This document shows, one piece after another, positions 1 through 32,000 of a stretch of 32,000 bases of DNA. This stretch comes from Deinococcus radiodurans R1 = ATCC 13939 = DSM 20539 (lineage in GTDB: Bacteria > Deinococcota > Deinococci > Deinococcales > Deinococcaceae): NCBI RefSeq assembly GCF_000008565.1, contig NC_001263.1, positions 1,664,676-1,696,675 of the forward strand. Reading direction: 5' to 3'. Both the position numbers and the translations under genes were made by a program. Each line of letters opens with the position of its first letter. Within the stretch, counting starts at the first letter, position 1. The notes beneath the pieces are model-generated. The model saw nothing but the letters and a program-made list of their open reading frames with translations. It was not told the origin of the DNA and did no database searches.

Positions 1-2
1 GG

Positions 3-968
3 TTGGAAGGCGCCATCAACCGCGTGCAGTTCGTGCAGTTTCTCTTTTTCCGCCAGTGGACAGCGCTGCGTGAGTACGCCCGTGAGCGCGGCGTGCAGAT
101 TATCGGGGACATTCCCATTTTCGTGGCGCTCGACTCCAGCGACGCCTGGGCCAACCGGGACGAGTTCTACTTCGACGACCAGGGCCAGCCGACGGTGGTC
201 GCGGGCGTGCCGCCGGACTATTTCTCGGAGACCGGGCAACTGTGGGGCAATCCCCTCTACAACTGGCCCAAGATGAAAGAAGACGGCTTCGGCTGGTGGA
301 TTCGCCGCTTCCAGGGCAGCCTGAAGCTGTACGACATCATCCGGGTGGACCATTTCCGGGGCTTTGCCGGGTATTGGGAGATTCCTTACCCCGCCGAAAC
401 CGCCATGAACGGGCGCTGGGTGCCGGCGCTGGGGCACGAGATGTTCGAGGCGGTGCGGGCGGCGCTCGGCAGCCTGCCCATCATCGCCGAAGACCTCGGG
501 GTGATTACCCCCGACGTGGAGAAGCTGCGCGACGACTTCGGCTTTCCCGGCATGGCGGTGCTGCAATTCGCCTTCGGGGGCGGCGACTTCGCGGTGAACG
601 ACTTTCTGCCCGGCAACATCAAGGAAAACCGGGTGGTCTACACCGGCACCCACGACAACGACACCACGCGCGGCTGGTGGCGCCACGCCGACGAGAGCGA
701 GCGCCACAACTTCCGCGTCTACACCAGCAGCGACCCGGGCGAGGACACCTTCGCCTGGCAACTGACTGAGGTGGCGTTCGGCACCCGCGCGGTGCTGGCC
801 GTCGTGCCGCTGCAAGACCTGTTGAACCTGGGCAGCGAGGACCGCATGAACCTGCCCGGCACCACCGGCGACCACAACTGGACGTGGCGCTACGACCCGG
901 CGGCGCTGCTGCCCTCACTCGCCGACCGTCTGCGCGAGCTGACGGAGCGGACCGGACGGCGGGCTTAA
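3..968 (+). CDS. malQ: 4-alpha-glucanotransferase (amylomaltase), C-terminal part; 5' end lies upstream of the window
   Basis: ORF is open from the window edge to TAA 966-968. Translation shows GH77-type blocks I recognise (GDIPIFVA, GVPPDYFSETGQLWGNPLY, RVDHFRGF, YTGTHDNDT). Confidence 0.9.
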   Translation: MEGAINRVQFVQFLFFRQWTALREYARERGVQIIGDIPIFVALDSSDAWANRDEFYFDDQGQPTVVAGVPPDYFSETGQLWGNPLYNWPKMKEDGFGWWIRRFQGSLKLYDIIRVDHFRGFAGYWEIPYPAETAMNGRWVPALGHEMFEAVRAALGSLPIIAEDLGVITPDVEKLRDDFGFPGMAVLQFAFGGGDFAVNDFLPGNIKENRVVYTGTHDNDTTRGWWRHADESERHNFRVYTSSDPGEDTFAWQLTEVAFGTRAVLAVVPLQDLLNLGSEDRMNLPGTTGDHNWTWRYDPAALLPSLADRLRELTERTGRRA

Positions 969-997
969 CCGACCAGCGACCGCCGCCAGCAAGGAGC

Positions 998-1031
998 GGG
1001 GGCCGGGGGAACATCACATCCCCTGGCCCCC
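998..1031 (+). terminator. GC-rich hairpin after malQ (terminator-like, weak U tract)
   Basis: GGGGGCCGGGGG (998-1009) pairs with CCCCTGGCCCCC (1020-1031) with one bulged T. Only a weak T-containing tail follows. Confidence 0.3.
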
Positions 1032-1051
1032 GACCCTTTACCCTCTTCCCC

Positions 1052-1609
1052 ATGAAGCTCTACACCCGCACCGGCGACCAGGGACAGACCGGCCTTTACG
1101 GCGCAGACCGCGTGAGCAAGGCGCACCCCCGCGTGGAGGCCTACGGCACCGTGGACGAACTCAACTCGGCGCTGGGGCTGGCGCGGGCGCACAGTACGGA
1201 CGCTGCCTTAGACACCGACCTCGAATACCTGCAAAACGCGCTGTTCGACGTGGGCGCCGACCTCGCCACCCGAAGCGGCACCCCCTACGAGAAAAATCTG
1301 GTCCGCATAGACGCCGAGGACGTGGCCTTTCTGGAAGCGATGATCGACCGCTACCAGGAGGCCGCGCCGCCCTTTACCGGCTTCGTGCATCCGGGGGGCA
1401 CGCCCGCCGCCGCCGCGTTGCAACTCGCCCGCGCCGTGGCCCGCCGCGCCGAACGGGACGTGATTCGGCTGCTCGACGTGGAGGAGGCGAACGCGCAGGT
1501 GCAGGTCTATCTCAACCGCGTCTCGGACCTGCTGTTCATCATGGCCCGCGCCGTCAATGCCCGCAGCGGCCTGAGCGAAGAAGCCTGGACGGTGAAAAAG
1601 CGACGTTAA
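1052..1609 (+). CDS. ATP:cob(I)alamin adenosyltransferase, PduO type
   Basis: Internal ATG at residue 57 of ORF 884-1609 gives MKLYTRTGDQGQTGLYG..RVSK..EAYGTVDELNSALG, the typical N-terminus of the PduO/MMAB family. The upstream part of the ORF is Arg/Pro/Gly-rich filler. Confidence 0.85.
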   Translation: MKLYTRTGDQGQTGLYGADRVSKAHPRVEAYGTVDELNSALGLARAHSTDAALDTDLEYLQNALFDVGADLATRSGTPYEKNLVRIDAEDVAFLEAMIDRYQEAAPPFTGFVHPGGTPAAAALQLARAVARRAERDVIRLLDVEEANAQVQVYLNRVSDLLFIMARAVNARSGLSEEAWTVKKRR

Positions 1610-1696
1610 ATTAGCTCTCTGGAAATCAGCTCTCTGGTCAGGCCCTCCCCCAAAAGGCGGACGACAGCCTGACCGCTGACCGCGAAACTGGGAGGC

Positions 1697-2017
1697 ATGA
1701 ACGCGCTGGTCTTGCTCGCTCCCCTGCCCCTCGCCCTGCTGCTCGGCAGCGCCGCCCTGCCTCCGAGCGGCGTGCAAGTCGTCAACCACAGCGGCGCCGG
1801 GGTGCAGAACGTGCGGGTCTGCCGCGCGGGCGAGTGCTGGACCAAAGACCGGCTGGCGAGCGGAGAGCGTTGGCTGGTCACGTCCGAGGCAGGGCAGGCA
1901 CCCGTGCGACTGACGGTGGGCGGAGCACCAGCAACGGGCCAAGTTACTGCGCAGCGAGGCCGGGGCGTGCAACTGATGCTCGAACGTGACAGCCGGGCCG
2001 CCGCCGGGCGACAATAG
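1697..2017 (+). CDS. hypothetical secreted protein (signal-peptide-like N-terminus)
   Basis: ATG is preceded by GGGAGG. Hydrophobic N-terminus MNALVLLAPLPLALLLGSAA. High third-position GC. No family recognised. Confidence 0.5.
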   Translation: MNALVLLAPLPLALLLGSAALPPSGVQVVNHSGAGVQNVRVCRAGECWTKDRLASGERWLVTSEAGQAPVRLTVGGAPATGQVTAQRGRGVQLMLERDSRAAAGRQ

Positions 2018-2047
2018 GCCGCGTGACCGTCCTCCCAACCGCCGCTG

Positions 2048-2078
<31 letters not shown>

Positions 2079-2096
2079 AGCGTGGCGGCAACGGCC

Positions 2097-2273
2097 ATGA
2101 AAGGTCTGCGCTTTCGCCCAGGCGAACTGCGCCGCTCCGAGGTGCCGCGCACCAACCTGCTGCCGGGCGCCGGACAGCCGGCCCGTGCCCGGCGTGAGGA
2201 CCGGTGGCGGGCGTGGCTGCTGGTAGGCCTCAGCGTGTGCCTGCTGGCGCTGCTGGGCGTCACGTTGCTGTAG
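2097..2273 (+). CDS. hypothetical small membrane-anchored protein (58 aa)
   Basis: Internal ATG of ORF 1986-2273. C-terminal hydrophobic helix WLLVGLSVCLLALLGVTLL. GC3-rich codons. No homology recognised. Confidence 0.3.
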   Translation: MKGLRFRPGELRRSEVPRTNLLPGAGQPARARREDRWRAWLLVGLSVCLLALLGVTLL

Positions 2274-2326
2274 CTCTGCGCGCCCCGGCGCCTCACCCCG
2301 TCATCCCATCTGGCAAACTGACCGCC

Positions 2327-2821
2327 ATGACCGACCGCAGCGACCGTTCGCAGCTCGCCTTTGCCCGCCTGCTTCCCCGGCTGTTCCGGGGCGGCCAGGC
2401 CTACGTGGGCGTCGAAGCCACCCTCAGCGACCTCAGCAGCGAGCAGGCCGCGCAGCATGCCGGGGGGCTGCCGCACAGCGTGGCCGAGCTGCTGGCGCAC
2501 GTAAACTGGTGGAACCGCTGGATGCTCGACATCATCGAGATGGGGCAAGCGCTCCCCTACCCCCCCCACGCCGCCGACACCTGGCCGCAGGTGGGTGCGG
2601 GCGACTGGGGTAACGTCAAGAACGAGTTTTACGAACTGCTCGCCCGCATCGACACCCACGCCGCCCGGCCCGACCTCGCCAGCCCCGTCAACCACGAGGA
2701 AACGATTGGCGAACTGCTCGCCGATTTCGCCCTGCACACGGCGCACCACTTCGGCCAGATCATCAGCGTGCGGCAGGCGCTGGGGGCGTGGCCGCCGGCG
2801 GGGGGCGGGGACACCTGGTGA
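2327..2821 (+). CDS. DinB/YfiT-like metal-dependent hydrolase family protein
   Basis: Start is the ATG at residue 42 of ORF 2204-2821. His-containing DinB helices are present (LLAHVNWW, HTAHHFGQI). Confidence 0.75.
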   Translation: MTDRSDRSQLAFARLLPRLFRGGQAYVGVEATLSDLSSEQAAQHAGGLPHSVAELLAHVNWWNRWMLDIIEMGQALPYPPHAADTWPQVGAGDWGNVKNEFYELLARIDTHAARPDLASPVNHEETIGELLADFALHTAHHFGQIISVRQALGAWPPAGGGDTW

Positions 2822-3309
2822 GCGAGCAGCCTGCCCAGGATTTTGCGAACGCCGCCGCGCAACTGTATCTGGGCGGCGTAGCCAATGTGACCTGGGAACG
2901 GGCGATAAGCGATCTGAGCGCAGCGGACGCCGGGCGCCGGCCCGCGGGGTTGCCGCACAGCGCCGCGCAAATAGTGGCGCATGTGCAGTTCTGGCAGCAC
3001 TACCTACTGGCGGTCATAGCCGGTGAAAACCCACCTGCCGTCGCCCACGCGGCTGAGGGCTGGCCCGCCGGCGAACTCCCAGCAGGCGAATGGGAAGCAC
3101 TCAGAGACCGCTTTTTGCGGGACGCCCAGCGGCTGCGCGACCTGACGCTGGACGCTTCATTGACCGCCTCGCCTGACCGCAAAGGCCGTCCTTACGCGGT
3201 AGCGCTGACCAACAGCGCCGGCCACAGCGTCTATCACCTGGGGCAGGTGGTCACGGTGCGGCAGGCGCTGGGCTTGTGGCCCCCAGTAGGGGGTGGCGCG
3301 ACATGGTGA
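2818..3309 (+). CDS. DinB/YfiT-like family protein (tandem paralogue)
   Basis: GTG 2818-2820 overlaps the upstream TGA (GTGA, 2818-2821). An ATG at 2788 is an alternative start. Same architecture as the upstream gene (IVAHVQFW, GHSVYHLGQV, and both end in LG.WPP.GGG.TW). Confidence 0.7.
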   Translation: MSEQPAQDFANAAAQLYLGGVANVTWERAISDLSAADAGRRPAGLPHSAAQIVAHVQFWQHYLLAVIAGENPPAVAHAAEGWPAGELPAGEWEALRDRFLRDAQRLRDLTLDASLTASPDRKGRPYAVALTNSAGHSVYHLGQVVTVRQALGLWPPVGGGATW

Positions 3310-4153
3310 GCGTGACCGAACTCAATGCCGGCAACTCCAGCCGCGCTTCACATGTCTGGCGGGTGGACGACGGCCAGCGCAGCGAGATTTACCGCCGCTC
3401 TTGGTGGACCACACCGGAAGTCAGCGCCTTCATGCTGGGGCTGGGGCAGCTGTTCGGGGTGGACCCCCGCGACCTGCACGCCACCGAATCGGCTTACGGG
3501 TTCTGGCGCGAGCTGGGCGTGTGGACCGTGCCGCAGACTACGGCCTGACCGAGTTCAGGGACGCTCCTGCCTTGCGGGTAGAATACGTGTCCGGTGACCC
3601 GAATGGCAGAACCTTCGCGGAGGCCGACACCCGGCTGTTAGGGCGCCAGATTGCTCAGGTGCATCAGCAAGCCGCCAGCTTTTTTGGTGACGTGTCGGGC
3701 CAACGCCGCCAGCCGCTCGAGCAGTTTTACGTCCGGGCGCTGGAAACCGTGCGGGCCACCGCGCCCCGTTATGCGCCGCAGAACTGGGCCGGGCACTGGG
3801 ACACAGTGGAGCGGGTCTTCGCTGCGGTACCCCCTCCCCGACAAGCCGCGCCCATGCTGCTCGACTGGAACGAAAGCCAGTTCGTGTGGCGCGGCGGGCA
3901 ACCGTACGCCCTGGTAGACGTAGAAGCCTCAGCAACAGCGCCGCCCGAACTGGACCTGACCTTCTGGGAATTGCTGCTGCCTGCCGGTGCCCCAGCTCAG
4001 GCGTTTCAAGCCGGTTACCGCGAGGTGCGGCCCTGGCCCGACCTGAACCCGCACCGGGCCGCCTGCCGCCTCATTTTGCTGGCACTGGAATCGGAAGGCA
4101 CCCGCGACGCTGCGCAGTGGCTGGCTCAACCGGCAGTTCTCGAGACGGCCTGA
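3303..4153 (+). pseudogene. kinase-fold (aminoglycoside/choline phosphotransferase-like) protein, reading frame broken about 3500-3546
   Basis: The N-terminal lobe is in the frame of ORF 3276-3548 (MVSVTELNAGNSSRASHVWRV...) and the rest is in the frame of ORF 3293-4153 (..YGLTEFRDAPALRVEYVSGD...LVDVEAS..ELDL). Together they give one ~283-aa protein if one base is added. ATG 3303 overlaps the stop of the upstream DinB gene. Confidence 0.45.
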
Positions 4154-4162
4154 GTCTTCGCC

Positions 4163-4909
4163 TTACTTACGCCGTTTTTCCGCCTGCACCATCGCCACGA
4201 ACTGCGCCAGGCGGGGGGCACGGCCCCAGCGTTTGCGGTCGCCGGCCACCCGCCAGACCCACTCCACGCCCATTTTGCGGGTCCATTCGGGGGCGAGCTG
4301 CGCGGTGCCAGCGAGCACGTCAATCACGCCGCCGCAGCCGATGGCGACTGGGGCGCGGTGAATCTGCTTCCAGTAGGCGTTGAAGATTTCCTGCCGCCCG
4401 GCGCCCATGCCTGTCAGCAACAGGTGCGCGCCGCTGGCCCCGACGAGTTCGGCCACCCGCTGGTCTTCATCGGGGCCGAAATAGCCGTGGTGAACGCCTG
4501 CCACCTGAATCCCGTAATCGCGCACGGCGTTTTGGGCGGCCTGCTCGGCCACACCCGGTTTGGACCCCAGGAAAAAGACCCGCAACTCGGGGCCGTGCCG
4601 CTCCATCAGCCCCTTGACCAGATCGAAACCCGGCGCACGCGGCACCTCGGCGCCGTAGAGCTGCCGCGCGGCGTAGACGATGCCCACGCCGTCGGCAGTC
4701 ACCAGATCGGCCTCCTGCATCGCCCGCACGAACTCGGGCTGGGTGCGCGACTGCACGATGAATTCAGGGTTGAGGGTGACCACCGTGTGCGGGGTGGGCG
4801 GCGACTCGAACAGCCAGCCGCTCAGCCGGTCCAGGGCGGCGTCCAGGGTCACGGGGTCGAGCGGCAAGTCGAAGAGAACCAGACGTTCGGGCAGGCTCTT
4901 GAGGCTCAT
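4163..4909 (-). CDS. WecB/TagA/CpsF-family glycosyltransferase (N-acetylmannosaminyltransferase-like)
   Basis: 248-aa ORF with an ATG start. The family pattern is recognisable (VVTLNPEF, ADLVTADGVGIV, LLLTGMGAGRQE, IGCGGVIDVLAG). Confidence 0.8.
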   Translation of the reverse strand: MSLKSLPERLVLFDLPLDPVTLDAALDRLSGWLFESPPTPHTVVTLNPEFIVQSRTQPEFVRAMQEADLVTADGVGIVYAARQLYGAEVPRAPGFDLVKGLMERHGPELRVFFLGSKPGVAEQAAQNAVRDYGIQVAGVHHGYFGPDEDQRVAELVGASGAHLLLTGMGAGRQEIFNAYWKQIHRAPVAIGCGGVIDVLAGTAQLAPEWTRKMGVEWVWRVAGDRKRWGRAPRLAQFVAMVQAEKRRK

Positions 4910-4917
4910 GTAGCGTG

Positions 4918-4923
4918 ATTGTA
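4918..4923 (-). promoter_or_regulatory. -10 box TACAAT, 8 nt upstream of the ATG at 4909 (leaderless-type promoter)
   Basis: The minus strand reads GCTACAATCACGCTACATG. There is no Shine-Dalgarno sequence between the box and the start. Confidence 0.45.
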
Positions 4924-4985
4924 GCCCGCAGCGCAGGTGCGACCTCCCGCCGCTGGGGGGCCTGCGCGGAGCACGGGGCTTGGGG

Positions 4986-4991
4986 CATACT
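4986..4991 (+). promoter_or_regulatory. -10 box CATACT, 7 nt upstream of the ATG at 4999 (leaderless-type promoter)
   Basis: GCATACTCTGGGGCATG. No Shine-Dalgarno sequence. Confidence 0.4.
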
Positions 4992-4998
4992 CTGGGGC

Positions 4999-5694
4999 AT
5001 GTTGCCGGGTGCGTTCGGGACCTTGCCTGCCGAGGTGCAGGCGCAGCTCACGGTTGCCGGGCGCAGCGGGCGCTGGGCGCGCGGCGGGCTGATCTTTCAC
5101 CCCGACGACCCCGCCGAGACCCTGCACCTCGTCACGCGCGGCACGGTGCGGCTCTACCGCCTGGGCAGCGGCGCGCGCGAGGTCACCCTTGACGTGCACG
5201 GCCCCGGCGCCCTGCTCGGCACTCCGGCCCTGCTGCGCGACCCCGACAGCGCCGCCGCCTACGGCATGTACGCCGAGGCGATGGACGAGGTCGAAACGTT
5301 GCAACTCGGCCAGGGCACGCTGCACCGGCTTTTCCAGCAGCAGCCCGCCGCCCTGCTCGCACTGACCGAGCAGCTCACCCGGCAGACCCGCAGCGTGCAG
5401 GAACGCCTCGCCGGGCTGGTCTTTCTGGAAGTCTCGCAGCGCCTCGCCCTGGCCCTGCTGGCCCTCGCCGAGCGCGAAGGCGGTTGGGAGGGCGGCACGC
5501 TGGCGCTGCGCGACCGCATCTCGCACCAGGACCTCGCGCACAGCGTGGGGAGCACCCGCGAAACCATCACCAAACTGCTCGGCGATTTCCGCACGCGCGG
5601 CTTGCTCGACCTCGGCTACCGCCGCATCGTGCTTACCGACCGCGCGGGGCTGGAACAGGCGGCGCGGCAACCACTCGGGCCGCTCCAGCCCTGA
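4999..5694 (+). CDS. Crp/Fnr-family transcriptional regulator
   Basis: ATG at residue 29 of ORF 4915-5694. N-terminal cNMP-binding-like beta-roll (LHLVTRGTVRLYRL) and C-terminal HTH (ISHQDLAHSVGSTRETITKLLGDF). Confidence 0.85.
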   Translation: MLPGAFGTLPAEVQAQLTVAGRSGRWARGGLIFHPDDPAETLHLVTRGTVRLYRLGSGAREVTLDVHGPGALLGTPALLRDPDSAAAYGMYAEAMDEVETLQLGQGTLHRLFQQQPAALLALTEQLTRQTRSVQERLAGLVFLEVSQRLALALLALAEREGGWEGGTLALRDRISHQDLAHSVGSTRETITKLLGDFRTRGLLDLGYRRIVLTDRAGLEQAARQPLGPLQP

Positions 5695-5781
5695 ACCCTG
5701 CCCGGCGGGGTGCATCCGTAAGGAAGAAACGAGGCTGCAAACCACGTTTCACCGCGTCAAATGTATTAGGGTGACGCCTGC

Positions 5782-7343
5782 ATGGGGCGGAACGTAGCGG
5801 CGGAATACAACAAAGGCACCTTGGGCGAGTTTCTCCGCCTCTCGCCGCGAGACGTGCAGCAGGCGCGGGCCGAGCGGCGCCCTGAGCTTGACCGGGTGGC
5901 CCTGGCCGCTGCCCTGCGCGAATACCACCGCGACCTGGGCACGCTGGACGCGGGCGTCGAGGCATTGCTGACGCGGCTCTCCCACCCCGAATCGCGCGTC
6001 GTTGTGACTGGGCAGCAGGCCGGCCTGCTCACCGGCCCCGCCTACAGCGTCCACAAGGGCGCGGGCGCGGCACTTCTCGCCCGGCAACTCGATGAGGAAG
6101 ACACCCCGGTGGTCGCCGTGTACTGGGTCGCCAGTCAGGACCACGACGCCGAGGAAGTCGCCAGCACCACGCTGCTCGACCTCAACGAAGACCTGCACCG
6201 CCTGACCCTCGACGTGCCGCCCGGCGTGCCGGTGGGCCGGGTGACGTGGCGCGAGGAGTGGACCGCCGAGGTGCTGGCGCTGCTTGACCGCTTCGAAGCT
6301 CCCACCGAGTACAAGGACGCCGTTCGCGCACGGATAGAGCGGGCCATCGCGGGCGGCGAGCGCCACAGCTACGCCGACGTGTTCGCCCGCCTCGTTCATG
6401 GGCTGCTCGCCCCCGCCGGGCTGCTGGTCCTCGACCCGCTGCACCCCGCGCTCGCCCGGCTGATGGCCCCGGCGCTTGCGCGCGAGCTTGAGCAGCCGCT
6501 CGCTTCCTCGGCGCGCATCGAGGACGCTGCCGAGCGTCTCAGCGCTGCCGGGTTCACGCCGCAACTGCGCCGCCCGGCGGGCGCGACCAATCTGTTTGTC
6601 GAGGAAGACGACAGCCAGCGCCGCCTGCTGCGCTTCGATGGGCAGAGCTTCAGCACCGAGACGCACCGGTATACCCGCGCCGACCTGCTTGCGCTGCTGA
6701 ATGCCGACCCCTCCCGTCTGACCCCCGCCGCAGGCTGCGCCCGGCGATTCAGGACACGCTGCTGCCCACCCTCGCCTTCGTCGTCGGCCCCGGCGAAATC
6801 GCGTATGGAGCGCAACTCAAAAACGTGTACCCGCTGCACGGCTTGCAACAACCCCTACTGTGGCCGCGCCTGAGCGTGACCTGGCTGGAACCCAATGTCG
6901 CCCGCTTGCTGCGCCGCCTCCGCGCCAGCGTCGCCGAGGTGCAGGCCGACCCGGCGGGCGTGCTGGGCCGCGCCCTGGCCGCCGAGCGGGACGCCGGGGC
7001 CGTGAGTGCCGAACGCCTTCAGAGCATCGAGGCCGAGCTGGAGCGGCTCATCGGCGACCTCGCGGCCCTCGACCCCACCCTGGTCGGTGCTGCCGAGCGC
7101 ACCCGCAAACGGGCCCTGCCGCGCGTCGCGCACCTTCAGCGCCTCGCCGTGAATGCCCTCGCCCGCGCCGAAAATGAGCGCAGCGGTCAGCTCACCCGTC
7201 TGCAAAAGCACCTGCTGCCCAACGGCACGCCCCAGGAACGTGAAATGAACTTCCTGACTTACCTGCTCAAGCACGGCGACACCCCGCTCCGGCAACTGCT
7301 GGCGCTGGACGCGGGGTTCGTAGGAGAAGTCGAGATTCCGTAA
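5782..7343 (+). pseudogene. bshC: bacillithiol biosynthesis cysteine-adding enzyme BshC, interrupted by an apparent 1-nt frameshift near 6734
   Basis: ORF 5782-6873 carries the N-terminal signature VVTGQQAGLLTGPAYSVHK. After ..SRLTPAAG the conserved continuation LRPAIQDTLLPTLAFVVGPGEIAYGAQL..LLWPR is in the adjacent frame (codons from 6735, same frame as ORF 6825-7343). Confidence 0.8.
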
Positions 7344-7363
7344 TCATCCTCTCCCCCGACGTC

Positions 7364-7500
7364 TGATACGGTTTCAAATTGAGTCCCGGAGATGTCCGGG
7401 CGCAATTTTGCGCGGAGCGCATGGAAAAAATACGGTTTTAAGGCGATGGACGGGCATCCGGCGCCTTTCCGGATGTTCGGGAATCGGATTCAAACCGTAT
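7364..7500. repeat. MITE-like small noncoding repeat unit bounded by inverted ATACGGTTT cores
   Basis: ATACGGTTT occurs at 7366-7374 and 7430-7438, and as its reverse complement AAACCGTAT at 7492-7500. Internal perfect hairpins: CCCGGA/TCCGGG (7385-7400), GCGCAA/TTGCGC (7400-7413), CATCCGG/CCGGATG (7455-7475). Confidence 0.55.
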
Positions 7501-7580
7501 GACGCATTTGACAAAAAGAGGGCACAGCTTTTTGGTGAGCGCACTCGGAGAACTGCTCCAGGGCGAGGGATCGTCCCGAC

Positions 7581-7657
7581 TCATACGGAGCTGAGTGCGC
7601 GGAAGAGATGGCGGCGCTTTTCCGACTTCTCTGAAGAAGAGTTCAGCTCCGTATCAG
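7581..7657. repeat. second short repeat unit bounded by a perfect 12-bp inverted repeat ATACGGAGCTGA
   Basis: ATACGGAGCTGA at 7583-7594 and its reverse complement TCAGCTCCGTAT at 7643-7654. The right arm overlaps the stop codon (7654-7656) of the ABC ATPase gene. Confidence 0.55.
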
Positions 7658-8451
7658 TGCCCCAGAATCTTGCTGAGGAACTGCCGCGCCCGCTCGTGTT
7701 GCGGGTTCTGGTAGAAGGCCTCGGGCGTCGTGTCCTCCACGATGTTGCCCTGGTCGAAGAACAGGATGCGGTCGGCCACTTCGCGGGCAAAGCCCATTTC
7801 GTGAGTGACGACCAGCATGGTCATGCCGGTGCGGGCGAGTTCCTTCATCACGTCAAGGACTTCCTTGATCATCTCGGGGTCGAGGGCCGAGGTCGGCTCG
7901 TCGAACAGCATGATCTTGGGTTCCATCGCCAGAGCGCGGGCAATGGCGACGCGCTGCTGTTGCCCGCCCGAAAGCTGCGCGGGGAACTTGTAGGCCTGCT
8001 CCTCGATGCCCACGCGCCGCAGCAAATCCAGGCCGCGCGCCTGCGCCTGCGCCTTGTCCACGCCGCGCACACGGGTGGGGGCCAGGGTGATGTTGTCGAG
8101 CACCGTCAGGTGGGGAAACAGGTTGAACGACTGAAAGACCATGCCGACCTCGCGGCGAATGGCATCGAGGTTGCGGGCGCCCTGAAGCGGCAGGCCATCC
8201 ACCGTAATGGAGCCGCCGTCGTGGGGGTCGAGCGCATTGATGGTGCGGATAAAGGTGCTTTTGCCGCTGCCCGACGGCCCGATGATGACGACCACTTCAC
8301 CCTGGCGCACGGTCAGGTTGACGCCGCGCAGGGCGTGAAAGGTGCCGAAGTGCTTCTGCACGTTCTGCGCCACGATGATCGGCTCGCCCACCGTGCGGGC
8401 AGAGACGGCCACCGCGCCGGCAGCGGGGTCAGAGGAAAGGGGAGCAGTCAT
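7654..8451 (-). CDS. polar amino acid ABC transporter ATP-binding protein (GlnQ-like)
   Basis: Walker [10 protein letters not shown], signature LSGGQQQR, Walker [13 protein letters not shown]-loop VVTHEMGFA. Confidence 0.9.
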
Positions 8452-8465
8452 GGGCGGGATTCTAA

Positions 8466-8493
8466 AGCGTTGCCGGGGCAGCGTTGCTGGGGC
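8466..8493. repeat. abutting tandem direct repeat, 2 x 14 nt (AGCGTTGCCGGGGC / AGCGTTGCTGGGGC)
   Basis: 13 of 14 positions are identical. It lies 15-42 nt upstream of the ABC ATPase ATG (8451), in the divergent intergenic region. Confidence 0.6.
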
Positions 8494-8672
8494 GAGGCCA
8501 CCCGGCGGCCTGACTTTGCAGACGAAAACCCTTCGCTGGCAGCGCTTCCAGCATCATCAGGCCGCTGTGCTAGCATCGGCGGCGACCACACCCCAGGATA
8601 CGTCCCAGCGCAACCGACCCGGCCCCCGGCCCCGACTGCCCTGTGCGTGCCCTGTCTTCAACGGAGGAACCC

Positions 8673-9632
<960 letters not shown>

Positions 9633-9680
9633 GGTCTAACCGTCTGAGGGCCTCACTGTCTTAGAATGCCCTCTTCCACC

Positions 9681-9717
9681 GGGCCAGTCCCTTTTGTTTC
9701 GAGACTGGCCCTTTTTT
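9681..9717 (+). terminator. intrinsic terminator/attenuator between the TRAP binding-protein and permease genes
   Basis: Perfect 9-bp stem GGGCCAGTC (9681-9689) / GACTGGCCC (9703-9711), followed by TTTTTT (9712-9717). Confidence 0.7.
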
Positions 9718-9740
9718 CTTCCCCCAAGCATGAGGACAGT

Positions 9741-10289
9741 ATGAGTGATCCCACCAAACCGATTTCATCCGACCCCGCGCTGTCGCCGCCCGGCCAGGAG
9801 ATGACCGAGGGCGAGCGCCGCGCCCTGGAAATGGTCGAAGCCGCCGAGACGGGCGGGCGCAAGCTCCTCGGCTGGCAGGCCGGCCTGGTCACGACCATCG
9901 CCGTCGCGTGGTGCCTGTTTCAGATGTACGCCGCCTGGAACGGCACGCTGGTGCCGACCACCCTGCGGGCGATTCACCTCGCCTTCGCTTTTGCGCTCGC
10001 CTTTCTGGTCTTTCCCTTCCGCAAGACGCCAGGGCGCCCGCAGGTCGGGATTCCCTGGGGCGACTGGTTACTGGGGCTGCTGGCGACTGGGAGCGCCGCC
10101 TACTTCGTTATCGAGTACGCCAACATCGCCGCCAACGGGGGAATCCGCGACGGGGTGCCCGCCGACTTGTGGGCTGGGAGCGCGCTGGTCGTGATGCTGC
10201 TGCTCGCGGCGTGGCGCACCATCGGGATTGCCATGCCGCTGATTTCCACGGCTTTTATCCTCTTCGCCTTCATGGGCGCCAAGGGACTC
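9741..10289 (+). pseudogene. TRAP transporter fused (DctQ-DctM type) permease, N-terminal fragment (183 codons) cut by ISDra2
   Basis: GAGGA comes before ATG 9741. The frame runs to codon CTC 10287-10289, then continues 22 IS-encoded codons to TGA 10356-10358. Joining 10289 to 12026 restores ..FMGAKGL-IKAIQTPFHGGYTW.. in frame. Confidence 0.9.
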
Positions 10290-10430
10290 TTGAACCTCAC
10301 ACGACTAAAGTCGCGTGATTCTCACTTCGCAGACCATTGCCCGCCGAAGCAGGTCTGACATAGCCTCCATGAGCGTTTAAGGTGTCTGAGATTCCCGCAG
10401 CCACCAACGCTTCACGCCGAATGTTCAGCG
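10274..10430 (-). ncRNA. TnpB guide RNA (omega RNA / right-end RNA): scaffold from the tnpB 3' end plus RE, with a 16-nt guide from flanking DNA; 5' boundary approximate
   Basis: Family knowledge plus hairpins seen by eye on the minus strand. AACGCU 10437-10432 pairs with AGCGUU 10411-10406. CAGACC 10357-10352 pairs with GGUCUG 10335-10330 and encloses CUGC-UUCG-GCGG (10352-10341). RE hairpin at 10317-10298. The scaffold ends ..GUGUGAGGUUCAA at 10290. Guide GAGUCCCUUGGCGCCC = 10289-10274. Confidence 0.7.
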
Positions 10431-11523
10431 CAGCGTTCTCGTCTCGGTCATGGGTTTCCCCACAGTTCGGGCAAGTCCATGTACGGACGGCAAGATTCTT
10501 CACTTCGGGATTCTTGAATCCGCAGTCATGACACAACTGGCTAGATGGAAAGTAGGGGCTGACTTTAGATACCAGTCGCCCGTACCACGCTGCCTTGTAT
10601 TCCAACTGCCGGATGAACTCACCCCAGCCCGCATCACTGATGCTCAGTGCAAGGCGGCGATTTTTCCGCATGTTGTCGGGTTTAAGGTGTTCGGTTCCGA
10701 TGATTTCGTACTCACGCACCAGGGAGGTGGTGAGCTTGTGAAGGAAATCCTGACGCTTATTGACAATGCGCTTGTGAATCCGAGCCAGCTTGGTTTTCGC
10801 TTTCCCGTAACGTGCGCTGCCCTTCTTCCGTCTGGACAGGGTTTGCTGAGCTTTACGAAGTCTTTTCAGGGTGGAGCGGTAATATTTCGGATTCTGTTCA
10901 TGCTTAAACCTCACGCCATCGGTCACGATGGCAAAATCCTTGATGCCGACATCCACACCCGCTGCAAACTTGGGAGCCGCAGGCAGGTAGGGAATCTCGA
11001 CTTCACAGAGAACGGACGCTTCGTAATGGCCTTCGTGAATACGGCGCACAGTGACATTCAGAATCTTCCCTTGAATATCCTGCTGGCCCTTGGTTTTCAC
11101 CCATCCCAGCTTAGGAAGTTTGAGCCTACCTTCCCCAATTTGGATGTTGTTGTTGGTGAATTGAGTCCGGTAGGACTCTCCCGTGCGCTTCTTTCTGAAA
11201 CGTGGGAATCCTACCTTTTTACCGGACTGCTTCACAGTCCGAAAGAAGTTCTTGTACGCGGTCTCAAGGTTTTTCAGCGAGTTCTGCAAAGCAAACTTAT
11301 CTACTTCCGAGAGCCAGGAGGTTTCTTCAGCCTGCTTCAGAAGGGTCAGTTCGCTACTCGTTTGCCCGTAGGTCAGTCCCTTCCCGCTTTCCTTGTAGGC
11401 CGCAATGCGACGGGCAAGGAAGTGGTTGTAGACGAACCTTGCGCTACCCAGCGTGCGGTTAATCAGTTCAGTCTGAGCCGCATTTGGGTACAGCCTGACC
11501 ACGAAAGCCTTATTCCTTATCAT
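10297..11523 (-). CDS. tnpB: TnpB, RNA-guided DNA endonuclease (RuvC-like, Cas12 ancestor class)
   Basis: 408 aa. RuvC D191 (GVDVGIKD), E278 (IIGTEHL), D361 ([10 protein letters not shown]). Zinc finger CHDCG..CPNCG. The start overlaps the tnpA stop by 14 nt. Confidence 0.97.
10298..10317 (-). other. RE subterminal imperfect hairpin (TnpA recognition structure)
   Basis: The minus strand reads CACGCGACT-TT-AGTCGTGTG, with one mismatched pair. It is followed by AGGTTCAA up to the element end. Confidence 0.8.
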
Positions 11524-11932
11524 GCTGGCTCTCTATGTATTTCTGAATCTGAGCGCGGGTGTTTTCAGAAACAGTCAGGATGCAATACGACGGGTTCCAG
11601 AGATTGCCGCCCCACAGCTTTTCTTTCAACTGCGGGTAGGCCACGAACATCCGACGTGCGGAAGCGCCTTTCAGCGCCTTCACGAAGTCGGGGATGGCTT
11701 GCTGTGGGGTTGCGCTTAGCAGGAGGTGAACGTGGTCAGGCATGACTTCCATCGTGATGACTTCCAGCCCGTTCTGAGCGGCAATGTCACGCAGGATGTC
11801 TTTCAGTCCATCAGCAACCTCACCCACCAACACCTGATGACGGTATTTCACGCACCAGATGAGGTGGTATTCAAGCTGATAGACGTAACCCCGGCCTTTC
11901 TTCATCTCAAGGGGAAGAATAACATATGTCAT
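11510..11932 (-). CDS. tnpA: TnpA, IS200/IS605-family Y1 (HUH) single-strand DNA transposase
   Basis: 140 aa. HUH motif DHVHLLL (H67/H69). Catalytic Tyr132 in QKYIESQ. Confidence 0.97.
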
Positions 11933-11961
11933 CTGGAAAAGCTAGAGGCTTCCGCTTTTCA

Positions 11962-11979
11962 TCGCCCTTTTCAGGGCGA
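11962..11979 (-). other. second LE hairpin, perfect 7-bp stem with a GAAA loop
   Basis: The minus strand reads TCGCCCT-GAAA-AGGGCGA (11979-11962). It lies between the TnpA-type hairpin and the tnpA start. Function unknown. Confidence 0.5.
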
Positions 11980-11989
11980 GAGGGGCTAA

Positions 11990-12009
11990 CTCATGACTGA
12001 AGTCACGAG
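11990..12009 (-). other. LE subterminal imperfect hairpin (TnpA recognition structure)
   Basis: The minus strand reads CTCGTGACT-TC-AGTCATGAG. It has the same GACT-NN-AGTC core and the same mismatch position as the RE hairpin. Confidence 0.8.
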
Positions 12010-12025
12010 TGTGCGCCCCTCAAGC

Positions 12026-13600
<1,575 letters not shown>

Positions 13601-13715
13601 GCGCCTGCTCTCTACGCCCGTTTCCCTGACCGGAGATGGGCGCATTTGTATTGTCCTCACGTTTGTTCAAGCTTTCATCACTTCAGGGTCAGTTTCGGGG
13701 TGCAGAGTGAGAGGC

Positions 13716-14255
13716 ATGAAAAAGATTCTTCTGGCAAGTGTGGCCGGCGCGGGTCTGCTGGCGAGTTGTGGCGGCGTGCTGACTGCTGACCCGGTGACGA
13801 ACCTCGCCGTGAGCAGCTACAGCACCGATTGGCAGCTGAACAGCGACGTGCGCGATCAAAACGGACAGGTCATCCCCAAGGGGACCTACCTGATCTGCGA
13901 CAACAAGAACACCAAGATGCAAGTCGGTGTGACCTTCCAGGGAGGGTTGCAGCAACTCGCCCTCCAGTTCAAGGGCTACAACACCGGCACCACCAAGACG
14001 GTGGCCACCAACCCCCTGAACGCCACCAACTCCTCGGGCAGCGGCACCTACGAGTACACCTTCGGTCCCAACACCGCCCCCCTGAGCGTGGGCGGCGGCA
14101 ACCTGAGTGCTCAGGCCATTATCGTCAACCCCATCACCAACGTGACTGTCAAGGGCTATACCTACGTGCGCGTTCAGGGTTATGACCTGGCTGGCAATGC
14201 CAGCAACGTCGCCACCAGCCCCACGGCTATTCCTGTCGCCGACTGCGCCAGCTAA
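13716..14255 (+). CDS. hypothetical lipoprotein
   Basis: GAGAGG comes before ATG 13716. Lipobox LLASC in MKKILLASVAGAGLLASCGG. Thr/Asn/Gly-rich mature part. No family recognised. Confidence 0.65.
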   Translation: MKKILLASVAGAGLLASCGGVLTADPVTNLAVSSYSTDWQLNSDVRDQNGQVIPKGTYLICDNKNTKMQVGVTFQGGLQQLALQFKGYNTGTTKTVATNPLNATNSSGSGTYEYTFGPNTAPLSVGGGNLSAQAIIVNPITNVTVKGYTYVRVQGYDLAGNASNVATSPTAIPVADCAS

Positions 14256-14273
14256 AGACACCGACGCTGAAGG

Positions 14274-14301
14274 GCCTTCCCCACCGGGAGGCTCTTTTTT
14301 T
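14274..14301 (+). terminator. intrinsic terminator
   Basis: GCCTTCC (14274-14280) pairs with GGGAGGC (14286-14292), with one G-U pair. It is followed by TCTTTTTTT. Confidence 0.65.
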
Positions 14302-14344
14302 GGCATCCGTCCCTATAGTTGATAAAAATACTCAACTTATCTGC

Positions 14345-14350
14345 TATACT
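14345..14350 (+). promoter_or_regulatory. -10 box TATACT, 7 nt upstream of the ATG at 14358 (leaderless-type promoter)
   Basis: AT-rich stretch TTGATAAAAATACTCAACTTATCTGCTATACTCCGACGCATG. No Shine-Dalgarno sequence. Confidence 0.5.
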
Positions 14351-14357
14351 CCGACGC

Positions 14358-15332
14358 ATGAAAGTTGCACTCCTCTCCCTTCTCACTCTGACCCTCGCCG
14401 CCAGTGCCCAGTCCCAGCAGGCCAAAGAGCTGCGGCTCGGCGTGTTTCCCAACGTGACCCACGCGGCGGGCCTGGTCGCCATCAACAAGGGCCTGATTCA
14501 AAAGGAACTCGGCAGCGGCGTGAAGCTGGTTGTCCGCGAATTTGCCAACGGCTCGCAGGTGAACGAGGCGCTGGCAGCGGGCGCCATTGACGCTTCCTAC
14601 GTCGGCCCTGGCCCGGTCATGAACGCTTTCATGCGCGGCGTGCCGGTGCAGGTCTACGCGGGCGCGGCCAACGCGGGCGCGGTGCTCGTGGGCCGCAAGG
14701 ACAGCGGGATTCGCAACGTGAAGGGCCTCGCCGGGAAAAAGGTCGCCGTGCCCACGCGCGGCTCGACCCAGGACATCAGCCTGCGCCACCTGCTGCACGA
14801 AAACGGCCTGAAGGCGAGCGACGAGGGCGGCAACGTGACCATCGTGCCGATTGACCCGGCCAACATGCCCGCCGCGTTCGTGGGCAAGCAGGTGGACGCC
14901 GCGCTGGTGCAGGAGCCCTGGGGCGCCATCATGGAAGGCCAGGGCGCCAAGCTCATCGTGAACGAAAAGGGCGTCTGGAACGGCGGCAACTACACCTCCA
15001 CCGTACTCGTCGTGAACACCAAGTACGCCGCTGCCAACCCGGAAACCGTCAAGGACCTGCTGCGCGGGCACCTCGCCGCCATCAATCTGATCAACAAGAG
15101 CAACGCCGGGGCGCAGAAGGCGATTTCGGACCAGATTTACGCCTTTACCGGCAAGCGTCCTAACAGCGCAGAACTGTTCAAGGCGCTGGCGCGCACCAAG
15201 GTCACCTGGGACATCAACCTGCAAACACTGGGCGAGTACGCGCAGCTCAACAAGGAAGCCGGTTTTGCCCGCGACGTGCCGGACCTGAACAAGTTCGTGG
15301 ACCTGAGCGTGGTCAAGTCACTGGCCAAATAA
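14358..15332 (+). CDS. ABC transporter substrate-binding protein, NMT1/SsuA/TauA-like (nitrate/sulfonate/taurine family)
   Basis: ATG at residue 14 of ORF 14319-15332. Signal peptide [17 protein letters not shown]. Family-like blocks ([34 protein letters not shown]). Confidence 0.75.
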
Positions 15333-15351
15333 GCCGTAAGACCGCTGTGTG

Positions 15352-15384
15352 TCACGCCCTCCTACGCTGGGGGCGTGATTTTTG
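15352..15384 (+). terminator. intrinsic terminator
   Basis: TCACGCCC (15352-15359) pairs with GGGCGTGA (15371-15378), followed by TTTTT. Confidence 0.7.
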
Positions 15385-15406
15385 TTGCCCCCACGAGGCC
15401 CTTTTA

Positions 15407-16906
15407 ATGCTCGCCCGCGCCCGCAGTGTGGCCCTGATCGGCGTGGACGCCGTGCCGGTGGAAGTCGAGGTGGACGTGTCGCCGGGGCTGCCGGCGTTTA
15501 CAGTGGTCGGCTTGCCCGATCAGGCCGTCAGCGAGGCACGCGAACGGGTGCGGGCCGCCGTGCGGAACTCGGGACTGCCTTTTCCAGCGGCTAGAATTAC
15601 GGTGAACCTCGCGCCCGCCGACTTGCGCAAAGAAGGCCCGCTGTACGACCTACCGATTGCGCTGGGGTTGCTCGCCGCGCAGGAACTGCTGCCGCAGGAA
15701 GCGCTGGAAGAAACGATTGTGGCCGGGGAACTCGCGCTGGACGGCAGCCTCCGACCCATCGCGGGAGCAGTCAATCTGGCGCTGCTGGCGGCGGGGCATG
15801 ACCTCGAAGCCCTGCTGCCGGCGGGCAATGCGCAGGAGGCGGCACTCATCGAGGACGTGAGCGTGTTCGGCGCGGCCACCCTGCGCGAGGCGGTGGCGCA
15901 TCTCAGCGGGGCGGCGCGGCTGCCGCTGACGCAGCCCGAAACGCCCGAGGACGACGCGGCGCTTTTTCCTGACCTCGGCGACCTCAAGGGCCAGACGGCG
16001 GCGCGGCGGGCGCTCGAAGTCGCGCTGGCGGGCGGGCACAACCTGCTCATGGTCGGCTCGCCCGGCTCCGGCAAGACCATGCTGGCGCGGCGGGCTCCGG
16101 GCCTATTACCTCCGCTGACCCGTGCCGAGGCGTTGGAAGTCACCCGGATTCACTCGGCGGCGGGGCTGCTGACCAGCCGGGGCAAGTTCAGCCGCCACGC
16201 GCCGTTCCGGGCGCCGCACCACACGGTGTCGGACGCGGGGCTAATCGGCGGGGGCAGCATTCCCAAGCCGGGGGAAGTGTCGCTGGCTCACCGGGGCCTG
16301 CTCTTTCTCGACGAGTTTCCCGAATTTTCGCGCAAGGCGCTGGAGACGCTGCGGCAGCCGCTGGAAGATGGCCGGGTGACCATCAGCCGGGCGCGGGCGA
16401 CGGTGGAGTATCCCGCCCGTTTTCAACTGCTGGCGGCCATGAACCCGTGTCCCTGTGGGCACTACGGCGACCCGGAAAAGCCCTGCACCTGCACGCCGAA
16501 CGAGAGAACCCGCTACGCCGCCCGGCTGAGTGGCCCGCTGCTCGACCGCCTCGACCTGATCGTGAAGGTGCCCCGCCTGACGGTGGACGAGCTGACCCGC
16601 GCCCCGGAGCCGGAGACCTCCGCGCCGGTGCGGGAGCGCATTGCCGCCGCGCGTGAGCGAATGCTGGCGCGGCAGGGGGGCCGCAACAGCGACCTCGCCG
16701 GGCAGGCGCTGCGCGAACATGCGCCGCTGGCCGCCGGGCCGCTCGCCTTCGCGCAGGCCGCCGCCCGGCAACTGGGCCTCACCGGGCGCGGCTACGACCG
16801 GGTGCTGCGGTTGGCGCGCACGGTGGCCGACCTCGCGGGCAGTGACGAGATTCGGGAAGCACACCTTGCCGAAGCGGTGACGTACCGGCCACGGGAACTG
16901 GCGTAA
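15407..16906 (+). CDS. comM: YifB/ComM-family ATPase (Mg-chelatase-like AAA+, competence-associated)
   Basis: ATG at residue 21 of ORF 15347-16906. N-terminal Lon-like domain ([19 protein letters not shown]), Walker [18 protein letters not shown], cysteine cluster [17 protein letters not shown]. Confidence 0.88.
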
Positions 16907-16910
16907 CGCT

Positions 16911-17942
16911 GTGTCCAGCCCACCGCCCCTGTCAACTTCGCCTTCTTTGCTGGGCGCGGTGGGCTTCCTGGCGTGTTTGATGTTCGCGCTGCTGGTGTGC
17001 TCTGGCTTCGCCCAGGCGCAGCTCACCCCCTGGCTGGGCCTGGCCGGGAGCCTGTTGATTACGCTGGACACGCTCCGGCAGGTTGACAGGACCAAAAGGC
17101 AGCACCCGCTGTGGGGCAAGGACCCGCTTTATCCCCTGCTGCTCGGCCTGAATGCAACCCTGGCCCTGGCCTATCCACTTGCGCTGGCCGGGCTGGGGTT
17201 GCTGCTTTTCGGCCTGACCGAGTTGCTTACCAGGCCTGACCCGCTGCTGCTCGGCCTGAGTGCGCTGGCCCTGGCACCGCTGGGCTACGGGCTGCCCTGG
17301 GCTGTGGCAGCGTTCTCACGTCACCTCGACCCGGAGCCGCCGCAGCCGGACGACTTTGCCGTGGCCGGCGAAAGCGAGCGGGTCTGCGGGCTGGAAGTGA
17401 GCGCCGAGGGGCAGCTGTTCGTCGTCTGGGACAAAAACCGTGACCGCTGGCGGGGGGAGCCCAATGCTTACAGCGAAGCAGACGGAAGAGTCCGGCTTCC
17501 GGTGCGCGGAATTCGTCTTCCGGCGAATAGGCGCGAAAAAAGCTTGCTGTGGGCGCTTTCCAGGGCGGTGGTCTGGCGGACATACGGTACCAAGCGGCGC
17601 AACCGAATTCACGCTCTTCCGCTGTACCGGTTGGCCGACGGCGGTGAAGACACCGAACCGTATGTCCTGGTCAAGACCCGTTACGGCAAGTGGCAGCAGC
17701 GCAGCACTGGCGAGCGTTATGCGTCGCTGGCCGAGCTGCTGGTTGGCTGGGGGCTGGCGGTGCCGTACAACACGCAAACGAGTGCAGATTTGCCGGAAGT
17801 ATTTCATGGCGAGGCCTTCAGCCCTTTTCTGAGCCGCGAGGAGGACGACCGGGTGCGCAGGCGGGAGCTGATGCGCGGCCTGCTGCTGCTGGTTGTCCTG
17901 GGTCTTTGGCTGCTGTGGCGTGGCGGTTTCCTCCAGCTCTAA
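16911..17942 (+). CDS. hypothetical membrane protein
   Basis: GTG start 5 nt after the comM stop. Several hydrophobic helices in the N-terminal 130 aa and one at the extreme C-terminus. No family recognised. Confidence 0.5.
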   Translation: MSSPPPLSTSPSLLGAVGFLACLMFALLVCSGFAQAQLTPWLGLAGSLLITLDTLRQVDRTKRQHPLWGKDPLYPLLLGLNATLALAYPLALAGLGLLLFGLTELLTRPDPLLLGLSALALAPLGYGLPWAVAAFSRHLDPEPPQPDDFAVAGESERVCGLEVSAEGQLFVVWDKNRDRWRGEPNAYSEADGRVRLPVRGIRLPANRREKSLLWALSRAVVWRTYGTKRRNRIHALPLYRLADGGEDTEPYVLVKTRYGKWQQRSTGERYASLAELLVGWGLAVPYNTQTSADLPEVFHGEAFSPFLSREEDDRVRRRELMRGLLLLVVLGLWLLWRGGFLQL

Positions 17943-18058
17943 CACTATCTGACACTTCAGCCGCCGCTTTTTTTCTTTGCGCTGGGCAGAGGAGCACACC
18001 CAGAAAAATCCATCTAAAGGCGGACGCCCGGCGCGCGGCTTTCCCTGACTCTGCCAGC

Positions 18059-19114
18059 ATGTTGAGAACCGCTTTCGTGCTGACGGCTGGGCTTCTCTCT
18101 GCGGCACTGGCCGTTTCAAACAGCTTGACGGTGTGGCTGCCGGAGCAGGGGCAGACGGCGACATTAAGCAGCCAGGGACTGACAGCGGCGGATGGCGGGC
18201 GCATCGTCCTTAACCGCCCCGCGTACGATTTGCCGTTTGAGCGGCCTATCTCCGGCGGCTTCGTGCGACTGACTCCGGCGGGTAAAACTGACCCCGCCCG
18301 GCTGGAAGTGGTGCAGGGCGGCAAGGTGACGGCCTCGCGGACTTTTCCCGAAGCGCGGTATGGCGCCAGGTTGCAGGGGACGGAACGAGGCCCCTGCGTG
18401 AGCTCTACGGAGACAGACAGTGACAAGAGCATCACCCGCTGCTTTGCGCCCGACCTGAAAACGGAGTGGGTCAAGTTGCCCGGCCAGCCGTTTCTTAGCG
18501 CTAGCGGGAAAGTGGCTTACACCATTCTGACGGATTGGAAGCTGGAAAAACCTGCCGGTGACGATGTAGACGTCATTCGCCGTGACCTTGGCACAGGCGA
18601 GGAAGTGACCCTGAGCTACCGCGTGCCACTTCCCGGTCAGACTTTGGTGGTGCCCTCCGGGATGTCTGACCCGATTGACCGCCGCGCCACTCTCGGGCTG
18701 GCTGCCGAACTGCCCGGCGAGCGTTACCTCGTTTGCGCCAACACGACCATTCCCAAAGACCCTTGCCGCCTGGACATCGTTGACCGCGACTTCAAGAAGC
18801 TCTTGAGCCTGCAAGGCAACGCTTATATTCATCTGCCGCAGGCCACCAAAGACGGCAGCAAAGTCTTCTATTTGGGCAACACCCTGCAAGTCTGGGACGC
18901 CTACACCGGCAAACGCCTGAGCAGCATTCACGACCCGCTGTGGGAGAAAAACAGGCAAATCCCGCTGCATGCTTACCTGACGCCCGACAGCACGCAGGCG
19001 GCGATTCTGACTGCCGGCATCAAAAACGGCTGGCCTGACTCCAACAAAATGACGGCTTACCTCTACCGCCTGAGCGACAGCAAATTACTCGGTAGCTTTG
19101 CGGTGAAGCCATAA
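18059..19114 (+). CDS. hypothetical secreted protein
   Basis: Internal ATG (residue 124 of ORF 17690-19114) gives the signal-peptide-like MLRTAFVLTAGLLSAALAVS. No family recognised. Confidence 0.55.
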   Translation: MLRTAFVLTAGLLSAALAVSNSLTVWLPEQGQTATLSSQGLTAADGGRIVLNRPAYDLPFERPISGGFVRLTPAGKTDPARLEVVQGGKVTASRTFPEARYGARLQGTERGPCVSSTETDSDKSITRCFAPDLKTEWVKLPGQPFLSASGKVAYTILTDWKLEKPAGDDVDVIRRDLGTGEEVTLSYRVPLPGQTLVVPSGMSDPIDRRATLGLAAELPGERYLVCANTTIPKDPCRLDIVDRDFKKLLSLQGNAYIHLPQATKDGSKVFYLGNTLQVWDAYTGKRLSSIHDPLWEKNRQIPLHAYLTPDSTQAAILTAGIKNGWPDSNKMTAYLYRLSDSKLLGSFAVKP

Positions 19115-19118
19115 AAAA

Positions 19119-19140
19119 CCCCCTCCAGGGAGGAAGGGGG
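19119..19140 (-). terminator. intrinsic terminator of the M3 peptidase gene (possibly bidirectional)
   Basis: The minus strand reads CCCCCTTC-CTCCCT-GGAGGGGG (8-bp stem including one G-U pair), followed by TTTTTTAT. It sits between convergent genes. Confidence 0.7.
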
Positions 19141-19155
19141 AAAGAGCGTTAAGGT

Positions 19156-21213
<2,058 letters not shown>

Positions 21214-21221
21214 CGGGGACG

Positions 21222-21227
21222 AGTATA
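21222..21227 (-). promoter_or_regulatory. -10 box TATACT, 8 nt upstream of the ATG at 21213 (leaderless-type promoter)
   Basis: The minus strand reads CCTATACTCGTCCCCGATG. No Shine-Dalgarno sequence. Confidence 0.5.
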
Positions 21228-21299
21228 GGCCGGGAAGCTCAGGGACCGCTCAGCCGGGTGGCGTATGGACGGGGCGCCGTGGCGCTGCTCAACTGGTGC

Positions 21300-22313
21300 A
21301 TGGAGACGCCCCTTCCCCACCTGCCCGGCGTGGACTTCCGGCCCGCCGCGCCCGACGATTTGCCGCAACTCGCCGCACTTTTGAACGCGGCGCACCCGCA
21401 GTCGCCCACGACGCCCGAAGACATCCGGCGCCTGGATGCTCTGCGGCAGCCCGGCGAGGCGTTTGGGCGCACCCTGGCCCTGCGCGGCGGCGAACTCGTC
21501 GGCCTGGCGGAAACGGCGGTGCCACGCTCCGAGAACTACCCCGGCTGGTTTCTCGTCGAGGTGGCCGTGCAACCGGGAGAATGGGATGGCCCCCTGCCCG
21601 CCACGTTGCTGTGGCACGCCGAGGCGTTTGCCCTCGCGCACGGCGGCCACACGCTGCTGACGCGGGTGAAGGAAAGCTGGCCGGAGAAGAGGCTGTACGA
21701 GGCGCACGGGTACGCCGAGCATGACCGGCTGTGGAATAGTGTGCTGGACCTGCGGACGCTCGATTTCGGACTCTTCCCCGCGCCGGAAAGGACGGCAGCG
21801 GCGGCGGGCGTAACCATTCGCACCCTGAGTGAGCTGGGCGGGCTGGACACCGAAGCGCAGCAGCGCAAACTCTACGCGCTGTTTCACGCCCTGCTGAGCG
21901 ACGTGCCGAGCGCCACGCCGATCAAAGTTTGGCCCTTCGAGCTCTGGCAACAGCGCTACGTGCCTCACCTGAAGCACCCCGAAGGCGTGTTCCTGGCCGT
22001 GACCCCGGACGATAAGTGGGCCGGCCTGACCGAGTTGCATACCCCACGCGCCGCGCAGCCGCAGATGCTGCAAAACGGCCTGACCGGGGTGCGCCGCGAG
22101 TGGCGGGGGCGCGGGCTGGGGCTGGCGCTCAAGCTGGTCGCCGCCCGCGCCGGGCTGGAACGGGGCTTTACCCACGCCCGCACCAATAATCACAGCGTGA
22201 ACCGGCCCATGCTGGGTATCAACGAGACGCTGGGCTTCATGCGCGACGAAGCGACGGTGACGCTGAAACGCGAAGCTCCGCCGCTCACTGTTCAAGCACC
22301 GCACAACGGTTAA
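21300..22313 (+). CDS. GNAT-family N-acetyltransferase, two GNAT-like halves
   Basis: ATG at residue 32 of ORF 21207-22313. Acetyl-CoA motif A in the C-terminal half (VRREWRGRGLGLALK). The N-terminal half is GNAT-like (LYEAHGY). Confidence 0.7.
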   Translation: METPLPHLPGVDFRPAAPDDLPQLAALLNAAHPQSPTTPEDIRRLDALRQPGEAFGRTLALRGGELVGLAETAVPRSENYPGWFLVEVAVQPGEWDGPLPATLLWHAEAFALAHGGHTLLTRVKESWPEKRLYEAHGYAEHDRLWNSVLDLRTLDFGLFPAPERTAAAAGVTIRTLSELGGLDTEAQQRKLYALFHALLSDVPSATPIKVWPFELWQQRYVPHLKHPEGVFLAVTPDDKWAGLTELHTPRAAQPQMLQNGLTGVRREWRGRGLGLALKLVAARAGLERGFTHARTNNHSVNRPMLGINETLGFMRDEATVTLKREAPPLTVQAPHNG

Positions 22314-22402
22314 GAAGCTCTGCATTGCACTGTCCCCCCACTGGGTGCTAGGCAGACACATCGTCAGCCGCCTACACTGTCGCCCAGCCTGTGGAGGCGA
22401 CC

Positions 22403-22696
22403 TTGCAACCCCCTGTCCCCGAAATCCTGAAAGTCTCTGCCGATTCGCGTCCTCATTCGGTGGCCGGTGCCATCGCCGCGCTGCTGCGCTCGCAGGGGCG
22501 GGTGGAGGTGCAGGCCATCGGCCCGGCGGCGGTCAACCAGGCGGTCAAGGCGCTCGCCATCGCACGGGGCTACCTCACCGAGGACGGCCTCGACCTCAGC
22601 ACCCAGCCGGCCTTCGTCAAACTCGAAGTCGAGCAGGAGGAGCGCACCGCCATCAAGCTCGGGGTCTACGCCTACCGCCTGACGGACGTACAGTAA
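22403..22696 (+). CDS. spoVS: SpoVS-family protein (stage V sporulation protein S homologue)
   Basis: ILKVSADSRPHSVAGAIAALLR..VEVQAIGPAAVNQAVKALAIARGY..EERTAIKL closely parallels Bacillus SpoVS as I remember it. GGAGG (22393-22397) is 5 nt before TTG 22403. GTG 22391 is an alternative start. Confidence 0.85.
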   Translation: MQPPVPEILKVSADSRPHSVAGAIAALLRSQGRVEVQAIGPAAVNQAVKALAIARGYLTEDGLDLSTQPAFVKLEVEQEERTAIKLGVYAYRLTDVQ

Positions 22697-22707
22697 AAGG
22701 CACAAAA

Positions 22708-22745
22708 ACCGCCCGGAGCCGCTGCTTTGGCGGTCTCCGGGCGGT
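22708..22745. terminator. long GC-rich hairpin between convergent spoVS and tdh (U tract only on the minus-strand side)
   Basis: ACCGCCCGGAGCCGC (22708-22722) pairs with GCGG-T-CTCCGGGCGGT (22730-22745). AAAAA upstream gives a T tract on the minus strand. Confidence 0.65.
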
Positions 22746-22757
22746 CTGCCTCCAAGC

Positions 22758-23804
<1,047 letters not shown>

Positions 23805-24046
23805 CCGGGCAGGGGTGGGGGCGGTGGTCGTGGTCGGGCTGGAAGTTGCGGTCGAGCTGGGAGAAGTCACGACTTCACGTTGTACGCTGCTCGCCCGCCC
23901 GGCTGCAAGCGGCGCGGGGGTGGCCGGAGTCCCGACCGGCTGGACAGCGTGAAAGTCCCATCAGAAGGGCAGCATCAGTGAAGACTTGAACACTTCCATA
24001 AGCCGCCCTGCGCCCGTCCTCCCTGCCGAGCGCTTAGGCTGGAGGC

Positions 24047-24187
24047 ATGATCAAGTACCGTAAGCAAAACGCTCTGGAGCCCGAGAAAGACGCCGAGATC
24101 ACCCTCAACTTGACCCCGCTGCTGTTTTTCACAGTCGGCTACGTCGCCATGAAGGCGCTGCTGGGCAGCGTGCGCCGCCTGAGCTGA
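24047..24187 (+). CDS. unlisted small ORF, 46-aa single-pass membrane protein
   Basis: CTGGAGGC precedes the ATG. Product MIKYRKQNALEPEKDAEITLNLTPLLFFTVGYVAMKALLGSVRRLS. Third codon positions are mostly G/C. The same SD-to-ATG spacing is used by the genes at 1697 and 13716. Confidence 0.45.
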   Translation: MIKYRKQNALEPEKDAEITLNLTPLLFFTVGYVAMKALLGSVRRLS

Positions 24188-24281
24188 GCGGCTCCCCTCC
24201 CCCGGCGGCCCCATTTCGTGCTGAAGCGGGCCGCTTCCTGCTGTCTGTCTCCTGACAGGCGGGTGCGCTAAGGTGTGCTTT

Positions 24282-24734
24282 ATGACCAATCCTCCTCAGA
24301 CTCCGCAGCAGCCGCAGCAGTTCAAGAGCGTGCAGAGCAACCGTTTCGTGGTCCCCGGCTGGACCGGACTGGTCCCCGGCAAGCCCGATACCATCGAAAT
24401 TCAGTTCGACGTGGACCCCGGCGACCTGAAGCGCGAGAACGGCTGCCTCCTCATCGAGTACTGGGCCACCCCCGACGACCTGACCCTTCAGAGCGTGCTG
24501 CCGATTCGCGCCTTCAACACCGCCAAGGAAGAAGGCGCCGGCTGGTGCGTGTTCGTGCCCGCGCAGGGCCGCGTGCTGGTGCGCGCGCTCGACCCCCAGC
24601 CCAACCCCCCGATTCTGGCGAGTCACTGGATCAACGTGGACCCCGAAACGGTCCCCGGCACCACGGTCAACGTGAACGTCAACTTCCCCGACCCCCAGCC
24701 CACGACCAGCCAGAACCTGCAACTCAACAGCTGA
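24282..24734 (+). CDS. hypothetical protein (Pro/Gln-rich N-terminus)
   Basis: ATG at residue 4 of ORF 24273-24734. TAAGGT (24269-24274) is 7 nt upstream of the ATG. No family recognised. Confidence 0.55.
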   Translation: MTNPPQTPQQPQQFKSVQSNRFVVPGWTGLVPGKPDTIEIQFDVDPGDLKRENGCLLIEYWATPDDLTLQSVLPIRAFNTAKEEGAGWCVFVPAQGRVLVRALDPQPNPPILASHWINVDPETVPGTTVNVNVNFPDPQPTTSQNLQLNS

Positions 24735-24749
24735 AGTTCCTCTGAACTG

Positions 24750-24778
24750 ACCGCCGCCCCGCCTGTGGGCGGTTTTTT
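24750..24778 (+). terminator. intrinsic terminator
   Basis: ACCGCC (24750-24755) pairs with GGCGGT (24768-24773), followed by a T6 run (24773-24778). The T run overlaps the stop codon of the convergent mqnB gene. Confidence 0.65.
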
Positions 24779-25430
24779 ATTGCTTCCCAACCCCCAGCAT
24801 CACTTCTAGCCCGCGCCGGGTGGCCGCCAGTGCCTCGCCGATGCGCCAGCTCGCGCGGTCACGCGGGCCGACGGCGTTGCTGACGCCGCGCAGTTCCAGG
24901 GCGGGCACCCCAGCAAGCAGGGCAGCGTGGGCAACCCCGGCGCCTTCCATCCCCTCGGTCAGCGCGCCGGGAAAGCGAGTTTCCCAGGTCACGGCCTCGG
25001 TAGCACTGGCGGTCACAGTGGAGAGGGTCAGCATAGGCCCAAAGGCCGCTCCCGCACGCTGGGCCAGGTCGGCGGCGCCCTTCCAGGCGGCAAAGTGCCC
25101 AAAGTGGGCCGCGTCTGGGCGCACGCTCAGGCCCAGGTCTTCCAGCCCCAGCCAGGTCGCGCCGTCCTGGGTGCCGAGGTCGGCCTGGATGAGGTCGCTC
25201 GACACAGCGAGGGCGCCCGGCCCCAACCCGCTGCCCGGATATGCCCCAGCGATGCCCGCACTTACGGCGAGGTCGTAGGACCCGGCCTGGAGTGCCGCCG
25301 CTGTTGCCAGAGCCGCCGCGACTGGTCCTACCCCGCTGACGACCACCTCGGCAGGCAAATCGCGCAGGCGCTCGGCCTCGGCAGTGGTAGCAACGACGAT
25401 GAGGACGCGGCGGGGCAGGGAAAAAGGCAT
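24777..25430 (-). CDS. mqnB: futalosine hydrolase-like nucleosidase (PNP_UDP_1 fold, menaquinone futalosine pathway)
   Basis: 217 aa, short nucleosidase pattern (LIVVATTAEA, SGVGPVAAA, SAGIAGAY, EGMEGAGVAHAA). Confidence 0.6.
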   Translation of the reverse strand: MPFSLPRRVLIVVATTAEAERLRDLPAEVVVSGVGPVAAALATAAALQAGSYDLAVSAGIAGAYPGSGLGPGALAVSSDLIQADLGTQDGATWLGLEDLGLSVRPDAAHFGHFAAWKGAADLAQRAGAAFGPMLTLSTVTASATEAVTWETRFPGALTEGMEGAGVAHAALLAGVPALELRGVSNAVGPRDRASWRIGEALAATRRGLEVMLGVGKQ

Positions 25431-25496
25431 GGGCGCAGGGTGCCACGCGGCAGGCCGGTTGCCAAGCGCGGACCCACGTCAAGCTCGGGCAGGGGC

Positions 25497-25502
25497 TACA
25501 CT
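25497..25502 (+). promoter_or_regulatory. -10 box TACACT, 8 nt upstream of the ATG at 25511 (leaderless-type promoter)
   Basis: GCTACACTCTGGGGTGATG. No Shine-Dalgarno sequence. Confidence 0.4.
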
Positions 25503-25510
25503 CTGGGGTG

Positions 25511-25966
25511 ATGTTGCTGTCTGCCGTTTATCTGGTCATTACCGCTCTGGCCGTGCTGCTCCTGCTCGCTTTTTTGCTGCGGGGCGGCGTGGCGCGGCCC
25601 ATGACGGTGTGGGGCCTGTCGGCGCTGCTGCCGCTGCTTGCCGCGCTCAGTGTGGCCCTGACCAGCCAGGCGCGGGCCACCCAGACCCTGGCGTCGTACC
25701 ACCCGCAAAGTGTGCCCGTGGTGGTCGAGACGGCGGGCGAGCAGTACGACGCGGTGCTCAGCGCCCGGCAGGCGGCCTGCCTCGAACGCGCCAAGCGCTT
25801 GCAGATCGACACCGATTTCCGCGCCGAAAAAGACAGCGAGCCGATTCCCCTGCGGAAAGGGTCGCAGGTGACCGGCGAGCTGCCCACTCAGGCGGTGGTC
25901 GAGGCCCTCGGGGTGAAAGGCCAGTTGAACTGCCCCGAGTTCCGGCATGTGGTGACGAAGAAATAA
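25511..25966 (+). CDS. hypothetical membrane protein
   Basis: Two N-terminal hydrophobic helices (LLSAVYLVITALAVLLLLAFLL, VWGLSALLPLLAALSVAL). GTG 25508 is an alternative start. Confidence 0.5.
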   Translation: MLLSAVYLVITALAVLLLLAFLLRGGVARPMTVWGLSALLPLLAALSVALTSQARATQTLASYHPQSVPVVVETAGEQYDAVLSARQAACLERAKRLQIDTDFRAEKDSEPIPLRKGSQVTGELPTQAVVEALGVKGQLNCPEFRHVVTKK

Positions 25967-26051
25967 CGGGAGACCGTCCGGTGGCCCTGACTACAGGGGT
26001 CTTTACCCGGGATGCAGACCCCCAGGCCATCTCCCCTCACCTCTCCCATCC

Positions 26052-26711
26052 TTATTCCCCCAGATACCGCCGCAGCTCGTCGATGGAGTGCCCGGTGCCG
26101 ATGACCACCAGTTTGTCGTGGGCGCGCAGCTCGTCCTCGGCGCGGGGGGTGACTTCCACATTCCCGTTGCGGCTGACCGCGATGACCTGCACACCAAAGC
26201 GGCCCGTGAGGTTGAGTTCGCGCAGGGTGCCGCGCAGTCGCTCGTTGGCCTCGATTTCGACGATGGCGTGGTCGCTGCCGAGGTCGAGCGTGTCCACGAT
26301 GTTGGGGGTGGCGATCTGCCTGGCGAGGCGCACGCCCATGTCGTGCTCGGGCCGGATGATCAGGTCGGCGCCGAGGCGCTCGAGCACGCGCCGGGCCATT
26401 TCGTCGATCGCTTTGGTCACCACGTAGGGCGCGCCGAGGCTTTTGGCGTTCATGGTCGCCAGGATGTTGGCCTGCACGTCGGTGCCGATGGCGACGACCA
26501 CCACGTCGAAATCGCCCACCCCGATGGCACGCAGCGCCCGTTCCTCGGTGGCGTCCACGATGGCGGCGTGGGTCACCAGGTTCATGACCCGCTCGACATT
26601 TTCCTCGGTGCGGTCGATGGCGACGACCTCATGGCCCATCTCGTACAGGGTGGTGGCGACAGCGGTGCCAAAGCGGCCCAGGCCGATGACGAGGCACTGT
26701 TTAATCTTCAT
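26052..26711 (-). CDS. trkA: K+ uptake system NAD-binding (RCK) subunit TrkA/KtrA
   Basis: ATG at residue 8 of ORF 26052-26732. Rossmann motif VIGLGRFG followed by an RCK_C-like C-terminal half. Confidence 0.88.
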   Translation of the reverse strand: MKIKQCLVIGLGRFGTAVATTLYEMGHEVVAIDRTEENVERVMNLVTHAAIVDATEERALRAIGVGDFDVVVVAIGTDVQANILATMNAKSLGAPYVVTKAIDEMARRVLERLGADLIIRPEHDMGVRLARQIATPNIVDTLDLGSDHAIVEIEANERLRGTLRELNLTGRFGVQVIAVSRNGNVEVTPRAEDELRAHDKLVVIGTGHSIDELRRYLGE

Positions 26712-26740
26712 CGGGCTGAGTGTAGAGCACACTCACCGCG

Positions 26741-28117
<1,377 letters not shown>

Positions 28118-28130
28118 GGCCGCGCCGCCT

Positions 28131-29564
28131 TCACCCGATCAGGATGTCCCGGTCTGCCGGGTAGCGGGTAAGCATCTTTTCGGACGCCGGACGGCTGAAC
28201 GCCACCGCGAAAGTCAATGGCCCGATGCGCCCCAGGAACATCAGCGCGATGAGGACGGCTTCCTGCGCGGTGTTGAGCAGCGGCGTGGTGTTCATGCTCA
28301 GGCCCGCCGTGCCGAAGGCACTGACCGTCTCGAAAAAGAGTTGCAAGAACAGCACCTTCTTGTTGGTGTTGAGCAGCAGCATCAGCATGAAGCCCGCCGT
28401 GACCAGCCCCATGCTCAGCAGCCCCACCGTCATGGCACGCAGAAGCGTCTCGGTGTCGATGCGGCGGTCAAAAAGCGTGGTGTCGCGCCGCCCGCGCACC
28501 ATGCTCCACGCCGAGGCGACGATGACGTAAAAGGTGTTCGTCTTGATGCCGCCGCCCGTAGAGCCGGGGTTGGCCCCGATGAACATCCACACGATGGTCA
28601 TGAACAGCGCCGGAAAGCCCATCAGCCCGTAGTCGAGGGTGTTGAAGCCCGCCGTGCGCGGCGTCACGCTCTGAAACCACGATGCGAGCAGCTTGCCGTG
28701 CAGCGGCAGCGGCGCGAGCGTCCCCGGGTTGTTCCACTCGGTCAGGGCGAAAAACACGGTGCCGACCACCAGCAGCACGCCCGTCATGGTCAGTGAGAGC
28801 CGGGTATTCGTGCTCAGGCGGTTGCGGCGGCGGTCGCGCAGCCAGCCGAGCAGGTTGAGCTGCACCAGAAACCCCATGCCGCCGAAAATGATCAGCAGCG
28901 TGACCACCATGTTGATGAGCGGGTCGGACACGAAGCCCGTCAGGTTGGTGGAATAGAGGCTGAAACCCGCGTTGTTGAACGAGCTGATGGAGTGAAAAAT
29001 GGCGTAGTAGATGCCGCGCAGTACGCCCTCACGCGGAATGAATGCGGGCAGCAGCAGCAGCGCCCCGAGGCCCTCAAACAGCAGCGAGGTCAGCACAATG
29101 GAGCGCACCAGCGAGGTCGCGCTGCCCAGGCTGGTCGCACTCACCTGCTGCTGCGCGTTGATGCGCCCGATGACTCCCAGCCGCCGCCGCAGCGCGAGCG
29201 CGAACAGCGTGCCGAGCGTAATGATGCCCAGCCCGCCCACCTGAATCAGCAGCAGCATGACGCTCTCGCCGAACACGTTGAAGGTGCTGCCGGGGTCCAC
29301 CACCGCCAGCCCGGTCACGCACACGCAGCTCGTCGCCATGAAAAGGGCCTGGATAAAGGTGATGGACTTGCCCGCCTCGTGCGCGAACGGCAGCCACAAC
29401 AGCACGGCCCCGATGAGAATGGCGGCGGCAAAGGTCAGCGCGATGAGTTGTGGGGGCCGCAGGCGCGAGGTCCAGGGGCGGCGGGTTTCCGCCGGGCGAC
29501 CCGGTCCTCTTTGGCTGGCACTCTGGGAGGCCAGATCACGCGGGGCAGGGCCAGGACGGGTCAT
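28131..29564 (-). CDS. trkH: TrkH/KtrB-family K+ transporter membrane subunit (copy 2, paralogue)
   Basis: ATG at residue 36 of ORF 28131-29669. Same motif series (TGLAVV, QVGGLGIITLG, NNAGF, GSTGGGIKTNT). Its stop lies 13 nt before the start of copy 1. Confidence 0.85.
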   Translation of the reverse strand: MTRPGPAPRDLASQSASQRGPGRPAETRRPWTSRLRPPQLIALTFAAAILIGAVLLWLPFAHEAGKSITFIQALFMATSCVCVTGLAVVDPGSTFNVFGESVMLLLIQVGGLGIITLGTLFALALRRRLGVIGRINAQQQVSATSLGSATSLVRSIVLTSLLFEGLGALLLLPAFIPREGVLRGIYYAIFHSISSFNNAGFSLYSTNLTGFVSDPLINMVVTLLIIFGGMGFLVQLNLLGWLRDRRRNRLSTNTRLSLTMTGVLLVVGTVFFALTEWNNPGTLAPLPLHGKLLASWFQSVTPRTAGFNTLDYGLMGFPALFMTIVWMFIGANPGSTGGGIKTNTFYVIVASAWSMVRGRRDTTLFDRRIDTETLLRAMTVGLLSMGLVTAGFMLMLLLNTNKKVLFLQLFFETVSAFGTAGLSMNTTPLLNTAQEAVLIALMFLGRIGPLTFAVAFSRPASEKMLTRYPADRDILIG

Positions 29565-29576
29565 AGAACGGGGCGG

Positions 29577-29585
29577 ATTGTAGCA
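29577..29585 (-). promoter_or_regulatory. extended -10 promoter TGCTACAAT, 12 nt upstream of the trkH (copy 2) ATG
   Basis: The minus strand reads GGTGCTACAATCCGCCCCGTTCTATG. Confidence 0.45.
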
Positions 29586-29629
29586 CCGCGCCGGGCCAGG
29601 GCCGCGCGGCTCACATGGACCGACCGGGC

Positions 29630-29635
29630 TATACT
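29630..29635 (+). promoter_or_regulatory. -10 box TATACT, 8 nt upstream of the ATG at 29644 (leaderless-type promoter)
   Basis: GGCTATACTGCTCCGCTATG. No Shine-Dalgarno sequence. Confidence 0.5.
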
Positions 29636-29643
29636 GCTCCGCT

Positions 29644-30762
29644 ATGCCGCGCCCCCGTTCCAACAGCAACCCCGCCTACGCCAACCGCTCGTCTGTGGGC
29701 AAAACCAGCAAAAAGAGCCGTCCCAAGGGGGACTACCGCGCCCGGCAGCCCGCGCGCGAGTACGAACTCGACGTGCTGCCGGGGCTGGAGGAGGTGGCGG
29801 CCACCGAACTTGCGGGGGTCCCGCTCGCCCGCGATGTCCGGGGCCTGCGCTTCTGGTATCCCGGCAGCCCCGAGCGGCTGACCCGGCTCCGCTCGGCGGT
29901 GGCCGTCTACCGCATCAAGTCCTGGGACGTGCCGCGCCCGCGCGGGCTGCTCGGGCACCAGCAACTCGGCGAACTCGTCAGCTACGTGCGCGAGGTGACC
30001 GAGGTGGGCGGGCACCGCTCCTTCCGCATCGGCGCGGCGGGCAAGGAGTCACCGACCATGCAGCGGCTCGCCGAGGAACTCAGCGCGGCGCTCGGCCTGC
30101 CCCACGACCCCGAGGAAGGCGAACTGCTGCTGCGGCTGCGGCCCTCGGCAGATAGGCAGGGCGCGGACGGGCAAGGCTGGGACGTGCTCGCCCGCATTAC
30201 CCCCCGGCCCCTCTCGGCGCGGGCGTGGCGCGAGTGCAACATGGGCGGGGGGCTGAACGCCACCATCGCCTACGCCATGCATAAACTCGCCGGGCAACGC
30301 GACGAGGACCGCATCTTCAACCCCATGAGCGGCAGCGGCACCCTGCTCATCGAGCGGGCGCTGCTGGGGCCGTATGCCGCGCTCGTCGGGGTGGACATCG
30401 ACCCCGTTGCCGTGGCCTGCGCCCGCACCAACCTCAGGGCGGCGGGCAAGGAAGTGGAGGTCGCGCAGGTGGACGCGCTGCACACCGGGCTGCCTTCCCG
30501 CTCCTTTGACCTCGTCATCAGTGACCTGCCGTGGGGAGACGCCATCGGCTCGCACCAGAGCAACGAGACGCTTTACCCCGCCTTCCTCAAGGAAATGCAC
30601 CGCCTGACCAGTCGCCGGGGCCGGCTGTGCCTCCTCACCCACGAACTGCGCCTGTTTGAGCGCGTCATGCGCGAGCAGAGCGACTGGGAAGCGAAGGAAC
30701 TGTTTCAGGTCTACAGCGGCGGGCACCACCCGAAGGCGTACCTGCTGCACAAGCGGGGATAG
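29644..30762 (+). CDS. class I SAM-dependent methyltransferase of the UPF0020/THUMP-associated RNA methyltransferase type
   Basis: Motif I FNPMSGSGTLLIE and motif IV SDLPWG (NPPY-like). The ~170-aa N-terminal domain has THUMP-like layout (tentative). Confidence 0.6.
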   Translation: MPRPRSNSNPAYANRSSVGKTSKKSRPKGDYRARQPAREYELDVLPGLEEVAATELAGVPLARDVRGLRFWYPGSPERLTRLRSAVAVYRIKSWDVPRPRGLLGHQQLGELVSYVREVTEVGGHRSFRIGAAGKESPTMQRLAEELSAALGLPHDPEEGELLLRLRPSADRQGADGQGWDVLARITPRPLSARAWRECNMGGGLNATIAYAMHKLAGQRDEDRIFNPMSGSGTLLIERALLGPYAALVGVDIDPVAVACARTNLRAAGKEVEVAQVDALHTGLPSRSFDLVISDLPWGDAIGSHQSNETLYPAFLKEMHRLTSRRGRLCLLTHELRLFERVMREQSDWEAKELFQVYSGGHHPKAYLLHKRG

Positions 30763-30779
30763 GATTCGCTCAAACCAAC

Positions 30780-30812
30780 AAAAAGCGCACCCCTGGCCGA
30801 GTGCGCTTTTTT
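30780..30812. terminator. bidirectional intrinsic terminator
   Basis: AAAAAGCGCAC (30780-30790) and GTGCGCTTTTTT (30801-12). A GC core stem of 7 bp is flanked by an A tract and a T tract. Confidence 0.7.
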
Positions 30813-30931
30813 GCTTTTCTATTCTCTTCGAAGTTGCTGAGGGAAGCATAGCCAGCGTCCCTGACAGCGGCATGACAGCGCGGCGAGATGAAGGGGCGCC
30901 AGCCTCACGGCCCCCACATCGAACCCGGCAC

Positions 30932-32000
30932 TCAGCGTTTCCAGCGCGCGCCGTCTTTGGTGTCTTCCACCGTGATGCCCGCCTTGCCCAGCGTTTCGCG
31001 CAGCTCGTCGGCCTCGGCGTACTGCTTTTGCAGGCGGTAGTTCTGGCGGGCTTTGAGGACCAGGTCCATCAGGGCGTCAATCACTGAGGCGTCGTCCTGG
31101 GCGACCGAAGCCGCGCTGCCTGTCTCGGCAAAGAGGCCCAGCACGTCGCCGCCGAGGCTGCGGTAGGCGTCGCGCGCGCGCTCCAGGGTATCGCGTCCCA
31201 CTGGCCCGGCATTGAGCGCGGTGTTCAGCTCGCCGGTCAGCCCGAACAGTGAGGCCACCGCTTTGGGCGTATTGAAGTCGTCGCGCATGGCGTCCTCGAA
31301 CTCGGTCACGCGGGCGGCGATTTTGCTGTCCAGCGCAGTGTCCGAGCCAGCAGGCGCGTCCTTCAAGCGGCGCTCGATTTCGTGCAGCGTTTCGCTGAGG
31401 CGGCGGTAGCCGTTCGCCGCGCTCGCAAAGGCTTCCTCGTTCATCTCGGTCACGCTGCGGTAGTGGCTGCTCACCAGCAGGAAGCGCACCACCATCGGGT
31501 CGTATTTTTTCAGGATGTCCTGAATGGTCGTGAAGTTGCCCTTGCTCTTGGACATCTTCTCGCCGCCGATGGTCAGCATGTTGTTATGCATCCAGTAGCG
31601 CGCGAAGTGGTGCCCCGCCGCCTCCGCCTGGGCAATTTCGGCCTCATGGTGGGGAAATTGCAGGTCGAGGCCACCGCCGTGAATGTCGAAGCCCTCGCCG
31701 AGGTACTTCAGGCTCATGGCCGAGCATTCGATGTGCCAGCCGGGAAACCCCACGCTCCAGGGCGAGTCCCAGCGCATCAGGTGCTCGGGCTCGGCCTTCT
31801 TCCACAGCGCGAAGTCGCGGGGGTCGCGTTTCTCGTCGCGCACGGCCTCGCGGGTGCCTTCCTCCTGGTCGTCGAGTTTGCGGCCCGAGAGCTTGCCGTA
31901 CTCGGGCCAACTCCGAACGTCGAAGTAGACGCTGCCCGCCGACTCGTAGGCGTGGCCCTTCTCGATGAGTTCCTCGATCAGCTTGATCTGCTCCTGAATG
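30932..32000 (-). CDS. cysS: cysteine--tRNA ligase, C-terminal two thirds; 5' end lies beyond the window
   Basis: KMSKS motif ([10 protein letters not shown]), [21 protein letters not shown]. The frame stays open upstream of the track start (31843) to the window end (..[17 protein letters not shown]..). Confidence 0.92.

Follow-up and report, generated by a model that had tools for sequence, protein, structure and literature searches.

The native ISDra2 ωRNA locus of Deinococcus radiodurans: covariation behind the published fold and a natural vacant allele that matches the guide

The TnpB nuclease of ISDra2 binds an RNA of ~130–150 nt (the reRNA, or ωRNA) whose scaffold stops at the element's final base, 10290 in the numbering used here, and whose next ~16 nt copy the flank (PMC8612924; PMC10097598). 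Karvelis and colleagues sequenced this RNA in 2021 (~150 nt, the last ~16 nt coming from the flank) and found that it co-purifies with TnpB when the whole element is expressed (PMC8612924); double-stranded DNA is a substrate for cutting by the TnpB–ωRNA complex where TTGAT is followed by a match to the guide (PMC8612924; PMC10097598). The solved scaffold comprises stems 1–4, a triplex and a pseudoknot, and upstream of it nucleotides −231 to −117 are disordered in cryo-EM and can be deleted (Trim1) with full retention of activity (PMC10097598). Expression of the RNA, its binding by TnpB and TAM-dependent cleavage have been published in E. coli, in vitro and in human cells (PMC8612924; PMC10097598), the RNA-seq and northern blots being from E. 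coli and not from D. radiodurans. The reRNA, the TAM dependence and a donor-joint model all stem from PMC8612924; RuvC-made 5′ processing (in an orthologue), the lack of 3′ processing and the restriction of guide use to the proximal 12 nt were described in PMC10278001, and homing at vacant sites is reported in 10.1101/2023.11.20.567912.

The window analysed here (32,000 nucleotides of D. radiodurans R1) carries an ISDra2 copy (IS200/IS605) of 1,736 bp on the minus strand, in which tnpA and tnpB lie on the same strand, both ends bear subterminal hairpins, TTGAT stands 5′ of the left end (LE) and there is no target duplication. The element and its surroundings are as follows.

10290–12025, minus strand: whole ISDra2 element, boundaries set by the vacant allele described below (published length 1736 bp)
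10297–11523, minus strand: tnpB, RNA-guided RuvC nuclease of 408 aa, with its stop codon TGA (10299–10297) inside stem 4 of the ωRNA
11510–11932, minus strand: tnpA, Y1/HUH single-strand transposase of 140 aa, full-length match to PDB 2XM3/2XQC
11989–12010, minus strand: LE subterminal hairpin ACTCGTGACTTCAGTCATGAGT, its core the same as that of the right-end (RE) hairpin
12026–12030, minus strand: TTGAT, TnpA insertion target and TnpB TAM, directly 5′ of LE
9741–10289, plus strand: 5′ fragment of the interrupted TRAP (4TM/12TM) fused permease gene
12026–13600, plus strand: 3′ fragment of the permease gene, in frame with the 5′ fragment (P0001, 100% identical over 707 aa)

The encoded TnpB is identical, residue for residue (408/408 aa), to the protein of PDB entries 8BF8, 8EX9, 8EXA and 8H1J, and its Pfam domains (OrfB_IS605, Cas12f1-like_TNB and HTH_OrfB_IS605) comprise the RuvC and zinc-finger TNB regions. 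The gene neighbourhood indicates that the window copy is probably the active copy ISDra2F (DR1651–DR1652), which would lie four genes downstream of bshC (DR_1647): bshC is split by a frameshift in the window, as described for DR_1647 of strain BAA-816, and equating the two would place the window at DR1651–1652, with a gene order compatible with the numbering DR_1647 to DR_1653. This locus identity rests on the literature and on gene order. Sweeps of the window for repeats, tRNAs and Pfam domains returned ordinary housekeeping genes and nothing connected with ISDra2.

A vacant allele of the same site is present in public assemblies (loci L161 and L162), reading TTGAT|GAGTCCCTTGGCGCCC with both flanks 100% identical to those of the window. 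Comparison with this allele fixes the boundary between element and host at 10290/10289, and hence the 16-nt flank guide, both of which the preliminary description had placed at these positions (the element ending in GAGGUUCAA at 10290, the guide GAGUCCCUUGGCGCCC occupying 10289–10274); the guide is indeed antisense to the TRAP permease fragment, as it had also proposed. The vacant-site DNA carries TTGATGAGTCCCTTGGCGCCC, that is, the TAM TTGAT followed by an exact 16-nt match to the guide. The occupied junction reads TTCAAGAGTCCC… (TTCAA|GAGTCC…), such that TTCAA replaces TTGAT and the TAM is absent; when the window was searched for TTGAT plus guide with up to three mismatches, this occupied junction was the sole match. 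A vacant allele found in nature thus carries the TAM beside a perfect match to the native DR1651–1652 guide, which is one addition of this analysis to what was known. That vacant alleles exist in public data implies either that homing retention is not absolute or that those strains never had the copy.

The minus-strand RNA that covers the 3′ end of tnpB is almost certainly the ISDra2 ωRNA. The call is correct and is not new, the molecule having been known biochemically and structurally since 2021–2023; the TnpB-bound RNA that the preliminary description had named (3′ end of tnpB, RE and ~16 nt of flank) is that of Karvelis 2021 (PMC8612924). With −1 set at 10290, the window agrees with the cryo-EM paper (PMC10097598) at 32 of the 32 bases cited there, giving the following map.

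10290–10405, minus strand: ωRNA scaffold core, −1 to −116, visible in cryo-EM and sufficient for cleavage; matched by the covariance model (CM) at 131.9 bits and backed by covariation
10274–10289, minus strand: ωRNA guide GAGUCCCUUGGCGCCC, +1 to +16, from the host flank, antisense to the TRAP permease 5′ fragment
10406–10520, minus strand: 5′ region of the 247-nt construct, −117 to −231, tnpB coding, trimmed off and not needed for cleavage

The scaffold (10405 to 10290) overlaps the last 36 codons of tnpB and extends 7 nt past the stop. A scan of the minus strand between 10000 and 12200 found no sigma-70-like promoter and no intrinsic terminator, so that the native 5′ and 3′ ends of the RNA are ends that we infer; the same scan lends no support to a separate ωRNA promoter or to the RE hairpin acting as a terminator. 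The Deinococcus TnpB review (PMC12477157) contains no native-host expression data. The 5′ limit of 10440 in the preliminary description, which had itself flagged the 5′ end as unreadable from sequence, is set ~35 nt too far upstream, the functional 5′ end being at 10405.

Within the scaffold, the elements of the solved structure fall at the following positions.

10381–10405, minus strand: stem 1 hairpin, −116 to −107 with −101 to −92 (cryo-EM); CG/GC/UA/AU exchanges in the upper helix across 87 sequences
10391–10395, minus strand: pseudoknot 5′ strand GGAAU in the stem 1 loop, −106 to −102 (cryo-EM)
10375–10380, minus strand: UUAAAC, third strand of the triple helix on stem 1, −91 to −86 (PMC10097598)
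10369–10374, minus strand: stem 2, 5′ strand, −85 to −80 (cryo-EM and covariation)
10360–10366, minus strand: stem 3a, 5′ strand AGGCUAU, −77 to −71 (cryo-EM and covariation)
10338–10359, minus strand: stem 3b, CCUGC-UUCG-GCGGG hairpin, −70 to −49, flexible and dispensable
10331–10337, minus strand: stem 3a, 3′ strand AUGGUCU, −48 to −42 (cryo-EM), assigned to CAGACC in the preliminary description
10320–10325, minus strand: stem 2, 3′ strand, −36 to −31 (cryo-EM and covariation)
10298–10317, minus strand: stem 4, the RE subterminal hairpin, −28 to −9; part of the ωRNA as RNA, TnpA-binding hairpin as single-stranded DNA
10291–10295, minus strand: pseudoknot 3′ strand GUUCA, −6 to −2, overlapping the right-end cleavage sequence TTCAA

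Published stems 1–4 are conserved through compensatory changes, and the support for this is strong. Across 14 Deinococcus-type copies the published fold, pseudoknot included, pairs in 88.1% of cells (30–41% with the partners slid), with both sides changed at 14 of the 42 pairs, a count that none of 500 shuffles equalled. The signal persists among 87 family members taken as CM matches, where 92.8% of cells are paired (34–40% when slid) and 29 of 39 pairs are compensatory (555 cells; again 0/500 shuffles as high). RNAalifold, run on a MAFFT alignment not fitted to the structure, recovers stems 1, 2, 3a, 3b and 4. Stem 2 is 95% paired with double changes at four of five pairs, and stem 3a shows double changes at four of seven pairs in the 14 copies. 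The two variable pairs of stem 4 are paired in 84/87 and 87/87 members, through AU/CG/UA and CG/UA exchanges; this is the RE hairpin that the preliminary description had drawn as CACGCGACU-UU-AGUCGUGUG at 10317–10298. Its UUCG tetraloop hairpin (CUGC-UUCG-GCGG, 10352–10341) is likewise real and corresponds to stem 3b, which is not resolved by cryo-EM, can be deleted with activity kept (Trim2; PMC10097598) and is naturally deleted in homologues L006 and L129. The AAAC core of the triplex strand is invariant in the Deinococcus copies. For the pseudoknot GGAAU/GUUCA, 80% of cells are paired in the 14-copy set and 91.6% in the 87-member set, figures that reflect one-sided changes only, the 3′ strand having been fixed by the search pattern; compensatory variants were read by eye in the distant relatives L009, L010 and L015. 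In the RNA, UUC pairs with GAA at −105 to −103 and not with the GAA at −32 to −30 expected from the primary sequence (PMC10097598). As a side observation, the stem 4 portion of the CM also matches the LE hairpin in L017.

By itself, the thermodynamic signal is modest. The 167-nt stretch taken in the preliminary description folds at −66.3 kcal/mol (z = −2.6, with 3 of 200 shuffles as good), somewhat better than shuffled sequence, yet its minimum free energy (MFE) structure is unlike the solved one, owing to mispairing of the guide and of the added 5′ sequence. Folded alone, −116 to −1 gives the solved fold: its MFE of −41.0 kcal/mol (z = −1.9) corresponds essentially to the published nested fold (−38.8 kcal/mol). 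Among homologues the tnpB stop codon is displaced by 30 nt, yet stems 2 and 4 stay paired, which supports selection at the RNA level. TnpB residues 376–408 are disordered and dispensable (PMC10097598), and the earlier argument that selection in the tail acts on the RNA and not on the peptide stands.

Could the RNA fold as the preliminary description drew it, with an interrupted 5′ stem at 10437–10406, an outer CAGACC/GGUCUG stem around the UUCG hairpin, plus the RE hairpin? The strings on which that drawing rests were all found on the minus strand where it had put them (AACGCU at 10437–10432, AGCGUU at 10411–10406, CAGACC at 10357–10352 and GGUCUG at 10335–10330); the MFE structure of the 167 nt does contain the 5′ stem, and in the window copy CAGACC and GGUCUG are complementary at all 6 positions. 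We nevertheless consider this fold extremely improbable, since cryo-EM contradicts it: GGUCU pairs with AGGCU in solved stem 3a, with which the CAGACC/GGUCUG stem competes, and the 5′ stem (−148 to −117) lies outside the solved, functional scaffold in the dispensable, trimmed region (PMC10097598). Covariation is no better than in shuffles for the 5′ stem and CAGACC/GGUCUG (62.8% of cells paired in 14 homologues, 153/500 and 387/500 shuffles reaching the observed values); CAGACC/GGUCUG has no double-changed pair, and the three such pairs of both stems fall below the shuffles. For the scaffold, the drawn fold comes out at −20.2 kcal/mol, or −28.5 once stem 1 is included, compared with −38.8 for the nested part of the published structure; stems 3a and 3b together give −13.1 kcal/mol and the drawn version of that region −8.1. 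Two of its four helices, the RE and UUCG hairpins, therefore stand, while the other two fall, and stems 1, 2 and 3a, the triplex strand and the pseudoknot were overlooked. A separate role for the hairpin at −148 to −117 (10406–10440, in the RuvC-III coding segment) as a functional mRNA element, for example in positioning the RuvC-dependent 5′ cut or as an AmaTnpB-like cis-inhibitory region, is unlikely; the covariation test speaks against a conserved outer stem, but has no purchase on the inner CGCYG/CGGCG helix, which is invariant in the alignable homologues.

Two further readings dispense with a guide RNA made by this copy. Conservation might reflect only DNA-level TnpA signals and coding of the TnpB tail, with no functional native RNA: TnpA acts on stem 4 and TTCAA in single-stranded DNA, coding extends to 10297, native-host expression data were not found in the literature searched, and no minus-strand promoter is predicted in 10000–12200. 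We give this hardly any credence, as the compensatory changes span stems 1–3, 40–116 nt inside the end, whereas the RE substrate of TnpA is 43 nt; the position of the stop codon varies with pairing kept, and the RNA co-purifies with TnpB from the whole element (PMC8612924). It is similarly very hard to credit that the read-out, instead of guiding a nuclease, mainly acts in antisense on the truncated permease mRNA or regulates tnpB in cis as a 3′ UTR or attenuator. The guide, like any read-through extending further, is antisense to the 5′ fragment of the permease gene, and PMC10278001 describes an inhibitory mRNA region in an orthologue, but the insertion has already inactivated the permease, so that no target for regulation is left, stem 4 is not followed by a U-tract terminator, and the guide function of the scaffold has been demonstrated (PMC8612924; PMC10097598). 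The ωRNA reading accordingly stands as the preferred one.

For this ωRNA, the source would be the tnpB transcript, with the 5′ end probably trimmed by the RuvC site of TnpB, as shown for an orthologue, and the 3′ end presumably fixed by host nucleases. Once TnpA has taken the element out of one strand, TnpB–ωRNA would cut the resealed donor joint, and repair from the sister copy would restore the element.

Set against known systems, the locus encodes the same molecule, with the same numbering and the same TAM TTGAT, as the published ISDra2 reRNA/ωRNA (PMC8612924; Nakagawa et al, 2023, PMC10097598; PDB 8H1J, 8EXA, 8EX9 and 8BF8); the guide alone differs, being the native flank GAGUCCCUUGGCGCCC in the window and mostly engineered in published work. 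Recognition by IS608/ISDra2 TnpA (PMC3201880, PMC2806898; 2XM3/2XQC) involves the same nucleotides (10298–10317 and TTCAA), with TnpA reading the hairpin and cleavage site on single-stranded DNA and TnpB reading the ωRNA on RNA. Rfam 15 gave no family at threshold in the window or in 16 homologous loci. Membership of RF03015 (Transposase-2 RNA) was rejected (14.2 bits against a gathering threshold of 42.7, E = 3), the likeness being weak and local (10275–10328, a GAAG-N-GAA segment plus hairpin). The IscB ωRNA (OMEGA), like the one here, is transcribed through the end of a transposon and guides a transposon-encoded nuclease, but it has a 5′ guide, a larger and different scaffold and an HNH+RuvC protein (Altae-Tran et al, 2021). 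Cas12f sgRNA (tracrRNA:crRNA) and other Cas12 guides likewise have a 3′ guide and a motif 5′ of the target, whereas the ISDra2 ωRNA is a single transcript from a transposon end, works with a TnpB monomer and has its guide set by the insertion site and not by an acquired CRISPR spacer. Our additions are small and include, besides the guide match at the vacant allele, extensive covariation backing for the published fold in >80 relatives. The ISDra2 ωRNA also serves as a calibration point: a reader with the sequence alone recognised the RNA, its boundary and its guide, while the hand-drawn fold, wrong in two of four helices, marks local complementarity in a single sequence as unreliable for this RNA. 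This ωRNA is the reference example of the transposon-encoded guides from which Cas12 guide RNAs descend, and compact TnpB genome editors are built on it.

The ISDra2 ωRNA (reRNA), the guide RNA of TnpB, has been described as a 116-nt scaffold (-116 to -1, counted back from the last scaffold base) followed by a 16-nt guide, the scaffold folding into stems 1-4 and a pseudoknot (Nakagawa et al, PMC10097598). In that structure the pseudoknot joins -105..-103 to -5..-3, with non-canonical pairs -106:-2 and -102:-6 on either side; stem 1 carries a triplex strand (-91..-86), stem 2 is formed by -84..-81 and -35..-32, stem 3a by -77..-71 and -48..-42, and stem 3b (-70..-49) is unresolved (PMC10097598). 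Upstream of the scaffold, -231..-117 is disordered; cells trim this 5' region off, and cleavage does not require it (PMC10097598). With -1 placed at 10290, the window agrees with PMC10097598 at each of the 32 bases whose identity the paper quotes, so that the scaffold occupies 10405..10290 and the guide 10289..10274.

This numbering leaves the element boundary and the 16-nt guide where the preliminary description had drawn them, and every string it quoted lies at its coordinates; its RE (right-end) hairpin and UUCG hairpin correspond to stems 4 and 3b of the published map, and its interpretation as a TnpB ωRNA/reRNA is supported. Two helices that it proposed did not survive: the 5' stem (10437-10406, equivalent to -148..-117) falls entirely inside the dispensable region, and the CAGACC/GGUCUG stem occupies the stem 3a 3' strand, whose partner in the structure is AGGCUAU (10366-10360). 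Stems 1, 2 and 3a, the triplex and the pseudoknot had been missed. Over -116..-1, the earlier pairing reaches -20.2 kcal/mol versus -38.8 for the published nested fold, itself close to the minimum free energy of this segment alone (-41.0); the 167-nt interval folds at -66.3 kcal/mol (z = -2.6 versus dinucleotide shuffles).

For comparative analysis we collected 9 Deinococcus right ends from a TnpB genome scan, 3 further right ends from Deinococcus plasmids, and, carrying the RE pattern GAATCNCGNGACTTNAGTCNTGNGARRTTCA, 18 viral contigs and more than 120 metagenome contigs. With 14 Deinococcus-type copies aligned by MAFFT, 88.1% of cells pair under the published structure including the pseudoknot, and sliding the partners by 1-3 columns lowers this to 30-41%; 14 pairs show both-sided changes, and none of 500 shuffles reaches the observed values. 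In the same alignment the two superseded stems are paired in 62.8% of cells, with covariation no different from shuffles. De novo RNAalifold, given an unfitted alignment, recovered stems 1, 2, 3a, 3b and 4. From 12 copies we built a covariance model, which found 87 matches in 81 sources (E < 0.001); in their alignment 92.8% of cells pair (34-40% slid) and 29/39 pairs show compensatory changes (555 cells; 0/500 shuffles as good). Being fitted to the model, this alignment favours the structure somewhat. The thermodynamics agree with this comparative result.

The pseudoknot shows one-sided changes only (A/G opposite U, C/U opposite G), because the search pattern fixed its 3' strand. At distant TnpB loci found by the covariance model, it can be read by eye: GAAU:GUUC in ISDra2 becomes GGC(AU):(AU)GUC at L009 and L010 and GGAUU:AAUCC at L015, which look like compensatory versions. 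Stem 3b is wholly missing from two natural copies (L006:1268-1370, D. marmoris; L129:8354-8458, metagenome) that resemble the engineered "Trim2" deletion, which retains activity. Rfam 15 holds no family covering the ISDra2 ωRNA or 16 relatives; RF03015 ("Transposase-2 RNA") shows a sub-threshold resemblance at 10275-10328 (minus strand; 14.2 bits, E = 3).

The suggestion that the TnpB tail is under RNA rather than peptide selection gained support. Residues 376-408 are disordered and dispensable (PMC10097598), and the stop codon moves among homologues, lying at -10..-8 (TGA, within stem 4, as here) or at -40..-38 (TGA; loci L002, L003, L007 and L011), while stems 2 and 4 stay paired through compensatory changes in both groups. 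The latter four loci end tnpB 30 nt sooner than ISDra2, so the last ten ISDra2 TnpB codons are unconserved as coding sequence; in these four, G replaces the U of the ISDra2 stop codon, and the base opposite it in stem 4 has changed from A to C in compensation. Shifting stop and kept pairing together support the proposal that it is the RNA on which selection acts here.

The element and the split bshC gene have these features in the window:

12030-12026, minus strand: TTGAT
12025..10290, minus strand: ISDra2 element, 1,736 bp
11932..11510, minus strand: tnpA ORF, 140 aa, Pfam Y1_Tnp
11523..10297, minus strand: tnpB ORF, 408 aa, Pfam HTH_OrfB_IS605, OrfB_IS605 and Cas12f1-like_TNB
5782-6873, plus strand: bshC ORF 1, Rossmann-like domain
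6825-7343, plus strand: bshC ORF 2, coiled-coil domain

The element equals the published ISDra2 length of 1,736 bp (PMC2806898), and its tnpA and tnpB ORFs overlap on the same strand. TnpB aligns residue for residue with PDB chains 8BF8, 8EX9, 8EXA and 8H1J ("RNA-guided DNA endonuclease TnpB"), and TnpA over its full length with 2XM3, 2XQC, 2XMA and 2XO6. Upstream, two overlapping ORFs (5782-7343, plus strand) share bshC between them, in agreement with the one-base frameshift reported for DR_1647, a pseudogene in strain BAA-816 though not in ATCC 13939K (PMC11219805). Gene order from bshC as DR_1647 places the element at the probable DR_1651/DR_1652, the copy named ISDra2F and the sole active one in the ATCC 13939 laboratory strain (PMC2806898, PMC11219805). 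Third-position GC is 0.61-0.64 in tnpA/tnpB versus 0.74-0.92 in surrounding host genes, which suggests a foreign origin for ISDra2. Elsewhere in the window, two tandem TrkH paralogues (26741-29669, minus strand) share 70-86% identical blocks at ~1.39 kb spacing, and the 3' end of a DinB_2-family ORF (2788-3309) repeats, at ~70% identity, a 97-nt stretch 488 nt upstream (region 2728-3312, plus strand); these are ordinary duplications without relation to the element.

The element sits within a fused TRAP permease gene, which it interrupts in frame. Joining the two fragments yields a 707-aa protein 100% identical to P0001, an intact permease from public assemblies, which is encoded without the element by two contigs (L161 and L162, Logan assemblies of SRR12023111 and SRR12023067) that match both window flanks at 100% identity over about 5 kb:

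L161:2009-2098 and L162:1152-1241: vacant site, intact 707-aa TRAP permease

Because these assemblies show the locus without the element, some of the D. radiodurans material that has been sequenced either lacks the copy or has lost it by excision. The vacant allele reads ...GGCC TTGAT/GAGTCCCTTGGCGCCC ATGAAGG on the minus strand, and hence presents the TAM followed by a perfect 16-nt guide match. Since TnpB cleavage needs the TAM (PMC8612924) and the occupied junction (TTCAA/GAGTCC...) carries two TAM mismatches, the resident copy is spared; a TTGAT-plus-guide search of the window returned no further site.

TnpB co-purifies with a ~150-nt RNA comprising the tnpB 3' end, RE and ~16 nt of flank, and cuts targets flanked by TTGAT (PMC8612924). 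At a minimum, the 130-nt 3' fragment remains bound to TnpB (PMC10097598); in an orthologue the mRNA encoding the protein is trimmed at its 5' side by the RuvC site, which leaves the 3' side untrimmed, and ISDra2 TnpB uses only the proximal 12 nt of its guide (PMC10278001). No sigma-70-like promoter or terminator was found on the minus strand between 10000 and 12200, consistent with, without proving, derivation of the ωRNA from the tnpB transcript. At this locus, TnpA would take the top strand out as a circle and the donor joint would be resealed (PMC2806898); once TnpB-ωRNA had cut the resealed joint, the element would be restored by recombination with its sister copy, the homing model outlined in PMC8612924 and 10.1101/2023.11.20.567912. 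The stem 4/TTCAA nucleotides carry a second role at the DNA level, forming the TnpA hairpin and cleavage site on single-stranded DNA (PMC2806898, PMC3201880). The left-end hairpin has the same core as that of the RE: in a D. marmoris copy, the left-end hairpin (L017:1973-1995), ~500 nt upstream of tnpB, is hit by the stem-4 portion of the covariance model, so that both ends have one common core (CGYGACTTYAGTCRTG).

Beyond Deinococcus, the ISDra2 right end (stem 4 plus GAGGTTCAA) recurs, unchanged or nearly so, over 33-42 nt in 11 Clostridium plasmids, 7 at 100% over 33-35 nt and 4 at 90.5% over 42 nt. At the one such locus inspected (L019:2499-2535; C. botulinum plasmid NZ_CP031095.1, 37670-37704) the match is a GC-rich island within AT-rich DNA, directly past the tail of an unannotated TnpB-like ORF. 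The RE module is far better conserved across phyla than the remainder of the element. Two metagenome contigs carry ωRNA-like scaffolds without an overlapping tnpB, possibly mini-elements lacking genes or guide modules that stand alone:

L100:10616-10714 and 10758-10860: two scaffolds 44 nt apart, terminator-like palindrome between
L043:3314-3403, 4164-4253 and 4870-4984: three scaffold copies

The RNA at 10405..10274 is already known: beyond mere family membership, it is the reference ISDra2 ωRNA itself at its native locus, the same molecule as that of PMC10097598, whose scaffold numbering agrees with the window at 32/32 quoted bases.

Follow-up and report, generated by a model that had tools for sequence, protein, structure and literature searches.

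ISDra2 interrupts a TRAP permease gene

We analyzed a 32,000-nucleotide stretch of the Deinococcus radiodurans R1 genome (NC_001263.1, positions 1,664,676 to 1,696,675), referred to here as the window, and all coordinates are those of the window. A scripted string check delimited an interval of 1736 bp on the minus strand (10290-12025) between a TTGAT motif and the right flank. The published length of ISDra2 is also 1736 bp (Pasternak 2010). The interval contains two genes, both on the minus strand. The first, tnpA (11510..11932), encodes a 140-aa Y1/HUH single-strand transposase that matched PF01797 (E = 2.3e-43) and, over its full length, the ISDra2 TnpA in PDB 2XM3 (E = 7e-94). The second, tnpB (10297..11523), overlaps tnpA by 14 nt and encodes a 408-aa RNA-guided RuvC nuclease. 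We found that TnpB contains PF12323, PF01385, and PF07282 (HTH, OrfB_IS605/RuvC, and zinc-ribbon TNB) and that it is 100% identical across 408 aa to the ISDra2 TnpB of PDB 8BF8, 8EX9, and 8EXA. Based on its length, the identity of its proteins, and the natural empty sites described below, we assigned the interval to ISDra2, an insertion sequence of the IS200/IS605 family. Judged by its sequence, the element is ISDra2 itself at the reference locus and not a relative.

The element splits a plus-strand gene for a TRAP transporter fused 4TM/12TM permease. The 3' part (12026..13600) carries the DctM domain (PF06808, E = 2.8e-72). The 5' part (9741..10289) was identified through the homologues of the restored protein; the 230-aa ORF of this N-terminal fragment had no Pfam match. 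When we excised the element in silico, the two flanking ORFs fused in frame into a single TRAP permease ORF. A database search found that the restored permease is 100% identical to an uninterrupted 707-aa protein (P0001) and that it shares 94% identity with its D. wulumuqiensis orthologues. On the occupied locus, a putative 535-aa ORF (11993-13600, plus strand) starts at an ATG (11993) inside the left end of the insertion sequence. The insertion sequence encodes roughly the first 11 of its residues, after which the ORF enters the permease frame at ...IKAIQ, and it is annotated as a protein in genomes.

Exact copies of ISDra2 were gathered by exact-protein look-up, and relatives from other Deinococcus genomes were gathered by a scan of species-representative genomes. 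That scan returned relatives with a TnpB identity of 85% or lower, and D. radiodurans itself was not among its matches. The complete genome CP150840.1 (13939K-type) carries the copy at the TRAP site and one further ISDra2 in a pilT-type ATPase gene. Strain ATCC 13939K has been described as having a single functional copy, DR_1652-DR_1651, and a strain-specific pilT insertion (Jeong et al. 2024). DR1651-DR1652 was named ISDra2F and was the sole active copy of the strain studied (Pasternak et al. 2010). Because the pair of copies in CP150840.1 matches that description, the copy in the window is most likely ISDra2F. This assignment is also supported by the guide of the window copy, which is the native guide used by Karvelis et al. 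(2021). The CP150840.1 copy lies on the minus strand at ~1.675 of 2.65 Mb, a placement that fits the known lagging-strand-template bias only if the record starts at the origin. We also used GC skew to ask whether the active strand is on the lagging-strand template; plus-strand values in the window ranged from -0.02 to -0.04 over the first 16 kb (1-16 kb) and were near 0 or positive further along, a signal too weak to decide.

TTGAT adjoins the hairpin-bearing left end

According to the original prediction, TTGAT (12030-12026) abuts the left end (LE), and guide-identical DNA, GAGTCCCTTGGCGCCC (10289-10274), abuts the right end (RE), both on the minus strand. Both placements were exact by the scripted string check. 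TTGAT (12026..12030) is host DNA adjoining LE, where it encodes codons L-I-K of the TRAP permease on the plus strand. It is both the target and cleavage motif of TnpA and the TAM of TnpB. We found 30 occurrences of TTGAT on both strands of the window, or about 5e-4 per position, and because the motif is this infrequent, its position at LE is not a matter of chance. In all exact ISDra2 copies, TTGAT lies directly 5' of LE and the DNA 3' of RE differs. Both independent D. radiodurans sites that we recovered, in the TRAP permease gene and the pilT-type ATPase gene, have TTGAT exactly at LE.

LE itself (approximately 11946..12025, minus strand) was recognized by DNA folding and conservation. It forms nested hairpins (GGGGC...GCCCC and ACTCGTGAC-TTCA-GTCATGAGT) plus a further hairpin, TCGCCC-TGAAAA-GGGCGA. 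The fold has an energy of -22.7 kcal/mol (z = -5.05), and none of 200 shuffles folded equally well (0/200). An alignment showed that the LE core is kept across 10 elements. As in other members of the IS200/IS605 family, both ends bear subterminal imperfect palindromes in place of terminal inverted repeats. Just outside the conserved LE core of related Deinococcus elements, the left-end alignment has TTGAT in two of eight elements and TTGAC in six of the eight. These alignments suggest TTGAY as the TAM throughout the Deinococcus clade. The relatives (L005-L012 and L021) encode TnpB proteins 55-85% identical to that of ISDra2; the spacing between motif and core varies among them by a few bases, and their boundaries are putative.

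The right end encodes the ωRNA scaffold, and the flank supplies the guide

RE conservation ends exactly after TTCAA (10290..10294, minus strand), the transposon-encoded motif (TEM) at the right-end cleavage site, and beyond this motif each copy in the 12-element alignment runs into unrelated DNA. The 3'-terminal 5 nt of the element are TTCAA in 11 of the 12 elements and TTCAG in the other. TTCAA differs from the TAM TTGAT at positions 3 and 5. String checking further showed that, at the occupied site, the guide match is preceded by the 7 nt GGTTCAA and not by TTGAT, as the original prediction had held. Upstream of the TEM lies the right-end subterminal hairpin, TCACGCGAC-TTTA-GTCGTGTGA (10297..10318, minus strand), with 9 bp in the DNA fold. 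This hairpin is recognized as DNA by TnpA and is also the 3' stem of the ωRNA. Compensatory changes in relatives uphold its pairing: an A-U pair becomes C-G in four, and a C-G pair becomes U-A in two.

Transcription of the ωRNA at the tnpB 3' end and RE, with a guide drawn from the flanking DNA, has been published (Karvelis et al. 2021, PMC8612924). We found that the ωRNA numbering of Nakagawa et al. 2023 fits the window: -231G is 10520, -117T is 10406, and -116G is 10405, -6G to -2A fall within GGTTCAA, and the C at 10274 corresponds to guide nucleotide 16. Because the window matches this cryo-EM numbering, we take the mature ωRNA (also called reRNA) to consist of a 116-nt scaffold (10290..10405, minus strand; -116G to -1A) followed by the guide at 10289-10274. 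A longer form of 231 nt starts at 10520. The scaffold is also supported by covariation, in that 17 of 57 predicted pairs, some of them in the terminal hairpin, remain paired among the 12 elements despite changes in both partners. A search of Rfam with the ωRNA gave no family match at gathering or E-value thresholds.

Only 7 nt separate the tnpB stop codon from the element end (10290-10299, minus strand), which places the RE hairpin and the greater part of the ωRNA scaffold within the tnpB coding sequence. The TEM also takes part in the RNA, since the ωRNA pseudoknot uses -5U to -3C (Nakagawa et al. 2023). The overlap of tnpB with the ωRNA and the role of the TEM as a pseudoknot strand were previously described in structural papers.

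The right flank (10274..10289, minus strand) is the 16-nt template of the ωRNA guide and, after excision, the protospacer. It is identical to the target in the published plasmids pGB72 and pGB73. We found no second match to the 16-mer with 3 or fewer mismatches in the window. Since the guide is transcribed from that very flank, its match is an identity by construction, and chance was rejected as an account of it.

Excision creates a TAM-protospacer joint that exists as a natural empty allele

Deletion of 10290-12025 in silico yields ...GGCCTTGAT|GAGTCCCTTGGCGCCCATG..., in which TTGAT directly precedes the guide-matching DNA. The original prediction held that excision would produce this arrangement, and we found the product verbatim in three public assemblies. 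In these Logan assemblies (SRR12022996, SRR12023067, and SRR12023124; L001-L003), the site is empty and scarless. A 1200-bp segment across the in silico joint is present verbatim in all three, and the DNA coding for P0001 contains the joint GGGCGCCAAGGGACTCATCAA without ISDra2 ends. Between the empty loci and the excised window there were 0 mismatches over 5.8-7.4 kb. Given these verbatim empty loci, the predicted joint of TAM and protospacer is a natural empty allele, and the element inserted without a target-site duplication. Scarless excision and insertion 3' of TTGAT without duplication are the behavior of ISDra2 and the IS200/IS605 family.

The site is occupied in another Logan assembly, SRR12022987 (L028). 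Thus, occupied and empty alleles are found in closely numbered public runs, with flanks identical to the window. The empty alleles could represent loss of the reference copy, or they could come from lines that never carried a copy.

At the orthologous site in D. wulumuqiensis (L004:2049-2053), the sequence is ATTAA and not ATCAA, which reads TTAAT on the element strand, and the 16-nt target differs at 3 positions. Because of these differences, the D. wulumuqiensis site has neither the TnpA target motif nor the TnpB target.

We also observed a chimeric copy in GCA_965136095.1 (CBCRWM010000001.1; L025:1-6227). Over its left flank and element it matches window 14023-10289 at 100% identity, and the DNA past RE (GTTTTGTGCCTCGTCG...) belongs to an SNF2-family gene and not to the TRAP gene. 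Two ISDra2 copies may have recombined, or the assembly may have been joined through the repeat. Excision of this copy would still give TTGAT and its own guide match.

The joint of this locus is a published TnpB target

We found that the 21-base sequence in the target plasmid pGB72, TTGATGAGTCCCTTGGCGCCC, is identical to the joint of this locus; it is listed in Supplementary Table 3 together with the TAM-less control pGB73, AACTAGAGTCCCTTGGCGCCC (Karvelis et al. 2021, PMC8612924). The oligonucleotides in Table 4 of that study extend to ...CCCATG, the same as the window. Cutting of pGB72 by TnpB, both in vitro and in E. coli, depended on the TAM. The target and D191 were likewise needed, the cuts fell 15-21 bp from the TAM, and selection from a 7N library enriched TTGAT alone (Karvelis et al. 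2021, PMC8612924). The activity of DraTnpB on the native ISDra2 donor joint was later confirmed again (Meers et al. 2023). The original prediction had proposed cleavage of a TTGAT-guide joint as an experiment; because pGB72 is the joint of this locus, that result is already published.

Excision has also been documented. ISDra2 excision is scarless and is induced ~10-fold by gamma rays or UV, and the donor joint has been sequenced (Pasternak 2010); the original prediction had mentioned radiation-induced transposition of ISDra2.

These observations bear on whether the arrangement is a mere by-product of geometry. According to such an account, TTGAT would be no more than the TnpA insertion site and the guide no more than read-through, the joint would have no selected role, and TnpB would be a regulator of transposition. 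Consistently with this, TnpB is dispensable for both excision and insertion of ISDra2 (Pasternak 2010), and Karvelis et al. cite an earlier report of an inhibitory effect of TnpB. In contrast, the TAM specificity of TnpB coincides with the TnpA target motif, the nuclease cuts exactly this joint, retention has been demonstrated in related elements, and the Deinococcus relatives have kept both the TAM-like motif and the right-end boundary. We consider a by-product highly improbable.

The occupied junction is expected to be immune

We concluded that immunity of the occupied TTCAA junction as double-stranded DNA is supported indirectly. Position 3 (G) of the TAM is read by K76 and position 5 (T) by Y52 and S56, and the K76A and Y52A substitutions abolish cleavage. 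TTCAA differs from TTGAT at these very positions, and TTGAT was the only motif enriched from the 7N library, both of which argue for immunity. We found no direct assay of GGTTCAA plus guide in the literature, where the junction is implicit only in the 7N library.

Immunity is not absolute in principle, because TnpB also cleaves matching DNA in single-stranded form, for which it needs no TAM (Karvelis et al. 2021, PMC8612924). We infer that this activity has little weight here, since excision exposes the guide-identical strand and not the complementary strand.

Homing is the probable fate of the cut joint

Taken together, these data point to a homing cycle. A resident ISDra2 copy is inserted 3' of TTGAT within the TRAP permease gene. 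TnpA excises the top strand (the minus strand of the window) as a single-stranded circle, and the flanks are resealed without a scar, which places TTGAT directly beside the guide-matching flank. The ωRNA transcript runs from the tnpB 3' end through RE into the flank, so that its last ~16 nt are flank sequence. The TnpB-ωRNA complex therefore recognizes the resealed joint as TAM plus protospacer and cuts it at the published distance from the TAM, and the occupied site, with TTCAA in the TAM position, would go unrecognized. Repair of the break from an occupied copy, on a sister chromatid or on another genome copy of this polyploid host, would reinstall the element.

That the resident ISDra2 is reinstalled after the joint is cut is, in our judgment, very probably correct. 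A homing model of this kind was proposed for ISDra2 itself (Karvelis et al. 2021, PMC8612924): directed by the right-end RNA, TnpB would cleave the donor joint flanked by TTGAT, and the element would be restored from the sister copy. The original prediction had advanced the same logic, which fits this model and the published cleavage of the joint; it cited Meers et al. 2023 in support, and the primary source for ISDra2 is Karvelis et al. 2021. The homing interpretation is thus supported and was already known, with this locus as the substrate of the published model.

An alternative is that TnpB acts by elimination. TnpB would cut the empty joint, the cut chromosome copy or the cell would be lost, and empty alleles would be purged with no copying back of the element. 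The sequence anatomy would be the same under elimination and reinstallation. In favor of elimination, an unrepaired double-strand break kills the cell, and what interference assays record is target loss. D. radiodurans is polyploid and could afford to lose one cut copy; it is also exceptionally proficient in recombinational repair, which speaks against simple loss. In Geobacillus IS elements assayed in E. coli, retention was greater with TnpB and was attributed to sister-chromosome recombination, which also argues against elimination (Meers et al. 2023). We regard elimination as improbable and favor reinstallation by homing.

We found no experiment in the literature on TnpB-dependent retention of ISDra2 in D. 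radiodurans, and homing and retention in the native host are what we infer from the evidence above. That TnpB is dispensable there for excision and insertion (Pasternak 2010) also counts against the model. The empty alleles bear on how efficient homing would be. They coexist with occupied alleles on identical flanks, and if they are losses, homing is not fully efficient. A stronger reading is that the runs are near-isogenic laboratory lines of the ATCC 13939 type, whose strains have this copy as their sole functional ISDra2, in which case the empty alleles would be scarless losses that were fixed in a polyploid host despite an intact TnpB, and homing would be leaky or conditional. We put this forward only tentatively and think it rather unlikely. 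If true, leaky or conditional native homing could be quantified from existing data.

The mechanism explains the persistence of non-replicative IS200/IS605 elements and lies at the evolutionary root of Cas12. The homing logic obtained here re-derives the published model on its founding substrate and adds nothing new to the mechanism. Its value is that of a positive control, in which the boundaries, TAM, guide, and logic were recovered from the sequence alone.

Comparison with known systems

The closest known system is ISDra2 (IS8301) in its copy ISDra2F, with an identical 1736 bp, TnpA, TnpB, LE, RE, ωRNA, and TTGAT TAM. The native 16-nt guide of ISDra2F is the same as the target chosen by Karvelis et al. 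2021, and we found no difference between the window copy and ISDra2F.

The ISGst elements of Geobacillus stearothermophilus resemble ISDra2 in that the TAM adjoins LE, the RE flank provides the guide, TnpB or IscB targets the donor joint, and the TEM departs from the TAM at positions 3 and 5 (Meers et al. 2023). Unlike ISDra2, they have TTTAT or TTCAT as the TAM, other proteins, and another host, and it is in ISGst and not in ISDra2 that retention was measured.

IS608 of Helicobacter pylori shares with ISDra2 a peel-and-paste Y1 transposition, subterminal hairpins, and insertion 3' of a short motif without duplication. It differs in its motif, TTAC, and in its nuclease, as HpyTnpB was inactive in donor-joint interference assays.

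The homing endonucleases of group I introns, like the TnpB of ISDra2, cut the allele that lacks the element. Insertion splits the recognition site and so makes the occupied allele immune, and repair copies the element in. In these endonucleases, recognition by the protein is fixed to one site, whereas the RNA guide of ISDra2 is reprogrammed at each insertion.

Follow-up and report, generated by a model that had tools for sequence, protein, structure and literature searches.

TnpB proteins are ancestor-like relatives of Cas12, and the TnpB of the Deinococcus radiodurans element ISDra2 was the founding case in the experiments and is now in wide use as a compact genome editor. This protein has also been studied by Sasnauskas et al. 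2023. ISDra2 TnpB co-purifies with an RNA of ~150 nt from the right end of the element, of which the last ~16 nt come from the flanking DNA, and it cleaves double-stranded DNA only when both the TTGAT motif, which is the published TAM, and a match to the guide are present (Karvelis et al. 2021, PMC8612924). The D191A substitution blocks the cleavage in vitro, and both D191A and E278A abolish plasmid interference (PMC8612924). The residues Asp191, Glu278, and Asp361 constitute the RuvC catalytic centre, while the TNB domain binds its zinc through the CCCC set of Cys331, Cys334, Cys351, and Cys354 (Nakagawa et al. 2023, PMC10097598). The published length of the element is 1,736 bp, and TTGAT is its target; the partner transposase TnpA alone is sufficient for excision and insertion, and TnpB is therefore dispensable for transposition (PMC2806898). 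What, then, does TnpB do for the transposon? In Geobacillus, the TnpB homologues cut the donor joints and increase the retention of the transposon (PMC10055086). In addition, TnpB can derive its omegaRNA from the tnpB mRNA through processing at the 5′ end (PMC10278001).

We analysed a 32-kb stretch of D. radiodurans DNA, hereafter called the window. It contains an ISDra2 copy of chromosome 1 that is complete and intact, and that interrupts a host gene. Assigned only by its chromosomal position, this copy is probably ISDra2F (DR1651-DR1652). An earlier note, made from the letters of the window, had described the open reading frame at 10297-11523 as tnpB of ISDra2. This frame is indeed the nuclease gene, but the functional unit reaches beyond it: the omegaRNA (10274-10405), the TAM at 12026-12030, and the ends of the insertion sequence belong to it as well. 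The features are as follows.

9741-10289, plus strand: 5′ part of a TRAP/TAXI transporter fused permease gene (DctM family); the truncated frame runs into the insertion sequence as far as 10358.
10274-10289, minus strand: guide segment of the omegaRNA, 16 nt, copy-specific, GAGUCCCUUGGCGCCC; host DNA flanking the right end.
10290-10405, minus strand: omegaRNA (reRNA) scaffold, 116 nt, positions -116 to -1; from the published numbering and covariation.
10297-10318, minus strand: stem 4 of the omegaRNA and right-end hairpin.
10290-12025, minus strand: ISDra2 insertion sequence, IS200/IS605 family, complete, 1,736 bp; left end at 12025, right end at 10290.
10297-11523, minus strand: tnpB, 408-aa omegaRNA-guided RuvC endonuclease with D191/E278/D361 and a CCCC zinc finger; from PDB identity, Pfam, and residues.
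11510-11932, minus strand: tnpA, 140-aa Y1 HUH single-strand transposase with H67/H69/Y132; from Pfam, PDB, and residues.
11990-12009, minus strand: left-end subterminal imperfect hairpin CTCGTGAC-TTCA-GTCATGAG, to which TnpA binds on the active strand; from the DNA fold and relatives.
12026-12030, minus strand: TTGAT, the TnpA insertion and cleavage motif and the TnpB TAM; abuts the left end.
12026-13600, plus strand: 3′ part of the TRAP permease gene; from in-silico excision and intact alleles.

In a phmmer search against all PDB chains, the TnpB protein matches the entries 8BF8, 8EX9, 8EXA, and 8H1J with 408/408 identical residues (E = 8.6e-279), which excludes a coincidental similarity, and all four entries are titled “RNA-guided DNA endonuclease TnpB” from D. 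radiodurans ISDra2. The gene is thus ISDra2 tnpB, which encodes the protein for which RNA-guided DNA cutting by a transposon TnpB was first demonstrated and for which the structure has been solved. Pfam places an N-terminal HTH/WED-REC region (HTH_OrfB_IS605, PF12323, E = 7e-18), an OrfB_IS605 RuvC core (PF01385, E = 4e-25), and a TNB zinc-finger insert (Cas12f1-like_TNB, PF07282, E = 6e-26) in this protein, and all three matches exceed the gathering scores. The recomputed codons of the catalytic residues are GAT at 10951-10953 for Asp191, GAA at 10690-10692 for Glu278, which lies within IIGTEHL, and GAC at 10441-10443 for Asp361. The zinc-finger cysteines are encoded at 10531-10533 (Cys331), 10522-10524 (Cys334), 10471-10473 (Cys351), and 10462-10464 (Cys354), and the protein contains two CxxC motifs in total, both in the zinc finger (the second is CPNC). 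All of these residues and codons agree exactly with those given in the earlier note, and its assignment of the RuvC triad and the zinc finger names the same residues as the structural study of the identical protein (PMC10097598). Likewise, its description of the product as a guide-RNA-programmed nuclease for double-stranded DNA is borne out by the literature on the identical protein (PMC8612924).

The neighbouring tnpA gene overlaps tnpB by 14 nt. Its 140-aa product matches Y1_Tnp (E = 2e-43) and is identical over 140/140 residues to the ISDra2 TnpA structures 2XM3 and 2XQC (E = 7e-94), with His67, His69, and Tyr132 at the positions that had been noted from the sequence. The tnpB gene lies in an IS200/IS605 context, with an adjoining Y1 tnpA and subterminal hairpins at both ends. 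On the minus strand, TTGAT (12030-12026) is followed by GCTTGAGGGG, and the last bases of the element, GTGTGAGGTTCAA, end at 10290; the left boundary is accordingly TTGAT/GCTTGAGG, and the right boundary is GGTTCAA/GAGTCC. The left-end DNA (11966-12030, minus strand) folds with -14.2 kcal/mol (z = -3.6), a stability that 0 of 200 shuffled sequences reached, and the left-end hairpin is kept in the relatives. The right end forms the hairpin CACGCGAC-TTTA-GTCGTGTG (DNA fold, z = -2.4), and the imperfect hairpins of the two ends are related to each other. The GC content is ~50-55% inside the element, as compared to ~65% outside. A scan of 10200-12100 for sigma-70 promoters and terminators found nothing on the minus strand, and the lone plus-strand match is at chance level.

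In this copy, as in all the others examined, TTGAT lies directly 5′ of the left end. The same 1,736-bp sequence was found at other loci between other flanks, which implies recent mobility. One of these copies resides within a T2SSE ATPase gene, where TTGAT again precedes the element and the flank is GTGGTCGATCATCGAG.

Next, we investigated the omegaRNA. The scaffold begins within tnpB, of which it takes in the final 109 nt, and runs through to the right end. Counting back from the right end, position -116 is a guanosine and the UUUA tetraloop occupies positions -20 to -17, as published (PMC10097598). The bases of the pseudoknot are also present, with UUC at -5 to -3 pairing with GAA at -105 to -103. 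The minimum-free-energy fold of the 247-nt region is modestly better than those of shuffled sequences (z = -1.9), and this method cannot represent a pseudoknot; we therefore analysed the covariation in an alignment of relatives. When the genome collection was scanned for exact matches to the 26-mer of the right end, ten relatives were found, in Deinococcaceae and one Nostoc MAG, whereas D. radiodurans itself was not among the matches. The alignment comprised 14 elements, of which 12 are distinct, and was tested against the RNAalifold consensus together with the published pseudoknot. In this alignment, 95.2% of the cells are paired, as compared to 28-46% when the partners are slid by one to three columns, and compensatory changes occur at 15 pairs, as compared to 0-7 in the slid controls. 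None of 500 shuffles reached the observed values. The covariation thus reveals, independently of the literature, an RNA-level constraint on the right end and on the 3′ end of tnpB. Rfam 15 gave no family match in the whole window at its gathering thresholds, and hence none of its models fits the omegaRNA.

The similarity among the elements ends exactly at TTCAA. The sequence 3′ of TTCAA is different in all ten relatives and also among the other genomic copies, while the right end itself does not vary.

The terminal 32 nt of the right end, GAATCACGCGACTTTAGTCGTGTGAGGTTCAA, recur without a single difference in several distant elements. This 32-mer forms stem 4 and the 3′ pseudoknot strand of the omegaRNA, and is at the same time the right-end hairpin and cleavage site of TnpA. 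It occurs in seven Clostridium botulinum/sporogenes plasmids, including pCLJ of C. botulinum, where it lies 37 nt after a TnpB gene whose product is ~22% identical to ISDra2 TnpB. It also occurs in the Nostoc MAG, whose TnpB is 53% identical to that of ISDra2, and in two IMG/VR viral contigs of 28-33% GC, one of which encodes a TnpA with 52% identity and a TnpB with 49% identity. The sequences diverge upstream of the 32-mer, and the similarity stops at once downstream. The double constraint by TnpA, as hairpin and cleavage site, and by the omegaRNA, as stem 4 and pseudoknot strand, could be the cause of this identity. Divergent TnpB cargo is known to share ends in Geobacillus elements. We consider it improbable that the 32-mer goes beyond such end sharing within a TnpA family and represents a universal 3′ handle of guide RNAs, read by very divergent TnpBs. 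If this were true, the omegaRNAs would be interchangeable across phyla, or the right-end module would move horizontally between tnpB lineages.

How did the site look before the insertion? When 10290-12025 is removed in silico, the two parts of the permease gene join into a single frame of 732 aa (707 aa from the start annotated elsewhere), and one continuous DctM match spans the junction. The intact 707-aa gene exists in two natural sequences, CM135933.1 and a metagenome scaffold, which are both ~95% identical to this region of the window. In both of them the flanks are directly adjacent, with a gap of 0 and no duplicated bases. An empty allele of this permease gene has the junction CAAGGGACTC/ATCAAGGCC. 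These empty alleles demonstrate that ISDra2 was inserted precisely 3′ of TTGAT without a target-site duplication. Moreover, when read on the strand of the insertion sequence, both carry an exact TTGATGAGTCCCTTGGCGCCC, a 21-mer consisting of TTGAT and the 16-nt target. The combination of TTGAT and GAGTCCCTTGGCGCCC is missing from the window as it stands and is created by the in-silico excision. TTGAT and the 16-nt target together form the donor joint that the TnpB–omegaRNA complex of this copy would recognise and cut. In addition, exact-protein look-ups assign the window to chromosome 1 of D. radiodurans, and 7797-14023 of the window agrees without a difference with 6.2 kb of CP150840.1 near 1.67 Mb.

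We are all but certain that this complete copy of ISDra2 encodes, in its tnpB, the prototypical omegaRNA-guided DNA endonuclease acting in the published retention mechanism, which would proceed here in the following manner. First, TnpA, a Y1 HUH enzyme, would excise the copy from the minus strand as a single-stranded circle; its cuts would fall on the 3′ side of TTGAT (left end) and of TTCAA (right end), and it would reseal the flanks into the donor joint. Second, a transcript that runs through tnpB, crosses the right end, and enters the flanking DNA would yield the RNA bound by TnpB, probably after 5′ trimming by TnpB itself. The product would be an omegaRNA of ~130-150 nt, with its last 16 nt copied from the host flank. 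Third, the monomeric TnpB–omegaRNA complex would recognise TTGAT and then the 16-nt target, a combination predicted to exist only in the resealed empty site, and the RuvC site formed by Asp191, Glu278, and Asp361 would cut both strands. Finally, recombination repair from a sister copy that still bears the element would restore the insertion sequence, and the nuclease would therefore prevent the loss of the transposon (homing or retention). For this last step at the present locus, we infer retention by homologous repair from the Geobacillus elements. Both protein identities, all of the sequence parts, the precise insertion, and a natural empty site with TAM and target are present, and the sequence holds nothing against this explanation.

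Could the main role of TnpB instead be to down-regulate transposition by TnpA, by way of protein–protein or protein–DNA contacts that are independent of RNA-guided cutting? Pasternak et al. 2013 reportedly observed that TnpB lowers the measured frequencies of ISDra2 excision and insertion. The finding that TnpB is not needed for either process also fits a regulatory role (PMC2806898). However, the nuclease model accounts for the apparent drop in excision more simply, because the cutting of the donor joint destroys or re-converts the products that the assay scores. Moreover, nuclease activity that depends on TAM and guide is proven for the identical protein (PMC8612924), and the catalytic triad, the zinc finger, and the omegaRNA are all intact in this copy. 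A mainly regulatory role is thus very unlikely.

Even less probable, to the point of being barely credible, is that TnpB is a miniature type V effector of the Cas12f kind, an orphan of a CRISPR system, serving in defence against phages or plasmids. The RuvC fold and the Cas12f1-like TNB domain do resemble such an effector, since the RuvC and TNB nuclease core is homologous to Cas12. In addition, phmmer matched residues 240-373 to the solved Cas12m structure 23VU (E = 2e-9), and Cas12p was matched weakly (E = 0.04). However, single-sequence phmmer found no match to any Cas12f chain in the PDB even at E <= 10, and by sequence TnpB groups with the solved TnpBs and not with Cas12f. The gene also lies inside an insertion sequence with TnpA-type ends, and its guide is the flanking host sequence, which is different at each insertion. 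The note had also reported that the window holds no CRISPR array, cas1, or cas2. In agreement with this, Tandem Repeats Finder and a repeat finder detected no spaced repeat array across the 32 kb, and Pfam gave no Cas1 or Cas2 family match among 30 further ORFs, for which it found housekeeping families only; the adaptation genes cas1, cas2, and cas4 are thus absent as far as Pfam sees, nine GC3-selected ORFs having no Pfam match. Six further ORFs without a match are antisense to identified genes and look spurious. Membership in CRISPR type V is refuted by the missing array.

Scarcely any weight falls on the idea that the copy has become an inactive relic, or that it encodes an RNA-guided repressor of the TldR kind with a dead nuclease. 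Decay is common among genomic tnpB copies, and the assembly of another strain carries at the same permease site a 1,735-bp copy with a 401-aa TnpB call. However, the copy in the window has its full length, its TnpB shows 100% identity with the active protein, and its triad, both ends, TAM, and tnpA are intact; the same 1,736-bp sequence at other loci speaks for recent movement. Nor does the copy belong to the TldRs, as the RuvC triad is intact and the transposon context (tnpA and both ends) is kept.

The reading as an omegaRNA-guided transposon nuclease is correct and already known, and it contains nothing new (Karvelis 2021; Nakagawa 2023; Meers 2023). It illustrates that an RNA-guided nuclease can be recognised from the DNA letters, and adds no new biology. 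What it adds is detail at the locus, namely the exact guide of this copy, the interrupted host gene, and the natural empty alleles with the predicted TAM and target. These alleles could be a ready-made test case for the homing and retention model in Deinococcus.

Finally, how does this locus compare with the known systems? With ISDra2 TnpB it shares the same 408/408 residues, the omegaRNA scaffold, the TTGAT TAM, and the element itself (1,736 bp) together with TnpA as the partner. There is no difference between them; only the 16-nt guide is specific to the locus, which is inherent to the system. The ISGst TnpB/IscB elements of Geobacillus stearothermophilus follow the same logic of excision by TnpA, cutting of the donor joint through TAM and guide match, and retention, while the host, the TAM, and the protein sequences are different, and the retention experiment was performed there and not with ISDra2 here (Meers et al. 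2023, PMC10055086).

Cas12f (type V-F, PDB 7C7L) has in common with TnpB the WED/REC/RuvC/TNB order, the DED triad, a TNB domain with a CCCC zinc finger, and a guide scaffold with a pseudoknot. In contrast to Cas12f, the repeat finders and Pfam detected neither a CRISPR array nor adaptation genes in the window, and TnpB works as a monomer with one long RNA, while Cas12f works as a dimer with a crRNA and a tracrRNA (PMC10097598). Cas12m, Cas12p, TranC, and the TnpB-like proteins of eukaryotic viruses (Fanzor-type) are significantly similar in sequence to TnpB from RuvC-II to RuvC-III (23VU, E = 2e-9; 9JFO, E = 2e-35; 9B0L, E = 1e-10), but they are larger, possess extra domains, and are CRISPR-associated or of non-bacterial origin.

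The gene split by ISDra2 in the window codes for the fused permease (DctM) of a TAXI-type TRAP transporter. Its truncated N-terminal ORF (205 aa) extends 69 nt inside the insertion sequence, where it is antisense to the 3′ end of tnpB and to the omegaRNA, the TnpB guide RNA. A genome approximately 95% identical and a metagenome scaffold both carry uninterrupted alleles, each encoding a 707-aa permease.

Window 9741-10358 and 12026-13600, (+): interrupted TRAP permease gene
Window 8673-9632: NMT1_3 binding protein gene, upstream of the TRAP permease gene
CM135933.1 locus (L017) 6052-8175: intact permease allele
Metagenome scaffold (L019) 1826-3949: intact permease allele

A second, identical ISDra2 copy is found in CP150840.1 at ~1.98 Mb and in CP050116.1 (loci L012 and L014), where it lies inside the gene of a T2SSE-family secretion/pilus ATPase and leaves fragments of 279 aa and 174 aa. 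TTGAT directly precedes this copy as well, and the guide specific to it is GTGGTCGATCATCGAG. An ISDra2 copy in GCA_965136095.1 (contig CBCRWM010000001.1) shares its left-end flank with the copy at the TRAP locus, while its right-end flank lies inside an SNF2-family gene and its guide is GTTTTGTGCCTCGTCG. These mixed flanks suggest either that two IS copies have recombined or that the assembly is chimeric. At the TRAP site itself, a different D. radiodurans assembly, CP094462.1, has an element of 1,735 bp whose TnpB is called at 401 aa; the underlying 1-nt indel either truly inactivates the gene or stems from an error in assembly. A bshC-like gene in the window has one C fewer at ~6734 than in CP150840.1, where its product is a 520-aa Rossmann-like_BshC protein. 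The missing C divides the gene into ORFs at 5782-6873 and 6825-7343; either the frameshift is genuine or the source assembly was misread at this base.

Two further regions of the window contain repeated segments.

Window 26741-28117 and 28131-29669, (-): adjacent TrkH-family cation transporter genes
Window 26052-26732: TrkA gene, adjoining the TrkH-family pair
Window 2204-2821: DinB_2-family gene

Because DNA segments of the TrkH-family genes are 70-86% identical at a constant offset of 1,390-1,396 nt, sequence comparison indicates that the two form a tandem paralogue pair. A 97-nt direct repeat (70% identity) occupies 2728-2824, at the 3′ end of the DinB_2-family gene, and 3216-3312, 488 nt downstream, which suggests that the 2.8-3.3 kb region holds a second, unannotated DinB-like paralogue.

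The final 32 nt of the ISDra2 right end, which form the omegaRNA 3′ handle, recur with 100% base identity in several distant elements.

Window 10290-10321, (-): 32-nt right-end stretch of ISDra2
L020 (C. botulinum pCLJ) 2502-2533: same stretch
Comparison loci L009 4462-4493, L024 9808-9839 and L025 6340-6371: same stretch

These elements diverge upstream of the stretch, and the likeness stops exactly at TTCAA. The stretch is present in seven Clostridium botulinum/sporogenes plasmids, whose TnpB is ~22% identical to that of ISDra2, and in a Nostoc MAG with a 53% identical TnpB. Two viral contigs of low GC content carry it too: in one, TnpB and TnpA are 49% and 52% identical, respectively, and in the other no TnpB is detected by tblastn.

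The left-end hairpin of the Clostridium element is ISDra2-like, CCCGTGACTTTAGTCATGGG. In a three-way alignment, the pCLJ TnpB (L020 1220-2464) lacks all four cysteines of the zinc finger, and its RuvC-II glutamate is unaligned. The equivalents of D191 and D361 are retained, and Pfam still matches the OrfB_IS605 and TNB domains.
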